Origin: an uncultured Dehalococcoidia bacterium
Lineage (GTDB): Bacteria; Chloroflexota; Dehalococcoidia; Tepidiformales; Tepidiformaceae
NCBI GenBank assembly: GCA_938015525.1
Contig: CALLPC010000025.1
Location: 28,340-92,339, forward strand
DNA: 64,000 bases
Direction of reading: 5' to 3'
The notes under the pieces are model-generated. The model was not told the origin of the DNA. It did not search any database and worked only from the letters and a program-made list of their open reading frames with translations. The position numbers were made by a program, and so were the translations under genes. This document shows, one piece after another, positions 1 through 64,000 of the stretch. Numbering within the stretch: position 1 is the first letter of the stretch; every line of letters begins with the position of its first letter.

Positions 1-440
1 TCGCCACCCTCACCCTCTCCAACATCGCACTCCTCCGCCCCCCGGACGCCGGCGTCCTCCAAACCCGCGACCTCCCCGCCCAAACGGTCGCCCCGGGCGC
101 CTCCAACCTCCGCATCGAAGTGGCCGCCCCGCCCGGCTACCATCTCAACGCCCTCGCGCCCTCCACGCTCCAGCTTGCCTCCAGCAACCCCGCCGTCCTC
201 GAACTCGGCGAACACCGTCTCCAGTGGCAGTCCGATGCGCCGGCCGTCGCCTTCCCCGTCCCCATCATCCTCAACCCGGGCGAGGCCGCCCTCACCGCCC
301 ACCTCTCCGCGTACTACTGCCGCGAGGGACAGGAAGCCCTCTGCTTCATCGCCCGCATCGAATTCCGTCTCCCGCTCAGGGTCGAGCCCGGCGCCTCCGC
401 CGCCGAGGTCCGCCTCACCCTCCCCCTCCCCGAGCGCTGA
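1..440 (+). CDS. hypothetical protein, C-terminal fragment (5' end lies outside the window)
   Basis: Frame 3 is open from nt 3 to the TGA at 438-440. It shows the C-ending codon bias typical of + strand genes here. No catalytic motif is recognisable in the ~145 visible residues. Confidence 0.55.
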   Translation, partial: ATLTLSNIALLRPPDAGVLQTRDLPAQTVAPGASNLRIEVAAPPGYHLNALAPSTLQLASSNPAVLELGEHRLQWQSDAPAVAFPVPIILNPGEAALTAHLSAYYCREGQEALCFIARIEFRLPLRVEPGASAAEVRLTLPLPER

Positions 441-482
441 CCATCGCGTATCATCCCCGCATCCCCTCGGAGGAGACACCTC

Positions 483-734
483 ATGGCCGTCCGCGGCTAC
501 ATCCTCATCGAAACCGAAGTCGGCAAAGCCAAGTCCGTGAGCGCCGCTATCCAGCAGTTCAGCTACCCCGGCGCCCGCCTCGTCAATGTCGACACCGTCA
601 CCGGCCCATACGACGTCATCGCCCAGGTCGAAGCCGATGACCTCGACTCCCTCGGCAACGCCATCACCGAGGCTATCCAAAAAGTCAACGGCGTCCAGCG
701 CACTACCACCTGCCTCGCCGTTCGCCTCGCCTGA
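483..734 (+). CDS. Lrp/AsnC-family ligand-binding (RAM) domain protein, stand-alone, 83 aa
   Basis: MAVRGYILIETEVGKAKSV...VTGPYDVIAQVEADDLDSLG is the classic small AsnC-type ligand-binding fold signature. SD GGAGGAG lies 8 nt upstream of the ATG. Confidence 0.8.
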   Translation: MAVRGYILIETEVGKAKSVSAAIQQFSYPGARLVNVDTVTGPYDVIAQVEADDLDSLGNAITEAIQKVNGVQRTTTCLAVRLA

Positions 735-755
735 CCCCGCGCTCGCGCGCTTCGT

Positions 756-761
756 TACACT
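756..761 (+). promoter_or_regulatory. -10-like hexamer TACACT, 6 nt upstream of the moeA ATG (leaderless-type)
   Basis: TACACT-tggtcc-ATG read directly from the sequence. There is no SD between the hexamer and the start codon. Confidence 0.35.
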
Positions 762-767
762 TGGTCC

Positions 768-2051
768 ATGCTCCCCGTCACCAGCATGATCCCCGTCGAA
801 GAAGCGCGCGAGCGCATCCTCAGCTACGTCTCCCGCCTCGAGCCCGAGCGAAAACCCCTCCTCGACGCCCTCGGCCAGGTCCTCGCCGACGACGTCATCG
901 CACCCTTCGATGTCCCCCCGCTCGATAACACCGCCATGGACGGCTACGCCGTCCGGGCGGCCGACACCGCCGGTGCCACCGAAGCCGCCCCCGTCGAGCT
1001 CCGGGTCATCGCGGACCTCGCCGCCGGCTACGTCCTCGATACCCCGGTCGGGCCCGGCCAGGCCGTCCGCATCATGACCGGTGCCGCCGTTCCCCCGGGC
1101 GCCGACGCCATCGTCCCCTTCGAAGAGACCGACGAAGCCCTCCGCGGCATCAACGAAACGGCCCCCAAACCCGGCATCGTCCGCGTCCTCAAGGCCGCCA
1201 GCCCCGGCGCCAACATCCGCCGCCGCGGCGAAGACGTCCGCAGCGGCTCCACCGTCATCCCCGCCGGCCGCGTCATCCGCCCCTCCGAGGTCGGGGTCCT
1301 CGCCTCCATCGGCCTCACCCACGTGACTGTCACCCGGCGGCCCGTCGTCGCCATCCTCTCCACCGGCGACGAAATCACCCCGCCCGGTGAACCGCTCGAG
1401 CCGGGCCGCATCTACGACGCCAACGCCTACAGCATTGCCGCCCTCGTCCGCAAGTACGGCGGCATCCCCCGCATCCTCGGCATCGCCCGCGACACCGTCG
1501 AAGACCTCACCGCCAAAATTCGCCAGGGCCTCGATGCCGACATGCTCGTCACCTCCGCCGGCGTCTCCCGCGGCGACTTCGACGTCGTCAAAGACGTCCT
1601 CGCCCGCGAAGGCAACATCGACTTCTGGACCGTCCGCATGCGCCCCGGCAAACCCCTCGCCTTCGGCGCCTTCACCGCCCCCGACGGCCGCCGCGTCCCC
1701 CACCTTGGCCTCCCGGGCAACCCCGTAAGCTCCATGGTCGCCTTCGAACTCTTCGGCCGCCCCGCCGTCTTCACCATGCTCGGCCGCACCGACTGGGAAC
1801 GCCCTACCCTCCGCGCCATCTCCCGCGACCCCGTGAAGAACCCCGACGGCCGCCGCTTCTATGCCCGCTGCATCGTCACCCGAGGCGATGACGGCCGCTG
1901 GTACGCCCGGCTCACCGGCCCCCAGGGCTCCGGCATGCTCACCTCCATGAGCGCCGCCAACGCCCTCGCCGTCATCCCCGAGCACGTGCCGGCCGCCAAC
2001 CCCGGCGACGAAATCGAGTGCATCATGCTCGACTGGGAGCACGCCCCCTGA
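768..2051 (+). CDS. moeA: molybdopterin molybdenumtransferase MoeA
   Basis: 427 aa. N-terminus has the IPVEEARERIL...PPLDNTAMDGYAV pattern. Central part has ILSTGDE...PGRIYDANAY and LVTSAGVSRGDFD. All are typical MoeA/gephyrin-E motifs. Confidence 0.9.
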   Translation: MLPVTSMIPVEEARERILSYVSRLEPERKPLLDALGQVLADDVIAPFDVPPLDNTAMDGYAVRAADTAGATEAAPVELRVIADLAAGYVLDTPVGPGQAVRIMTGAAVPPGADAIVPFEETDEALRGINETAPKPGIVRVLKAASPGANIRRRGEDVRSGSTVIPAGRVIRPSEVGVLASIGLTHVTVTRRPVVAILSTGDEITPPGEPLEPGRIYDANAYSIAALVRKYGGIPRILGIARDTVEDLTAKIRQGLDADMLVTSAGVSRGDFDVVKDVLAREGNIDFWTVRMRPGKPLAFGAFTAPDGRRVPHLGLPGNPVSSMVAFELFGRPAVFTMLGRTDWERPTLRAISRDPVKNPDGRRFYARCIVTRGDDGRWYARLTGPQGSGMLTSMSAANALAVIPEHVPAANPGDEIECIMLDWEHAP

Positions 2052-2059
2052 CCGGCTGC

Positions 2060-3076
2060 CTACCGGCGCGCGAGCCGCTCCCCATACTGGCGCTCGAAAT
2101 ACCGCCCGAAATCTCCGCTCGCGGTCCGCGACCACCGTTCACCATGCTCCCGATACCACGCCACCGTCTCGGCCAGCCCTTCCCGGAACGGCACCCGCGG
2201 CTGCCATCCCCGTGCCCGCAGCCGTGAACTGTCGAGCGCATACCGCCGGTCGTGCCCCGGCCGGTCCGCAACCGGCGTGATGAGCTCCCGCGGCCGTTCC
2301 AGCAGCTCGCAAATCAGCTCCGCGGTCTCCCGGTTCCGCACCCGCTCCCCGCTCCCGATGTGCACCGCATGCACCCCCGGTTCCCCCGGCAGCTCCCGCA
2401 GCACCACCCGCAGCGCCTCCACGAAATCCCCAGCGTACAGCCACTCCCGCTCCTGCAGCCCATCGCCGTAGAGCGGCATCGGCTCCCCCGCCAGCGCCCG
2501 CATCGTGAACAGCGGGATGAACTTCTCCAGGTGCTGGTTCGGCCCGTAAACGTTGCAGCACCGCAGTACCGTCACCGCCATCCCGTACGTCTCCGCGTAC
2601 GCCCGCGCCATCAGCTCCGCCGCCGCCTTACTCGCCGCATACGGCGAGCTCGGCGCGAACGGCGCATCCTCGGCCGCTTCGCCCGGCGCCGGGATGCTCC
2701 CGAACACCTCGTCCGTCGACATATGCACGAACGCCACACCTGGACGCTCCCGCGCTGCCTCCAGCAGCGTCACCACCCCCTCCACATCCGTCCGGACGAA
2801 CACCCCCGGCTCCAGCAGTGAACGGTCGACGTGCGTCTCCGCCGCGAAATTCAGCACGAGGTCCGTCCCGTCCATCAGCTCCCGTACGAGCACCGGGTCA
2901 CAGATGTCCCCCTGCACGAAACGGTAGCGCGGGTGGCCTTCCGCCTCCGCGAGGTTCCCCGGGTTCGCCGCATACGTCAGCTTGTCGAGATTCGTCACCT
3001 CCCACCCGTCCGCCAGCAGCCCCCGCACCACGTGGCTCCCGATGAACCCGCACCCGCCCGTAACCAGCGCCCTCAT
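2060..3076 (-). CDS. rfbB: dTDP-glucose 4,6-dehydratase (NAD-dependent epimerase/dehydratase family)
   Basis: MRALVTGGCGFIGSH Rossmann motif. YAASKAAAE carries the YxxxK catalytic motif. Its ATG overlaps the stop of the upstream nucleotidyltransferase gene (ATGA). Confidence 0.9.
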   Translation of the reverse strand: MRALVTGGCGFIGSHVVRGLLADGWEVTNLDKLTYAANPGNLAEAEGHPRYRFVQGDICDPVLVRELMDGTDLVLNFAAETHVDRSLLEPGVFVRTDVEGVVTLLEAARERPGVAFVHMSTDEVFGSIPAPGEAAEDAPFAPSSPYAASKAAAELMARAYAETYGMAVTVLRCCNVYGPNQHLEKFIPLFTMRALAGEPMPLYGDGLQEREWLYAGDFVEALRVVLRELPGEPGVHAVHIGSGERVRNRETAELICELLERPRELITPVADRPGHDRRYALDSSRLRARGWQPRVPFREGLAETVAWYREHGERWSRTASGDFGRYFERQYGERLARR

Positions 3077-4131
3077 CCCTCCCGCTCCACCCGCGAATGG
3101 TCACCCAGCGTCAGCCTCGCCCCCGCCGGCGCCCCCGCCACCCGCACGTGCCGCCCCAGCATCGAATGCGCGATCCCCGGGCAGTCCTCCACCGCACTGT
3201 CGCTCATCACAATCGCGTCCTCCACCGCGCTCCGCACCACCCGCGACCGTTCACCGACAGCCGCGAAAGGCCCCACGCGGCTCTCCACGACCTCTGCCCC
3301 CGCCCCGATGACCGCCGGGCCGATGACCTCGCTCGCCACCACCCGGGCGCCCGCTTCTATCACCACCGCGCCTTCGACGCGGCTGTCCGCGACGACCGCC
3401 CCGGGCGCCACCTGCCGCTCCACCGTGCCCAGCAGCAGCCGGTTCGCCGCGAGGATGTCCTCCATCTTCCCCGTGTCGATCCACTCCCGGGGCGTTACCT
3501 CCACCTCGACCCGGCAGCCCCGCGCCAGCAAACCGTTGATCGCGTCCGCAATCTCCAGCTCCCCCCGCGCGCTTGGCCGCTGCCCCGCGATCACCTCGAA
3601 CACCACCGGCCGGAACGCATACACCCCGATGACGGCCAGGTTCGATGGCGGCTCCGCCGGCTTCTCGACCACCTCGGCCAGCCGCTCACCCTCCATCCGC
3701 GCCACCCCGAACGCCCGCGGGTCCTCCACCTCCCGCAGGATGACCGCCCCGTCCGCGCCGCTCTGGGCAAACCGCTCGACGAACCCGGCGATGCCACCCA
3801 TCAGCACGTTGTCCCCCAGGTAGAGCACGAAGGGCTCCTCCCCCACGAACTCCCGGCACACCAGCGCGCCGTGCGCGATGCCCAGCGGTGCCTCCTGCCG
3901 CACGTACGTGAACCGTACCCCGAACGCACTCCCATCGCCCATCGCCTCCCGCACCTGCGCCTCCGTGTCGCCTACCACGAGTGCAATCTCCCGCACCCCC
4001 GCCTCCGCCAGCTGCCGCACCGGAAAGTGCAGCACCGGCGTATTCGCAACCGGCACCAGCTGCTTCGCCCCCGAGTACGTGAACGGCCGGAGCCGGCTCC
4101 CTTTGCCGCCCGCCAGCACGATGCCCTTCAT
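3073..4131 (-). CDS. rfbA: glucose-1-phosphate thymidylyl/nucleotidyltransferase, long form with C-terminal left-handed beta-helix
   Basis: MKGIVLAGGKGSRLRPFTYSGAKQLVPV is the sugar-nucleotidyltransferase signature. The C-terminal third contains hexapeptide-like repeats. Confidence 0.85.
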   Translation of the reverse strand: MKGIVLAGGKGSRLRPFTYSGAKQLVPVANTPVLHFPVRQLAEAGVREIALVVGDTEAQVREAMGDGSAFGVRFTYVRQEAPLGIAHGALVCREFVGEEPFVLYLGDNVLMGGIAGFVERFAQSGADGAVILREVEDPRAFGVARMEGERLAEVVEKPAEPPSNLAVIGVYAFRPVVFEVIAGQRPSARGELEIADAINGLLARGCRVEVEVTPREWIDTGKMEDILAANRLLLGTVERQVAPGAVVADSRVEGAVVIEAGARVVASEVIGPAVIGAGAEVVESRVGPFAAVGERSRVVRSAVEDAIVMSDSAVEDCPGIAHSMLGRHVRVAGAPAGARLTLGDHSRVEREG

Positions 4132-4139
4132 CCCCGCGG

Positions 4140-4145
4140 ATTATA
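4140..4145 (-). promoter_or_regulatory. consensus -10 box TATAAT, 8 nt upstream of the rfbA ATG (leaderless-type)
   Basis: The reverse complement of attata at 4140-4145 is TATAAT. It is followed by ccgcgggg and then ATG (4131-4129). Confidence 0.5.
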
Positions 4146-4159
4146 GGCAGCTGTCCCCC

Positions 4160-4165
4160 TAAAAT
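4160..4165 (+). promoter_or_regulatory. -10-like hexamer TAAAAT, 6 nt upstream of the GT4 GTG start (leaderless-type)
   Basis: TAAAAT-cgcccg-GTG(4172) read from the sequence. It is an AT-rich hexamer in otherwise GC-rich DNA. Confidence 0.45.
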
Positions 4166-4171
4166 CGCCCG

Positions 4172-5272
4172 GTGCCGAACGTGATTCACGTGGCCCTGGA
4201 TGCCTCCAGCCTCCCCGCCCGCCCTGCCGGCGCCGGCGTCTACATGCTCGAGCTCGCTGCAGCACTCGCCGCCCGGCCCTCCCTCCGGGTCACTGCCTTC
4301 GCCCCCCGGCCCCTCCCGGGCTGCTCCCACCGGCCCCTGTCAGCCGGCTCCCCGGCCCGCCGCTTCGCCTGGCAGCTCCGCTCCCTCGGCCCTGCCGTCG
4401 CCGCATCCGGCGCTCACCTCCTCCACGGCCTCCACTTCTATACCCCCCGCCGCCTCCCGGTCCCCGTCGTTACCACCATCCACGACCTCACCTTCTTCCG
4501 CCTTCCCCGCCGGTACGGGCTCGCACACCGCTGGTACTATCGCCTCATCGCCCACACCGCCCGCTTCGCGGACCGCGTCATCGTCCCCTCCTCAGCCGTC
4601 GCGCACGATGCCGTCCGCTACCTCGGCCTCCACGCTGAGAGGCTCCGCGTCATCCCCGAGGCACCCCGCGCAGGTCTCCGCGCCGCCGACCCCGCCCGCG
4701 TCGCCGCCGCCCGGTCGAAATACCGCCTTGGCGATGCCCCCTACTTCCTCTGCCTCGGCACCGCCGAGCCCGGCAAGCGCGCCGTCGATGCCGTCCGCGC
4801 CCTCCCGGCCATCCGCGAGCGCCACCCCGCCGCCCTCCTCGCCCTCGCCGGGAACCCCGGCCCGCTCCTCCGCCCCCTCCAGCGCGAAGCCGCCCGTCTC
4901 GGCGTCGCCCATGCCGTTCGCTGGCTCGGCTACCTCCCCGATGCCGACCTCCCCGCCCTCCTCACCGGCGCGGCAGCCCTCATCTTCCCCTCCCTCTTCG
5001 AAGGTTTCGGCCTCCCCCCGCTCGAGGCGATGGCCTGCGGCACCCCTGTCATCGCCGCGGACACCCCCGCCATGTCCGAATACCTCGCCGGCGTCGCCCT
5101 TTTCGTCCCGCTCCGCGCACCCGAAGCCATCGCCGCCCAGGCCACGCGCCTGCTCGCCGACCCTCCCTTCCGGGCCGACCTCGCGCATCGTTCCCTCCAG
5201 CACGCGGCCCGCTTCTCCTGGGCCAGCGCCGCCGACCTCACCGAATCCGTCTACCGCGAGCTCCTCCCGTGA
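4172..5272 (+). CDS. glycosyltransferase family 4 (GT-B, GT1/GT4 type)
   Basis: C-terminal FPSLFEGFGLPPLEAMACGTPVIA is the EX7E-type GT4 motif. 366 aa. Confidence 0.85.
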   Translation: MPNVIHVALDASSLPARPAGAGVYMLELAAALAARPSLRVTAFAPRPLPGCSHRPLSAGSPARRFAWQLRSLGPAVAASGAHLLHGLHFYTPRRLPVPVVTTIHDLTFFRLPRRYGLAHRWYYRLIAHTARFADRVIVPSSAVAHDAVRYLGLHAERLRVIPEAPRAGLRAADPARVAAARSKYRLGDAPYFLCLGTAEPGKRAVDAVRALPAIRERHPAALLALAGNPGPLLRPLQREAARLGVAHAVRWLGYLPDADLPALLTGAAALIFPSLFEGFGLPPLEAMACGTPVIAADTPAMSEYLAGVALFVPLRAPEAIAAQATRLLADPPFRADLAHRSLQHAARFSWASAADLTESVYRELLP

Positions 5273-6159
5273 CCATCGGCGTTGTCATCGTCACCTTCCG
5301 CTGCCGCGACCTCGCCCTCGCCGCCCTCCGCTCAATCGAAGCGCACGCCCCATCCCTCCTCGCCGCAACCGTCGTCGTCGATAACGCCTCCTTCGATGGC
5401 ACCGTCGAAGCCATCCGCGAAGCCTTCCCTCCCGTCCGGGTCATCGAACACCGCCGCAACCTCGGCTTCGCCGCCGCCGCCAACCGCGGCATCGCCGCCC
5501 TCCCCGGCGCCGACGTCATCTGCCTCCTCAACCCCGATGCCGAGCTCCTCGATGACGGCATCTTTGCCGCCGCCCGCTACCTCCAGGACCACCCCGCCGT
5601 CGGCGTCCTCGGCGGCCGAATCCTCAACACGGATGGCACCATCCAGCCCTCCGCCCGCGCCTTCCCCTCCCACACCAACGCCCTCTTCAACCGCCACTCC
5701 CTCCTCACGAAGCTCTTCCCCAACAACCGCTGGTCCCGCCGCTACCTCATGACCGACTGGGACCACGACGACATCCGCCCCGTCGACTGGGTCTCCGGCG
5801 CCTTCATGCTCATCCACCGCCGCGCACTCGACGCCGCCGGGGCATTCGACCCCGCCTACTTCTTCTCCATCGAAGACGTCGATTTCTGCCGCCGCGTCCA
5901 CGCAGCCGGCCTCGAGGTCCGATACTTCCCCGCCGCCACCGTCCGGCACCGCGTCGGCGGCAGCTCACGCAAAGCCGTCTACCGCGCGATGGCCGGCCAC
6001 CACCGCGGCATGTGGCGCTACTACCGGAAGCATTTCCGCGGCAACCCGCCGCTCCACACCATCACTGCCGTCGGGATCGGCCTCCGCTTCGCCCTCCACG
6101 CCGTCTCCTACACCTTCCGCGCCACCCGTGCCCGCCTCCTCCGCCGTGAAACCCCCTGA
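5269..6159 (+). CDS. glycosyltransferase family 2
   Basis: VVIVTFRCRDLALAALRSIE...VVVDNASFDGT is a GT-A N-terminal signature. Its start overlaps the GT4 stop (GTGA). Confidence 0.85.
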   Translation: MTIGVVIVTFRCRDLALAALRSIEAHAPSLLAATVVVDNASFDGTVEAIREAFPPVRVIEHRRNLGFAAAANRGIAALPGADVICLLNPDAELLDDGIFAAARYLQDHPAVGVLGGRILNTDGTIQPSARAFPSHTNALFNRHSLLTKLFPNNRWSRRYLMTDWDHDDIRPVDWVSGAFMLIHRRALDAAGAFDPAYFFSIEDVDFCRRVHAAGLEVRYFPAATVRHRVGGSSRKAVYRAMAGHHRGMWRYYRKHFRGNPPLHTITAVGIGLRFALHAVSYTFRATRARLLRRETP

Positions 6160-6162
6160 CCA

Positions 6163-7539
6163 TTAAATCGGCGCACCACCCCGCGTCGTCGCCGCCGAGA
6201 GCCGCCCCAGCTCGGTGCTCGGCCCCGTGCCCTCCACGTACTCCCGCACGATCGCCCGCCACGGCCCCCGCGCCCGAAGGCTCCCGAACAGCCCCGCCAG
6301 CCCGAAGTTAATCCGCGTCAGGAACACCATCCCCTCCGGCACGTTGCAGTACCGGTTGATTTGCCCGCCCGTGCCCATCGTCATCGTGTTCCGCCGCACC
6401 ATCTCCGCCGCCAGCTCCGGCGTGTACTCCACCTCGTCCTCCAGGATCGGTGCCCAGTACCAGTGCATGTGCTCGTACAGTTCATCCGTCGTAAACGGCG
6501 CATTCGGCAGCAGGATACCGATCGCCTCTGTCGCCGCCCGCCACCCCTCCCGGTCCCCCCGGTCCAGCGCCCGGATCAGCCGTTTGAACCCCTCGATGAC
6601 GGCGCCGTCGAATTCCGCCACGCACCCGTAGTCCACGAACCCGACCCGCCCGTCCCGCAGGAGCAGGTAGTTGCCCGGGTGCGGGTCCCCGTTGAACAGC
6701 CCGTTCCGGTAGATGTTCCCGAAGCAGAACCGGTACAGCACCTCACCCAGCCGGTTCCGCTCCTCCTGCGGCAGCCGCACGGCCTCCCGGAACGGCCGTC
6801 CGTCCAGCCACTCCTGCACCAGCACCGTCTCCGTCGTCAGCTCGTGATACACCCGCGGCACCCGCACGAACCCGTGCCCCTCGAACAGGTCGAAGAACCG
6901 CTGCTGCCAGGCCGCCTCCCGCCGGTAGTCCAGCTCGCCCCGGATTCCCTCACCGAGGTCACGCACCAGCGTCCCCACATCCAGCCCCTTCGCGACCAGC
7001 CCGCCCATCCGCAGCACCAACGCCACGTTGGCCAGGTCCCGTTCGATCGCCTCCCGTACCCCGGGGTACTGCACCTTCACCGCCACCTTCGTCCCGTCGC
7101 GCAGCTCCGCCCGGTGCACCTGCCCGATCGACGCCGCCGCGAACGGCTCCCGCTCGAACCGCCGGAACACGCTCCCGGGCGAACGCCCGTACGCCGCCTC
7201 CAGCACCTCCTCCACCAGCTCGGACGCCATCGGCGGCGCATTCGCCTGCAGCGTCGCCAGCCCCTCCGCCAACTCCGCGGGAATCACCCCGCCCATCAGC
7301 GAGAGCACCTGCCCCACCTTCATCGCCGCACCCTTCATCTCCCCCATCGCTCGCGCCGCGTCCTCCGCCGTCCGCAGCACCGCCTCCTTCCGCTTCTCCC
7401 GTCGCCGCTCCCCCCAATATTGCAACGTGCCAAGCCATCGCAGAGCAGCCCTCCCGGCCAGCCGCACCGGCACCGCTGTCCGCGCCAGCCGGCCTGTCCG
7501 CATCGCCGAGGTCCGCGCTCGCCGCTCCATGCTCCTCAC
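6163..7539 (-). CDS. ABC1/UbiB (AarF) atypical kinase family protein
   Basis: FAAASIGQVHRAELRDGTKVAVKVQYPGV is the ABC1 signature. The start is ambiguous (GTG at 7539 or ATG at 7530). Confidence 0.85.
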   Translation of the reverse strand: MRSMERRARTSAMRTGRLARTAVPVRLAGRAALRWLGTLQYWGERRREKRKEAVLRTAEDAARAMGEMKGAAMKVGQVLSLMGGVIPAELAEGLATLQANAPPMASELVEEVLEAAYGRSPGSVFRRFEREPFAAASIGQVHRAELRDGTKVAVKVQYPGVREAIERDLANVALVLRMGGLVAKGLDVGTLVRDLGEGIRGELDYRREAAWQQRFFDLFEGHGFVRVPRVYHELTTETVLVQEWLDGRPFREAVRLPQEERNRLGEVLYRFCFGNIYRNGLFNGDPHPGNYLLLRDGRVGFVDYGCVAEFDGAVIEGFKRLIRALDRGDREGWRAATEAIGILLPNAPFTTDELYEHMHWYWAPILEDEVEYTPELAAEMVRRNTMTMGTGGQINRYCNVPEGMVFLTRINFGLAGLFGSLRARGPWRAIVREYVEGTGPSTELGRLSAATTRGGAPI

Positions 7540-7680
7540 CCGGGTCCCTGCCGCCCGCGCCCGGCCGAACCGCCCTGCGCTGGCTCCCCCTAGCGTCGCC
7601 GCTCCCGGCCCCCAACCGCAACCCTTCCGTTCGCGTAGCCCCGCCTCCGCAAAAATTCAGGAAAAACCCGGGCTGTCCAT

Positions 7681-7703
7681 CTATGCAGACTATCGATGCA
7701 TAG
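7681..7703. promoter_or_regulatory. perfect 7-bp inverted repeat CTATGCA-N9-TGCATAG (candidate operator)
   Basis: Arms lie at 7681-7687 and 7697-7703, inside the most AT-rich island of this region. The right arm contains the ATG at 7696. Confidence 0.35.
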
Positions 7704-7929
7704 CCGATACTTCTGGTACGAGGAGACTACCGTGGCTGGAATCTTCTACGACCCGCACACCCGCCGCCTCCACGCCGTCACCGGCCACCCCGACCTGGCC
7801 TGGACGCTCGTCACCCACAACGTCCACGCAAGCGTCCACCACTGCCGCCGCATCATGAGCGAGTGGCTCAGCCCGGACGAACTCTGGAAGGTCGACTGGC
7901 GCATCCACCGGCATCCCTTCTCCGCCTGA
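7696..7929 (+). CDS. small His/Trp-rich hypothetical protein (77 aa; alternative GTG start at 7732 gives 65 aa)
   Basis: The ORF has C-ending codon bias. SD AGGAG (7721-7725) lies 6 nt before the GTG at 7732. I hand-counted 10 His and 5 Trp in 77 aa. No family is recognised. Confidence 0.45.
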   Translation: MHSRYFWYEETTVAGIFYDPHTRRLHAVTGHPDLAWTLVTHNVHASVHHCRRIMSEWLSPDELWKVDWRIHRHPFSA

Positions 7930-7935
7930 GCGCGC

Positions 7936-7941
7936 TACCAT
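7936..7941 (+). promoter_or_regulatory. -10-like hexamer TACCAT, 7 nt upstream of GTG 7949 (leaderless-type)
   Basis: TACCAT-cggtctc-GTG read from the sequence. Confidence 0.35.
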
Positions 7942-7948
7942 CGGTCTC

Positions 7949-8659
7949 GTGACCGACTCCCTCGCGGCGGCGCTCTCCGCACTCGACGCTGCCCCCCGCC
8001 CGTACGCCCGCCGCTTCGACAGCCCCGAGCCGCTCGCCGGCCCCGTCGCCTTCCTCCCTTCCGCCTTCAACCCGCCCACCCTGGCGCATCTCCGCCTCCT
8101 CCACCGCGCAGCCGAGGCTGCCAGCGCCCACCCCGCCGCCCTCCTCACCACCCGCAACGTCGACAAGGACGTCACCGGTGCACCGCTCGCCGCCCGCCTC
8201 GAAATGCTCCTCGCTGCCCGCCGCGACGGCCACGAGGTCGCTGTCCTCGCCGCCAACGCCGCCCGCATCATCGACCAGGTCGCGGCCCTCGAAACCGCCT
8301 TCCCCGCTGCCGACCCCACGCCTGTCGTCGGCTTCGATACCCTCGTCCGGCTCTTCGACCCCCGCTACTACACCCACATGGCCGCCGAGCTCGACCCCTT
8401 CTTCGAACGCCGCCGCATCATCGCCGCCAACCGCGGCCCGCACGCCCTCGAGGCCGTCGCCGAGTGGCTCCACGCCAACGCCCGCGACTACGCCGACCGC
8501 GTCATCCTCGTCGAACTCGACCCCCAGTCAGCCGCCATCTCCTCCACCCGCGCCCGGGAACTCGCCGCCGCCGGCGTCCTCCCCGACGTCGTCCCCCCAT
8601 CCGTCCGCGCTATCCTTGCCCAGCGCCGCTACTACGCCCCGGGCCCCGGGCTCACGTAA
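7949..8659 (+). CDS. NadD-like nucleotidyltransferase (cytidylyltransferase superfamily) with degenerate HxGH motif
   Basis: FLPSAFNPPTLAH sits at the (T/H)xGH position, and a C-terminal ISSTRAR matches the ISSTxxR motif of NadD/NMNAT enzymes. Confidence 0.6.
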   Translation: MTDSLAAALSALDAAPRPYARRFDSPEPLAGPVAFLPSAFNPPTLAHLRLLHRAAEAASAHPAALLTTRNVDKDVTGAPLAARLEMLLAARRDGHEVAVLAANAARIIDQVAALETAFPAADPTPVVGFDTLVRLFDPRYYTHMAAELDPFFERRRIIAANRGPHALEAVAEWLHANARDYADRVILVELDPQSAAISSTRARELAAAGVLPDVVPPSVRAILAQRRYYAPGPGLT

Positions 8660-9905
8660 TCTCGCTGATATCGAGCACGCTCTCCAGCGCCAGCACCCCC
8701 TGCGCCGCCAGGGCGCGGACCTCCTCCTCGCCCAGCCCCAGCCAGCTCCCCAGCACCGCCATCGTGTCCCCGCCCAGGTCCGGCGGCGGCCCCGTGATGC
8801 CCGTCTCACTCCTCGACATCCGCACCGGCGTGTTCGCGATCGGGATCGTCCCCGCCACCGGGTGCGTCACCTCCCGGATCATCCCCCGCGCCCGTACCTG
8901 CGGGTCCGCCACTACCTCCCGCACCGTATTCACCGGCCCCGCCGGGATGCCCACCGCCAGCAGCTCCTCCAGCCATTCCGCCGTCGTCCGCCGCCGGAAC
9001 GCCGCCGCAAGCAGTGGCTCCAGCTCGGCGTGGTTCCTCGTCCGCTTCGGACCCGTCGCGAACCGCTCATCGTCGATGAGCTCCGGCACCCCGAGAATCG
9101 CGCACAGCAGATTCCACTGGTTCTCTTCCCCGAACCCCAGCGCAATCACGACCCAGCCGTCCGCCGTCTCGAACGCCTGGAACGGTGTAGCGCTCGGGTG
9201 CCGCGTCCCCAGCGGCCCCGGCACCTCCCCCGTCACGAAGTACCGCATGATGGCGTTCTCCATCACCGTCACCTGGCAGTCCAGCATGCTGATATCGATC
9301 GCCTGCCCCAGCCCGCTCCGCTCCCGCTCCCGCAACGCGGCCAGGATGCCGATGACGGCGAACATCCCGGCGACCACATCTCCATACGACACCCCCGGCC
9401 GGACCGGCGGGCCGCCCGGCTCGCCCGTAATCGAGAGCACCCCGCCCATCGCCTGCACCACGATGTCGAGCGCCGCCCGGTCACGATACGGCCCCGTCTG
9501 CCCGAAGCCGCTGATGCTCGCGAGGATGACCCCCGGGTTCCGTGCCGATAGCACCGGGTAGTCGATTCCCAGCCTCTCCAGCGTCCCCGGCGTAAAATTC
9601 TCCATCACCACGTCGGCCTGCTCGACCAGCCGCAGGAACAGCTCCCGCCCCTCCGGCCGCCTCAGGTCGATCGCAAGGCTCCGCTTTCCCCGGTTCACCG
9701 AGAAGAAATACCCGCTCCAGCCATTCTGGTACGGGCCCGTCGTCCGCGAGATGTCCCCATAGGGCGGCCGCTCCACCTTCACCACCTCCGCCCCAAGGTC
9801 GCACAGGATCATCGAGCCGAACGGCCCCGCCAGCACCCACGTCAGGTCCAGCACGCGCACACCCTCGAGCGGCCGGCCAGTCATCCTCCCGCGTTCAGAA
9901 TCCAT
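8652..9905 (-). CDS. CoA-transferase family III (CaiB/BaiF-type)
   Basis: PLEGVRVLDLTWVLAGPFGSMILCDLGAEVVKVERP is the canonical N-terminal signature. It overlaps the convergent upstream gene tail-to-tail by 8 nt. Confidence 0.9.
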   Translation of the reverse strand: MDSERGRMTGRPLEGVRVLDLTWVLAGPFGSMILCDLGAEVVKVERPPYGDISRTTGPYQNGWSGYFFSVNRGKRSLAIDLRRPEGRELFLRLVEQADVVMENFTPGTLERLGIDYPVLSARNPGVILASISGFGQTGPYRDRAALDIVVQAMGGVLSITGEPGGPPVRPGVSYGDVVAGMFAVIGILAALRERERSGLGQAIDISMLDCQVTVMENAIMRYFVTGEVPGPLGTRHPSATPFQAFETADGWVVIALGFGEENQWNLLCAILGVPELIDDERFATGPKRTRNHAELEPLLAAAFRRRTTAEWLEELLAVGIPAGPVNTVREVVADPQVRARGMIREVTHPVAGTIPIANTPVRMSRSETGITGPPPDLGGDTMAVLGSWLGLGEEEVRALAAQGVLALESVLDISEIT

Positions 9906-9989
9906 AGCCCCAGATTCTGCCCCGCCGCGGCCTCACCGTCGAAACTCCTCGGGTGAACCCTCATCCGCACCCCCACCGTGAGACCGCCG

Positions 9990-11330
9990 CTACGCCGCCC
10001 TCTTCACCACCTCGTCCGCGCGTTTCACCACCGTCAGCACGTACTCCCGCGTCGCCGTCACCGGGTCTTTCGTCCGCCACTGATGCGCCTCCGTAATCAC
10101 CGTCAGCGTCCCCGCAAACCGCATCCAGAACAGCAGGTACCGGTACGCCGGCATGAACGGCACCACCCACCAACCCCGCCACAGCCGCCGCGCGCTTGGG
10201 TGAACGACCAGCAGCGCGCTCGTCGTCCACGTCGCCGCCTCGATGACGAAATACGCCAGGTACAGCGCCACCCCCGCACCGAGCACCGTCGCCCACGAGT
10301 ACCCGAAGAACACCAGCCCCGGCATCAGGAACGTCCACGCCACCCGCGGAAACGCCAGCGTATGGTCCACCAGCAGCGTCCGCACCGGCGCGAACCCCTT
10401 GTAGAACAGCCCCCGCCGCGCCAGCGTCGGATGCGCCGCGATGACCTCCACCTCCCCCCGCTGCCATCGCACCCGCTGCGCATACAGCGCCCGCAAACTC
10501 GGAATCGGCTCCGTATAACACACCGAGCTCGGCACCACCCCCACCTTCTTCCCCGGGAACCGCTCCTGGATCTCGAAGGTCATGAATGTGTCCTCGCCCA
10601 CCGTGCTCGCGTCATACAGGTGCGTCGAAAGTAGCGCCTCCCGCCGGAATGCACTGAACGCACCCGCCAGCGTGAACAGCCGCCGCGACATCGTTTCGAA
10701 CCGCCGCCCGACATTGAACGCGAAGTAGTACTCCTGGAACTCGCACTCGTGCAGCAGCCGCATCCAGCCCCGGTCACCGCTCTCCGGCCGGATCTCCACC
10801 GCTCCCGTCGCCGCCACCAGGTCCTCGTCGTGCTCGAACGCCGCCACCATGTTCGCCACCGCGTCCTCGTGCAGCACCACGTCCGAGTCCACGTTGATGA
10901 TGTACTCCCCCCGCGCGTGGTGAATCCCGACGTTCAGCGCCCACGTCTTCCCCTGGTGAAACGTCGAAAGCCAGTGCATCTGCCCCGGCCACTCCACCTG
11001 CTGCTCCGCGCAGAACACCCGGTACGAGCCGTCCCGGCTCCCGTTGTCGATCGCCAGCACCTCGATCAGCTCGTGCGGGTAGCTCTGCCGCCGGACAGAT
11101 TCCAGGCACGCCCCCAGCGACTGCTCGCTGTTGTACACCGGCACGATCACCGTCACCCGCGGCCACTTCCCCCGCGGCGCCTCCGTCACCGGCCGAATCG
11201 GCAGCCGCTTAGCCCTGCCCAGGACCGTCGCGACCAGGTAGTTGAACGCCTGGTACCCGTCCACCAGGATGGGCACGAACAGCCACACCCCCCAAAACCC
11301 GAGCGCAGGCAGCCACCAGTCCGTCGACAT
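9990..11330 (-). CDS. processive family-2 glycosyltransferase (PgaC/IcaA/cellulose-synthase-like), exosortase-cassette associated
   Basis: VTVIVPVYNSE, DNGSRDGS, a DxD motif (NVDSDV) and QRVRW (QxxRW) are present, with N- and C-terminal TM segments. The ORF was trimmed to the MSTDWW ATG at 11330, 1 nt after the stop of the upstream gene. Confidence 0.85.
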   Translation of the reverse strand: MSTDWWLPALGFWGVWLFVPILVDGYQAFNYLVATVLGRAKRLPIRPVTEAPRGKWPRVTVIVPVYNSEQSLGACLESVRRQSYPHELIEVLAIDNGSRDGSYRVFCAEQQVEWPGQMHWLSTFHQGKTWALNVGIHHARGEYIINVDSDVVLHEDAVANMVAAFEHDEDLVAATGAVEIRPESGDRGWMRLLHECEFQEYYFAFNVGRRFETMSRRLFTLAGAFSAFRREALLSTHLYDASTVGEDTFMTFEIQERFPGKKVGVVPSSVCYTEPIPSLRALYAQRVRWQRGEVEVIAAHPTLARRGLFYKGFAPVRTLLVDHTLAFPRVAWTFLMPGLVFFGYSWATVLGAGVALYLAYFVIEAATWTTSALLVVHPSARRLWRGWWVVPFMPAYRYLLFWMRFAGTLTVITEAHQWRTKDPVTATREYVLTVVKRADEVVKRAA

Positions 11331-11331
11331 C

Positions 11332-11940
11332 TCAGCCCTCCCGCAGCCGCGCGTAGACCACGCGCAGCGTTGGCCGCGTGATCGCCAGCCAGTAAATCCC
11401 AATCGCCAGTCCGAAGAACACCGCCCGCCCGAACACCACGTGCGCGATGTCCAGCCACCCCTGGCCCCCATACGCCACCGCCCCCACGATCACCAGCATC
11501 CGCACCACATTCGCCAGGAACGTCAGCCCCACGGCTCCCAGCAATACCAGCAGCCGCTTCCCTTTCGGCAGGGCCGGGTAGAACACCACCAGCCCCATCA
11601 AAGCCGCCACCTCCAGCAGCCCCGAGCACTCGATCCCGATGCTCAGCCGCGTCCACTCCGCGTGGTGCGGCACGCCGACCACCAGCAGCTCGCCCGCCCG
11701 GTCATCGAACAGCTCCGTCCGGATGCCCAGCAGCCACGAGACCGCGTGCACCGCATGCGCCGTCGCCACCCGCACCCACAGCTCGCCCGGGACCAGCTCC
11801 CGGGCTGCCACCACGACCAGCACCGCCCCGCCGGCCGCCCCGAGGAGGAAGTACGGCAGCCACGCCCCCGCCCTCCAGAAAAACCGCACCGCGAGCGCCC
11901 ACGCAACCGCAGCCGGCACGAACCACGCGAGCGTCGTCAT
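11332..11940 (-). CDS. exosortase/archaeosortase-family transmembrane transpeptidase, short XrtG-like form (~202 aa)
   Basis: About six predicted TM segments. Family catalytic motifs are present: IGIECSGL (Cys), ANVVRM (Arg) and DIAHVVFG (His). Its ATG at 11940 overlaps the stop of the upstream gene (ATGA). Confidence 0.8.
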
Positions 11941-13430
11941 TCCGCCTGCCCGGCCTTCCGGTTTACCCACCACGCCGTGCCGACCGCGAACGTCCCGAAC
12001 AGCCCGAGTAGCAGCCAGCCCATCGTCGGCGCGCCCGAGCACCTGTACGTCACCGTCAGCGACTGCCGCGGCCCGTCATCGAGCCCCCACTCGACCGTGT
12101 TCGTCACCTCGCACTTCTCCGGCGTCCCCTCGAACGTCTGCTCCACCAGGAAGTACTGCCCCGGCGCCGTCGCGTAGAACTTCCCGTACCCGCCACTCGC
12201 GAGGTCGCCGCACGCCGCCCCGTTGAACTCCGCGCAGCTCGAGGCGTTCGCGTCCCACACCATCAAGTCCGCCGCCACCGACGGCTCAATCCGCCACACC
12301 ACCACCCCCTCCTTCTCCTCCACAAAGCTCTTCTTCACCTCCACCTTCACCGGCAGGTCCGGCTTCTTGTTGTACGCGCAGAGGTGGTACGTCACCCCCC
12401 GCTTGAGGACATCAGGCACCGAGACCTTCGCCGCCAGGTTCCCGCCCTTCGGCTTCTCCGGGCACGACTTCGCCCCAGAGTTCGAATTCGCGTCCGCGTT
12501 CGCCGGTACCAGGTCGAACAGCAGCAGGTTCGGTCCGCCCGTCGCCGGGTCGAGCTCGGTGACGAGGTAATCCCCGGGCTTCAGCGGTACCACCTCTCCA
12601 TCGACGAACTTCTGAATCCCCGTGTTGTTCCCGTCTGCCAGCAGGAAGACCCACTCCCCCGCCGGCGTCGCCGGCACCCACCGCCCCTTCCCATCCAGCA
12701 CGAACTTGTGCACCACCACCGCCGCGCCCGGCTCCTGCGGTTCGACCGTCGCCGTCACGGCCGGCTTCGTCTCGACCGGCTTGGTGGCGACATCCGTCGC
12801 CGTCTCGACCGGCTTCGGCGGCTCCATCGCCTTCGGCGGCGTCCCGTCCCACGTGTACAGGATGCAGTACGCCTCCGTCCCCGGCGCCAGCGCCAGTGCG
12901 TTCCACCCGACGCCGTCGCCGTTGTCGTTGTTCGCCCCGTCCCGGTAGCACTGCAGGTCGATGAACGGCAGCGGCGCCGCCGTCACCACCGTCGTCGGGA
13001 AATCCACCACCGAGAGCCGCCGCGTTTGGGCCTGCCCCGCCGGCACGTACACCGTCTGCCCCGTCCCGATCACCGTCGCGCTCCCGTCATACCCCGTCGC
13101 CGAGCTCGACCGCACCACCGGCTGCGTCAGTCCCGGGTCCAGGAACACGGAGTCCTTCGTCGAGCTCCCCAGCAGGAACAGCCCCTTCGCGGCCGTCGGC
13201 ACGCACCCGTACGCCCCGATGTCCGATGGCACCGCCTCGGCCGTCCCGTTGTCGCTCGACTTCGGGTCCTTCCCCGCCAGCCGCGCCTGGTAGATCGCGC
13301 TCTCCCCGGGGCAGCTCGCCGCCAGGAACGTCAATGTCGCGTAAGCCGGGACCGCAGCCTCCGCCGTACCCCGCCCGGACCCGCCAAACGCCAGGACAGC
13401 CACGACCAGCGCCAGACCTGCCCGCTTCAT
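11937..13430 (-). CDS. secreted surface protein with two prealbumin/Cna-B-like modules and a C-terminal sorting-type signal (candidate exosortase substrate)
   Basis: N-terminal signal peptide [17 protein letters not shown]...AEAA. Pro/Thr linker with a KPVET duplication. G-x-Y-x-V-x-E-type strands ([20 protein letters not shown]). The C-terminus is [33 protein letters not shown], that is a short motif, a TM helix and a basic tail. Confidence 0.75.
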
Positions 13431-13909
13431 GCTGCATCACTCCATCCTTCGACCGTCACCGAAACGGTCGGGTTCTCCCACAGCGTCACGCTCACCAGCC
13501 TCGGCCCGCCCGGCATCTCCTCGAGCAGCCGCGCCTCCAGGCTCCGGTAAATCACCGATGCCAGGTTCTCCCCCGTCGGCTGCACCTCCGTGAACGGGTA
13601 CATCTCGTTCAGGAACCGGTTCGCAAACCGCTTCGCCTCAGCCTCCAGCAGGTTCGCCACCTCCCGGAAGCCCACCACCATCCCCTGCTCGTCCACCCCA
13701 TCCGTCACGAACACCGCCTGCACCCGGTACGAGTGCGTGTGCTTCGCCCCGTTCGGCCGAATCGCATGGGTCGCTCCGAAGAACGAATCGATCGCGAGTC
13801 GGTATCGCAGCCCCGCGGAGAGCGCCCCCTGCACCACCGCGGCATGCTCCTGCTCGTTCTCCGGCATCACCCGCATCGGCGCCGTCGCGTCGCGGTGTCC
13901 TGCAGCCAT
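13427..13909 (-). CDS. 6-pyruvoyl-tetrahydropterin synthase / QueD-family protein
   Basis: [21 protein letters not shown] carries the His-rich Zn-site pattern of PTPS/QueD. The start was set at the ATG with SD GAGGTG 6 nt upstream (the ORF track starts at a TTG at 13948). The stop overlaps the next gene start (ATGA). Confidence 0.7.
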
Positions 13910-13961
13910 TTCCGTCACCTCGAGGTGTCTCACCGGATGTTTCGGCAACGCCTGCGGGACG

Positions 13962-13972
13962 ATTCAGTGAAT
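13962..13972. promoter_or_regulatory. 11-bp perfect palindrome ATTCAGTGAAT in the divergent region upstream of the exosortase cassette
   Basis: Read directly from the sequence. ATTCA and TGAAT are reverse complements around a central G. It is an AT-rich element in a GC-rich intergenic region. Confidence 0.3.
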
Positions 13973-14051
13973 GTTCGGTGGTCCCGGCCCCAAACCTGTG
14001 CCGCCCGCCAGTTCTTCCGATAACCCCGGTATGAACCCCGAGGAGCCGACC

Positions 14052-14234
14052 ATGCACTCCATCGATTGGCCCTCCTGGCAGGCCGGCTACGAGGCCGGGC
14101 TCGACGACGCCATCCGTCTCATCGACGCGCTCCGCGGGCCGGGCTTCGGGAGCCTCAGCGCCCCCATCCTCCTCCGCATCCGCGCCGAGCTGCTCGCCGT
14201 CCGGAGCCGCGCCCGGGAGCCCCGCGCCGCCTGA
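14052..14234 (+). CDS. small hypothetical protein (60 aa)
   Basis: The ATG is preceded by SD AGGAG (14041-14045, 6-nt spacing). C-ending codon bias. No family is recognised. Confidence 0.45.
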   Translation: MHSIDWPSWQAGYEAGLDDAIRLIDALRGPGFGSLSAPILLRIRAELLAVRSRAREPRAA

Positions 14235-14296
14235 CCCGTTCCCTTCCTCACCGTCACTGCGCTAGGCTTCCCGGCACGCCACCTGGAGGCCCTCCC

Positions 14297-15469
14297 GTGC
14301 CCACCTGGACCAACTGGTCCGGCTCCGTCGTCGCCCGCCCCGCCCGCATCCTCGCCCCCGCCTCCGAAGACGAGGTCGCCGCCATCGTCCGCGAAGCCGC
14401 CCCCGGCACCACGGTCCGCGTCGCGGGCTCCGGCCACTCCTTCGTCCCTGTCGTCCCCGGGGACGATACCCTTCTCTCTCTCGAACGCCTCTCCGGCCTC
14501 CTCCACGCCGACGCGGCCGCCGGCCGCGCCACCCTCCTCGCAGGCACCCGCCTCTGCGATGCCACCCACCTCCTCTGGGAGCGCGGCCTCGCTCTCCCCA
14601 ACCAGGGCGACGTCGACACCCAGGCCCTCGCCGGCGCCATCGCGACCGGAACCCACGGCACCGGCCCCGCCTTCGGCAGCATCTCCACCCGCCTCGTTGC
14701 CGCCCGCGTCGTCACCGCCGATGGCTCCCTCCTCGATATCGAGAACTCCGCTCTCCTCCCCGCCCTCCGCGTCTCCCTCGGCCTCCTCGGCATCTTCACC
14801 CGCGTGACCCTCGCCTGCATTCCCCGCTACGCCCTCCACGAACGCGTCTGGCGCCGCCCCATCGAGGCCTGCCTCGATGCCCTCGACCACGACATCGCCG
14901 CGAACGAGCACTACGAGTTCTTCTGGTTCCCTCGCTCCGACGTCGCCGAGTCCAAGGCGCTCAACACGGTCGACGAAACCCCTCCAGGAGAAGAACCCCC
15001 GGCCCTCGACGGCCCCGGCGAACGCCTCGGCTGGGCCCACCGCATCTACCCCTCCGTCCGCGACCTCCGCTTCAACGAAATGGAGTACGCCGTCCCCGCC
15101 GAAGCCGGTCCCGAATGCTTCCGCGCCATCCGCCAGCGGATAAACGAGCGCCATCCGAAGGTCGCCTGGCCCGTCGAATATCGCACCCTCGCCGCCGATG
15201 ATGCCTGGCTCAGCCCTGCCTTCGGTCGCCCTACCGTCACTCTCTCCGTCCACCAGGCCGCCGAACGGCCCTACCGTGAGTTCTTCACCGACCTCGAGCC
15301 CATCTTCCGCGAGTTCGGCGGCCGCCCCCACTGGGGCAAATTCCACACCTGCACCAGGGCGGACCTCGCCGCGATGTATCCCCGCTTCGACGACTTCTGC
15401 GCCCTCCGCCAGCGCCTCGACCCCGCCGGCCGCTTCCTCTCCCCTTACCTCTCCTCCCTCTTCACCTGA
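14297..15469 (+). CDS. FAD-linked oxidase, D-arabinono-1,4-lactone / L-gulonolactone oxidase family
   Basis: WTNWSG N-terminus, VRVAGSGHSF FAD-binding (PCMH) motif and C-terminal GGRPHWGKFH (ALO domain). The GTG start at 14297 has GGAGG 8 nt upstream. The longer ORF-track start overlaps the preceding small gene. Confidence 0.85.
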   Translation: MPTWTNWSGSVVARPARILAPASEDEVAAIVREAAPGTTVRVAGSGHSFVPVVPGDDTLLSLERLSGLLHADAAAGRATLLAGTRLCDATHLLWERGLALPNQGDVDTQALAGAIATGTHGTGPAFGSISTRLVAARVVTADGSLLDIENSALLPALRVSLGLLGIFTRVTLACIPRYALHERVWRRPIEACLDALDHDIAANEHYEFFWFPRSDVAESKALNTVDETPPGEEPPALDGPGERLGWAHRIYPSVRDLRFNEMEYAVPAEAGPECFRAIRQRINERHPKVAWPVEYRTLAADDAWLSPAFGRPTVTLSVHQAAERPYREFFTDLEPIFREFGGRPHWGKFHTCTRADLAAMYPRFDDFCALRQRLDPAGRFLSPYLSSLFT

Positions 15470-15496
15470 GCCGCTCCCCGTTCCCCGCTCCCACCC

Positions 15497-15525
15497 TTTA
15501 CAGCTCCCCCGTTCCCTCGTAGCGT
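15497..15525 (+). promoter_or_regulatory. promoter: -35 TTTACA, 17-nt spacer, -10 TAGCGT, 6 nt before ATG 15532 (leaderless-type)
   Basis: TTTACA (15497-15502) and TAGCGT (15520-15525) have canonical 17-nt spacing. The predicted TSS coincides with the A of the ATG. Confidence 0.5.
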
Positions 15526-15531
15526 TTCCTC

Positions 15532-16518
15532 ATGACCGAGGCGGAAGACGCACTCCGGCGCTGGGCGGAAGCCGGTCTCATCGATGCCGAAACCGCCGAG
15601 CGCATCCGCCAGTTCGAAGCCGCCCGCCGGCGCGAGGCGCGGCCCGGCATCGCCATCCCGCCCGGCGAGCGTCCGGGCCTGGTCGAAGTCCTCCTCTACC
15701 TCGGCATCGCCGTTCTCAGTGTGGGCGTCTTCGCACTCTTCGCCCAGGGCTGGTCCGGGCTCCAGTCCCTCCCCCGCCTCCTGGCCGTTGGCATCCCCGC
15801 TGCTTTCGCCCTCCTCGTCGGCGCCCTCCTCCGCACCCTTGGCGAGCCCGGCTACCGCCGCGGCGCCCAGTTCTCCTGGGCCGCCGCCGTCGCCCTCGCC
15901 GCCGGGACCGTCGCGGTCCTCCTCTATGAATACGAGCCCTTGGGCATCTCCCGCGACGATGACCAGGCCGCCATGCTCATCGTCGCCGGCGTCGCCGTCG
16001 CGCTCGCCCTCCTCCTCTGGGCGCTCAACCCCGCCACCTTCCAGGTCATCGCTCTCGCCGGGAGCCTCTTCTTCCTCGGCCAGGCCATCGGCAACTGGCC
16101 CGAGTCCTTCTCCGCCCGCCTCGCGGCTCTCTCGCTGGTCGCCATCGGAACCGTCGCCATCCTCCTCGCCGAGCTCGGCGCCCTTTCGCCCCGGCCCGCA
16201 GCCCGCGCCGCCTTCGCCGTCGTCCTCGCATTCGGCGCCTATCAGCCGGGCTTCCGCGATGGCGGCTCGCCATGGGAGCTCCTGGCCTTCGTCGCTGCTG
16301 CCGCCCTCCTCGGCCTCGGCGTCTACCGCGCATCCTTCGCCTTCGTCCTTACCGGCGTCGCTCTCCTCTTCATCGCTCTCGTCCGGGCCATCTTCCAGAA
16401 CTTCTCCGACCAGGTCGGCGCTCCCGTCGCCCTCATCATCAGCGGCGCCCTCCTCATCGCAGCCGTTCTCCTCCTCGCCCGCCTCGTCCCCGCACTCCGC
16501 CGGGGCCAGCCCGCATGA
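15532..16518 (+). CDS. multi-pass membrane protein (DUF2157-like)
   Basis: A soluble N-terminal helix (WAEAGLIDAETAERIRQFE) is followed by about 9 hydrophobic segments. The family assignment is from memory of the DUF2157 pattern. Confidence 0.6.
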   Translation: MTEAEDALRRWAEAGLIDAETAERIRQFEAARRREARPGIAIPPGERPGLVEVLLYLGIAVLSVGVFALFAQGWSGLQSLPRLLAVGIPAAFALLVGALLRTLGEPGYRRGAQFSWAAAVALAAGTVAVLLYEYEPLGISRDDDQAAMLIVAGVAVALALLLWALNPATFQVIALAGSLFFLGQAIGNWPESFSARLAALSLVAIGTVAILLAELGALSPRPAARAAFAVVLAFGAYQPGFRDGGSPWELLAFVAAAALLGLGVYRASFAFVLTGVALLFIALVRAIFQNFSDQVGAPVALIISGALLIAAVLLLARLVPALRRGQPA

Positions 16519-17201
16519 GCCGCCTCCCCGCACGCTGGTTCGCCGTCATCGTCCTCGGCGGGCTCGCGTCCGTGCTCGTAGCAGCCGTCGTCCTCCTCCG
16601 CCTCGGGGTCACCGACCCCTCCCCCCCATCCCTCACCCGCGACCCGAACCCCGCCATCCCGGGCGACCTGCTCTACCTCGATTCCGGCAGCTGCCTCGTC
16701 CTCGCCCGCGCCTCCGGCGAATCCAGCCGCTCCGTCCACTGCACCGGCCTCATGCCCCGCCGCCTCTTCTTCCTCGGCCAGCAGGAGGCCGGCTACCTCG
16801 TCTCGAGCATCTCCGGCGAAACCCTGGTCGTCGTCGACCTCCAGTCCGGCGCCGAAGTCGAGCGCCGCACTGTCGGCCCGTCCGATTTTCCCGAGCTCCT
16901 CGCGCCTGACGGCACCCGCGTCTTCCGCCGGGACGACGGCCGCCTCGACCTCATCCGCGACGGCGCCGTTACCGGCACCCTCAGCTTCCCCGGCCTCGAC
17001 TGGGCGCCCGAGCACGTCGGCTGGTCCCCCGACAGCCAGTGGCTCGCCTTCCTCTACTTCCCCCCGCGGGAACGCTCCGCCGAGCTCTGGCTCGTCTCCC
17101 GCGATGGCGCAATTCGCGGCACCCTCGCGACGAACGCCACGGGCAGCCAGGTCGCCTGGCGCATCGAAGGGCTCCCGGCCTGGCCCGCCCCGCCCCGCTA
17201 G
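16515..17201 (+). CDS. membrane-anchored PD40 / beta-propeller-repeat protein
   Basis: N-terminal TM (WFAVIVLGGLASVLVAAVVLL). WSPDSQWLAF is the PD40 (TolB-like) repeat signature. Its ATG overlaps the upstream stop (ATGA). Confidence 0.6.
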   Translation: MSRLPARWFAVIVLGGLASVLVAAVVLLRLGVTDPSPPSLTRDPNPAIPGDLLYLDSGSCLVLARASGESSRSVHCTGLMPRRLFFLGQQEAGYLVSSISGETLVVVDLQSGAEVERRTVGPSDFPELLAPDGTRVFRRDDGRLDLIRDGAVTGTLSFPGLDWAPEHVGWSPDSQWLAFLYFPPRERSAELWLVSRDGAIRGTLATNATGSQVAWRIEGLPAWPAPPR

Positions 17202-17255
17202 GCCCCCAGCGGCCTCCGCCCCGGTCCCGTCACCTCTGCGCACCTCCGCTCCGCC

Positions 17256-18422
17256 CTACCACCGCTGCCCCGGCGGCGGCGGCACCGCCGGCTCCGCCCG
17301 CGTCATGTGCGCTGCCGAGGCCCCCGCCCGCCACGGCCAGCTCCCTTCGCCCGGCGCGAACGCCCCCGCGCCCCGGGCTGCCACCGCCTCCGCCATCCCC
17401 AGCGCCCGCCGCGCCCCCGCGACGTCGTGCACCCGAAAAATCCGAACCCCCTGCGCGAACGCCAGCGCGCTCACCGCGTGCGTCTCCAGGTCCCGCTCCG
17501 CTGGTGCCAGCCCGCCCACGCTCCCGATGAAATTCTTCCGCGAATGCGCCAGCAAAACCGGGAGCCCGAACGTCCCCAGCTCCCCAATCCGCCGCACCAT
17601 CTGCAGGTCCTCGTCGTGGCTCTTCCCGAACGCAATCCCCGGGTCGACCGCCACCTGCTCCCGCTGGAGCCCGGCCTCCCACAGCTTCTCGAGCCGCTGC
17701 TCCATCCACCCCACCGTCTCGACCACCACGTCCCCGTAGACCGGGGGAGCATCCGGCCGCCGCTTCGGCACCGAGTAGCTGTAATTCAGCACGTACCCGG
17801 CCCCGGCAGCAGCCGCCGCCTCCGCAGCGCTCGTCCCCAGCGTCAGCCCGCTGATGTCGTTCACCAGCTCCGCACCGGCCGCCAGCGCCGCCCGCGCTAC
17901 CACCGGCTTATATGTATCACTCGAAACCACGTGCCCCTCCCGCGCCAGCGCAGCGACCGCCGCCCCCACCACCTCCGCCTCCTCCTCCGGGTCGAGCACC
18001 GGCCGGTCCGCCCGCGCGCTCTCCGCCCCGACGTCGATGATGTCCGCCCCTGCCGCCCGCAGCCGCTCCGCCGCCGCGCAAGCCGCCCCCACGTCCCGCC
18101 CCACCCCGTCGCCCGAGAACGAATCCTCCGTCAGGTTCAGGATGCCCATGATGACCGGCCGATCGAGGGGCAGCTCTCGCGTCCGCAGCCGCCACGCCTG
18201 CACCGGTGCGAGGTACGCCCGGAGCCGGGCAGCATGCGGTGACCCCTGCTCCCCGAGCGCCTCAGCCAGCCGCCCGATCATCGACCGCGAAGCCCACACC
18301 ACCGCCTCGCCCGGCTCGCGCAGGTCGATGCCAAGCCCGAGCCGACTCGTCGCTACCTGCAGCCGCTCCCGGTCGCCCGAAAAGTGCACCGCGTACGGCG
18401 CCTCTGGTTCCGCCGCCGCCAT
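17256..18422 (-). CDS. folP: dihydropteroate synthase with ~95-aa N-terminal extension
   Basis: IMGILNLTEDSFSGDG, DIIDVGAES and HSRKNFIG are DHPS (pterin-binding) motifs. The start is uncertain: ATG at 18422 is chosen, while the ORF track extends to 18506, overlapping the DinB-family gene. Confidence 0.85.
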   Translation of the reverse strand: MAAAEPEAPYAVHFSGDRERLQVATSRLGLGIDLREPGEAVVWASRSMIGRLAEALGEQGSPHAARLRAYLAPVQAWRLRTRELPLDRPVIMGILNLTEDSFSGDGVGRDVGAACAAAERLRAAGADIIDVGAESARADRPVLDPEEEAEVVGAAVAALAREGHVVSSDTYKPVVARAALAAGAELVNDISGLTLGTSAAEAAAAAGAGYVLNYSYSVPKRRPDAPPVYGDVVVETVGWMEQRLEKLWEAGLQREQVAVDPGIAFGKSHDEDLQMVRRIGELGTFGLPVLLAHSRKNFIGSVGGLAPAERDLETHAVSALAFAQGVRIFRVHDVAGARRALGMAEAVAARGAGAFAPGEGSWPWRAGASAAHMTRAEPAVPPPPGQRW

Positions 18423-18457
18423 GCCGTATCCCGGCGGCACGACCCGCAGCGTCGGCC

Positions 18458-18976
18458 TCAACCGCCTCGCCCCGCCAGCCCATCGAGCATCCGCCGGACC
18501 TGCCAAAGGTGCTCCAGGTCATGCTGATACGTCTCCCGCGCAATCTCCATGATCGACACCTCGCCCCGGTACGGGTGCACTCCCTTCCGCTCCCAGTCGC
18601 GCTCCGAAAGGTCCCACAGCAGATACGTCGTCCGCCGCCGCAGGAAGTGGAGCTCTTCCAGCAGCAGCTCCACATCGGCCTCCGCATAATCGGCCTCGAA
18701 CGGGATGTCGTCGAAGTCCACGTGCGGCACTTCCGGCATCCCCCGGCCCCGGCTCATGGCGATGATGGCCGTCTGCTCCTGCACTCCGCGTTCCACCTGC
18801 ACCAGGTGGAACGGTACCGCCAGCAGGCACCACCCCTCATCCGGCCACGCCGCCGGCCGCAGCAGGTCCCGCTCCCGGACGCCCTCGAACGCCCGTGCCA
18901 GCTCCCCCGACGCCTCCCCGAGCGCCTTCAGCAAAAACGAAGGGTCGCTCCCCGCCGCCGCTGGCACGTAACGCAC
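18458..18976 (-). CDS. DinB-family (four-helix-bundle, metal-binding) protein
   Basis: His-containing helices (VPFHLVQVE, YQHDLEHLWQVRRM) and a size of 172 aa are typical of the DinB/YfiT superfamily. Confidence 0.7.
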   Translation of the reverse strand: MRYVPAAAGSDPSFLLKALGEASGELARAFEGVRERDLLRPAAWPDEGWCLLAVPFHLVQVERGVQEQTAIIAMSRGRGMPEVPHVDFDDIPFEADYAEADVELLLEELHFLRRRTTYLLWDLSERDWERKGVHPYRGEVSIMEIARETYQHDLEHLWQVRRMLDGLAGRGG

Positions 18977-18983
18977 GCCTCCG

Positions 18984-18989
18984 ATTCTA
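18984..18989 (-). promoter_or_regulatory. -10-like hexamer TAGAAT, 7 nt upstream of the DinB-family GTG (leaderless-type)
   Basis: The reverse complement of attcta (18984-18989) is TAGAAT. It is followed by cggaggc and then GTG (18976-18974). Confidence 0.45.
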
Positions 18990-19024
18990 GCCCCTGCACC
19001 GGCCTCCCGCGGTAACGACCGCGC

Positions 19025-19603
19025 CTACGTCACCACCAGGGGAACGCCCTCCCGACAGAGTCGGCACGCCGATGGGTCCCACGAGGCCGCCGGCACGTCC
19101 AGGCAGGCGAAGAACGGCGCTCCGAACCCCACCGTCCCCCCCGTCCGGTCGACCAGCACCCCCACGCCGGCCACCGCCGCCCCCCGCGCCTCCACCGCCC
19201 GCAGCACTTCCCGGATGCTCCCGCCGGTCGTGAGCACATCATCCACCACCAGGACGCGGTCTTCCGGCCCCAGCTCGAACCCCCGCCGGAACTCCCGCTC
19301 CTCTCGCCCCTCCTCCTTCCGCTCGGCGATGATCGCTCGCAGCCCCAGCTGCCGCGCCGTCTCGTACGCCAGGATGACCCCGCCCGTCGTCGGCCCGGCC
19401 ACCACCGTCGCCATGCCCCGGAACCGGTCGGCGATCTGCCGGCAAAGCGGCTCCGTCACGTCCGGCCATTGCAGAATCCGGAACTTCTCGATGTACAGCT
19501 CCCCGTGACGGCCGCTCGCGTACTGGAAGTGCCCGCGGAGCAGCGCCCCGCGTCCCTCGAGCAGCGCCCACGCCTCCTCCCGCGTCAGGTGCCGTGCAGA
19601 CAT
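19025..19603 (-). CDS. pyrE: orotate phosphoribosyltransferase
   Basis: The PRPP-binding motif VLVVDDVLTTGGS and an overall PyrE-like sequence (192 aa). Confidence 0.9.
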   Translation of the reverse strand: MSARHLTREEAWALLEGRGALLRGHFQYASGRHGELYIEKFRILQWPDVTEPLCRQIADRFRGMATVVAGPTTGGVILAYETARQLGLRAIIAERKEEGREEREFRRGFELGPEDRVLVVDDVLTTGGSIREVLRAVEARGAAVAGVGVLVDRTGGTVGFGAPFFACLDVPAASWDPSACRLCREGVPLVVT

Positions 19604-19661
19604 GCCGCGAGCGTACCCGCTCGCCGCCTTCCCGTCGCGGGACGTGCGGATCGGTAGCGCG

Positions 19662-22600
19662 CTACTCTTCGCCGAGCCGCTTCGCCGTCAGGACCGGCTT
19701 CTGCTCCGTCAGCACTCCCTTCTCGTTCGGAGCCAGCCCGAACCGGCTCAGCGGCAGGTAGCTCAGGGTCGCCTTCCCGATGATGAGGTCCTTCGAGACC
19801 AGGCCCACCTGCGCGCTCCGGCTGTCCAGGCTGTTGTTCCGGTTGTCCCCCATCACGAAATACTCGTCCGGCGGGATGACGACCTTCGGGAGCGTGTCGT
19901 TCCACGGCGTCCGGATGTACGGCTCTTCCAGCAGCCGGTCATTGATGTACACCTTGCCGTTCACGATTTCGATCGTCTCCCCAGGGAGCCCGATGACCCG
20001 CTTGATCAGGTCGGTGCTCGGGTCACGCGGGTCCCGGAGCACCACGATGTCCCCCCGCTCCGGCCCGTGGAACACGTACCGCGTCGGGTCATCCCCCGGG
20101 TCGATGAACGGCAGGAACGTCGACAGCTTCTGCAGGTCGACCTCCGAGTACACCAGCTTGTTCACGATGAGGAACTGCCCGTTCTCCAGCGTCGGGTACA
20201 TCGAGTTGCCGTCGACTTTGAAGTTCCCGAAGCTCGCCCGCACCGAAAGGAAGACCAGCGCGGCCAGCATGACCGTCTCCACTACTTCCCGGACCCAAGC
20301 TTTCAGCCGCCCGTCATCCCGCGAACGTGCGGCCGCGGGTTCCGCCGCTTCCTCCCGGCCCGTCGCCCAGGGCGGCGCCGCAGCCAGCGAGTCGAACTCG
20401 AACCCGATCGGCGCATTCCGCTGCTCGAACTCCGCGGACACCTCCTCCGCCGGGGCCCATCCGTCATCCGCCGGCCTGCCGCGCTGCGGCGCCCACGCCG
20501 CCATCCGGATGAACGGCCGCTCTTCCGGCTCTGTTCCCGTCTCCTCGACGATCTGCGTGCCCTGCGCGCCGAACAGCATCTCGAGCGCTGCCGCGGTTTC
20601 AGCGTCGGCCTCCGCCGATGCCGTCTCGGGCTCCGGCATCGAAGCATGCGCCTCGAACGCCCTCAGGATGACGTCGCCTTCGTCCTCGGTCGAGACGAAC
20701 TCCGGCTCATCCCCGTCGGTCACCGGGGACGGCCGCGCCCAGGCCGGCTCATCGCCCGCGGCGCCCATCTGGGCCTCGAGGCTCGCCGCGAGGTCGAGCT
20801 CGTCCTCTCCCATCACCGACACGCCGAGCTCCGCCGTCTCGGCGATGTCGCCCCACATGTCGTCATCGTCGGCTGCGTCCAGCACCTCGAAGCCGTCGGG
20901 CGCGGCCGCCTCCGTTCCCCCGGTGCCCCGGGCGAATGTCGCCCCGGCAGGGTCCTCCTCGTCCTCAGCCTCCCACCACGGCCGCGGCTCCCGGGCAGCC
21001 GCCTGCTCCGTTGCCGGCGCGACATCGGCGCTCGCGACCGCCTCCCCGGCGGGGTCCTCCTCGTCCTCAGCCTCCCACCACGGCCGCGGCTCCCGGGCGG
21101 CCGCCTGCTCCCCTGCCGGCGCGACATCGGCGCTCATGACCGCCTCCCCGGCGGGGTCCTCCTCGTCCTCAGCCTCCCACCGCGGCCGCGGCGCATCGCT
21201 CTCGGGCTCCGCCCCGAGGCTCCCGGGCCCGACGCTGCCGGAGTCGTGGTCCCCCCACAGCGCAGCCTGGACTGCCGCTCCGAATTCCGCCTGGCTCAGC
21301 GGCACCGGTTCCGGGGCCCAGGCTTCGCCCGCCTCGACCGTTGCCCCCGGCCGGGGCGGCTCGCCGGGGTCCGTCCGCCCGATACCGCCGCTCTCCGCCA
21401 GCCAGCTGCCCGCTTCGACCGACACCGGTTCTGGGTCCCATTCCTCCGCCAGGACTTCGTCGCCGACCGGCACTCCATCCCCCTCGGCGAACGGGCCATG
21501 CACCGCCGCGACGACCTCCGGGGCCCAGCCATCCTCGCCGTCGGCGGCCTCGGCGGCAGGTCCCTCCCGCGAGATTCCCCACCATCCGGTCGTACCGGCC
21601 GCTGGCTCGCTGCCGCTCCTTTGCTCCATCTGCCACGCGAGTGACTGGACCTGGGCAGCGAAGTCGCTCACCGCCTCCAGGTCGCTGGCGAGCGACTCGC
21701 CCATGCTGCTGCCCCATCCCTCCGGCGTCGACCCCGGCGGTTCATCGGCGACCAGTCGGCCTCCTTCGAAGACGCTCGGTCCCCGCTCAGGTTCGAAGCC
21801 GCCGGTGGCCTCCTGCTCCTCCGGCCCCACCTGCCATCCCGCCAGCCACGGCGTGCCGGATTCCCGTCGTTCAGCGGGCTCCTCGCGCCGCTTTCGCCCG
21901 AACAGCCGCCCAAAGAGGCCGCGCTTTTCATCCCCCGGTTCAGCCCGGCCCGGCACCTCCCGCACCGGGAACAGCCCGGCCAGCGGGTCGTCGTACTCAG
22001 CCGAATGCCCGGCGGGCCCGTCCTGCCCGGGCCCGGCGAACGCCGCCAATCCTGCCCCCTCGACGCCCCCAGACCGCTCGTCGTCATGAACTCCCTCGCG
22101 CTCCCCGGGCCCCGGCCTGTCGAGCATGGCGAACCGGGACGCTCCCCCGTCATCCCGCCATCTCGCCGCGAAAACGGCCGCCTCGCCGGCCTCGGAAACG
22201 CTCGGCTCCCTTGCCGCTTCACCATCTCCCGCGCGATGCAGGCCCGCCCCCGCACGAAACTCCTCGCCCGTGCCCGGGGGCTCGAGCGGCCCGGCCCCCG
22301 CCGACCCCGGGGCATCCGCATCGCGCCAGGGGTCCTCCGCGGCCTCACTCCGGTCGCCTGCCTCCGCACCGGCGCCGGGTCGGGCCGCCGCGTCTGCCTC
22401 CCATCCGGCTGCCGAACCCCCCGCCGGCTCCTGCTCCTCCGTCTGAGGCTCGAGCTCCCAGTCGAACGGCTTCAGGAACTCCTCAGGAACCTGGCTCAAG
22501 TCCCGAACATCCTCGCCGAGCGGTTTCTTTTTCGCCCACTCGCGCATCGCCGCGAGCCCTTCAGAAACCCCGGCCCCTTCGTCGCCTTCCTCGCCCCGGT

Positions 22601-23567
22601 CGAGCCCGAAAAACGCATCCCACCTGCTGCTCTTGCCCGGCCCCCGGTCGGCGGCCCGGTCATCTTCCGGCCGCCGGCGGAGGAGCGGCAGTCCCGCAGC
22701 CGGGCGCTCCTCCATCGCGGCGAGCCCCTCCTCGACCGTCGCGCCTCGCTCGTCCTCCCCGCCCGGGGTTGCAGCCGCGCCGTCCGCCCCGGGCTCCGAC
22801 GCAACGCCGGGGCCCCCTGCCTCGGCCTCGAACCCGCCTGCGCCGCTGCTCCCATGCCCCTCCGGCTGCTCGTCTTCCCGCCCCTCTTCGCTGCCCCCGC
22901 CCAAACGCTGCCGGCCGGCACCGTGGCCGCGCTCCGCCCACGCCCGCATCTGCGACACGATGCTCCCGTCTTCGCCCGGGTCCTCGCCGGCCTCCTGCCC
23001 ATCATCCGGCCCCGGCCACGCGCCCGGCCCGAAATCCCAGTTCAGCCGCGACCCCTCCACCGCCTCTCGCCGCGGCCGCAACCGCAGCGGCGGCGGTTCG
23101 ATCATCCCCGCGGGCCCCGGGCTGGTACCCGTCGGCTCGCCCGGCGTTGATGCCCCGCGCGGCTTCAGCCGCAGCGGCTCCGACACGAAGCCGGGGTCCA
23201 GCCGCTCCGTCGACCAATCACCTTCGTCATCGCTGTCCGCAAGCTCGCCTGGCCACCCCCGGAACGCCCGCTGCTGCGGCGAAGAATGCCGCCGCTCCTC
23301 CTCGCCTTCCCGCCTTTTCCTCCCGAGGCCAAAAAGCCCGCGCTTCTTCGGCACATCCGGTGCCGGCCGGTTCAACACCCAGGGGTCGCGCCCCGTGCGG
23401 TCTGCCGGCTCCTGCTCCCTGCTCCGGAGGCGTTCACGGAGCAGTCTGTTCTTCTCCTCCTGCCGCTTCCACGCATCGCTCGGCAGGTCGAAATACCAGT
23501 CCTGCGGGTCCTGCTGACCGGTTTCCAGTTCGTCGAGGGGCCGCCCCTCGCCATTGTCCATCGTCAT
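19662..23567 (-). CDS. lepB: signal peptidase I (LepB) with ~1090-aa acidic low-complexity N-terminal extension
   Basis: The C-terminal ~209 aa (about nt 19665-20291) hold a TM helix (VMLAALVFLSV), GNSMYPTL (catalytic Ser), IKRVIGLPGE (catalytic Lys) and GDNRNNSLDSR (box E). The same frame stays open upstream to the ATG at 23567, which has TATGGT 6 nt upstream. The extent of the true N-terminus is unverified. Confidence 0.65.
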   Translation of the reverse strand: MTMDNGEGRPLDELETGQQDPQDWYFDLPSDAWKRQEEKNRLLRERLRSREQEPADRTGRDPWVLNRPAPDVPKKRGLFGLGRKRREGEEERRHSSPQQRAFRGWPGELADSDDEGDWSTERLDPGFVSEPLRLKPRGASTPGEPTGTSPGPAGMIEPPPLRLRPRREAVEGSRLNWDFGPGAWPGPDDGQEAGEDPGEDGSIVSQMRAWAERGHGAGRQRLGGGSEEGREDEQPEGHGSSGAGGFEAEAGGPGVASEPGADGAAATPGGEDERGATVEEGLAAMEERPAAGLPLLRRRPEDDRAADRGPGKSSRWDAFFGLDRGEEGDEGAGVSEGLAAMREWAKKKPLGEDVRDLSQVPEEFLKPFDWELEPQTEEQEPAGGSAAGWEADAAARPGAGAEAGDRSEAAEDPWRDADAPGSAGAGPLEPPGTGEEFRAGAGLHRAGDGEAAREPSVSEAGEAAVFAARWRDDGGASRFAMLDRPGPGEREGVHDDERSGGVEGAGLAAFAGPGQDGPAGHSAEYDDPLAGLFPVREVPGRAEPGDEKRGLFGRLFGRKRREEPAERRESGTPWLAGWQVGPEEQEATGGFEPERGPSVFEGGRLVADEPPGSTPEGWGSSMGESLASDLEAVSDFAAQVQSLAWQMEQRSGSEPAAGTTGWWGISREGPAAEAADGEDGWAPEVVAAVHGPFAEGDGVPVGDEVLAEEWDPEPVSVEAGSWLAESGGIGRTDPGEPPRPGATVEAGEAWAPEPVPLSQAEFGAAVQAALWGDHDSGSVGPGSLGAEPESDAPRPRWEAEDEEDPAGEAVMSADVAPAGEQAAAREPRPWWEAEDEEDPAGEAVASADVAPATEQAAAREPRPWWEAEDEEDPAGATFARGTGGTEAAAPDGFEVLDAADDDDMWGDIAETAELGVSVMGEDELDLAASLEAQMGAAGDEPAWARPSPVTDGDEPEFVSTEDEGDVILRAFEAHASMPEPETASAEADAETAAALEMLFGAQGTQIVEETGTEPEERPFIRMAAWAPQRGRPADDGWAPAEEVSAEFEQRNAPIGFEFDSLAAAPPWATGREEAAEPAAARSRDDGRLKAWVREVVETVMLAALVFLSVRASFGNFKVDGNSMYPTLENGQFLIVNKLVYSEVDLQKLSTFLPFIDPGDDPTRYVFHGPERGDIVVLRDPRDPSTDLIKRVIGLPGETIEIVNGKVYINDRLLEEPYIRTPWNDTLPKVVIPPDEYFVMGDNRNNSLDSRSAQVGLVSKDLIIGKATLSYLPLSRFGLAPNEKGVLTEQKPVLTAKRLGEE
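20951..21190. repeat. tandem repeat, 102-nt unit, ~2.35 copies, in frame within lepB (34-aa protein repeat)
   Basis: Copies start at 20951, 21053 and 21155, and only a few mismatches are visible by eye. They encode RP(R/W)WEAEDEEDPAGEAV(M/A)SADVAPA(G/T)EQAAAREP. Confidence 0.9.
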
Positions 23568-23573
23568 CAGCGT

Positions 23574-23579
23574 ACCATA
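23574..23579 (-). promoter_or_regulatory. -10-like hexamer TATGGT, 6 nt upstream of the lepB ATG (leaderless-type)
   Basis: The reverse complement of accata (23574-23579) is TATGGT. It is followed by acgctg and then ATG (23567-23565). Confidence 0.4.
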
Positions 23580-23634
23580 GCCTCCCCGCTGTTCCGGGCA
23601 GCTCCTCCGCGTCGCCCTTTACAGCCGATTGACC

Positions 23635-23640
23635 TACCCT
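23635..23640 (+). promoter_or_regulatory. -10-like hexamer TACCCT, 8 nt upstream of the ECF sigma ATG (leaderless-type)
   Basis: TACCCT-cggcccac-ATG(23649). The same TACCCT hexamer recurs before the starts at 25847 and 42434. Confidence 0.35.
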
Positions 23641-23648
23641 CGGCCCAC

Positions 23649-24266
23649 ATGCCCGATATGCTCGAACCCCCGGACGAGCACCTGGTCTCTCTTTCAAAGG
23701 ACGGCAATCTCGACGCCTTCAACAGCCTCGTCGACCGTTACCAGTCGCTCGTGTTCACCCTCTGCTACCGCCAGCTCGGCGAGCGAACCGCCGCCGAAGA
23801 CGCCGCCCAGGAGACCTTCCTCTCCGCCTATCGCGCGCTCCCCCAGTTCCAGGGCGGCAGCTTCCGCAGCTGGCTCCTCCGCATCGCCCTCAACCATTGC
23901 CGCGACGAACTCCGCCGCCGCCTGCGCCGGGTCCCCACCCGCCCTTTCGACACCGGCCGCCCCGATGACGTCGCCATCGAACCGCAGGACCCCGCTGCCG
24001 ACCCTGCCGCCGCGTTTGAAGCCCGCGCCCTCGGCCCGGCACTCGAACGGGCACTCGCCGGGCTCCCGCCGGACCAGCGCGAGGTCATCCTGCTCGCCGA
24101 CGTCCATGGCCTCCAGTACGAGGAAATCGCCGCCGCTACCGGCGTCTCTCTCGGCACGGTCAAATCCCGCCTCTCCCGCGGCCGCGACCGTCTCCGCCGC
24201 ATCCTCGCTCGCCACCCGGAACTTTTCCCCCGCTCCGGACGTCTCCCCGACGGAGGGGACCGATGA
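23649..24266 (+). CDS. RNA polymerase ECF-type sigma-70 factor
   Basis: Region 2 (FNSLVDRYQSLVFTLCYRQLG...AEDAAQETFLSAYRAL) and region 4 (QREVILLADVHGLQYEEIAAATGVSLGTVKSRLSRGR). The ORF was trimmed to the ATG at 23649. Confidence 0.9.
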   Translation: MPDMLEPPDEHLVSLSKDGNLDAFNSLVDRYQSLVFTLCYRQLGERTAAEDAAQETFLSAYRALPQFQGGSFRSWLLRIALNHCRDELRRRLRRVPTRPFDTGRPDDVAIEPQDPAADPAAAFEARALGPALERALAGLPPDQREVILLADVHGLQYEEIAAATGVSLGTVKSRLSRGRDRLRRILARHPELFPRSGRLPDGGDR

Positions 24267-25042
24267 CCGACAGGCTTTTCCGCCGCCACCGCGCCTGGCA
24301 TGCCCTCATCACCGACGCCGTCAGCGGCCGCGCCGATGAGGCGAGCCGCCAGCGCCTCGACGCGCACGTCGCGCGCTGCGACGCCTGCCGCACCCGCCTC
24401 GAAGACGAGCGCCGACTCCGGGCCGCGCTCCAGTCCCTCCCACTCCGCGAACCCTCCCGCTCCCTCCGGCTGACTGCGGCCATGCTCGAACACCCCCGCG
24501 CCGCGCCCTCCCGCCGGGCTGCCCCGGGCCCGGTCCTCCTCCTCGCAGCGCGCGGCATCGCTGCCGCAGCCGTCGCCGCCTTCGCCGTCGTCGCGCTCCT
24601 CGCGCTCGCCTCGCCCGCCGATGACGGCGGCTCAGTCTCGCTCGCCTCCCGCGAGCAGGCCGAGGATACCGTGGCACCGATGGCCGCCCCGTCCGAGGGC
24701 GAGAGCGCAGACCACGCCGCGCCCCTGGCGCCCTTCGCCGCTACGCCCGGGGCCCCGCCGGGCCTCGCGTCCCCGCCAGCCGGCGGGGGCGCCCCCAACT
24801 CCGACCGTTCTCCTGACGCGGGCGGGCCCTCCGGCGATACGGCGGCCGACCACGGTGAGGACCGGGTCGCGGACGGGAGCAAGCCCGGCGAAGCGGCCGA
24901 GAACGCTCAACCCGCCGCCGCGCGCAGCGGTGGGCCTGCCGAAGGGAGCCGCGTCCCGTCCTGGCTCCTGCTCGCCACGGGAGCAGCAGCCGCCGCCGCC
25001 CTGGCCGCCCTCGCCGGCCTCGAAATCGCCCGGAGAAAATGA
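24263..25042 (+). CDS. anti-sigma factor (zf-HC2) with two TM segments and a Pro/Ala/Gly/Asp-rich extracytoplasmic region
   Basis: HVARCDACR carries the Hx3Cx2C motif. Its ATG overlaps the sigma gene stop (ATGA). There is a central TM and a C-terminal TM ending in ARRK. Confidence 0.8.
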   Translation: MTDRLFRRHRAWHALITDAVSGRADEASRQRLDAHVARCDACRTRLEDERRLRAALQSLPLREPSRSLRLTAAMLEHPRAAPSRRAAPGPVLLLAARGIAAAAVAAFAVVALLALASPADDGGSVSLASREQAEDTVAPMAAPSEGESADHAAPLAPFAATPGAPPGLASPPAGGGAPNSDRSPDAGGPSGDTAADHGEDRVADGSKPGEAAENAQPAAARSGGPAEGSRVPSWLLLATGAAAAAALAALAGLEIARRK

Positions 25043-25045
25043 TCG

Positions 25046-34153: not shown

Positions 34154-35398
34154 ATGCCCGGACCGCTCGCCGTCTACGTCCACATCCCCTTCTGCACCAT
34201 CAAGTGCGGCTACTGCGACTTCAACGCCTACGCCGGCCTCGATGCCCTCAAGGACGCCTACGCCCGGGCCCTCCTCCGCGAAGCCGAAGCCGCAGCACCG
34301 CTCCTCGCCGGCCGTACCATCTCCTCCGTCGGCTTCGGCGGCGGCACCCCGGGCGAATTCCCTGCCCGTCACATCGCCGCACTGCTCGACCTCCTCCGCT
34401 CCCTCGCACCCTTCGAACCCCGCGCCGAGGTCACCCTCGAAGTCAACCCCGGGACCTCGTCGCCGCCCTACCTCCGCGACCTCCGCGCCGCCGGCGTCAC
34501 CCGCCTCTCCGTCGGCGCCCAGTCCTTCCATCCCGCCGAGCTGGCCTTCCTCGACCGTATCCACTCCCCCGAAGCCACCGCCGCCGCCGTCGCCGCTGCC
34601 CGGGATGCCGGCTTCGAATCCTTGAACCTCGACCTCATCTACGGGCTCCCCGGCCAGTCCCTCGAGGCGTGGCTCGCCAGCCTCGACGCCGCACTCCGCC
34701 TCCAGGCCGACCACCTCTCCTGCTATGCCCTCACAGTCGAAGAAGGCACCCCGCTCGCACGCCGCATCGCCCGCGGCCAGCTCCGGCTCCCCGACTCCGA
34801 CCTCGCCGCCGATATGTACGACGCCGCCTCCGACCTCCTCGCCGCCGCCGGCTACCGCCAGTACGAGCTCTCCAACTGGGCCCGCCCCGGGCATGAATCG
34901 CGACATAACATCGCCTACTGGACCGACCGCGATTACCTCGCGCTCGGCGCCGGCGCCCACGGCTACCTCGGCGGGGAGCGGTACGAAAACATCGCCCACC
35001 CCCGCGACTACATCGCCGCCGTCGAAGCAGCACCGCCCGGCCAGCCCCGCCCCGCCCTCGCCCGTATCACCACGCCGCCGCCCCCGGCACAGGCCGCAGA
35101 CTGGCTCGCCCTCCGCCTCCGCCTGCTCGAAGGCTTCTCCCCGGCCGAGTTCGAACGTCGCTGGTCAGAACCGCTCCATGAAGCCGTCGGCTCCGTGCTC
35201 CGCGAAGCTGCCCGCGCCGGCCTCCTCGAACTCACGCCCCGCGTTCGTCTGACCCATCGCGGCCGCCTGCTGCACGGCGAAATCGCGGCCCGCCTGCTCG
35301 CCTGCCTCGAAGAAACCGCCCCGCGCCTGCCGGGGCTCGCCGCCCGTGCCGCACCCGTCCCCCCGGGACATCCAGGCCCGTTGTCCCCGTCCGGTTAG
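34154..35398 (+). CDS. hemW: radical SAM heme chaperone HemW (HemN-like, oxygen-independent coproporphyrinogen oxidase family)
   Basis: YVHIPFCTIKCGYCDFNAY (CxxxCxxC) plus the HemN C-terminal domain. Confidence 0.85.
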   Translation: MPGPLAVYVHIPFCTIKCGYCDFNAYAGLDALKDAYARALLREAEAAAPLLAGRTISSVGFGGGTPGEFPARHIAALLDLLRSLAPFEPRAEVTLEVNPGTSSPPYLRDLRAAGVTRLSVGAQSFHPAELAFLDRIHSPEATAAAVAAARDAGFESLNLDLIYGLPGQSLEAWLASLDAALRLQADHLSCYALTVEEGTPLARRIARGQLRLPDSDLAADMYDAASDLLAAAGYRQYELSNWARPGHESRHNIAYWTDRDYLALGAGAHGYLGGERYENIAHPRDYIAAVEAAPPGQPRPALARITTPPPPAQAADWLALRLRLLEGFSPAEFERRWSEPLHEAVGSVLREAARAGLLELTPRVRLTHRGRLLHGEIAARLLACLEETAPRLPGLAARAAPVPPGHPGPLSPSG

Positions 35399-35405
35399 CC
35401 CCGGC

Positions 35406-36380
35406 TCAGGCCGCCTCGGCCGCCGCGAGCTCGCCCTGCCCGCGAATCTTGCGCCAAAACCGCGCCAGGTCCCGGTTCTCCCACGCAACCAGCACCTGCG
35501 AGGCTACGCCGATACTCGAGTACGTCCCCGCCACGATGCCCACCAGCAGCACGAGCAGGAAGTTCCGGATCGTCTCCCCGCCGATGAGCAGCATCGCCAC
35601 GATCGTCAGCACCACCACCAGCGACGTGTTGATCGACCGCGCCAGCGTCTCCGTCAGGCTCGCATTCACCGCCTCCTCGAACGGCACATACGGGTCCTGC
35701 GTCACCACCTCCCGGATACGGTCGAAGACCACGATCGTGTCGTGCACCGAAAACCCGATGACCGTCAGGATTGCGGTGATGAACGCCGTGTCCACCTCCA
35801 CCCCGCGGAACTCGCCGAGCACGGCAAACAGCCCCATCACGATCACAGCATCGTGCACCAGCGCAAACACCGCGCACGCGCCGTACCGCCACGGCTTCGG
35901 CAGCTGCCGGAACGCCAGCCAGATGTAGACGAGAATCGCCACTGCCGCCGCCAGCACCGCAAGCGTCGCGTACCGCGCAATCTCTGCCGAGACAGACCCC
36001 GAGACCGTCGCAAAATCCTTCCGCTGCAGCGCGCCGAACCGCTCCTGCAGCCCTCGCTCGATGTCATCGATCTCGCCCGGGGGCACCGGCCCGGCCCCGG
36101 ACGTAAGGCTCGGAGCATTCTCCAGCTCGCTCGTCCGCACGATGTACGTGTTCTCTCCCGAGGCCTGGACCCGCGCCTCCGGGTGCCCCAGCTCCCGCAT
36201 CGCCTGCCGCAGCTCCGCCTGGGAAACCGGCCGTTCGAGGAACTGGACGGTGAACGTCGAACCCGATGTGAACTCGATCCCGGGCTTCAGGCCCCAAATC
36301 GCGAGCGCCGCAAGCGCGGCCGCGAAAAACACGCCCGAGAACCCCAGGTACCACCAGCGCTTGCCCGCGAAGTCCAGCAT
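35406..36380 (-). CDS. secF: protein translocase subunit SecF
   Basis: GIEFTSGSTF, the six-TM SecF pattern and a position immediately downstream of secD. Confidence 0.9.
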   Translation of the reverse strand: MLDFAGKRWWYLGFSGVFFAAALAALAIWGLKPGIEFTSGSTFTVQFLERPVSQAELRQAMRELGHPEARVQASGENTYIVRTSELENAPSLTSGAGPVPPGEIDDIERGLQERFGALQRKDFATVSGSVSAEIARYATLAVLAAAVAILVYIWLAFRQLPKPWRYGACAVFALVHDAVIVMGLFAVLGEFRGVEVDTAFITAILTVIGFSVHDTIVVFDRIREVVTQDPYVPFEEAVNASLTETLARSINTSLVVVLTIVAMLLIGGETIRNFLLVLLVGIVAGTYSSIGVASQVLVAWENRDLARFWRKIRGQGELAAAEAA

Positions 36381-36385
36381 CGGCC

Positions 36386-37789
36386 CTACTCCCCCGCCGC
36401 CTCGGCCATCCGCCGCCGCGGCCGTTCCTGCACCGGCCGTTCCGATGCGTTGAACAGGAAGGCGCTCTTCGCCATCGGCGTCCCAAGGACCATCTTCAGG
36501 AACGTCCGCGTCACCGTGATCGCGGAGAACATGCTTACCAGCACGCCGATCGCCAGCGTCAGCGCAAACCCTTTCACCAGCGCCGCCCCGAACTGGTCCC
36601 CGAACCAGTACAGGATGACGCAGGTGATCAGCGTCGAAACGTTCGAATCACGGATCGACAGCCATGCCCGCCGAAACCCGATGTCGATCGCCGCATTCAG
36701 CGTCCGCCCTCGCCGCAGCTCCTCCTTCAGCCGCTCGAAAATCAGCACATTGGCGTCCACCGCCATGCCAACCGAAAGCACGAACGCCGCGATCCCCGAG
36801 AGCGTCAGCGTCACCGGCACCAGCTTGAAAATCATCAGGACGACCGACGTGTACACCACCAGCGCCGCCGCCGCCAGCACCCCGGGCAGCCGGTAGTACA
36901 GGACCATGAAGATCATCACCGCCGCCATCCCCACCAGCCCCGCCTTCACTGAGGCCAGCACCGAATCTTCGCCCAGCGTCGCGCTCACTTCGCTCGCCTG
37001 CACCGTCCGCAGCGGAATCGGCAGCGCGCCCGAGTTGAGCTGCTTCGATAGCGTGTTCGCCGCGCTGAACGTCGGCTGGCCCGTGATCTGCCCCGCATCC
37101 CGGATCACCGCCTGCACCTCCGCCTCGCTCAGCACCTGCCCGTCCAGCCGCACCACCAGCAGCCGCCGTGGGTCCCCCGGCGGGTACTGCAGCGCCCGGG
37201 TCGTAATCTGCTCCATGAGCTGAGCGCCCACGCCCGTCGTCTCGAAGTTCACCGCAAACGTCGTTCCCAGCCGCGACGGATAGGTGTTGTTCTTCAGATA
37301 AGCGCCCGTCATCTGCAGCGTCTGCCCGTTGACCACGCCGGTCGCCGGGACGAGGTTGTACTGGTCGTCGTACACCATGAACTCGAGCGCCGCCGTCTTC
37401 CCGATGAGGTTCTGTGCCTCCGTCAGCGAAATGCCGGGCACCTGTACGCTCAGCCGATTCCCGCTCGCCCGCGTAATCTCCGCTTCGCTCACACCGAACG
37501 CGTTGACCCGGCGCTCCACCACCTGCTTCGCGCTCTCCAGCGCCTGGTCCAGGTCCCCCTGGTAGTCCGGTGGCGGGTCTGCTTCGAGCACGAGGTAGGC
37601 GCCCCCGCGCAGGTCGAGCCCCAGCCGCATCGTCTCCCGCTCCCAGTCCCCAATCTTGATCCCCCGTCCCGAGGGCCAAAAGTCTCCCGGCAGATAGCGC
37701 GAAGGCGTGCTCGGCCAGACCACGATGATGCTGAACGTCGTCAGCGCCACCACGAACAGGAACAGCAGTACCGTCGAAAGACTACGCAC
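36386..37789 (-). CDS. secD: protein translocase subunit SecD
   Basis: LGLDLRGGAYLVLEA and a C-terminal RND-like TM bundle (TLSGIAAFVLSVGMAVDANVLIFERLKEE). Confidence 0.9.
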   Translation of the reverse strand: MRSLSTVLLFLFVVALTTFSIIVVWPSTPSRYLPGDFWPSGRGIKIGDWERETMRLGLDLRGGAYLVLEADPPPDYQGDLDQALESAKQVVERRVNAFGVSEAEITRASGNRLSVQVPGISLTEAQNLIGKTAALEFMVYDDQYNLVPATGVVNGQTLQMTGAYLKNNTYPSRLGTTFAVNFETTGVGAQLMEQITTRALQYPPGDPRRLLVVRLDGQVLSEAEVQAVIRDAGQITGQPTFSAANTLSKQLNSGALPIPLRTVQASEVSATLGEDSVLASVKAGLVGMAAVMIFMVLYYRLPGVLAAAALVVYTSVVLMIFKLVPVTLTLSGIAAFVLSVGMAVDANVLIFERLKEELRRGRTLNAAIDIGFRRAWLSIRDSNVSTLITCVILYWFGDQFGAALVKGFALTLAIGVLVSMFSAITVTRTFLKMVLGTPMAKSAFLFNASERPVQERPRRRMAEAAGE

Positions 37790-38126
37790 CAGAGTGTGTC
37801 ACCTCGCCCTGCGGCCCCTCGGCCGCCGGCTGCGATTCGCTCGTCTCCAGCGTGCTCAGCCGCCGCGCAATCGCGTCCGTGACCGCACGCACCCGCACCC
37901 CCGGCGCAATCTCGAGGATGATCTCCGTCGGACCCTCCGGCGGCACCACCACGTCCTTCACCTCCCCAATCAGCCCCCCGGTCGTAATGACCTCATCACC
38001 GACCCTCAGCTGCTGCACCGCCTTCCGCTGCTCCCGCTTCTCCTTCAGCACCGGCTGCAGCAGGATGAAATAAAACGCGGCAACCGCCAGCCCGGTATAG
38101 AAAATCACGCTCCACATTGCGGCCAT
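37782..38126 (-). CDS. yajC: preprotein translocase subunit YajC
   Basis: A single TM is followed by LRVGDEVITTGGLIGEV, the YajC signature. SD GGAGGAG lies 8 nt upstream. Confidence 0.85.
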   Translation of the reverse strand: MAAMWSVIFYTGLAVAAFYFILLQPVLKEKREQRKAVQQLRVGDEVITTGGLIGEVKDVVVPPEGPTEIILEIAPGVRVRAVTDAIARRLSTLETSESQPAAEGPQGEVTHSGA

Positions 38127-38159
38127 TGCGGAAACTCCTCCCGGGCAGCCCCGGCCCTC

Positions 38160-39041
38160 CTAGTCGTTCACCCCGGGGCGCCCCAGCACGTCCCGCGCCA
38201 GTGCGAGAGCCTCCTCCCGCGTCCGGACGTGCCCTTCGAGCTGGGCGTGGCGAACCGATGTTAGGGCAGCCCCTACCAAGCGTCCACCGGAAACTCCCAG
38301 CTCACGGATGAGGTCATCCCCCGTCACCAGCGGCGCCGGCACGTCGTCCTCCGAAGCCGCCCACGCCCGCGCCAGCACGTAATGCACGAACCCGCAATGC
38401 CGCCGGAAGTGCTCCCGCGTGTACCGTGGCCCCCGGGTCGCCCACCCGTCCGCGAGGTTCACGACCATCAGCGCAAGGACCTCGCCGTCCAGGTCTCGGG
38501 CGAACCGCCGCACCGCCCGGTCCGTCGCCGGCCAGTTCCGTACCAGTTCCTGCGGCCGCAGGTGGTACCGGATCAGCCGCGTCACCAGCCTCGCTGCCTC
38601 ATCCCCAAGCCCGAGCTCCGCCAGCCGGCCGCCCATCAGCTCCGCGCCCGCCGGGCCGTGCCGGGGAAATCGCAGCCGCCCATCCACCATCGTCGCCGTT
38701 ACCGGCTTCGCGACGTCATGCAGCAGCGCGCCGAGCCGCACCAGCGCCGGCAGCGGCTCACCGCCGACCTCCCGGTCCAGCCACTGGTCCAGGTCCGCCC
38801 ACCCGACTGCCTCCCGAAACTCCCGGCCTGCCTGCCCGTCCCCAAACACCGCGTCCACCGCCTCCACCGCAGCGAAGCTGTGCCCCAGCACGTCGTAGGC
38901 GTGCAGCTCCGGTTGCGCGAATCCGCGCCCCGCCTCCAGCTCCGGGAGCGCCGCCGTCAGCAGCCCCTCCGCATCCAGGCCTCGCAGCCGCACCCCAGCG
39001 TCCGGCGCCGAAAACACCTCCCGCAGCCCGGACCAGTCCAT
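38160..39041 (-). CDS. HD-domain protein resembling the C-terminal half of CCA-adding / poly(A) polymerase-family enzymes (no nucleotidyltransferase head)
   Basis: LLHDVAKP and RYHLRP helices are typical of the HD/tRNA-NT C-terminal region. The start was set at the ATG at 39041 (TAGGCT lies 6 nt upstream); the ORF track starts at a GTG at 39047. Confidence 0.6.
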   Translation of the reverse strand: MDWSGLREVFSAPDAGVRLRGLDAEGLLTAALPELEAGRGFAQPELHAYDVLGHSFAAVEAVDAVFGDGQAGREFREAVGWADLDQWLDREVGGEPLPALVRLGALLHDVAKPVTATMVDGRLRFPRHGPAGAELMGGRLAELGLGDEAARLVTRLIRYHLRPQELVRNWPATDRAVRRFARDLDGEVLALMVVNLADGWATRGPRYTREHFRRHCGFVHYVLARAWAASEDDVPAPLVTGDDLIRELGVSGGRLVGAALTSVRHAQLEGHVRTREEALALARDVLGRPGVND

Positions 39042-39047
39042 GCCCAC

Positions 39048-39053
39048 AGCCTA
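39048..39053 (-). promoter_or_regulatory. -10-like hexamer TAGGCT, 6 nt upstream of ATG 39041 (leaderless-type)
   Basis: The reverse complement of agccta (39048-39053) is TAGGCT. It is followed by gtgggc and then ATG. Confidence 0.35.
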
Positions 39054-39105
39054 CGCCATCCGCCGCTTCCGCCGACGTCGGCTCGCCCGCTCGAGCACAG
39101 GTGCC

Positions 39106-39111
39106 TACGAT
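39106..39111 (+). promoter_or_regulatory. -10-like hexamer TACGAT, 6 nt upstream of GTG 39118 (leaderless-type)
   Basis: TACGAT-gcttac-GTG read from the sequence. Confidence 0.4.
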
Positions 39112-39117
39112 GCTTAC

Positions 39118-40344
39118 GTGAACGGAAACGTCACCCCTGCCCCATTCCGCATCCGGTCGCTCACCGTCTCCGTCTACCTCCCCACCTTCCTCTTCGCCGT
39201 CGGGCAGGGCGCGGTTATCCCCGTCATGCCCCTCTACGCCATCGAAATCGGCGCCTCGCCCGCCTTCGCCGGCTTCCTCGTCGCACTGCGTGGCATCGGC
39301 ACCATGGCCTTCGATATCCCCGCCGGCATCATGGTCTCCCGCCTCGGCGAGCGGTGGACCATGCTCACAGCGACGGTGGTCCTCTTCGTCGTCGCCATCG
39401 GCATCGCCCTCGCGCCCCGCCCCCTCATCCTTGCCCCGCTCGTCTTCGCCATGGGCTGTACCTGGGCCATCTGGATGCTCGCCCGCCTCTCTTACGCCAC
39501 CGACATCTCGCCCCTCGACCAGCGCGGCCGCGTCCTCTCCCTCATCGGCGGCTCCAACCGCATTGGCAACTTTGCGGGCCCCTTCATCGGCGCTGCCCTC
39601 GCGGCCTTCATCGGCACCGACGCGGCGTTTTACCTCCAGGCCATCCTCGCCCTCGCGGCCGCGCTCATCATCTTTGCCGTCGTGCGCGAAACCACGCCCT
39701 CCCCGGAACCCGGGCACGCCGCCCACCCCGTCCTCGGCGTCCTCAAAGAACACGCCGGCATCTACGCCACGGCCGGCCTCGCCTCCCTCGCCATCCAGGT
39801 CCTCCGCTCCAGCCGCCAGGCCGTCATCCCGCTCTGGGGCGACCGCATCGGCCTCGATGCTGCCCAGGTCTCCATCATCTTCGGCCTCTCCTCGGCGCTC
39901 GATATGACGCTCTTCTACCCCGTCGGCATCGTCATGGACCGCTGGGGACGGAAGTTCGCCGGCGTCCCCTGCCTGCTCTTCATGGCCCTCGGTATGCTCC
40001 TCGTGCCGCTCGCGGGCTCCTACGGCACCCTCCTCCTCGCGAGTCTGCTCGTCTCCTTCGGCAACGGCCTCGGCAGCGGCATCAACATGACCCTCGGCTC
40101 CGATTTCTCCCCGGCCGACGGCAGGGGAGAATTCCTCGGCGTTTGGCGCCTGGTCACCGACCTCGGCACCGCCGGCGGGCCCCTTCTCGTCAGCGCCATC
40201 ATCGGCCTCGGCTCGCTCGCCGCGGCTTCCGTCGTCACCGGCGGCATCGGGCTGGCCGGCGCCGCCATCCTCGCCTTCCTCGTCCCCGAACCCCTCCGCC
40301 GCCGGGCCGCTCCCACGGAGCCCGGCCCGGTAACCGCCGCCTGA
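39118..40344 (+). CDS. MFS transporter
   Basis: About 12 TM segments with an MFS-like loop (GIMVSRLGERWTM). The start was trimmed to the GTG at 39118; the ORF track start at 39040 overlaps the divergent HD gene. Confidence 0.8.
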   Translation: MNGNVTPAPFRIRSLTVSVYLPTFLFAVGQGAVIPVMPLYAIEIGASPAFAGFLVALRGIGTMAFDIPAGIMVSRLGERWTMLTATVVLFVVAIGIALAPRPLILAPLVFAMGCTWAIWMLARLSYATDISPLDQRGRVLSLIGGSNRIGNFAGPFIGAALAAFIGTDAAFYLQAILALAAALIIFAVVRETTPSPEPGHAAHPVLGVLKEHAGIYATAGLASLAIQVLRSSRQAVIPLWGDRIGLDAAQVSIIFGLSSALDMTLFYPVGIVMDRWGRKFAGVPCLLFMALGMLLVPLAGSYGTLLLASLLVSFGNGLGSGINMTLGSDFSPADGRGEFLGVWRLVTDLGTAGGPLLVSAIIGLGSLAAASVVTGGIGLAGAAILAFLVPEPLRRRAAPTEPGPVTAA

Positions 40345-40347
40345 ACC

Positions 40348-41547
40348 CTAAAGAATCGCCCCTTGCTCCTTTAGCTCCGCAATCCGCTCCCAGTCGAACC
40401 CGAGCTCCAGCAGCACCTCCTCCGTGTGCTGGCCCAGCTCCGGCGCCCAGCCCCCCGGCTGCGCCGGCGTGCCGAAGAAATCCGCCGGCGTATTCACCTG
40501 CTCCACCGGTCCGTCGGGCGACTCCAGCTCCACGAACGCCCCCGCAGCCCGCACGACCGGGTCCTGCACCACCTCCGCCACGCCCAGGATAGGCGCCCAC
40601 CAGACATCGTTCGCGTCGAAAATCGGCCCCCACTCCGCCAGCGGCTTCGTCGCAAAGATGCGGTCCAGCACCTCCACCAGCTCCGGCGCGTGGTCCCGCC
40701 GCCCGGGAATGTCCGCGAACCGCGGGTCCCCCGTCAGCTCCGGCGGGTTCCCCAGCGCCCGCAGCAGGTCGGGCCAGTGCCGGTCCCCCTGCAGCAGCAG
40801 CAGGTAGAACCACCGCCCCTCCGCGTCCCGGTACGGGTTGATCAGCGGGTTCGGCGCATGCCGCCGGTCGTGCGGCGGCGTCGGCGGGAGCTTCGCCCGC
40901 AGCTGCGTGTTCGTATCCCACCCCATCATGTACACGCCGACCCGCGTCAGCGAAACGCTCACCCGCTGCCCCTTCCCCGTCCGCGTCCGCGCATACAGCG
41001 CCGCCGCCACCGCACCCGCCGCGTTCGCACCTGTCATGTGGTCGCCCATCCCGCCCCGCTGCAGCGGCGGCTCCGCGCCCGCCGGCGTCAGCCCCGCCAC
41101 CACCCCCGCCCGCGACCAGAACGCCCCCACGTCGTACGCCGCCCGGTTCGCCTCCGGCGAATCCGGCCCGTACCCCGTGACCTGGCAGTAGACCAGCCCC
41201 GGGTTCCGCGCCGCCAGTCGTTCATAGTCCATCCCCAGCCGCTCCAGCGCCCGCGGCCGCATATTCGTCACGAAAACGTCAGCCCGCTCGATAATCGCCT
41301 CCGCAATCGCCCGCCCCTCCGCCGTCTCGAGATTCACCGCCACACTCCGCTTCCCCCGGTTGTCCAGCTCGAATGGCGGGTTCATCACCGCCCCGAACGC
41401 CGCCCCGAGCCCCCGGAACGGGTCGCCCTCCGGGGGCTCCAGCTTCACCACATCCGCGCCCCAGTCCGCCAGGATCGCGGCGCACGACGGCCCCGCCACC
41501 CAGACCCCCATCTCCACGACCCGGATGCCCTCCAGCGGACCTGCCAT
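40348..41547 (-). CDS. CoA-transferase family III (second copy)
   Basis: MAGPLEGIRVVEMGVWVAGPSCAAILADWGADVVKLEPP. The ATG at 41547 is preceded by SD GAGGGAG. Confidence 0.9.
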   Translation of the reverse strand: MAGPLEGIRVVEMGVWVAGPSCAAILADWGADVVKLEPPEGDPFRGLGAAFGAVMNPPFELDNRGKRSVAVNLETAEGRAIAEAIIERADVFVTNMRPRALERLGMDYERLAARNPGLVYCQVTGYGPDSPEANRAAYDVGAFWSRAGVVAGLTPAGAEPPLQRGGMGDHMTGANAAGAVAAALYARTRTGKGQRVSVSLTRVGVYMMGWDTNTQLRAKLPPTPPHDRRHAPNPLINPYRDAEGRWFYLLLLQGDRHWPDLLRALGNPPELTGDPRFADIPGRRDHAPELVEVLDRIFATKPLAEWGPIFDANDVWWAPILGVAEVVQDPVVRAAGAFVELESPDGPVEQVNTPADFFGTPAQPGGWAPELGQHTEEVLLELGFDWERIAELKEQGAIL

Positions 41548-41635
41548 CGCGCGCTCCCTCACTGCGCAGTTTCGCGGCGCGGATCATACCAGCCGTCGGC
41601 CATCCCGCCCTCCGCTCCCGCGGCACCGGCCTCCC

Positions 41636-42364
41636 CTACAGCGCCGCGTTCGTCAGCGCCGAGCAGGCGCTGGCCAGCAGAATCACGAACACCAGCGCCC
41701 GGAACCGCCGCTCATCGAAGCGCCGGAACAGCCGGTTCCCGGCCAGCCGCCCGACCTGGCTCGCCGGGAACGCCGCCGCCGCCAGCACCGCCGCCCTCCC
41801 AGTGAGCGCCCCCGAGGCGAGCAGCATCGCTGCTGCCCCGCCCGACGTCGCTAGGAAGTACACCGTCGTCGTCCCCCGGAAGGCCAGCGGGCCCAGCCGC
41901 CGCCCCTGCAGATAGAGCACCACCGGTGGCCCCGACATGCTTGTCGAGGTGTTCAAAATCCCGCTGGCGAAGCCCGTGCCCAGGTCCCACCCCGCCCCCC
42001 TTCCTCGCAGCTGCCACCCCCGCGCCAGCACCCCCGTGAACACCAGCACGCACACCGCCATCCCCGCCTGCAGCGCCCGCGGCTCCGCTGCCAGCAGGAC
42101 CGCCAGCCCGAGCGGCATCCCCGCGTAACACCCCGCAACCATCCGCGCCGTCATCCCCCGCTCCGCTGCCCGCCCCACCGTCCGCAGCTGCGTCAGGTTC
42201 ACCGCCGTCCCGAGCAGGTTCGCCAGCGCCACCGTCTCCTTCGGCCCCACCACCATCGCCAGGAACGGCACGATGAACAGCGAAAACCCGAACCCCGAAA
42301 GCGCCTGGATGAGCGACGCCACCGCGGCCAGCCCCATCACGATGCCCACCGTCACCGGGTCCAT
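41636..42364 (-). CDS. TSUP (TauE/SafE) family anion exporter
   Basis: LIQALSGFGFSLFIVPFL and a repeated 4-TM architecture. 242 aa. Confidence 0.8.
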   Translation of the reverse strand: MDPVTVGIVMGLAAVASLIQALSGFGFSLFIVPFLAMVVGPKETVALANLLGTAVNLTQLRTVGRAAERGMTARMVAGCYAGMPLGLAVLLAAEPRALQAGMAVCVLVFTGVLARGWQLRGRGAGWDLGTGFASGILNTSTSMSGPPVVLYLQGRRLGPLAFRGTTTVYFLATSGGAAAMLLASGALTGRAAVLAAAAFPASQVGRLAGNRLFRRFDERRFRALVFVILLASACSALTNAAL

Positions 42365-42421
42365 CGCCCCCTTATCGCACGCTCAGCCACTCCGGCCAAC
42401 GCGCGCCGCGCCCCGCCGCGT

Positions 42422-42427
42422 TACCCT
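42422..42427 (+). promoter_or_regulatory. -10-like hexamer TACCCT, 6 nt upstream of ATG 42434 (leaderless-type)
   Basis: TACCCT-acgtgc-ATG read from the sequence. Confidence 0.35.
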
Positions 42428-42433
42428 ACGTGC

Positions 42434-43129
42434 ATGGAAGTTGCCAACGAACTCATGGTCCGCGGCATCGTCGTCGGCGTGTTCCAGGAAAACTGCTGGG
42501 TCATCGGGAACCGCCGCACCGGCGAAGCCATCTGCATCGACCCCGGCGACGAGCCCGAGGAGATTCTCGCCCTCGCCCGCGATATGGGCGTCACCATCAA
42601 ATTCATCGCCAATTCCCACGCCCATATCGACCACGTCATGGGCGTCGCCGGCGTCCACGCCGCCACCGGCGCGAAGTTCCTCCTCCACCAGGCCGACCTC
42701 GACCTCCTCCGCCACGGCTGGAAATCCATCGCAGCCCGCTTCGGCATCCCCATCGAAAAAGGCCCCCCCGACCCCGACGCCTTCGTCACCCACGGCGATG
42801 TCGTCGAAGTCGCCGGGCTCCGCCTCCATACCATCGCCACCCCCGGCCACACCCCCGGTTCCGTCTCCTACTACGCCGAAGAAGGCATGCTCTTCAGCGG
42901 CGATACCCTCTTCCGCTCCTCCATCGGCCGCACCGACCTCCCCGGCGGCAATTTCGAACAGGAGATGCGCTCCATCTGCGAACGCCTCCTCGTCCTGCCC
43001 GACGATACCATCGTCCTCCCCGGCCACATGCAGGAGACCACCATCGGCTTCGAAAAACGGCACAACCCCTTCGTCCTCGAATGGCTCCGCCGCGGCCAGG
43101 ACCCGGCCGGGACCTGGCCCCGGCAGTAA
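42434..43129 (+). CDS. MBL-fold hydrolase, hydroxyacylglutathione-hydrolase (GloB)-like
   Basis: NSHAHIDHVMG (HxHxDH), TPGHTPGS and a size of 231 aa. Confidence 0.8.
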   Translation: MEVANELMVRGIVVGVFQENCWVIGNRRTGEAICIDPGDEPEEILALARDMGVTIKFIANSHAHIDHVMGVAGVHAATGAKFLLHQADLDLLRHGWKSIAARFGIPIEKGPPDPDAFVTHGDVVEVAGLRLHTIATPGHTPGSVSYYAEEGMLFSGDTLFRSSIGRTDLPGGNFEQEMRSICERLLVLPDDTIVLPGHMQETTIGFEKRHNPFVLEWLRRGQDPAGTWPRQ

Positions 43130-43134
43130 GCCTC

Positions 43135-44529
43135 GTGCCCCCCGCCTCCATCGCCTTCCACGGCGGCGCCGGCACCGTCACCGGTTCACGCTTCCTCATT
43201 ACCGCCGGGAATGACGCCGTCCTCGTCGATTGCGGCCTCTTCCAGGGCCTCAAGGAACTCCGGCTCCAGAACTGGCAGGGCCCCGGCTTCCACCCCCAGG
43301 CCCCCCGCGCCGTCCTCCTCACCCACGCCCACATCGACCACACTGGCTACCTCCCCCGTCTCGTCCGCCTCGGCTACCGCGGCCCCATCTACGCTACCCC
43401 CGCCACCGCCGAGATGACCCGCATCCTCCTCATCGACGCCGCCGAGATCCAGGAAGAAGACGCCGCCTTCGCCAACCGGAAAGGCTTCAGCAAGCACCAC
43501 CCCGCCCTTCCCCTCTATACCGTCAACGATGCCCTGCGCGCGCTCGAATTCCTCCGCAGCCGGCCCTACGGCGAACGCTTCGAGGCCGGCACCTTCCGCG
43601 TCACCTTCCGCAACGCCGGCCACATCCTCGGCTCCGCATTCATCCAGCTCGAAGTGCCCCTCTCCGAGGACCGCGCCCACTACATCGTGTTCAGCGGCGA
43701 CCTCGGCCGCTACCACCAGCCACTCCACACCGACCCCGTCCCACTGCCCGCCTGCGACACCCTCGTCCTCGAATCGACCTACGGCGACCGCGCCCACAGC
43801 CGCGAACCGGTCGTCAGCCAGCTCCGCGCCGAGCTCCTCCCTGCCCTCGAGCGCGGCGGCACCGTCCTCATCCCTGCGTTCGCCGTCGCCCGCGCCCAGC
43901 TCATCACCCACCACCTCCGCGTTGCCATCGAAACCGGCCGCTTCCCCGACGTCCCCATCCATATCGACTCCCCGATGGCCAACGACGTCACCGGCCTCTA
44001 CTCCCGCTACCTCGAAAGCGAATACCTGGACCGCGCCATCCCCCACACCGCCCCGGGCGCCCTCTTCCCCCGCAACGTCCGCTTCCACCGCACCATCGAA
44101 GACTCCAAAAAGCTCAACGCCCTCCCCGGGCCCCGCATCATCATCGCCGCCAGCGGCATGCTCACCGGCGGCCGCGTCCTCCACCATCTCCAGCGCCTCG
44201 CGCCCGACCCCCGCAACCTCATCTGCCTCGTCGGCTACCAGGCCGCCGGCACCCGCGGCCGCGCCCTCCTCGAAGGCGCCCCCACCGTCCGCGTCTTCGG
44301 CATCGACGTTGAAGTCCGCGCACGCGTCACCTGCCTCCACGGCCTTTCTGCCCACGCCGACCGCGACGAACTCCTCCGCTGGGTCGCATCCGCCCCCGAA
44401 CCGCCGAAGCGCATCTTCCTCGTCCACGGCGAACCGACCGCTGCCGAGGCCCTCGCCAACGCCCTCCGCGCCCGCCTCCCCTCCGAGGTCCGCATCCCGG
44501 CAATCAGGGAGACCTTCCCGCTCGAATGA
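43135..44529 (+). CDS. MBL-fold beta-CASP family RNA-metabolising nuclease
   Basis: LLTHAHIDHTGYLP, LESTYGDR and a C-terminal HGEP-type RMMBL region. The start was set at the GTG at 43135, 3 nt after the upstream stop. Confidence 0.8.
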   Translation: MPPASIAFHGGAGTVTGSRFLITAGNDAVLVDCGLFQGLKELRLQNWQGPGFHPQAPRAVLLTHAHIDHTGYLPRLVRLGYRGPIYATPATAEMTRILLIDAAEIQEEDAAFANRKGFSKHHPALPLYTVNDALRALEFLRSRPYGERFEAGTFRVTFRNAGHILGSAFIQLEVPLSEDRAHYIVFSGDLGRYHQPLHTDPVPLPACDTLVLESTYGDRAHSREPVVSQLRAELLPALERGGTVLIPAFAVARAQLITHHLRVAIETGRFPDVPIHIDSPMANDVTGLYSRYLESEYLDRAIPHTAPGALFPRNVRFHRTIEDSKKLNALPGPRIIIAASGMLTGGRVLHHLQRLAPDPRNLICLVGYQAAGTRGRALLEGAPTVRVFGIDVEVRARVTCLHGLSAHADRDELLRWVASAPEPPKRIFLVHGEPTAAEALANALRARLPSEVRIPAIRETFPLE

Positions 44530-44532
44530 CCC

Positions 44533-45102
44533 TCACCGCTCCCGGAAGTTCAGGTAATACCTGCTCGGCGTCGGCCCCTCCTGCCCCTGGTACTTGCTCC
44601 CCGCCTCCTTCGACCCGTACGGGTGCTCAGCCGGCTCCGTCAGCCGCAAAAACGAAATCTGCGACACCTTCATCCCCGGGTACAGCGCGATCGGCAGGTT
44701 CGCGACGTTCGAAAGCTCCAGCGTCAGCGCACCGTTCCACCCCGGGTCCACGTACCCCGCCGTCGAGTGCACCAGCAGCCCCAGCCGCCCCAGCGATGAC
44801 TTCCCCTCCAGCCGCCCCACGATGAAATCCGGCAGCCGCACCCGCTCCAGCGTCACAGCCAGCGCGAACTCCCCCGGGTGGAGGATGAACGGCTGCTCCT
44901 CCGTCGCCTCCACCAGCTCCGTGAGGTCCGGGTACTCCTGCCGCACGTCGATGAACGGCACTCGCGAATTCCGGAACACCCGGAACAGCCGCCCCAGCCG
45001 CAGGTCCACGCTCGCCGGCTGGATCGCATCCGCCGCCAGCGGCTCAATCTCGATATTCCCCGCCTCCAGCTCCCGTCGAATCGTTCGGTCGCTCAGGACC
45101 AT
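44533..45102 (-). CDS. dcd: dCTP deaminase
   Basis: [21 protein letters not shown]...[11 protein letters not shown] is the canonical Dcd N-terminus. The ORF was trimmed to the ATG at 45102. Confidence 0.9.
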
Positions 45103-45230
45103 CGGCCTGCACCCCGGCTGGATTTCGCCCAAGTCTAGGCCCGTCCCGCCTTCCGTTCCTCCCGCATCTCCCGCTGACCGGCCGCGACCAGCACGCTACA
45201 GTGCGCCTAACCAGCCACGGAACCCGCGCC

Positions 45231-46847
45231 ATGCACCCGTTCGCCCACCCGCTCCCCCGTCTCGAATCCCGCATCGACCCCGCTTCCCAGGCCTTCCGCG
45301 CCAACGCCGCCCACAATCTCTCCCTCGCCCGTGACCTCCGCGCCCGTCTCGACCGCGTCGCCAACCCCACTGACCCCGCCGCCGTCGAGCGCCACCGCAG
45401 CCGCGGCAAACTCCTCGCCCGGGAACGCATCCAGCTCCTCATCGACCCCGCCACCACCTTCCTCGAACTCAGCCCCCTCGCTGCCGACGGCGTCTACGAC
45501 GATGACGTGCCCGCCGCCGGTATCATCACCGGCATCGGCCTCGTCGCCGGCCGGCCCTGCGTCATCATCGCCAACGATGCCACCGTCAAGGGCGGCACCT
45601 ACTACCCCCTCACCGTCAAAAAACACCTCCGCGCCCAGGAAATCGCCGAGGAGAACCGCCTCCCCTGCATCTACCTCGTCGATTCCGGCGGCGCCTTCCT
45701 CCCCCTCCAACACGACGTCTTCCCCGATAAGCACCACTTCGGCCGCATCTTCTACAACCAGGCCCGCATGAGCGCCCTCGGCATCCCCCAGCTCGCAGCC
45801 GTCATGGGCTCCTGCACCGCCGGCGGCGCCTACGTCCCCGCCATGAGCGACGAAACCGTCATCGTCCGCGGTACCGGCACCATCTTCCTCGGCGGCCCCC
45901 CGCTCGTCCGCGCCGCCACCGGCGAAATCACGACCCCCGAAGAGCTCGGCGGTGCCGACGTCCACACCCGCACCTCCGGCGTCGCCGACCACCTCGCCGA
46001 GGACGACTTCCACGCCCTCCGTATCCTCCGCGATATCGTCGCCACCCTCCCGGCCCCGTCTCCGCCCCCCTGGCCCGTCGCCGAAGCGGAGCCGCCCGCC
46101 TATCCGCCCGACGACCTCCTCGGCATCCTCCCGACCGACCTCCGCCATGCCTTCGACGTCCGCGAAGTCATCGCCCGCATCGTCGACGGCTCCCGCTTCC
46201 ACGAATTCAAGGCCCGCTACGGCACGACCCTCGTCTGCGGCTTCGCCCGCATCGAAGGCCACCCCGTCGGCATCATCGCCAACAACGGCATCCTCTTCTC
46301 CGAATCCGCCCTCAAAGGAGCCCACTTCATCGAGCTCTGCACCGCTCGCGGTGTCCCGCTCGTCTTCCTCCAGAACATCACCGGCTTCATGGTCGGCCGC
46401 CAGTACGAAAACGCCGGCATCGCTAAGGATGGCGCAAAGATGGTCACCGCCGTCGCCTGTGCCGATGTCCCGAAATTCACCGTCATCATCGGCGGCAGCT
46501 TCGGTGCCGGGAACTACGCGATGTGCGGCCGCGCTTACGGCCCCCGCCAGCTCTGGATGTGGCCCTCGGCCCGCATCTCCGTCATGGGCGGCGAACAGGC
46601 CGCCTCCGTCCTCCTCCAGGTCCGCCTCGACCGCGGCGATACCCTCTCCCCCGCAGAGCAGGAGGCCTTCAAAGCGCCTATCATCGCCCGCTACGAGGCC
46701 GAAGGCTCCCCCTACTTCTCCACCGCCCGCCTGTGGGACGACGGCGTCATCGACCCCCGCGACACCCGCCGGGTCCTCGCCATCGGCCTCCAGGCTGCCG
46801 CCTGCGCGCCCCTCCGGCCCACCCGGTTCGGGACCTTCCGCATGTAG
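45231..46847 (+). CDS. acyl-CoA carboxylase carboxyltransferase (beta) subunit, methylcrotonyl-/propionyl-CoA carboxylase type
   Basis: Two crotonase-like carboxyltransferase halves ([14 protein letters not shown]..., [22 protein letters not shown]). 538 aa from the ATG at 45231. Confidence 0.9.
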
Positions 46848-46875
46848 CCGCACGCGCGTCGCGGCGTTCACGAAG

Positions 46876-46904
46876 ACATTTCCCCCGACCGCCGGGAACA
46901 TTTC
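46876..46904 (+). promoter_or_regulatory. direct repeat ACATTTC x2, 22 bp apart, upstream of gene 46958
   Basis: ACATTTC at 46876-46882 and 46898-46904, read from the sequence in a 110-nt intergenic region. Confidence 0.2.
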
Positions 46905-46957
46905 ATCCCCTCTCGTCGTTCTCTGCTTTCGAGGAGATCACCCCCGCAGGAGGTACC

Positions 46958-48568
46958 ATGCCGTCCAACCCGCCCGTCCGCCTCTCCGGCCCCCTCGGCT
47001 GGATGCTTGCAGCAGCTCTCGCAGCCCTATGTTTCGCGGCCGGCCTCCTCACTGCCCGCGCCTTCTGGACCGAATCGGACGCCCCGGCGAGCTCCCAGTC
47101 CCCGGGGGGCCCGGCCGCCAGCTCACCCCCGTCGGTCGGCGGCGCCACCCGTCCCGGCCTCGGACGCCCCGGCATGCCCACCCCCGCCGGCTTCGGCGGT
47201 GGCACTGCACCCGGCTCCGAGGACACGGCCAAGCCGGGGTATGGGTACCCCTACCCCTACCAGTGCCAGGCCCCCCTGCCCGTCGACACCCTCGGCCCTG
47301 CCAGCATCGACCTCCAGGCCGCCGGCATCCAGCCCCGTACCCCGCGCACCGGGTTCGACCTCCTCAGTGTCGGTCTCTCGACCACCGTCGACTGTGACGA
47401 AAGCGGCCGGCCCATCGGCCCCGTCCGCCCCGTCCTCACCTCCTCCTGGCGCCATTCCGCTACCGGCCTCGACCTCTTCCTCACCCAGTACCCGACCGAC
47501 GAACCCGTCCCACCCTTCCTCCGCCAGGACAGTGCCGACTTCGCGGCCCTCGGCTACCGGTTCAGCATCTACGTCAACGGATACTCCGCCCGCCCGCTCG
47601 ACGCCGGGATGCCGTACCCGGGCGGCCCCGACCCCCGTGCCGCGGAGGTCCTCCGCGAAGCCATTCGCCAGGTCGTGCCCGGTTTCGACCAGAAGTGCTT
47701 CTGGGTCGCGGCCGAGGGCTCCTGGGCCGACCTCGCCGCCGTCGGCGTCGGCGACCCCCGCCCGGCCATCCCCCCGGGCATGACGCCCGGCGAAATCCAC
47801 ATCACCGCCTTCCGCGAACCCGCACCCGGCTGCGATACCTCCGTCCGCCCCGTCGAAGGCTTCGGCTTCTACGCCTCCTGGTTCTCCCCCCGCGGCGAAA
47901 CCCTCGGCATCTCCGTCACCGGTCTCCCGCCCGGTACCCCCTCTGAAGTCCCCGGTTACGTTGACCAGTTCGGCGCAAACTGGTCATCCGGCAGCCTCAT
48001 GTTCTCCGTCTGGTACAGCAGCCCAGATGGCTCCGGCAAACCCGACCTCGTCCGGGCGGTCGCCCGCGCCCTCGACCCCGGCTACGACCCCCGCTGCTTC
48101 ATCCAGCAGCGCACCCTCACAGAAGCCGAGCTTGCCCGTCTCGGCCTCCGCGCCCCCGCACCTCCCGCCGGGTACACCGTCGCCAGGGCCAGCCTCCTCG
48201 TCAGCGACATCCCGGCGGGCTGCCCCCGCCCCGCCGGCTTCACCGCCAGCTATACCCTCTTCTGGACGCTCGAAAGAGGCGCTGACGTCATCGACGTTTC
48301 TGTCTATCCCTCGCCGGGCTCCACTGCCGGCGGCCAGTTCTCCGGCTGGATCGGCGACAACACCATCAGCTGGACCCGCCCCGATGGCACCAGCTTCAAC
48401 GTTAGCGGCTACTCCAAAGGCATCAACCCGGTCGTCCCCCGCGACGACCTCGTCGCCGTGGCGAAAAGCCTCGACCCCACCCTCGACATCGAAAAGCTCG
48501 AAAAGCAGCCCGGCGCAGGCGCAGTCCCGCCCCGCCCCGCCCCCGACGCCCCCCAAAAGCCGAACTGA
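46958..48568 (+). CDS. membrane-anchored hypothetical protein with three internal ~130-aa repeats
   Basis: SD AGGAGG lies 4 nt upstream. N-terminal TM (WMLAAALAALCFAAGLL), then a Pro/Gly-rich linker. Each of the three modules has a Cys-containing strand and ends in a helix: AAEVLREAIRQVVPGFD, PDLVRAVARALDPGYD and DDLVAVAKSLDPTLD. Confidence 0.7.
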   Translation: MPSNPPVRLSGPLGWMLAAALAALCFAAGLLTARAFWTESDAPASSQSPGGPAASSPPSVGGATRPGLGRPGMPTPAGFGGGTAPGSEDTAKPGYGYPYPYQCQAPLPVDTLGPASIDLQAAGIQPRTPRTGFDLLSVGLSTTVDCDESGRPIGPVRPVLTSSWRHSATGLDLFLTQYPTDEPVPPFLRQDSADFAALGYRFSIYVNGYSARPLDAGMPYPGGPDPRAAEVLREAIRQVVPGFDQKCFWVAAEGSWADLAAVGVGDPRPAIPPGMTPGEIHITAFREPAPGCDTSVRPVEGFGFYASWFSPRGETLGISVTGLPPGTPSEVPGYVDQFGANWSSGSLMFSVWYSSPDGSGKPDLVRAVARALDPGYDPRCFIQQRTLTEAELARLGLRAPAPPAGYTVARASLLVSDIPAGCPRPAGFTASYTLFWTLERGADVIDVSVYPSPGSTAGGQFSGWIGDNTISWTRPDGTSFNVSGYSKGINPVVPRDDLVAVAKSLDPTLDIEKLEKQPGAGAVPPRPAPDAPQKPN

Positions 48569-48594
48569 CGGGGCGCCTCGCCCGCCCCGCAACA

Positions 48595-48620
48595 GGGGGA
48601 GCCGCCGCTGCGGCTCCCCC
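48595..48620. terminator. perfect 11-bp-stem hairpin between convergent genes (candidate bidirectional terminator, no U-tract)
   Basis: GGGGGAGCCGC (48595-48605), loop cgct, GCGGCTCCCCC (48610-48620). The two arms are exact reverse complements. Confidence 0.45.
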
Positions 48621-48658
48621 CTCCCCGTCACTCGCCGCGCGGTTCGGTACGCCGGCCC

Positions 48659-50539
48659 TCAGCCGTCGCGCAGCTCCAGCCGTACCAGCACCTGCCCCGC
48701 CGCCACCGTTGCCCCTGCCTCCACGCACACCTCTGCCACGACCCCGGCCGCATCAGCCCGCACCGGGTGCTCCATCTTCATCGCGTGCACCACGCACAGC
48801 ACATCCCCGCGCTCCACCGTCTGCCCCGCAGTCACCGGCACCGCGGCGACGGTCCCGGCCAGCGGGGCGACCGCCGCAGCGGCGCCGACGTCGTCCGCCG
48901 CCGCCCGCCGGTGCGGTGCCGGCGGCAGCGCCGGCCTGAAAGTCCAGCAGCGCCCCCCATCATCCGTCACCACCAGCCTCCCCGCCTCCGTCCGCACCCG
49001 GAACCCCCCGACCGGTCCATCGCACGCCAGCGCGTCTCCCGTCCTCCACCCGTCGTCCAGCCAGAGCGCCGCCTTCCCCGCCCCGACCCAGCCCGGCCCG
49101 GCGAACGCCCCCGCGCCCGCCGCCAGGCTCCCCGCCGCCCGCGCCGCCGCCGCCCAGGCGCCCGCCGGCGCCCCCGCCCGCTCGAGCAGCGCCGGCAGCC
49201 GCGCTTCCAGCCAGCCGGTGTGGACCTCGCCCTTCACGAACTCCGGGTCGTCGGCCAGCACCTGCACCAGCGGCGCAGTCGTGCGCGGCTCCTCCACCAG
49301 CCCCGGCGGCACTCGCCGCGCCGCCGCCAGCGCCTCCTCCCGAGTCGCCGCCCAAACGACCACCTTCGCTACCAGCGAATCGTAGAACCCCGGCACCCGG
49401 TCGCCGTCCCCGTACCCCGCATCCACCCGCCACCCCGCCCCCCACGCCCCCGGCCACCACCGCACCTCCCCGCCCGTCGGCCGGAACCCCTCCCGCGGGT
49501 CCTCCGCGTTCACCCGGAACTCCATCGCATGCCCCGTCATCCGCACCTTCTCCTGCCCGAACGGCAGCTGCTCCCCGGCCGCGACCCGCACCTGCAGCTC
49601 CACGAGGTCCAGCCCCGTCACCAGCTCCGTCACCGGGTGCTCCACCTGCAGCCGCGGGTTTACCTCCAGGAAGTACCACGGCCGCCGCCCGTCCGGCCCC
49701 CGCTCCCCCACCAGGAACTCCACCGTCCCCGCGTTCACGTACCCCGCCGCCTGCACCAGCCGAACCGCCGCGCCCGTCAGCTCCGCCCGCAGCACCCCGT
49801 CGATTGTTATGCTCGGCGCTTCCTCCACCACCTTCTGACGCCGGCGCTGCACCGAACACTCCCGCTCCCCGAGGTGCACCGCGTTCCCGTGGACGTCCGC
49901 CACCACCTGCACCTCGATGTGCCGCGCCCGTTCCACCACCCGCTCCAGCAGCAGCCCCCCATCCCCGAACGCCGCCTCCGCTTCCCGCCGCGCCTCCGGG
50001 ATGAGCGAAGCCAGCTCCTCCCGGGACCGCGCCAGCCGCATCCCCCTCCCCCCGCCCCCGGCTCGCGCCTTCACCAGCAGCGGAAACCCGACCCCATCTG
50101 CCGCCTCCAGCAGCTCCCTATCTTCGTCTGGCCCGTCGTAGCCGGGCACGACCGGGATACCCAGGCTCGCCGCGAACCGCCGCGCCTGCCCCTTCTCCCC
50201 GAGCAGCTCCATCGCCCCCGGCGGCGGCCCGATGAACACCCGGCCCGCCGCTTCGCAGGCGCGCGCGAACTCCGCCGATTCCGCAAGGAACCCGTACCCC
50301 GGGTGCACCGCCTCGCACCCGTATGCCCGGGCAGCCGCCACCAGCTGCCCCGCGTCGAGGTAGCTCTCCGCCGCACTCGACCCCCGCAGCAGCGCCACCC
50401 CGTCCGCCTCCCGCGCCGCCAGCGATAACCGGTCCGCCGGCGAAACCGCAACCACCGCCCGCACCCCCAGCCGCCGCAGCGTCCGGGTGACCCGCACCGC
50501 GACCTCCCCCCGGTTCGCCACCAGTACCGCTGCGAACAT
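48659..50539 (-). CDS. acyl-CoA carboxylase alpha subunit (biotin carboxylase + biotin carboxyl carrier domain)
   Basis: MFAAVLVANRGEVAVRV N-terminus, an ATP-grasp core and a C-terminal biotinylation motif VVHAMKMEHPV. Confidence 0.9.
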   Translation of the reverse strand: MFAAVLVANRGEVAVRVTRTLRRLGVRAVVAVSPADRLSLAAREADGVALLRGSSAAESYLDAGQLVAAARAYGCEAVHPGYGFLAESAEFARACEAAGRVFIGPPPGAMELLGEKGQARRFAASLGIPVVPGYDGPDEDRELLEAADGVGFPLLVKARAGGGGRGMRLARSREELASLIPEARREAEAAFGDGGLLLERVVERARHIEVQVVADVHGNAVHLGERECSVQRRRQKVVEEAPSITIDGVLRAELTGAAVRLVQAAGYVNAGTVEFLVGERGPDGRRPWYFLEVNPRLQVEHPVTELVTGLDLVELQVRVAAGEQLPFGQEKVRMTGHAMEFRVNAEDPREGFRPTGGEVRWWPGAWGAGWRVDAGYGDGDRVPGFYDSLVAKVVVWAATREEALAAARRVPPGLVEEPRTTAPLVQVLADDPEFVKGEVHTGWLEARLPALLERAGAPAGAWAAAARAAGSLAAGAGAFAGPGWVGAGKAALWLDDGWRTGDALACDGPVGGFRVRTEAGRLVVTDDGGRCWTFRPALPPAPHRRAAADDVGAAAAVAPLAGTVAAVPVTAGQTVERGDVLCVVHAMKMEHPVRADAAGVVAEVCVEAGATVAAGQVLVRLELRDG

Positions 50540-50569
50540 CGCCCGGCATTCAACCACACCGGGCCATGC

Positions 50570-50794
50570 TCAGGCGAGCCGCCCGTTTACCAGTCGCACC
50601 ACCTCGCCCCGGCGCGCACCGCACCACCGGCACGAACCGTCCATCTCCGGGTCCGGGTGCCGCACCTCCACCTCCACCGTCCCCGCCGCGTCCCCCAGCT
50701 GCTCAGCCACCCAGCCCGGGAGCTCCCAGGCCACGAACTCCCGCGGCGGCCGGCAGAGGAACACCAGCCGTCGCACCGCCTGGTCCCCGCTCAC
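50570..50794 (-). CDS. small hypothetical protein (74 aa), translationally coupled to the upstream dehydrogenase gene
   Basis: Its GTG at 50794 overlaps the ADH stop (GTGA). The composition is non-low-complexity and it has a CRWCG motif near the C-terminus. No family is recognised. Confidence 0.4.
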   Translation of the reverse strand: MSGDQAVRRLVFLCRPPREFVAWELPGWVAEQLGDAAGTVEVEVRHPDPEMDGSCRWCGARRGEVVRLVNGRLA

Positions 50795-51825
50795 GGCCGC
50801 AGCGCAATCTTCAGCACGCCGCCCTCCCGCTTCCGGAACAGCTCGTACCCCGCCGGCGTCTCACTCAGCTTCAGCGAGTGCGTCAGCAGCGGCCGCAGGT
50901 CCACCTTCCCGCCCTGGATGAGCGCCATCAGCCGCTCCATCCGCGCCGTCCCCACCGGGCAGAGCGTCGTCACCACCTTCCGGTGCATGAACGAACCGCT
51001 CGTCGGCAGCCGCAGCTCGCTGTACCCGCCATACACCCCGACGGAGCTCACCGTCCCCCCATTCCGGACCACCGCACACGCGTTCTGGAACGTGACTTCC
51101 TGCCCGAGCGCCTCCACCGCCACGTCCACCCCGCGGTTCCCCGTCAGCCGCATCACCTCCGCCACCGCGTTCCCCGGTTCCACCACCACGTCCGCCCCCA
51201 GCCGCTTCGCCATCGCCGCCCGCTCCGGGACCCCCTCCACCGCGATGATGAGCCCGGCCCCATACGCCCGTGCCCCCGCCGTCGCACACAGCCCCACCGG
51301 GCCCTGGGCGAAAATCGCCACCGTATCCCCCGGCTTCAGCTCTGCCCGCTCGATCGCCGCGAACCCCGTCGACATGATGTCCGTCACGAACAGCACCTGG
51401 TCGTCGTCCAGCGCCTCCGGCACCTTCGCCATCGACGTCTGCGCCCCGTTTACCAGGAAAAACTCGCCCTGCGCCCCGAACAGCAGGTTTGCCGGCGCGT
51501 TGAACGTCTCGCACACCTGCTGCTCCCCCTCCATGCAGCGCCGGCACGTCCCGCAGCAGAGGAGGCAGCTCACCACGACCCGGTCCCCGGGACGAAACGC
51601 CGTCACCCCGGCGCCCACCGCCTCCACCGTCCCTACCGCCTCGTGCCCCATCGGCACCCCCGCCGGCACCGGCAGGTGGTCCACGACGTGGATGTCGCTC
51701 CCGCAAATCGTCGAAAGCCGCGTCCGGACCAGCGCCTGCCCCGGCCCCGGCTCGTCCGGGTACGGAATCTGCGCCATCCCCACCTTCCCCTCGCCCACCT
51801 TCACACACGTGTTCGAAACCGGCAT
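50791..51825 (-). CDS. zinc-dependent alcohol dehydrogenase (MDR family)
   Basis: CGSDIHVV, GHEAVGTVEAVG and Cys-rich structural Zn loop CLLCCGTCRRC. The ATG at 51825 has SD GGAGGAG upstream. Confidence 0.85.
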   Translation of the reverse strand: MPVSNTCVKVGEGKVGMAQIPYPDEPGPGQALVRTRLSTICGSDIHVVDHLPVPAGVPMGHEAVGTVEAVGAGVTAFRPGDRVVVSCLLCCGTCRRCMEGEQQVCETFNAPANLLFGAQGEFFLVNGAQTSMAKVPEALDDDQVLFVTDIMSTGFAAIERAELKPGDTVAIFAQGPVGLCATAGARAYGAGLIIAVEGVPERAAMAKRLGADVVVEPGNAVAEVMRLTGNRGVDVAVEALGQEVTFQNACAVVRNGGTVSSVGVYGGYSELRLPTSGSFMHRKVVTTLCPVGTARMERLMALIQGGKVDLRPLLTHSLKLSETPAGYELFRKREGGVLKIALRP

Positions 51826-51909
51826 CGTCTGCTCCTCCTTCGCCGCCGGACAATCACCCGGCAACCGCCCCCGATCCTACTGCCTCGACGCGGTCACGAC
51901 CTCCTTTCC

Positions 51910-51943
51910 CTTCACCTTTCTGTTCACCACCCGTTCATCATCA
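51910..51943 (+). promoter_or_regulatory. three phased direct repeats (CTTCACC / GTTCACC / GTTCATC; 12- and 11-nt spacing), PHO-box-like response-regulator site
   Basis: Units start at 51910, 51922 and 51933. They lie ~40-70 nt upstream of the GTG start of the ABC substrate-binding protein gene. Confidence 0.4.
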
Positions 51944-51982
51944 CGCCCGACCCTCGCATACAGGTCAACCCGGGAGGTCCCC

Positions 51983-53611
51983 GTGCCGTTCCAGAGCCGC
52001 CTCAGCCGCCGTGCACTCCTTGGCGCCACGACCGCCTCCGCCGCCGGCCTCGCCGGCCTCGCCCTCACCGGCTGCGGCGGCGATGATGACGAATCCGCCG
52101 CGACGGCCACGCCGGCCGCGGGTACCGATACCTCCCCCGCCACCCAGGCATCCCCGACCCGCGCACCGCGTCCCTCCGAGTTCGTCGTCGCCAACGAAGC
52201 CGAGCCCGATGACCTCCTCCCCTACTTCAGCGGCTTCGCCCAGGTCCTCGTCCTCCGAAACGTCTACGAAACGCTCTTCGAAGTGCGCCTCGAAGCCGCC
52301 CCCGACGGCTCCGCCACCCTCAAGTACGTCCCCATGCTCGCCGAAAAGTGGGAGCAAACCGCCCCCGATACCTTCCGGTTCACCCTCCGCAAAAACGTCC
52401 TCTTCCACGATGGCGAGCCCTGGGACGCGAACGCCGCAAAGGCCAGCTTCGATGCCCTCCGCGACCCTCAGACAGCCTCCGCACTCAAAAAAGCACCCTA
52501 CCTCGCCCGTGCCATCAAAGCCGTCAACGTCGTCGACTCGATGACCATCGACATCGTCACCGCCGAGCCGACCAACATCAACGAGCTCGGGCTCTTCATC
52601 CGCCTCTTCTTCTCCGCCGTCTCCCCGAAGGCCCTCAAAGACCGCGGCCTCCCCGCCATGCTCGAATCCCCCGTCGGCACCGGCCCCTTCCGCCTCGAAT
52701 CCTGGACCCGCGGCCAGCAAATCCGCCTCAGCAAATTCGACCGCTACTGGGACCCCAACGCCACCAACATCCCTGCCGCCCGCTTCATCACCCGCAAAGA
52801 AGCCTCCGTCCGCGCCCAGACCATCAAGACCGGCGAAGCCCACTTCGCCTACAACATCGGCGTCGAGCAGGGCGCAACCCTCCCCCGCCAGCTCGTCGCC
52901 GGCGGATTCCAGTCCAACTCCATCCGCCTGAACAACGCCATCGCCCCCACCAACGACATCCGCGTCCGTCGCGCCATCAACCTCGCAATCGACCGCGACG
53001 CCATCAACAAGAGCATCTTCAAGGGCACCGCAAAACCCATCGGCTTCTTCGCCAACCAGCCCGTCAACGTCCGCCCCTTCCCCTACGACCCCACCCAGGC
53101 CGCTCGCCTCATCTCCGAAGCTGGCGTCAAGGGCACCGAACTCCAGTTCGTCTACGGCGAAGGCCGCATCCCCGAGGAGGACCAGCTCGCCGAGATCTTC
53201 AAGTCCTACCTCGACGCCATCGGCCTCAAAATCCGCCTCACCAAACTCGAACCCCGCCAGTACAACGAGCTCGGCGGCAAGCCCTTCCCCGAGCAGCCGC
53301 CCCTCTACATGGAGACCACCAGCAACGGCAACTACGGCGAAGTCGCCACCGCACTCCGCGACAAGTACGGCTGCGAGGGCACCGGCACTTTCTGCAAGCC
53401 CGAATTCGACGACCTCTACCGCAAAATCGGCACCCTCTCCGGCGACGAGCGCCAGCGCCTCCTCCAGGACGTCGCCCGCCGCCTCCAGGAAGAAGAAACA
53501 CCCCGCTGCTGGGTCGTCGCCGTCAACCAGGTCCACGGCATCGCACCCGATGTCGTCTCCCGGGTCCCCCTCAACGCCTACGTCCTCCTGCGGGACTTCA
53601 GCTTTGCATGA
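51983..53611 (+). CDS. ABC transporter substrate-binding lipoprotein, family 5 (peptide/nickel/opine type)
   Basis: The GTG start has GGGAGG upstream. Twin-Arg-like signal plus lipobox (SRRALLGATTASAAGLAGLALTGC). The SBP_bac_5-like body includes FTLRKNVLFHDGEPWDA. Confidence 0.85.
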   Translation: MPFQSRLSRRALLGATTASAAGLAGLALTGCGGDDDESAATATPAAGTDTSPATQASPTRAPRPSEFVVANEAEPDDLLPYFSGFAQVLVLRNVYETLFEVRLEAAPDGSATLKYVPMLAEKWEQTAPDTFRFTLRKNVLFHDGEPWDANAAKASFDALRDPQTASALKKAPYLARAIKAVNVVDSMTIDIVTAEPTNINELGLFIRLFFSAVSPKALKDRGLPAMLESPVGTGPFRLESWTRGQQIRLSKFDRYWDPNATNIPAARFITRKEASVRAQTIKTGEAHFAYNIGVEQGATLPRQLVAGGFQSNSIRLNNAIAPTNDIRVRRAINLAIDRDAINKSIFKGTAKPIGFFANQPVNVRPFPYDPTQAARLISEAGVKGTELQFVYGEGRIPEEDQLAEIFKSYLDAIGLKIRLTKLEPRQYNELGGKPFPEQPPLYMETTSNGNYGEVATALRDKYGCEGTGTFCKPEFDDLYRKIGTLSGDERQRLLQDVARRLQEEETPRCWVVAVNQVHGIAPDVVSRVPLNAYVLLRDFSFA

Positions 53612-54528
53612 CCTCCTACCTCCTGCGTCGCCTCGCCGCCTCGGCGGTCGTCATCCTCGTCCTCCTCGTCGGTGTCTTCTTCGCCACCCACTACATCGGC
53701 GACCCTGCCTTCCTCCTCGTCGACCGCGAGTTCCTTTCCGAAGCTGAGCGGCAGGAGGTTATCCGCCAGGGCGGCTTCGACCGCCCCCTCTGGGACCAGT
53801 TCGCCGACTTCATGTCCGGTGCCCTCCGCGCCGATTTCGGCACCTCCATATGGCAGAATCGCCCTGCCACCGCCCTCGTCCTCGAGCATGTCCCCCGCAC
53901 CGGCCTTCTGGCCGGCGCAACCCTGGCAATCGTCATCGCAGCCGTCGTTCCCCTCGCCCTCCTCGCCGCGCGCACGCCCGGCTCCCCCCTCCACGCCGCT
54001 ATCACGACCCTCGCCACCGCTGCCGGCTCCCTCCCCGGCTTCTGGCTCGCGCTCGCCCTCACCTATGTGTTTGCGGTCGAGCTCCGCTGGCTCCCCACCG
54101 GCGGCTACGGGTCATGGCGCCACCTCGTCCTCCCTGCCGTGGCCCTCGCCGTCGGTCCAATCGGCCGGTACACCCTCGTCCTCGAAGCCGCGCTCGCGGG
54201 CCAGCTCCGCGAAAACTACGTCCGGACCGCCCGCGCCAAGGGCCTCACCGAGTCGACCGTCCTCCTCCGCCACGTCCTTCGTAACGCCAGCATCATCGGC
54301 CTCACCCTCCTCGGCGGCGAAATCATCCTCCTCCTCAACGGAACCGTCCTCATCGAAACCATCTTCTCCTGGCCCGGCGTCGGCGGCCTCGCCTACACCG
54401 CCGTCACCCGCCGCGACCTGCCCGTCCTCATGGCCTCCGTCTTCTACGTGGCCGTCATCGTCCTCATCGTCAACCTCGTCGTCGACCTCGCCTATGTCGC
54501 TGTCGACCCCCGGGTCCGCCTCAAATGA
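53608..54528 (+). CDS. ABC transporter permease (DppB/OppB-like)
   Basis: MTSYLLRRLAASAVVILV N-terminus and an EAA-like loop (YVRTARAKGLTESTVLLRHVLRNA). ATGA overlap with the SBP stop. Confidence 0.9.
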   Translation: MTSYLLRRLAASAVVILVLLVGVFFATHYIGDPAFLLVDREFLSEAERQEVIRQGGFDRPLWDQFADFMSGALRADFGTSIWQNRPATALVLEHVPRTGLLAGATLAIVIAAVVPLALLAARTPGSPLHAAITTLATAAGSLPGFWLALALTYVFAVELRWLPTGGYGSWRHLVLPAVALAVGPIGRYTLVLEAALAGQLRENYVRTARAKGLTESTVLLRHVLRNASIIGLTLLGGEIILLLNGTVLIETIFSWPGVGGLAYTAVTRRDLPVLMASVFYVAVIVLIVNLVVDLAYVAVDPRVRLK

Positions 54529-55436
54529 CGTCGCTCGCACACCCCGCAAAAGCTGCCCCCTCCCCCACCGCAATACCCCCCGCCGGCCGGCGCCTTCCCC
54601 GAGCCCTCACCTGCCACCTCGCCGGCTTCCTCGCAGCCGTCATCCTCGCCCTCATCGGCGCGGCCGCGCTCCTCGGCCCCGCCCTCCCCCTCCCCGACCC
54701 CGCCGCCCCCGACCTTACCGCCCGCCTCCAGCCACCGCTTTCGCGCGGCGCCGATGGGACCCTCCACCTCGCCGGGACCGACCAGCTCGGCCGTGACGTC
54801 CTCGCCCGCACAGTCGCCGGGGCACGCGTCTCCATCGGCATCGCCCTCGCTGCCGTCGCTCTCGCCGGTTCCATCGGCACCATCCTCGGCCTCATCTCCG
54901 GCTACCGCGCTGGCACCATCGATTACCTCCTCATGCGCCTCGTCGACCTCCAGATGGCCTTCCCCTCGCTTCTCCTCGCCATCTTCCTCCTCTACCTCCT
55001 CGGCTCCAGCCTCGCCAACCTCGTCGCCCTGCTCGTCATCTTCGCCTGGGCCGGCTTCGCGCGCGTCGCCCGTGCCGAGACGCTCCGCCTGCGCGCCCAG
55101 CCCTATATCGAGGGTGCCGTCGCCGTTGGCGCATCCACTCCTCGCATCCTCTTCCGCCACATCCTCCCCCACCTCATCCCCGTCATCGCCGTCGTCGCCG
55201 TGTTCGACTTCGCTGGCGTCATGCTCGCTGAGTCCAGCCTCAGCTTCCTCGGGCTCGGCGTCCAGCCCCCGGGGACCTCCTGGGGCCTCAGCCTCGCCCA
55301 GTCCCGCGAGTTCCTCTATGCCGGCGCCTGGTGGCTGTTCGTCATCCCCGGGGCCGCCCTCTTCCTCACCACCCTCTCCGCCAACCTCGCCTCCCGATGG
55401 CTCCAGCTCGTCCTCCGCGTCGGCGACCGCCCCTGA
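54525..55436 (+). CDS. ABC transporter permease (DppC/OppC-like)
   Basis: GTDQLGRDVLAR, an EAA-type loop (PYIEGAVAVGASTPRILFRHILPH). ATGA overlap with the upstream permease. Confidence 0.9.
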   Translation: MTSLAHPAKAAPSPTAIPPAGRRLPRALTCHLAGFLAAVILALIGAAALLGPALPLPDPAAPDLTARLQPPLSRGADGTLHLAGTDQLGRDVLARTVAGARVSIGIALAAVALAGSIGTILGLISGYRAGTIDYLLMRLVDLQMAFPSLLLAIFLLYLLGSSLANLVALLVIFAWAGFARVARAETLRLRAQPYIEGAVAVGASTPRILFRHILPHLIPVIAVVAVFDFAGVMLAESSLSFLGLGVQPPGTSWGLSLAQSREFLYAGAWWLFVIPGAALFLTTLSANLASRWLQLVLRVGDRP

Positions 55437-55440
55437 CGCC

Positions 55441-56529
55441 TCACACCCGCTCCGCCACCGCGCTCCCCATCGTCCGCGTGTCCACCACCCTCGCCCCCGG
55501 CCCGGCGATGTCCGGCGTCCGCAGCCCTTCCCGGATGACCGCTTCGACCGCACCCTCCACGGCCCGGGCCTCCGCCTCCAGCCCCAGCGACAGCCGCAGC
55601 ATCATCGCCGCGCTCAGGATCATCGCCAGCGGATTCGCCTTCCCCTGCCCGGCGATATCCGGCGCACTCCCGTGAATCGGCTCATACAGCCCGATGCCCG
55701 TCCCGTCCTTCCGTCGCCGCCCGAGGCTCGCCGACGGCATCATCCCCATAGACCCCGCCAGCATCGCCGCTTCGTCCGTCAGGATGTCGCCGAACATGTT
55801 CTCCGTCACGATGACATCGAAGCTCGCAGGCCGCCGCACCAGGTACATCGCGCACGCATCGACGAGGATGTGCTCCAGCTCGACGTCCGGGTACTGCTTC
55901 CCAACCTCGCTCGCCACCTCCCGCCACAGCTGCCCCGTCCGCAGCACGTTCGCCTTATCCACGCTCGTCACTTTCCTCCGCCGCTGCCGCGCCAGCTGGA
56001 ACGCCACGTGACACACCCGCGCGACCTCCCGCTCGCTGTACCGCAGCGTATCCACCGCCTGCCGTCCCTCCGCGCTCTCCCACCGCCGCTTCGGCTTCCC
56101 GAAATACAGCCCCCCCGTAAGCTCCCGGATGACCACCAGGTCCACCCCCTCCAGCACCTCCGGCTTCAGCGTGCTCTCCCCGATCATCTCCGGAGCTATC
56201 TTCACCGGCCGCAGGTTCGCGAACAGCCCCAGCTGCTTCCGCATCCCGAGAATCGCATCCTCCGGCCGCACGGCCGCCCGCGGGTCGTCCCACTTCGGAC
56301 CCCCCACCGCGCCGAACAGCACCGCGTGCGACGCCCTCGCCTTCGCTACCGTCTCCGGCCGAAGCGCGACCCCGTACCGGTCGATTGCCGCTCCCCCGAT
56401 CGTCTCCTCCTCCAAGACGAACTCGTGCCCGAACCGCCGTTCGATGCGGCCCAGCACCTTCAGCGCCTCTTCCATCACCTCCGGGCCGATCCCGTCGCCC
56501 GGCGTCACCAGGATGCGAAACGTCGCCAT
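55441..56529 (-). CDS. leuB: 3-isopropylmalate dehydrogenase
   Basis: [40 protein letters not shown] and [14 protein letters not shown]. The ORF was trimmed to the ATG at 56529. Confidence 0.95.
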
Positions 56530-56582
56530 GGCCCCGTATTCTCCCGGCCGGGCGCCGCAGCGTCGACCTCGCCCGCCTCCCT

Positions 56583-56972
56583 TCAGTCCTCCATATCCGC
56601 GTCGGCACCCCGGGGCAGCCGCAGGTCCGCCGGGTTCGGTGCCGTCGGGACCGGCACCTGGTCGTCCGCCCCCAGCGGCGGGATCGAGATGTTCGCCACC
56701 ACCGCCTCCCCATCCAGCGGGCTCGCCCGGTGCACGCTCCCCGGCCATACCGCCAGCACCTCATACGGCTTCAGCACCGTCTCCACCCCGTCGACTTCCA
56801 CTACCACGCTCCCCTCCAGGGCCACGTACAGCTGCATCGACCGCCGGTGTACGTGCGAGCCGACCGCATCACCCTCGCCGCCCATCCGGATCACCCGGAC
56901 GCTGGCAGACGGGCATTCGTAGTCGGTCAGCAGGTGATACAGCCCAACCGGGACAGGACGGGTCGCGGACAT
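56583..56972 (-). CDS. cupin-domain protein
   Basis: [25 protein letters not shown] fits the cupin motif 1 pattern. SD AAGGAGG lies 6 nt upstream. Confidence 0.6.
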
Positions 56973-57033
56973 TCTCCGCCTCCTTCACGTTCTTCCGCTC
57001 CAGTGTGCGCCGATCCCGGCCGTTCGTCGCGGG

Positions 57034-57840
57034 TCATCCGTGTCCCCGGGACGGACCCGGCAGGCCCTCACCCCCGCCATCGAACCAGCGCACCTCCCGG
57101 CCGAGCGCCCGCTCCAGCCGCGCCAGGTACTCCCGCCGCGGCACTTCCACGCCGCCCATCCGCGCCGTGTGCGGGTTTAGCACCTGGATATCCAGGAGCT
57201 CCACCCCGACGGCCCGGCAATGCTGCACCATCGCCGCCGCTGCCACCTTCGAAGCGTCCGTTTGCCGCGTGAACATCGATTCCGCCCCGAACATCGCCCC
57301 CACCGCCAGCCCATACAGGCCGCCCGCCAGCTCATCCCCGAGCCACACCTCGAAGCTGTGCGCCCAGCCCAGCGCGTGCAGCTCACGGTATGCCGCCATC
57401 AAATTCGGGGTCAGCCAGGTCTCTTCCCGTCGCTCCCTGCAGCCCTCGATGACCTCGTCGAACGCCGCGTCCACCGTCACCCGAAACCGCCCCGACCGTA
57501 TCGTCCGCCCCAGCCGCCGCGATACCGTGAACGTCTCCAGCGGCAGGATCGCCCGCGGATTTGGCGAACACCACCAAAGCTCGTCCTCCTCGTCCCGCGG
57601 CCAGGGGAAATACCCCAGCCGGTACCCCGCCACGATCACCTCCGGCGTAAACTCCCCGCCCGTCACGTACACCGTCTCGTCTGACCGTGCCAGCGTCTCC
57701 GGCCCCGGCACCGAATACCGCGACCGGGGCAGCGGCCGCGCCGGCCCCGCCGTGCAAACCTCGAGGGCGATGGGGCACGGCCGGCCCCTGCTGTCCCGTA
57801 CCGCGACGTCCGGCCCGCCCAGTCTCGTCAACGCGCTCAC
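57034..57840 (-). CDS. aat: leucyl/phenylalanyl-tRNA--protein transferase (with ~40-aa N-terminal extension)
   Basis: VIVAGYRLGYFPWP, WWCSPNPRAIL and GGLYGLAVGAMFGAESMF are Aat signatures. A GTG at 57840 overlaps the upstream stop (GTGA); the exact start is uncertain. Confidence 0.8.
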   Translation of the reverse strand: MSALTRLGGPDVAVRDSRGRPCPIALEVCTAGPARPLPRSRYSVPGPETLARSDETVYVTGGEFTPEVIVAGYRLGYFPWPRDEEDELWWCSPNPRAILPLETFTVSRRLGRTIRSGRFRVTVDAAFDEVIEGCRERREETWLTPNLMAAYRELHALGWAHSFEVWLGDELAGGLYGLAVGAMFGAESMFTRQTDASKVAAAAMVQHCRAVGVELLDIQVLNPHTARMGGVEVPRREYLARLERALGREVRWFDGGGEGLPGPSRGHG

Positions 57841-58274
57841 CCGCCCGGCCCCCGCCGTCCCCCGATGACGAACGTCACCAGCCCCGGGGTCACCACCCGG
57901 CCCGCGCCATCCCGTACCCCCACCTGCGTGAACGCCCCCGTACGCCCCATCTTCACGACCCGCGCCTCGGCCACCAGCTCCGTCCTGCGCGCCGGCGCAC
58001 GGGACGAAACGTGCAGGTCGCCCGCCGCATGCCGCCGCGCCCGGGTCTCCAGTTCCTGCCCGGGCGTGCGCACCGCGCTGCCGGCGCACGAATCGCCCAG
58101 GCTCGAGACCACGCCCCCGTGCACCGCGTGGTTGCAATCCAGGAGCGCCTCGCGCAGCCGTATACGGTTCACCACCCGCCCTGGGACCGCCGATACGGTC
58201 TCGATGCCGACCAGGTCCCGGCACCGCCCGCGCGCCCGCGCCTGAAGCCGCGCCGTCAGGTCACCCTCGTCCAT
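57837..58274 (-). CDS. PaaI-family hotdog-fold thioesterase
   Basis: NHAVHGGVVSSLGDSCAG matches the PaaI/4HBT class II motif. 145 aa. Confidence 0.75.
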   Translation of the reverse strand: MDEGDLTARLQARARGRCRDLVGIETVSAVPGRVVNRIRLREALLDCNHAVHGGVVSSLGDSCAGSAVRTPGQELETRARRHAAGDLHVSSRAPARRTELVAEARVVKMGRTGAFTQVGVRDGAGRVVTPGLVTFVIGGRRGPGG

Positions 58275-58331
58275 CGCCGGAAGCCTACCCCGCCCCCAGT
58301 CTGCCGCACCAGACCCGGCTGTCTCCGCCCC

Positions 58332-58940
58332 TCACCGGGCCATCAACGCCTCCGTCCTCGGCAGCCACGCCGGCCGCCCCTGCTCATATGCCGCGATCCG
58401 GTCCTCCAGCTGCAGCGTGAGCCCGATGTCGTCCAGCCCGTTCAGCAGGCAGTACTTCACGAACGGGTCGATCTCGAACCGGCGGCTCCACGTCCCGTCC
58501 GCCGTCGCCACCGTTTGCGACTCGAGGTCCACCACCAGCTCTGCCTCTGGCAGCTCCTCCGCCCGCGCCACCAGCCAGTCGCAATCCTCCTGCGGCAGCG
58601 TCACCGTCAGCAGCCCCACCTTCGCCGAGTTGTTTCGGAAGATATCCGCGAACGACGGCGCGATGATGACCCGAAGCCCCATGTCGTCCAGCGCCCACAC
58701 CGCGTGCTCACGCGAAGAGCCGCAACCGAAGTTCGGGCCCGTCACCATGATCGGCGCGCCCTGGTAGACCGGCCGGTTCAACACGAAATCCGGGTCCTTC
58801 CGCCACTCGTCGAACGCGAACGGCCCGAACCCCGTCCGCTCGATCCGCTTCAGGAACTCCTTCGAAATGATCTGGTCCGTATCCACATCCGCCCGGTCCA
58901 GCGGGATGACCCGCCCCCGAACCGTCTCGAACTTCTTCAT
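58332..58940 (-). CDS. leuD: 3-isopropylmalate dehydratase small subunit
   Basis: [17 protein letters not shown] and [13 protein letters not shown]. Its ATG overlaps the leuC stop (ATGA). Confidence 0.95.
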
Positions 58941-60349
58941 TGTGACTTCCACTCCCGGATGTCGACGAAATGCCCCGCGATCGCCGCCGCTGCCGCCATC
59001 TGCGGGCTCACCAGGTGCGTCCGGCCGCCCCGCCCCTGCCGCCCCTCGAAGTTCCGGTTCGACGTGCTCGCGCACCGCTCGCCCGGCAGCAGGATGTCCG
59101 GGTTCATCCCGAGGCACATCGAGCAGCCCGCATCCCGCCACTCGAAGCCGGCTTCCTTGAACACCCGGTCGAGCCCCTCCTCTTCCGCCTGGCGCTTCAC
59201 CAGGCCAGAGCCCGGGACCACCATCGCCCGCACGTGCGGCGCCACCTTCCGCCCCCGCACGACCTCGGCGGCCGCCCGCAGGTCCTCGATGCGGCTGTTC
59301 GTGCACGACCCGATGAACACCCGGTCGAGCCGAATCTCCTGGATCGGCGTCCCCGGTTCGAGGCCCATGTAGTGCAGCGCCCGCTCCGCCAGCTCCCGTG
59401 CCTGCGGCGTCGGCGCCTCCGACGGGTCTGGCACCCGGCCCGTCACCGGCACGCTCTGCGCCGGCGTCGTCCCCCACGTCACCGTCGGGACGATCTCCGA
59501 ACCGTCCAGCGTCACATACGCATCGAACACTGCCCCCTCATCCGTCGGCAGCGACCGCCAGTAGTCCAGCGCCCGCTCCCAGTCCGCACCCTTCGGCGCC
59601 AGCGGCCGCCCCTCCATATAGGCGAACGTCGTCTCGTCAGGTGCGATCAGCCCGGCCCGCGCCCCGCCCTCGATCGACATGTTGCAGATGGTCATCCGCC
59701 CTTCCATCGAAAGCTTCCGGATGACCTCGCCCCGGTACTCGATGACGTGCCCGACGCCGCCCGAGACGCCGATCTTCCCGATGATGCCAAGGATGACGTC
59801 CTTCGCCGTCACCCCCGGGTGCAGCTCCCCCGTCACCTCCACCGACATCGTCTTCGGCTTCGCCTGCGGCAGCGTCTGCGTCGCCAGCACGTGCTCCACT
59901 TCGCTCGTCCCGATCCCGAACGCCAGTGCCCCGAACGCCCCGTGCGTCGACGTATGACTGTCCCCGCAGACAATCGTCATCCCCGGCTGCGTCAGCCCCT
60001 GCTCCGGCCCAATCACGTGCACGATCCCCTGCCGGATATCCTCCACCCCGAACAGCGGGATGCCGAACTCCTCACAGTTCCTCCGCAGCGCCTCCACCTG
60101 CTGCACCGAGAGAGGGTCCGACCACGGTTTGTCCCGGTCGATCGTCGGCACGTTGTGGTCCACCGTCGCCAGCGTAAGCTCCGGGTGCCGCACCCGCCGC
60201 CCCGCCAGCCGCAACCCCTCGAACGCCTGCGGCGAAGTCACTTCGTGCACCAGGTGGAGGTCGATGAACAGCAGGTCCGGCTTCCCCGGCTCGCTCGCCA
60301 CCACGTGCTGTTCCCAGATCTTCTCGATGATCGTCTTCGGTCTGCTCAC
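58937..60349 (-). CDS. leuC: 3-isopropylmalate dehydratase large subunit
   Basis: Aconitase-family motifs [35 protein letters not shown] and [11 protein letters not shown]. The GTG start has AGGAG 5 nt upstream. Confidence 0.95.
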
Positions 60350-60430
60350 GGGACTCCTGTCGCCTTCGGCCCCGCTCGATGCGGGCGTCTCACCCCGAAG
60401 TGTAGCAGCCTCCCGGCTTCCCGCCGGTGC

Positions 60431-64000: not shown

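What the first reader, a model, noticed from the sequence alone, without database searches (positions are those of the whole stretch)
9990..13909. XrtG-type exosortase cassette (PTPS homologue - candidate substrate - short exosortase - processive GT2) in a high-GC genome
Four tightly coupled - strand genes (ATGA overlaps at 13427/13430 and 11937/11940, and a 1-nt gap at 11330/11332) encode the following:
- A 6-pyruvoyl-tetrahydropterin-synthase/QueD homologue (GATHAI...KHTHSY).
- A 497-aa secreted protein with a C-terminal TM-plus-basic tail.
- A ~202-aa polytopic protein with the exosortase/archaeosortase catalytic motifs IGIECSGL (Cys), ANVVRM (Arg) and DIAHVVFG (His).
- A 446-aa processive GT2 synthase (DxD, QRVRW).

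As I recall, the trio of short exosortase homologue, GT2 and PTPS homologue is the neighbourhood described for XrtG in Gram-positive Firmicutes (TIGR03110/03111/03112, plus an integral membrane protein TIGR03766). In that system neither a sorting signal nor a substrate has been defined, to my knowledge.

Here the cassette sits in a very different, high-GC background. Instead of the extra polytopic membrane protein, it has a gene with exactly the architecture expected of an exosortase substrate inserted between the PTPS and Xrt genes. That would make this locus a self-contained sortase, substrate and glycan-synthase system in which the target and possibly the attached polymer could be worked out.
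Basis: partly seen in the sequence, partly recalled or inferred. Interest (0 to 1): 0.8.

Follow-up and report, generated by a model that had tools for sequence, protein, structure and literature searches.

The report
XrtG-type exosortase cassette in Tepidiforma
This is a four-gene [quoted passage not shown] cassette of a database-described but never experimentally tested kind (XrtG), found here in a heat-loving Chloroflexota bacterium in a stripped-down form whose target protein and sorting tail current family models do not recognise.

Summary
Four translationally coupled minus-strand genes encode a PTPS-like protein, a 497-aa secreted protein with a motif/TM/basic tail, a 202-aa exosortase homologue and a 446-aa GT2.

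The XrtG interpretation holds:
- GT2 passes the curated XrtG-associated model TIGR03111.
- XrtG (TIGR03110) is the best hit for the Xrt, but below cut-off.

- XrtG already has a named cognate substrate family, Firmicu-CTERM (TIGR04145).
- All five Firmicutes XrtG loci I fetched show the same order: PTPS, CTERM protein, XrtG, GT2.

What is new:
- The cassette is widespread in Chloroflexota (64 species-level loci; the window is a Tepidiforma).
- The upstream protein almost always ends in a related tail (CSGAPTMGW or WSPANALGW) that no NCBIfam sorting model detects.
- The Tepidiformales passenger is unrelated to Firmicu-CTERM proteins.
- The PF10131 membrane partner is missing from this clade's loci.
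- The presumed nucleophile is Ser instead of Cys in half the loci. Ser never pairs with a Pro in the tail motif.
- Substrate::Xrt fusion proteins exist.

Verdict: a new variant of a known kind, of moderate interest.

The parts
13427..13909 (-). PTPS/QueD-fold protein (160 aa), first gene of the cassette. The Zn-binding His triad (H49, H60, H62 in GATHAI...KHTHSY) and the Glu of LWEN are retained. The Asp-His of the DH(H/R)xLN motif is replaced by A-N (ANRFLN).
   Evidence: PF01242 69.8 bits. TIGR03112 38.2 bits (below cut-off 69.35). TIGR03367 39.9 bits. Alignment to PH0634, PDB 2dj6. ATG at 13909 preceded by GAGGTGA.
11937..13430 (-). 497-aa secreted candidate substrate. It comprises a signal peptide (res 1-25), an N-terminal domain (~26-195), a Pro/Thr/Lys linker with an 81-nt repeat unit (~196-235), an Ig/prealbumin-like middle domain, a conserved four-Cys C-terminal domain (~365-464) and a sorting tail.
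   Evidence: No Pfam or NCBIfam family. Alignment A5 of 13 orthologues shows the modules and invariant C399, C407, C440 and C464. Weak SpaA_4 and FlgD_ig hits in orthologues. Always immediately upstream of the Xrt.
11940..12041 (-). C-terminal tripartite sorting signal: motif C464-SGAPTMG-W472, TM helix L473-V489, basic cluster N490-R-K492, end at E497.
   Evidence: Only match in the window. CSG, G and W are invariant in 16 clade members (A4). It aligns with WSPANALGW tails of other Chloroflexota (A3) and resembles Firmicutes ISGTPTGPW. No NCBIfam sorting model hits it.
11332..11940 (-). 202-aa polytopic exosortase homologue (XrtG-like). The presumed active site is C105 (11626-11628), N144/R147 (R147 at 11500-11502) and H167 (11440-11442)/R172.
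   Evidence: TIGR03110 76.1 bits. TIGR04178 55 bits, above cut-off. E104, S106, N144, R147 and H167 are invariant in A1. AF2 model pLDDT 85.5, all-helical plus a small sheet at 75-100.
9990..11330 (-). 446-aa membrane GT2 of the processive beta-glycan synthase type (DxD = DSD, GED, QRVRW; C-terminal TM helices).
   Evidence: TIGR03111 XrtG-associated GT 380.9 bits, above cut-off 363.95. Next best hits are PgaC/IcaA at 119 bits and NodC at 68 bits. Pfam GT2 families. Best PDB relatives are 6yv7 and the BcsA structures. Directly downstream of the Xrt in 72 of 74 loci.

Best explanation
This is a dedicated (one enzyme, one target) XrtG-type exosortase system of a Tepidiforma species (Chloroflexota), transcribed as one translationally coupled unit.

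Proposed steps:
1. The 497-aa protein is exported by Sec. It stays held in the membrane by its C-terminal helix, with NRK inside and the SGAPTMGW motif at the outer face.
2. The 202-aa Xrt has C105, N144/R147 and H167/R172 all near the outer ends of its helices. It recognises the motif, cleaves there through an acyl-enzyme on C105, and removes the helix.
3. The acyl intermediate is resolved onto an acceptor. Because a processive GT2 synthase is the invariant neighbour, the most likely acceptor is the glycan it extrudes, or a lipid-linked form of it. The protein would then end up coupled to a cell-surface polysaccharide.
4. The PTPS-fold protein keeps its metal site but lacks the PTPS/QueD catalytic Asp-His, so it is an accessory of unknown chemistry.

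Shown here: family assignments, the conserved cassette, the conserved tail, and enzyme/tail co-variation. Inferred: topology, cleavage, transpeptidation, and the acceptor.
For: Family scores: GT2 passes TIGR03111, the Xrt hits TIGR03110 best and passes TIGR04178.

Conservation of the cassette: the same four-gene order is seen in near-identical strains, in distant Dehalococcoidia and in 64 GTDB species loci across Chloroflexota, plus a few Bacillota and one Coriobacteriia.

The tail behaves as a sorting signal:
- The ORF ending at the Xrt start carries a motif/TM/basic tail in nearly every locus, although the passengers are unrelated. They include the Tepidiformales four-Cys domain, a ~250-aa Firmicu-CTERM-like domain, and a 1730-aa DUF11/SdrD-type protein.
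- A metagenome-wide DNA scan for CSGAPTMGW found 7 true hits, all orthologues. Every one with enough downstream sequence is followed by an Xrt.
- Firmicutes XrtG loci have the same order with TIGR04145 proteins. Those tails (ISGTPTGPW) resemble SGAPTMGW.

Enzyme/substrate co-variation: a Cys enzyme pairs with Pro three residues before the motif Gly in 22 of 26 unique pairs. A Ser enzyme does so in 0 of 32. This spans about 6 inferred nucleophile changes.

Fusions: predicted proteins exist in which passenger plus motif is joined directly to Xrt helix 1. Three of them pass both TIGR04145 and TIGR03110.

Active site: E104, S106, N144, R147 and H167 are invariant. In the homologous archaeosortase ArtA, Cys173, Arg214 and Arg253 are required for activity (PMC9263693).
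Against: - No member of the XrtG family has been tested experimentally. Cleavage, transpeptidation and the acceptor are all inference.
- The Xrt and the PTPS-like protein score below the curated XrtG-system cut-offs. The substrate does not hit TIGR04145.
- Half of the homologues carry Ser, and two carry Thr, at the 'catalytic Cys' position, so the chemistry may differ from canonical exosortases.
- The co-variation is partly confounded by shared ancestry, and the tree is a rough NJ tree.
- The fusions were seen only as predicted proteins, not checked on DNA.
- The substrate structure could not be modelled (pLDDT 41.5).
Confidence: 0.7

Rival explanations
1. The Xrt is only a maturation or release protease. 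It clips the tail, and water is the acceptor. The 497-aa protein is then shed or joins a surface layer non-covalently. The GT2 makes an independent matrix polysaccharide that the protein merely binds.
For: There is no evidence here for any acceptor. The passengers look like adhesin or Ig-like surface modules. The nucleophile tolerates Ser, as in hydrolytic serine proteases.
Against: The GT2 follows the Xrt in 72 of 74 loci, usually with overlapping or abutting reading frames. That is tighter than expected for independent functions. Relatives (sortase-like logic, ArtA) attach their substrates rather than release them (PMC9263693).
Confidence: 0.15
2. After cleavage the protein is lipid-anchored, as archaeosortase A substrates are. 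The GT2 and the PTPS-like protein build or modify the lipid-linked acceptor rather than a free polymer.
For: ArtA substrates are processed and then lipid-modified (PMC9263693; PMC7157517 listed).
Against: The GT2 has the QxxRW signature. Its nearest named families are the polymer synthases PgaC/IcaA, NodC and BcsA. No PssA/PssD-like genes were seen in the gene lists of the loci that came with called genes (about 16 of the 88 loci); the other loci were not checked for these genes.
Confidence: 0.1
3. The tail-bearing protein is not a substrate. It is a permanent, C-terminally anchored subunit of the synthase complex (BcsB-like), and the Xrt homologue is a non-catalytic scaffold.
For: Fusion proteins show a stable physical link between passenger and Xrt. 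Cys is replaced by Ser or Thr in many homologues. BcsB-type partners with one C-terminal helix are known for GT2 synthases (established knowledge).
Against: - Unrelated passengers share only the tail motif, which is the hallmark of a sorting signal.
- E104, S106, N144, R147 and H167 are invariant across about 70 enzymes.
- The nucleophile residue co-varies with a motif residue.
- The window enzyme has the canonical Cys.
Confidence: 0.05

Closest known systems
XrtG / Firmicu-CTERM system of Firmicutes (NCBIfam TIGR03110, TIGR03111, TIGR03112, TIGR04145; PF10131 partner)
   Same: The gene order PTPS-like, tail-bearing secreted protein, ~200-aa Xrt, ~450-aa GT2 is identical. The GT2 is a member by curated score. 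XrtG is the best hit for the Xrt over its full length. The tail motif is similar (SG[AT]PT..W). The arrangement is dedicated, with one target next to the enzyme.
   Different: - The host is a high-GC Chloroflexota thermophile.
- The Xrt and PTPS-like protein score below cut-off.
- The passenger is unrelated to the 191-position TIGR04145 domain, so the substrate goes unrecognised.
- There is no second PTPS gene, no PF10131 membrane protein, no second GT2 and no ~365-aa gene in the locus or window.
- Sister lineages use Ser instead of Cys.
PEP-CTERM / exosortase (EpsH, XrtA) systems of Gram-negative bacteria
   Same: A homologous polytopic enzyme with Cys/Arg/His-type signature (TIGR04178). A tripartite C-terminal signal. 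Genomic association with polysaccharide production (PMC1569441 listed; PMC3237569).
   Different: Those enzymes have 8 TM helices and typically many substrates per genome, with a PEP motif, in diderm hosts. Here the enzyme is short, with about 5 membrane-spanning helices inferred from the 6-helix model, has one adjacent target with a different motif, and sits in a monoderm-type phylum.
Archaeosortase A / PGF-CTERM (Haloferax volcanii ArtA)
   Same: This is the only experimentally studied relative. It carries out C-terminal processing dependent on conserved Cys and Arg residues, followed by covalent anchoring (PMC9263693).
   Different: ArtA is archaeal, has many substrates, uses a lipid acceptor made with PssA/PssD, and has no obligatory GT2 or PTPS neighbour.

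Membership tests
XrtG-associated glycosyltransferase (TIGR03111) | Score at or above the curated cut-off of the hypothetical-equivalog model over its full length | tested here: met
   380.9 bits vs 363.95; residues 9-441 on profile positions 6-436 of 439.
XrtG-associated glycosyltransferase (TIGR03111) | Encoded next to an XrtG-type exosortase | tested here: met
   It starts 1 nt after the Xrt stop. It is downstream of the Xrt in 72 of 74 loci.
Exosortase/archaeosortase superfamily (TIGR04178 signature) | Signature region containing the conserved Cys, Arg and His | tested here: met
   55 bits vs cut-off 23. C105, R147 and H167 align with the invariant or near-invariant columns in A1 and A2.
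Exosortase XrtG (TIGR03110) | Score at or above the curated cut-off (102.75 bits) | tested here: not met
   76.1 bits, E = 3e-21, but full length (11-192 on 7-181 of 187) and the best-scoring exosortase subfamily. Related Chloroflexota-like proteins straddle the cut-off, for example P0108 at 103.1. JGI names homologues XrtG, whereas NCBI names them generic archaeosortase/exosortase.
Exosortase XrtG (TIGR03110) | Neighbourhood: PTPS-related gene, tail-bearing target and TIGR03111 GT2 | tested here: met
   Same order as five Firmicutes XrtG loci.
Firmicu-CTERM sorting-domain protein (TIGR04145) | Match to the 191-position model (passenger domain plus tail), cut-off 50 bits | tested here: not met
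   No hit even at E <= 10 for the whole protein, the last 99 aa or the last 40 aa. None of 38 Chloroflexota tails hit it. Positive controls score 141-154 bits. Anaerolineae ~250-aa proteins hit only weakly (12-13 bits).
Firmicu-CTERM sorting-domain protein (TIGR04145) | C-terminal motif + TM + basic cluster, encoded immediately upstream of XrtG, N-terminal signal peptide | tested here: met
   CSGAPTMGW, 17 hydrophobic residues, NRK. ATGA overlap with the Xrt. Signal peptide present. The motif resembles ISGTPTGPW.
6-pyruvoyl-tetrahydropterin-synthase-related domain (TIGR03112) | Score at or above the curated cut-off (69.35 bits) | tested here: not met
   38.2 bits. The Pfam PTPS fold is clearly met, at 69.8 vs 22.4.
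Genuine PTPS/QueD enzymes | Zn His triad plus the catalytic Asp-His dyad and Glu (and, from my own knowledge of the QueD sequence, a catalytic Cys) | tested here: inconclusive
   The His triad and Glu align. The Asp-His of DHxxLN is A-N here, by alignment to PH0634, PDB 2dj6. The Cys position was judged only against E. coli QueD as I remember it, not with a tool.
PF10131 (PTPS_related) membrane partner of XrtG systems | Present in the locus | tested here: not met
   tblastn with three PF10131 proteins gave no hit in the 64-kb window or in any CSG-tail clade locus. It is present in 32-35 other loci. A copy elsewhere in the genome cannot be excluded.

The most novel reading that the evidence does not exclude
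The XrtG family is a protein-to-glycan conjugation machine of monoderm bacteria whose chemistry can be read from natural variation.
- The scissile region lies around the residue three positions before the motif Gly.
- Cys enzymes accept Pro there. A large Chloroflexota radiation has switched to a Ser nucleophile together with a Pro-free motif.
- In some lineages the substrate is fused to the enzyme and is processed in cis.
- The minimal Tepidiforma cassette (four genes, no PF10131 partner, a thermostable cultured host) would be sufficient on its own to attach the 497-aa protein to the GT2 product.
Probability: 0.2. Interest if true: 0.75.

Novelty: new variant of a known kind. Interest (0 to 1): 0.5.

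Why it matters
Exosortases are very widespread, yet almost nothing is known about what they attach their substrates to. The XrtG subfamily has never been tested experimentally.

This locus does not open that question for the first time, because Firmicutes loci already offer an enzyme, a target and a GT2. It does add several things:
- A minimal four-gene version in a cultured thermophile genus, which favours biochemistry and structure work.
- Evidence that the system spans Chloroflexota, with tails that annotation pipelines miss.
- Natural experiments that point to where and how the enzyme acts: Cys/Ser swaps that track a motif residue, passenger swaps, and substrate-enzyme fusions.

It also shows that current NCBIfam cut-offs under-call XrtG systems outside Firmicutes.

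Tried and rejected
- Tail-profile search of the 5.8-billion-protein database (A4). It says nothing about extra substrates.
The single-sequence model was unusable (pLDDT 41.5).
- Foldseek of the confident Xrt model against the PDB found no significant match, so no solved exosortase fold was detected.
- A profile of substrate orthologues against PDB sequences gave nothing meaningful.
- The Haft 2012 archaeosortase/exosortase paper is not held. Literature searches for XrtG, Firmicu-CTERM and exosortase+Chloroflexi found only one relevant paper.
- The promoter/terminator consensus scan was uninformative in this 70% GC DNA.
- A long 'fusion' open frame in L037 was rejected as a high-GC or frameshift artefact. 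The tail and the Xrt there are separate frames.
- L063 was checked and is a genuine two-gene version.
- A weak MYXO-CTERM hit (E about 1) was rejected, because the Cys of CSG is not conserved outside the clade.
- Rfam and tRNA scans of the window were empty.
Full report
**1. Observation**

The four minus-strand ORFs are real:
- PTPS-like, 13427-13909 (160 aa).
- A 497-aa protein, 11937-13430.
- An exosortase homologue, 11332-11940 (202 aa).
- A GT2, 9990-11330 (446 aa).

The junctions read gcATGAag, gaATGAcg and TGA-g-ATG. An RBS-like GAGGTGA precedes the PTPS ATG.

The window is 70% GC. Its Xrt is 92% identical to that of Tepidiforma flava (lineage). Identical Xrt proteins occur on several metagenome contigs with the same neighbours.

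**2. Family assignment**

Against NCBIfam and Pfam:

| Protein | Model | Score (bits) | Cut-off (bits) |
|---|---|---|---|
| GT2 | TIGR03111, XrtG-associated glycosyltransferase | 380.9 | 363.95 |
| Xrt | TIGR03110, XrtG (best hit, full length) | 76.1 | 102.75 |
| Xrt | TIGR04178, superfamily signature | 55 | 23 |
| PTPS-like | PF01242 | 69.8 | 22.4 |
| PTPS-like | TIGR03112 | 38.2 | 69.35 |

- The 497-aa protein hits nothing.
- The GT2 carries DSD, GED and QRVRW. Its next-best named families are PgaC/IcaA, NodC and cellulose synthase. Its best solved relatives are 6yv7 and BcsA.
- Aligned to the archaeal PTPS homologue PH0634, the PTPS-like protein keeps the His triad and the Glu. It has A-N where DH stands in DHxxLN. 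It is therefore unlikely to be a true PTPS/QueD.

**3. What is already known**

That is wrong.

[quoted passage not shown] It has a Firmicu-CTERM sorting-domain protein, XrtG and two associated glycosyltransferases (PMC12854382).
- I fetched five diverse Firmicutes XrtG loci. All read PTPS (133-155 aa), an unannotated 250-494-aa protein, XrtG, GT2 (459-476 aa).
- In most of them this is followed by a further ~360-aa gene, a second PTPS and a PF10131 'PTPS_related' membrane protein.
- The two upstream proteins that I scanned (from L075 and L077) score 141-154 bits on TIGR04145. The three from L086-L088 were not scanned; I examined only their tails. TIGR04145 is a 191-position model covering a passenger domain plus the tail.

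The gene order in the window is therefore the canonical one.

**4. Distribution**

- The Xrt has 91 close database relatives, mostly from Dehalococcoidia and Tepidiformaceae MAGs. JGI calls them XrtG, while NCBI calls them generic archaeosortase/exosortase.
- A profile search of 1.84 billion representatives finds only 354 proteins at E <= 0.001, so the family is small.
- A scan of one genome per GTDB species found 64 loci. They fall in Tepidiforma, other Dehalococcoidia, Anaerolineae, Ardenticatenia, Herpetosiphonaceae, Oscillochloris, Ktedonobacterales, three Bacillota and one Coriobacteriia.
- Among the 74 loci held at that stage, GT2 lies just downstream of the Xrt in 72. A PTPS homologue lies upstream in 53.

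**5. The tail**

The ORF that ends at the Xrt start carries a C-terminal motif/TM/basic tail in almost every locus. Three motif types occur:
- Tepidiformales and relatives: Y-x-C-S-G-A-[PST]-[TA]-[ML]-G-W, with C, S, G, G and W invariant in 16 sequences.
- Anaerolineae and others: V-Q-W-S-P-A-[ND]-A-L-G-W.
- Bacillota: A-P-V-P-I-L-G (alignment A3).

Firmicutes tails read ISGTPTGPW, IGTPTGAF, SGVSSGPY and AGSSTGPV. SGAPTMGW and SGTPTGPW share 6 of 8 positions.

No NCBIfam sorting-signal model, including TIGR04145, detects any of 38 Chloroflexota tails.

The passengers differ completely:
- The window protein and its orthologues share a signal peptide, an optional N-domain, a hypervariable Pro/Thr linker, an Ig/prealbumin-like domain and a conserved four-Cys domain abutting the tail (A5; weak SpaA_4 and FlgD_ig hits).
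- Anaerolineae proteins are ~250 aa and faintly Firmicu-CTERM-like (E = 0.085 over the whole model).
- The Coriobacteriia one is 1730 aa, with DUF11 and SdrD-type repeats.

A shared suffix on unrelated passengers next to the enzyme is the classic signature of a sorting signal (logic as in PMC3237569).

The tail occurs once in the window. A metagenome-wide DNA scan for CSGAPTMGW returned seven true hits, all orthologues. Each one with enough downstream sequence is followed by an Xrt. The system looks dedicated.

**6. Active site and a Cys/Ser switch**

- E104, S106, G107-E110, N144, R147 and H167 are invariant, and R172 nearly so.
- Position 105, the presumed nucleophile, is Cys in 36 loci, Ser in 36 and Thr in 2.
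- The Firmicutes-type sequences that I aligned (P0164-P0239 in A2) all have Cys there.
- The window enzyme has Cys.

The residue three positions before the motif Gly tracks this. Among unique enzyme/tail pairs, Cys enzymes pair with Pro in 22 of 26. Ser enzymes pair with Pro in 0 of 32, using D, N, S or T instead.

The pattern holds within both the CSG-type and the W-x-P-type tails. On a rough NJ tree, with the nucleophile column left out, Fitch parsimony needs about 6 nucleophile changes. This is suggestive evidence of direct enzyme-motif contact, but shared ancestry inflates it.

The two Thr-type loci have no adjacent substrate.

In ArtA, the only studied relative, Cys173, Arg214 and Arg253 are required for activity (PMC9263693).

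**7. Topology (inference)**

The AF2 model of the Xrt is confident (pLDDT 85.5, pTM 0.78). It has helices at 2-24, 27-49, 52-70, 103-119, 126-158 and 160-201, and a small sheet at 75-100.

With the positive-inside rule (R20/R24, K126-R129, and the C-terminal [12 protein letters not shown]), C105, N144/R147 and H167/R172 all sit toward the outer face. That is where the substrate motif sits, just outside its own helix.

No solved structure resembles the model.

**8. Fusions**

About twenty representative clusters have the Xrt domain at the C-terminus of a longer protein. At the junctions, the passenger and motif run straight into a single TM helix, a basic cluster and the Xrt 'WLxYY' segment. 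An example is ...TQFYSVPALG-AALVAFIAALMAPVLWAL-RRRRR-WLTYYILASFG. Xrt helix 1 thus takes the place of the tail helix.

Three low-GC examples pass both TIGR04145 and TIGR03110 in one polypeptide, with overlapping model ends. These fusions tie passenger and enzyme together physically. I could not check them on DNA. One apparent fusion among my own loci (L037) was an artefact, and L063 is truly two genes.

**9. What differs in this clade**

PF10131 homologues are present in the W-x-P-tail Chloroflexota, Bacillota and Firmicutes loci (32-35 loci). They are absent from all CSG-tail loci and from the 64-kb window.

The Tepidiforma-type cassette is therefore a minimal four-gene version with a replaced passenger.

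**10. Mechanism and verdict**

The best-supported reading has three steps:
1. Sec export of the 497-aa protein.
2. Recognition and cleavage of the [13 protein letters not shown] signal by the Xrt via C105.
3. Transfer to an acceptor, most plausibly the product of the obligatorily linked GT2.

Release by hydrolysis, lipid anchoring and a non-catalytic scaffold role remain as rivals.

The cassette belongs functionally with the XrtG/Firmicu-CTERM system. By curated scores only the GT2 is a formal member.

It is a new variant of a known, uncharacterised kind. The Chloroflexota tails, the Cys/Ser-motif co-variation, the fusions and a cultured thermophilic host still make it a useful entry point.

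Noticed in passing
window 1-64000 (all of it); also L001, L002, L011-L013, L078-L083: Extreme GC skew that does not depend on gene orientation. (G-C)/(G+C) is -0.27 over the whole plus strand, and -0.24 to -0.36 inside every gene whichever strand encodes it. All Tepidiforma loci show |0.20-0.32|. Other Chloroflexota loci with the same cassette are near 0. This is far above usual replication skews.
   Followed up: partly
window 12742-12817 (substrate linker); L001 8229-8403: The Pro/Thr/Lys linker of the substrate holds an 81-nt (27-aa) unit, [18 protein letters not shown].... It is present about once in the window and about twice in otherwise near-identical strains, giving 497 vs 524 aa. Linker length and sequence are hypervariable across orthologues.
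   Followed up: partly
P0098-P0234 (predicted proteins), e.g. P0118, P0110, P0186, P0176, P0213: These are natural substrate::Xrt fusion proteins. Passenger plus sorting motif is joined directly to Xrt helix 1, with only one TM helix between motif and enzyme core. Three pass both Firmicu-CTERM and XrtG models. P0120 and P0122 show the reverse layout: Xrt first, then a TM helix and a long extracytoplasmic region. P0122 ends in its own TM/basic tail.
   Followed up: partly
L009 4428-5036, L010 4957-5565: Two loci have Thr at the nucleophile position (GVETSGLLE). They have no tail-bearing gene upstream. A 263-aa PTPS protein abuts the Xrt instead, preceded by PF10131. This may be a substrate-less or repurposed branch.
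   Followed up: partly
window ~2060-6160 (by correspondence with L001 14972-19071): About 4 kb downstream of the cassette lie a GT2 (296 aa), a GT4 (363 aa), a sugar-1-phosphate nucleotidyltransferase and an NAD-dependent epimerase/dehydratase (Pfam calls). They are possible precursor or glycan genes. They are separated from the cassette by a CoA-transferase, an adenylyltransferase-like gene and an ABC1 kinase. In the gene lists I looked at (L007, L008 and the Firmicutes loci) other genes follow the GT2 instead; this was not tested across the other loci.
   Followed up: no
window 17256-18506 (minus strand): A Pterin_bind (dihydropteroate-synthase-like) gene sits about 3.4 kb upstream of the PTPS-fold gene. 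This is probably coincidence, since the PTPS-like protein lacks the catalytic dyad. Not examined.
   Followed up: no
L028 and L032 substrates (A5 columns ~470-590): Some orthologues carry an extra ~110-aa insert (CVFDHGGGTFTAYFGYENGN...) between the middle and C-terminal domains. A related segment replaces the middle domain in L007. This shows modular shuffling of passenger domains in front of a fixed C-domain and tail.
   Followed up: no

Follow-up and report, generated by a model that had tools for sequence, protein, structure and literature searches.

Evidence for a type I signal peptidase with a long, translated, low-complexity N-terminal region in the Tepidiformaceae

Introduction

Gram-positive-type type I signal peptidases (SPases) have a comparatively short N-terminal cytoplasmic tail. 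Long disordered regions are found on other enzymes; for example, the evolutionarily plastic C-terminal scaffold of RNase E, which is basic/Arg-rich and whose partners are known, combines an amphipathic membrane-binding segment with short conserved microdomains that recruit those partners. The SRP receptor FtsY carries an N-terminal, acidic A-domain of variable length and without a solved structure, which occurs together with short basic amphipathic stretches that direct the protein to the membrane and is not needed for core activity (PMC8082313). In the membrane-anchored chloroplast import receptors Toc159/132/120, a very long acidic A-domain likewise forms the N-terminus, on the cis side of the membrane; its divergence is much faster than that of the other parts of these proteins, and it is believed to adjust client specificity (PMC10267391). 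Finally, type I SPases are functionally tied to ECF sigma/anti-sigma pairs, as in RsiV-SipS/SipT and RsiP-SipP (PMC4183432, PMC8844934).

Here we describe a giant SPase gene in a window of 64,000 nt, the whole stretch of DNA analysed. Its closest enzymes are the single-anchor SPases, e.g., B. subtilis SipS/SipT, S. aureus SpsB (PDB 4wvg) and PDB chain 4nv4, and the catalytic domain of E. coli LepB (1b12, 1t7d). It shares with Gram-positive-type SPases the S26 fold signature, the boxes SMxPT, KR(V/I)IG and GDNRxxSxDSR, and a single transmembrane (TM) helix directly before the catalytic domain, but differs from ordinary SPases in a tail of 1,085 aa (599-1787 aa across the family). Like the FtsY A-domain, this tail is an acidic N-terminal region on a membrane-associated export-pathway component, although it has no sequence homology to the A-domain, sits on a protease rather than a GTPase, is about five times as long as the E. 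coli A-domain, and combines a high Trp content with conserved motifs and tandem arrays. The Toc proteins differ in belonging to a eukaryotic organelle and in having GTPase and beta-barrel partner domains, with no homology to the tail, whereas RNase E is a different enzyme with its scaffold at the opposite terminus from the acidic, Trp-rich tail of the giant peptidase. Although SPase I is a well-studied enzyme, we found none with a comparable tail described in the literature, and the initial sequence-only reading of this DNA likewise knew of no characterised example.

Results

A canonical signal peptidase at the end of a 1301-residue frame

19662..23567, minus strand: giant signal peptidase I, whole gene, 1301 aa plus stop (ORF listing)
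19758..20288, minus strand: Peptidase S26 catalytic domain, aa 1094-1270 (Pfam and NCBIfam, above cut-offs)
20229..20285, minus strand: single TM anchor, aa 1095-1113 (VVETVMLAALVFLSVRASF; Kyte-Doolittle, AlphaFold2)

The catalytic module occupies the last ~216 residues and is a canonical S26 signal peptidase I, matching Pfam Peptidase_S26 (aa 1094-1270, E 2.8e-45) and TIGR02227 sigpep_I_bact (141 bits against a cut-off of 47). The dyad, assigned by sequence, is Ser1122 (SMYPT, nt 20202-20204) and Lys1189 (KRVIG, nt 20001-20003), and GDNRNNSLDSR forms box E; SMYPTL, KRVIGLPGE and GDNRNNSLDSR align with the solved SPase I chains 4nv4, 1t7d, 1b12 and 4wvg. The S26 domain has a dN/dS of 0.06-0.10 and is modelled by AlphaFold2 with pLDDT 70-88. 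Only at aa 1095-1113 do 19-residue Kyte-Doolittle windows exceed 1.6, and this anchor is spanned by an AlphaFold2 helix (aa 1085-1113) and keeps the invariant pattern RE..ET..LA.L.FL.VRA among orthologues. As judged from its sequence, the gene encodes a bona fide type I signal peptidase with a single N-in/C-out anchor, in agreement with the sequence-only reading, which had placed such a module, preceded by one TM helix, at the C-terminal end.

The extension is translated and under purifying selection

The ORF starts at an ATG at 23567, preceded by TATGGT-N6, which bears out the TAnnnT-N6 start layout proposed earlier. A coding-like GC1/GC2/GC3 pattern runs along the entire ORF, and a database protein (P0001) is 100% identical, with more than 25 full-length orthologues. 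Since the ~72% GC DNA here holds several shadow ORFs of 680-769 aa, ORF length alone is not beyond chance, a caution already raised in the first reading, whose plus-strand shadow ORF at 19780-22089 is present in the ORF listing. Such long stop-free frames are what would be expected if the annotation were an artefact, with an untranslated extension, a gene that starts just before the TM helix, and upstream DNA that is either GC-rich shadow or a second gene misjoined to the peptidase. Database entries that end without an S26 domain (P0006, P0020 and P0029) and the interruption of 11 of 37 assessable loci also point in this direction.

Nevertheless, the comparative data contradict an artefact and provide evidence beyond chance: the start is conserved, indels keep the frame, dN/dS is below 1 and there are invariant residues. 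Orthologues of 815-1927 aa have the start MTMDNGEGRPLDE and invariant residues in common, and the start with the N-terminal block WYFDLPxxAWxRQEEKNRxLRxR was found in the genomes of about 60 species and in 87 protein clusters (the total yield of an exhaustive profile search with this block), all carriers of the WYFDLP-type block being of Tepidiformaceae type. Every match has the block within about the first 100 residues, except the weak P0103 (E 7e-5), and S26 is present in 29/29 new representatives of at least 870 aa. One uninterrupted ORF extends to the S26 boxes in 26 of the 37 assessable loci. Of the interrupted loci, four have a true gene split at one homologous point, and in the others a repeat array contains a frameshift or a run of N, with the same peptide repeats resuming in the new frame after the array frameshifts. 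About 37 in-frame indel events separate each orthologue pair, and dN/dS is 0.40-0.50 for the extension as a whole, 0.21-0.43 in conserved blocks and 0.6-0.7 in variable stretches, the last being compatible with much of the tail length being constrained in composition only. No conserved internal start was found near the TM helix, where the sequence-only reading had allowed that translation might begin: M1023 is Leu in close relatives and an internal GGGAGG has no start codon after it. We therefore regard the artefact as extremely improbable. From these alignments, the extension is translated, conserved and under purifying selection. The comparison with relatives, which the first reading had named as a possible refutation, supports its view of a genuine type I signal peptidase fused to a long translated low-complexity N-terminal region.

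Composition, location and tandem arrays

20942..21192, minus strand: tandem repeat array, 102-nt (34-aa) unit, 2.5 copies (TRF, 95% match, no indels)

The 1,085-aa extension has a pI of 4.2, a net charge of -141 and no Cys, and A/E/G/P/D/R make up 69% of it, in line with the earlier description of an acidic, low-complexity region. The count of 36 Trp given there is correct for the stretch before the TM helix but not for aa 1-1085, which has 35 (37 in the whole protein). The further claim that these Trp lie mostly in acidic contexts did not hold, since D and E account for a fraction of 0.233 of the residues within +/-3 of a Trp and of 0.221 across the whole extension, i.e., background composition. 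Trp is nonetheless the best-conserved residue class, with a column identity of 0.61 vs 0.28 overall. AlphaFold2 assigned pLDDT below 50 to 880 of 1200 modelled residues, with isolated short helices exactly at the conserved blocks; disorder, for which the first reading had suggested an analysis, is predicted. No match to the extension was found in Pfam, NCBIfam or PDB, and homology to characterised domains was not detectable. The tail is probably cytoplasmic, given that the protein has a single TM helix and lacks an N-terminal signal peptide, and that the catalytic domain of an SPase has to lie on the outer side.

The 34-aa tandem repeat reported previously was recovered, and each unit carries RPWWEAEDEED. 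Orthologues have 0 to about 19 PWWE units, and other lineages have different Trp-bearing arrays at this position, with periods of 126, 111, 105 and 90 nt; the array periods are all multiples of 3. Lineage-specific arrays include DWASAMRGWA (about 12 copies), VVPWQVA/TPAWQAP (about 10) and SFGWSKP/APHWAAP (about 10), a pattern suggesting that different Trp-bearing arrays expanded independently in different lineages. Such free expansion and contraction, the predicted disorder, the variation in tail length (about 600 to 1790 aa) and an extreme composition that is kept despite fast sequence turnover (D+E 18-31%, K+R 5-10%, W 1.9-4.8%) could reflect a partner-free physical role, in which the tail would act through bulk properties only, forming a polyanionic brush or a condensate along the inner face of the membrane. 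Options would include nucleoid/ribosome exclusion, spacing, clustering of the enzyme through Trp/Arg stickers and cation buffering. In 10/10 orthologues the aromatic residues also show slightly more even spacing than in shuffled sequences, a weak signal from orthologues that are not independent and one that would fit a multivalent tail as well.

Conserved motifs along the extension

23433..23507, minus strand: N-terminal signature block, aa 21-45 (PQDWYFDLPSDAWKRQEEKNRLLRE; invariant residues, AlphaFold2 helix)
23310..23351, minus strand: basic amphipathic motif 1, aa 73-86 (PKKRGLFGLGRKRR; charge, hydrophobic moment, conservation)
22929..22961, minus strand: MRxWA motif copy 1, aa 203-213 (IVSQMRAWAER; short helix in AlphaFold2 model)
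22455..22628, minus strand: central motif cluster, aa 314-371, with SRWDAFF, EGLAAMREWAK and EEFLKPFDWE (conservation, helices, dN/dS)
21882..21989, minus strand: DPLAGLF (aa 527-533) and basic amphipathic motif 2 (aa 547-562, EKRGLFGRLFGRKRRE; conservation, charge)
20481..20861, minus strand: membrane-proximal module, aa 903-1029 (conservation, AlphaFold2 helices, dN/dS)

The N-terminal signature block, which defined the family in the locus and profile searches, has 13 residues that are invariant in 23-27 orthologues (W24, F26, L28, P29, A32, W33, R35, Q36, E37, K39, R41, L43 and R44), and its helix (aa 32-52, nt 23412-23474, pLDDT 87-89) is the sole confidently modelled element of aa 1-420. 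The duplicated basic RGLFG motif noted in the first reading was found at aa 73-86, where it is conserved as RGLFGFGRKK, and at aa 547-562, where the block LFGRLFGR has a mean identity of 0.77. These are the only 15-aa windows of the extension with a net charge of at least +5, and we liken them to the membrane-targeting motif sequence of FtsY. The hydrophobic moment reaches the 99.5th percentile for a 9-mer of motif 1 and the 98-99th for motif 2 but is less extreme (88th-99th) in windows of 11-14 residues, and AlphaFold2 does not model either motif as a helix.

Most orthologues have 1-12 copies of MRxWA. W210 in the first copy is 96% conserved, and the second copy, EGLAAMREWAK, has invariant M341, R342 and W344 within the central cluster, which shows block identities of 0.72-0.83, short helices at aa 315-319 and 336-346, and a dN/dS of 0.24-0.38 over aa 300-420. 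The membrane-proximal module (dN/dS 0.24-0.43) comprises DMWGDIAETAEL, DLAASLEAQ, DVILRAFEAHA, a long helix at aa 984-1010 and FIRMAAWAPQR; D965, A970, F971, H974 and A975 are invariant, W905 and W1025 are more than 90% conserved, and AlphaFold2 predicts isolated helices with no globular fold. Motif order is conserved among orthologues. This order, and residue-level conservation over all lineages (the N-terminal block, MREWA and DVILxAFExHA), exceed what bulk properties would need, and we judge a purely physical role quite unlikely.

Gene fission and a short paralogue

One sub-lineage carries the giant-peptidase region as two genes; in three of the four split loci (L054, L057 and L059) the second gene has an RBS and a start codon. 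Thus the fusion described in the sequence-only reading stands for loci with a single ORF but is not obligatory. The detached gene encodes the distal two-thirds of the tail, which makes the tail separable from catalysis, and the membrane-proximal module stays joined to the peptidase. The detached products form at least five protein clusters with conserved C-termini in common, and a motif related to basic motif 2 is kept in 3/5 of those examined.

The many indels, the varying length and repeat number, the dN/dS of up to 0.7 in variable stretches and the dispensability of the tail for catalysis, which ordinary SPases perform without it, could also describe a functionless, neutrally inflated low-complexity appendage that is harmless to the peptidase. 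We consider this very unlikely given that the tail is kept in all of about 60 species and 87 clusters, that some of its residues are invariant and dN/dS falls to 0.2-0.4 in blocks, that its most conserved residue class, Trp, is the metabolically costliest, and that the part detached by fission lives on as a separate gene with a conserved C-terminus.

A second, short SPase I is present in the genus as a paralogue (e.g., P0187, 'signal peptidase I [Tepidiforma sp.]', 322 aa), whose catalytic domain is 55-60% identical to that of the giant and whose cytoplasmic N-terminal extension also has Trp motifs, including RRWAPQH, which matches the membrane-proximal AAWAPQR of the giant (WAPQ(R/H) being common to both). 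In contrast to the giant, this extension is only about 110-125 aa, lacks the WYFDLP block and arrays, and the genomic context is different.

A divergent ECF sigma operon

23649..25042, plus strand: ECF sigma factor (23649-24266) and zf-HC2 anti-sigma factor (24263-25042; Pfam, NCBIfam)
23568..23648, no strand assigned: intergenic region, 81 nt, shared with the divergent sigma gene (nearly invariant across genera)

The divergent operon matches Sigma70_r2, Sigma70_r4_2, Sigma70_ECF and zf-HC2 in Pfam, with NCBIfam matches as well, and the sigma start at 23649 agrees with the 81-nt gap given earlier. The sigma gene lies divergently and immediately upstream of the giant peptidase in 58/58 related loci with enough DNA for a neighbour check. 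Two intergenic blocks are nearly invariant, GTCAATCGGCTGTAAAGGGCGAC and GGGGAGGCTATGGTACNCTG, the latter immediately before ATGACGATG. This second block has GGAGG 13 nt before the ATG, TATGGT as a -10-like hexamer 6 nt before it, and a mini-ORF of three codons (ATGGTACNCTGA), the stop codon of which overlaps the start codon of the peptidase gene as TGATG. The intergenic region showed no covarying RNA structure and no Rfam match.

The strict neighbourhood, the conserved operon content (sigma, zf-HC2 anti-sigma and SIMPL) and the shared intergenic region could indicate a giant peptidase dedicated to this operon, its tail coupling it to the sigma/anti-sigma complex or a cytoplasmic signal. It might be a site-1 protease that cleaves the anti-sigma factor, a documented activity of SPases (SipS/SipT for RsiV and SipP for RsiP; PMC4183432, PMC8844934), or a sigma-regulated stress peptidase, with the second, short SPase I of the genus free for housekeeping. 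The TM helix of the anti-sigma factor in the window ends in ALA|SP. However, this AXA-like motif is not conserved in orthologues, the two transcription units are divergent and not co-transcribed, no recognisable conserved ECF-type promoter lies upstream of the peptidase (GGAAC occurs in the window but lacks conservation), the tail has no part that looks like an anti-sigma domain, and synteny alone does not show interaction. The Bacillus SPases are ordinary short enzymes, whereas the tie here is one of strict gene neighbourhood. We regard such a specialised role as unlikely.

Discussion

Our best reading, to which we assign about an even chance, is that an otherwise standard peptidase carries a membrane-tethered, multivalent, disordered scaffold. 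As a member of the SPase I family, the catalytic domain would cleave signal peptides at the outer membrane face, and the 1,085-aa tail would stay in the cytoplasm, as the topology implies, forming a polyanionic chain that the TM helix tethers to the membrane, with the two MinD/FtsY-like basic amphipathic motifs probably adding membrane contacts. Conserved short linear motifs and short helices, about ten in number and mostly centred on Trp, would be displayed on the tail, several of them multi-copy and some in expandable tandem arrays. From this sequence grammar, we infer that the motifs may serve as multivalent binding sites ('stickers') that link the peptidase to partners in the cytoplasm or at the membrane periphery, export machinery components or clients being the most plausible, and/or cluster the enzyme, so that the tail would work like the FtsY and Toc159 A-domains or the RNase E scaffold without homology to them. 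A tether or scaffold function fits the motif architecture, and the universal ECF sigma neighbour, of which this explanation makes no use, hints that the giant peptidase may have a more specific regulatory role.

A signal peptidase I with a giant N-terminal region

An open reading frame on the minus strand, running from an ATG at 23567 to 19662, encodes a protein of 1301 aa whose last ~216 residues constitute a complete type I signal peptidase. The features discussed here are as follows.

Features of the peptidase gene and its surroundings (window coordinates)
19025-19603, minus strand: PyrE-like phosphoribosyltransferase gene immediately downstream of the peptidase gene (TIGR01367, 141 bits, just under the cutoff of 150)
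19662-23567, minus strand: giant signal peptidase I gene
20942-21192, minus strand: tandem repeat within the peptidase gene, 102-nt unit, 2.5 copies
23568-23648: 81-nt spacer
23649-26000, plus strand: divergent upstream operon encoding an ECF sigma factor, a zf-HC2 anti-sigma factor and a SIMPL (DUF541) protein

The catalytic domain matched Pfam Peptidase_S26 (PF10502) at aa 1094-1270 (E = 2.8e-45; 154.7 bits against a cutoff of 22.9) and the protein matched NCBIfam TIGR02227 (141.3 bits; cutoff 47). The boxes containing catalytic Ser1122 (SMYPT) and Lys1189 (KRVIG), as well as GDNRNNSLDSR, are all present, are invariant among orthologues and align with the same boxes in the solved structures 4nv4 and 1t7d. 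As judged from these model scores and catalytic boxes, the protein belongs to the type I signal peptidase family (MEROPS S26A). The protein has a single hydrophobic segment (aa 1095-1113), which immediately precedes the S26 domain and is modeled as a helix by AlphaFold2; this anchor is presumably oriented with the catalytic domain outside. Since there is no signal peptide and only one transmembrane (TM) helix, and since the peptidase domain must face outward, aa 1-1085 (the extension, or tail) are probably cytoplasmic.

No second S26 gene was found in the window, and among related loci only L043 carries an additional copy, a tandem duplicate directly downstream of the giant gene (13044-13931) encoding a short signal peptidase I with an N-terminal region of ~100 aa. 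Tepidiforma and its relatives also have a family of short signal peptidases I of ~300-320 aa (P0187, encoded at L066 6001-6969 and originating from a different Tepidiforma MAG, P0172, P0184, P0188, P0198 and P0220), the catalytic domains of which are 55-60% identical to that of the giant protein. These have their own conserved Trp-bearing extension of ~120 aa (RL(N/E)WPG ... DP.G.W ... RRWAPQH ... ALPGAFLFPEP), and WAPQ(R/H) is common to the short proteins (WAPQH) and the membrane-proximal module of the giant protein (AAWAPQR).

Comparative evidence that the extension is translated

Because the DNA is ~72% GC and strongly skewed, with shadow ORFs of 680-769 aa, the length of this reading frame proves nothing by itself. 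In every 4-kb bin of the window (1-64000, plus strand) (G-C)/(G+C) lies between -0.22 and -0.32 at a GC content of ~70-73%, and the negative skew also spans plus-strand genes such as the sigma operon. Such extreme and uniform skew explains why long stop-free shadow frames are common in the window. One of them, the plus-strand shadow ORF pointed out in the sequence-only reading, was confirmed, as were the TATGGT-N6-ATG start context, the pair of basic RGLFG motifs and the distance of 81 nt to the divergent sigma gene reported there.

A protein search recovered 27 homologues that carry an S26 domain and measure 815-1927 aa; their sources are Tepidiforma, 'Ca. Amarobacter' and unnamed Dehalococcoidia MAGs, and nearly all of the proteins begin with MTMDNGEGRPLDE...WYFDLPxxAWxRQEEKNRxLRxR. 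Invariant in their alignment are 13 residues of the N-terminal block, M341, R342 and W344, and D965, A970, F971, H974 and A975. Relative to two close orthologues, dN/dS was 0.40-0.50 for the extension (0.21-0.43 in conserved blocks and 0.57-0.72 in variable stretches) and 0.06-0.10 for the S26 domain, and each of the ~37 indel events per orthologue pair preserved the frame. Trp was the best-conserved residue class, with a column identity of 0.61 versus 0.28 across the whole extension. In addition, the ORF from WYFDLP to GDNRxxSxDSR was uninterrupted in 26 of the 37 loci with enough downstream DNA. The homologues, invariant residues, dN/dS values and uninterrupted loci argue decisively against an untranslated shadow ORF and bear out that part of the sequence-only reading in which peptidase and upstream region form one real, fused, translated protein. 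A start just before the TM helix was likewise rejected: conserved internal starts are lacking, close relatives have Leu in place of M1023, and there is no usable start after an internal GGGAGG. It is thus practically certain that the protein is a real, conserved signal peptidase I with a giant N-terminal region; that the extension is an annotation artefact, in DNA where long stop-free frames abound, is hardly credible.

Distribution, repeat arrays and interrupted copies

Scanning 185,579 species genomes for the N-terminal block gave 60 loci, every one of them in a genome or bin of Tepidiforma-type Chloroflexota (some mislabelled). When 1.84 billion representative proteins were searched exhaustively with a profile, just 87 clusters emerged, in all of which, except one weak match (P0103, E = 7e-5), the block lies at residues 1 to ~100. 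The S26 boxes were present in 29 of 29 new representatives of at least 870 aa. Across the family the extension ranges from 599 to 1787 aa (D+E, 18-31%; K+R, 5-10%; W, 1.9-4.8%), and the catalytic domain is at least 59% identical.

The 34-aa tandem repeat described from the sequence was recovered, and the array position is a hot spot, with 0 to ~19 of the Trp-bearing PWWE units among orthologues. One lineage instead carries ~12 copies of a 126-nt (42-aa) unit with DWASAMRGWA in place of PWWE, and the arrays of other lineages have units of 111 nt (x10; VVPWQVA/TPAWQAP), 105 nt (x9.6; SFGWSKP/APHWAAP) or 90 nt (x5). The alternative arrays occupy the equivalent relative place (P0018 aa 540-1075; L043 nt 10188-11335; L033 nt 9865-10967; L032 nt 8230-8679), all periods are multiples of three, and Trp is found in every unit examined in detail.

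The 11 interrupted loci comprise seven assembly-type interruptions and four gene splits. One frameshift in T. thermophila (L001, PDJQ01000001.1, ~10700-10900) and two compensating frameshifts in KatS3mg064 (L002/L006, ~10680-11030) fall inside the repeat array, and in both cases the ERPWWE... units go on in the new frame past the shift, which speaks against the extension being a separate protein there (P0020 and P0006, respectively). Runs of N interrupt T. flava (L007, CP115149, ~10300-10400) and L050, several MAGs (long-read assemblies, to judge from contig names) contain multiple shifts. In addition, P0012 from Ca. Amarobacter has an out-of-frame stretch (PSTTSPKLPSRPSPLSMRSWKS...) within an otherwise intact protein. 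Assembly-type interruptions account for database entries that lack S26 (P0006, P0020, P0029 and others). Breaks and frameshifts in the arrays, including those of reference assemblies, explain why several entries are truncated or misannotated, with N-terminal fragments appearing as 'hypothetical' or 'TPR repeat protein'. Databases list the whole protein simply as 'signal peptidase I'. In MAGs built from short reads, contigs frequently terminate within the repeat array.

The four gene splits all stop at a homologous point just past a DPWAxFL motif.

Loci in which the region is split
L054, 8001-11363
L057, 8001-10535
L059, 2484-5863
L065, 309-4100

In L054, L057 and L059 an in-frame stop is followed 30-50 nt downstream by the RBS and start codon of a second gene; in L065 the S26-bearing frame carries on in another reading frame. 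The split is a genuine two-gene form in a sub-lineage, gene A encoding the distal two-thirds of the tail and gene B the membrane-proximal module plus the peptidase. The C-termini of gene A products are common to at least seven independent protein clusters, ending in ...F.FSSDRxxRRAG (P0068, P0070, P0078 and P0086, with P0074 as a variant) or ...xWSE (P0076 and P0089), and an RGLFG-related motif was kept in three of five gene A products examined from the split lineage. The existence of a two-gene version shows the tail to be a functional unit separable from catalysis.

Composition, disorder and motifs of the tail

Searches of aa 1-1085 gave no family match in Pfam or NCBIfam (E ≤ 1) and no PDB chain at E ≤ 1 with phmmer or at E ≤ 10 with a profile; neither these searches nor the AlphaFold2 model revealed a known domain within the extension. 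Six residues (A+E+G+P+D+R) make up 69% of the tail, which has a pI of 4.2, a net charge of -141, 35 Trp (3.2%) and no Cys. AlphaFold2 with the family alignment gave pLDDT below 50 in 880 of 1200 residues, with low confidence outside S26, and the tail was modeled as isolated helices only, at the conserved blocks. The composition agrees with the low-complexity region described in the sequence-only reading.

Helices in the AlphaFold2 model of the tail
aa 32-52: the only confident helix (pLDDT 87-89)
aa 203-213 (MRAWAER), 315-319 and 336-346 (LAAMREWAK): short helices
aa 630-650 and 759-771: helices
aa 904-914 (DMWGDIAE), 926-935 (DLAASLEAQ), 966-975 (DVILRAFEAHA), 984-1010 and 1041-1050: helices

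Motif order is kept in the Tepidiforma/Amarobacter clade, reading N-terminal block, RGLFG-1, LxLRPR, MRxWA, SxWDxFF, MRxWA and FLKPFDWE, followed by DPLAGxF, RGLFG-2, WAPEP (x2-3), PWWE array, DMWG, DLAASLE, DVILxAFE and WAPQR. Several of these motifs are present in multiple copies, and a full-length search for other proteins sharing the Trp motifs returned orthologues or their fragments only. The earlier impression that Trp residues occupy specially acidic contexts was not upheld, the D+E fraction being 0.233 near Trp versus a background of 0.221. In 10 of 10 orthologues the spacing of aromatic residues was slightly more even than in shuffled sequences, a weak line of evidence since the orthologues are non-independent. 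The two RGLFG motifs (aa 73-86 and 547-562), candidates for amphipathic membrane-targeting sequences of the MinD/FtsY type, are the only places in the whole polyanionic chain where 15-residue windows reach a net charge of at least +5; their hydrophobic moment falls in the 98th-99.5th percentile as 9-mers and the 88th-99th with longer windows, and AlphaFold2 models no helix there.

Purifying selection acts on the tail, which is motif-rich, modular and, by prediction, disordered. That it is neutral junk, variable as parts of it are, is quite improbable given these features. A purely physical role for this charged chain, as a brush or condensate, is unlikely; its composition would suit such a role, but a conserved motif series is more than such a role calls for.

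Association with an ECF sigma operon

In 58 of 58 related loci with enough DNA, the gene immediately upstream of the peptidase gene is a divergent ECF sigma gene, followed by zf-HC2 anti-sigma and then SIMPL genes in those whose gene tables were examined. On the other side, most related loci with sufficient downstream sequence have the PyrE-like gene after the peptidase gene, and in those examined DinB_2 and a pterin-binding protein come next. The spacer contains two blocks that are near-invariant across genera (upstream regions of L001-L033): block 1, GTCAATCGGCTGTAAAGGGCGAC, and block 2, GGGGAGGCTATGGTACNCTG then ATGACGATG, separated by a variable segment of ~22 nt. Block 2 includes a conserved three-codon mini-ORF (ATG GTA CNC TGA), the stop of which overlaps the main start as TGATG. 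For a structured RNA, RNAalifold detected no covariation or compensatory pairs in the spacer, and Rfam gave no match in the whole window.

Signal peptidases cleave the anti-sigma factors RsiV and RsiP as site-1 proteases (PMC4183432, PMC8844934), and a signal peptidase gene beside a sigma/anti-sigma pair provides the genetic association of an RsiV/RsiP-type module. This precedent and the strict neighborhood argue for an ECF-sigma-linked role of the peptidase, which we regard as the main rival to the scaffold role proposed below, but the genes are divergent and the anti-sigma factor has no conserved cleavage motif. In the window the sequence LALA closes its first TM helix and is followed by SP, and a second hydrophobic segment lies at the C-terminus, but no small-x-small motif for recognition by a signal peptidase is conserved at that position among orthologues. 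We consider the sigma-linked role rather unlikely; the brush or condensate, junk and artefact readings rank lower.

A possible scaffold at the cytoplasmic face

Our preferred reading, held with about even confidence, is that the tail acts as a membrane-tethered multivalent scaffold coupling or clustering the peptidase with partners at the cytoplasmic face. The tail would be held at the membrane, to which the RGLFG islands may bind, and the Trp motifs could serve as multivalent binding sites. RNase E carries a scaffold region to which the tail would be analogous, not homologous. A tethering or scaffolding role was also suggested in the sequence-only reading, and this part is carried forward here as a proposal.

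The A-domains of FtsY (PMC8082313) and Toc159 (PMC10267391) are likewise acidic, variable and unstructured. The tail resembles them in being N-terminal, strongly acidic, disordered and fast-diverging (identity 0.28 versus at least 59% for S26) on a membrane-bound export or import component, an analogy without a sequence relationship detectable with Pfam, NCBIfam or PDB. A bolder version, which we doubt, is that the protein is a bacterial export organizer, in which a membrane-tethered polyanionic tail of Trp stickers, equivalent in prokaryotes to the A-domain of Toc159 or the 'acid chain' of Tom22, would catch basic signal peptides or translocon parts or form a membrane condensate, its abundance or activity being wired to the adjacent dedicated ECF sigma/anti-sigma envelope-stress circuit.

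Literature searches on Tepidiforma and signal peptidase, or on cytoplasmic extensions of signal peptidase I that are long or disordered, found nothing relevant, and no family model covers the extension, in keeping with the statement in the sequence-only reading that no characterized signal peptidase I with such an extension was known. Signal peptidase I, an antibiotic target, is essential and has been studied intensively; to our knowledge it is seen as a minimal protease with a membrane anchor and no business in the cytoplasm, and here it bears a large, conserved module predicted to be cytoplasmic. Throughout one bacterial lineage, a disordered region of 600-1,800 residues has been retained on this enzyme over long evolutionary time, combining invariant Trp motifs, lineage-specific arrays and strict genomic pairing with an ECF sigma operon. 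Should the tail recruit partners or clients, events on the cytoplasmic side could be coupled physically to the cleavage of signal peptides, a coupling that, as far as we know, current models of bacterial secretion omit. The family also offers a clean natural setting in which to follow the evolution of multivalent short motifs in bacterial disordered regions, and with its fused and split genes, independent repeat expansions and cultured Tepidiforma species bearing the gene, experiments could be possible.
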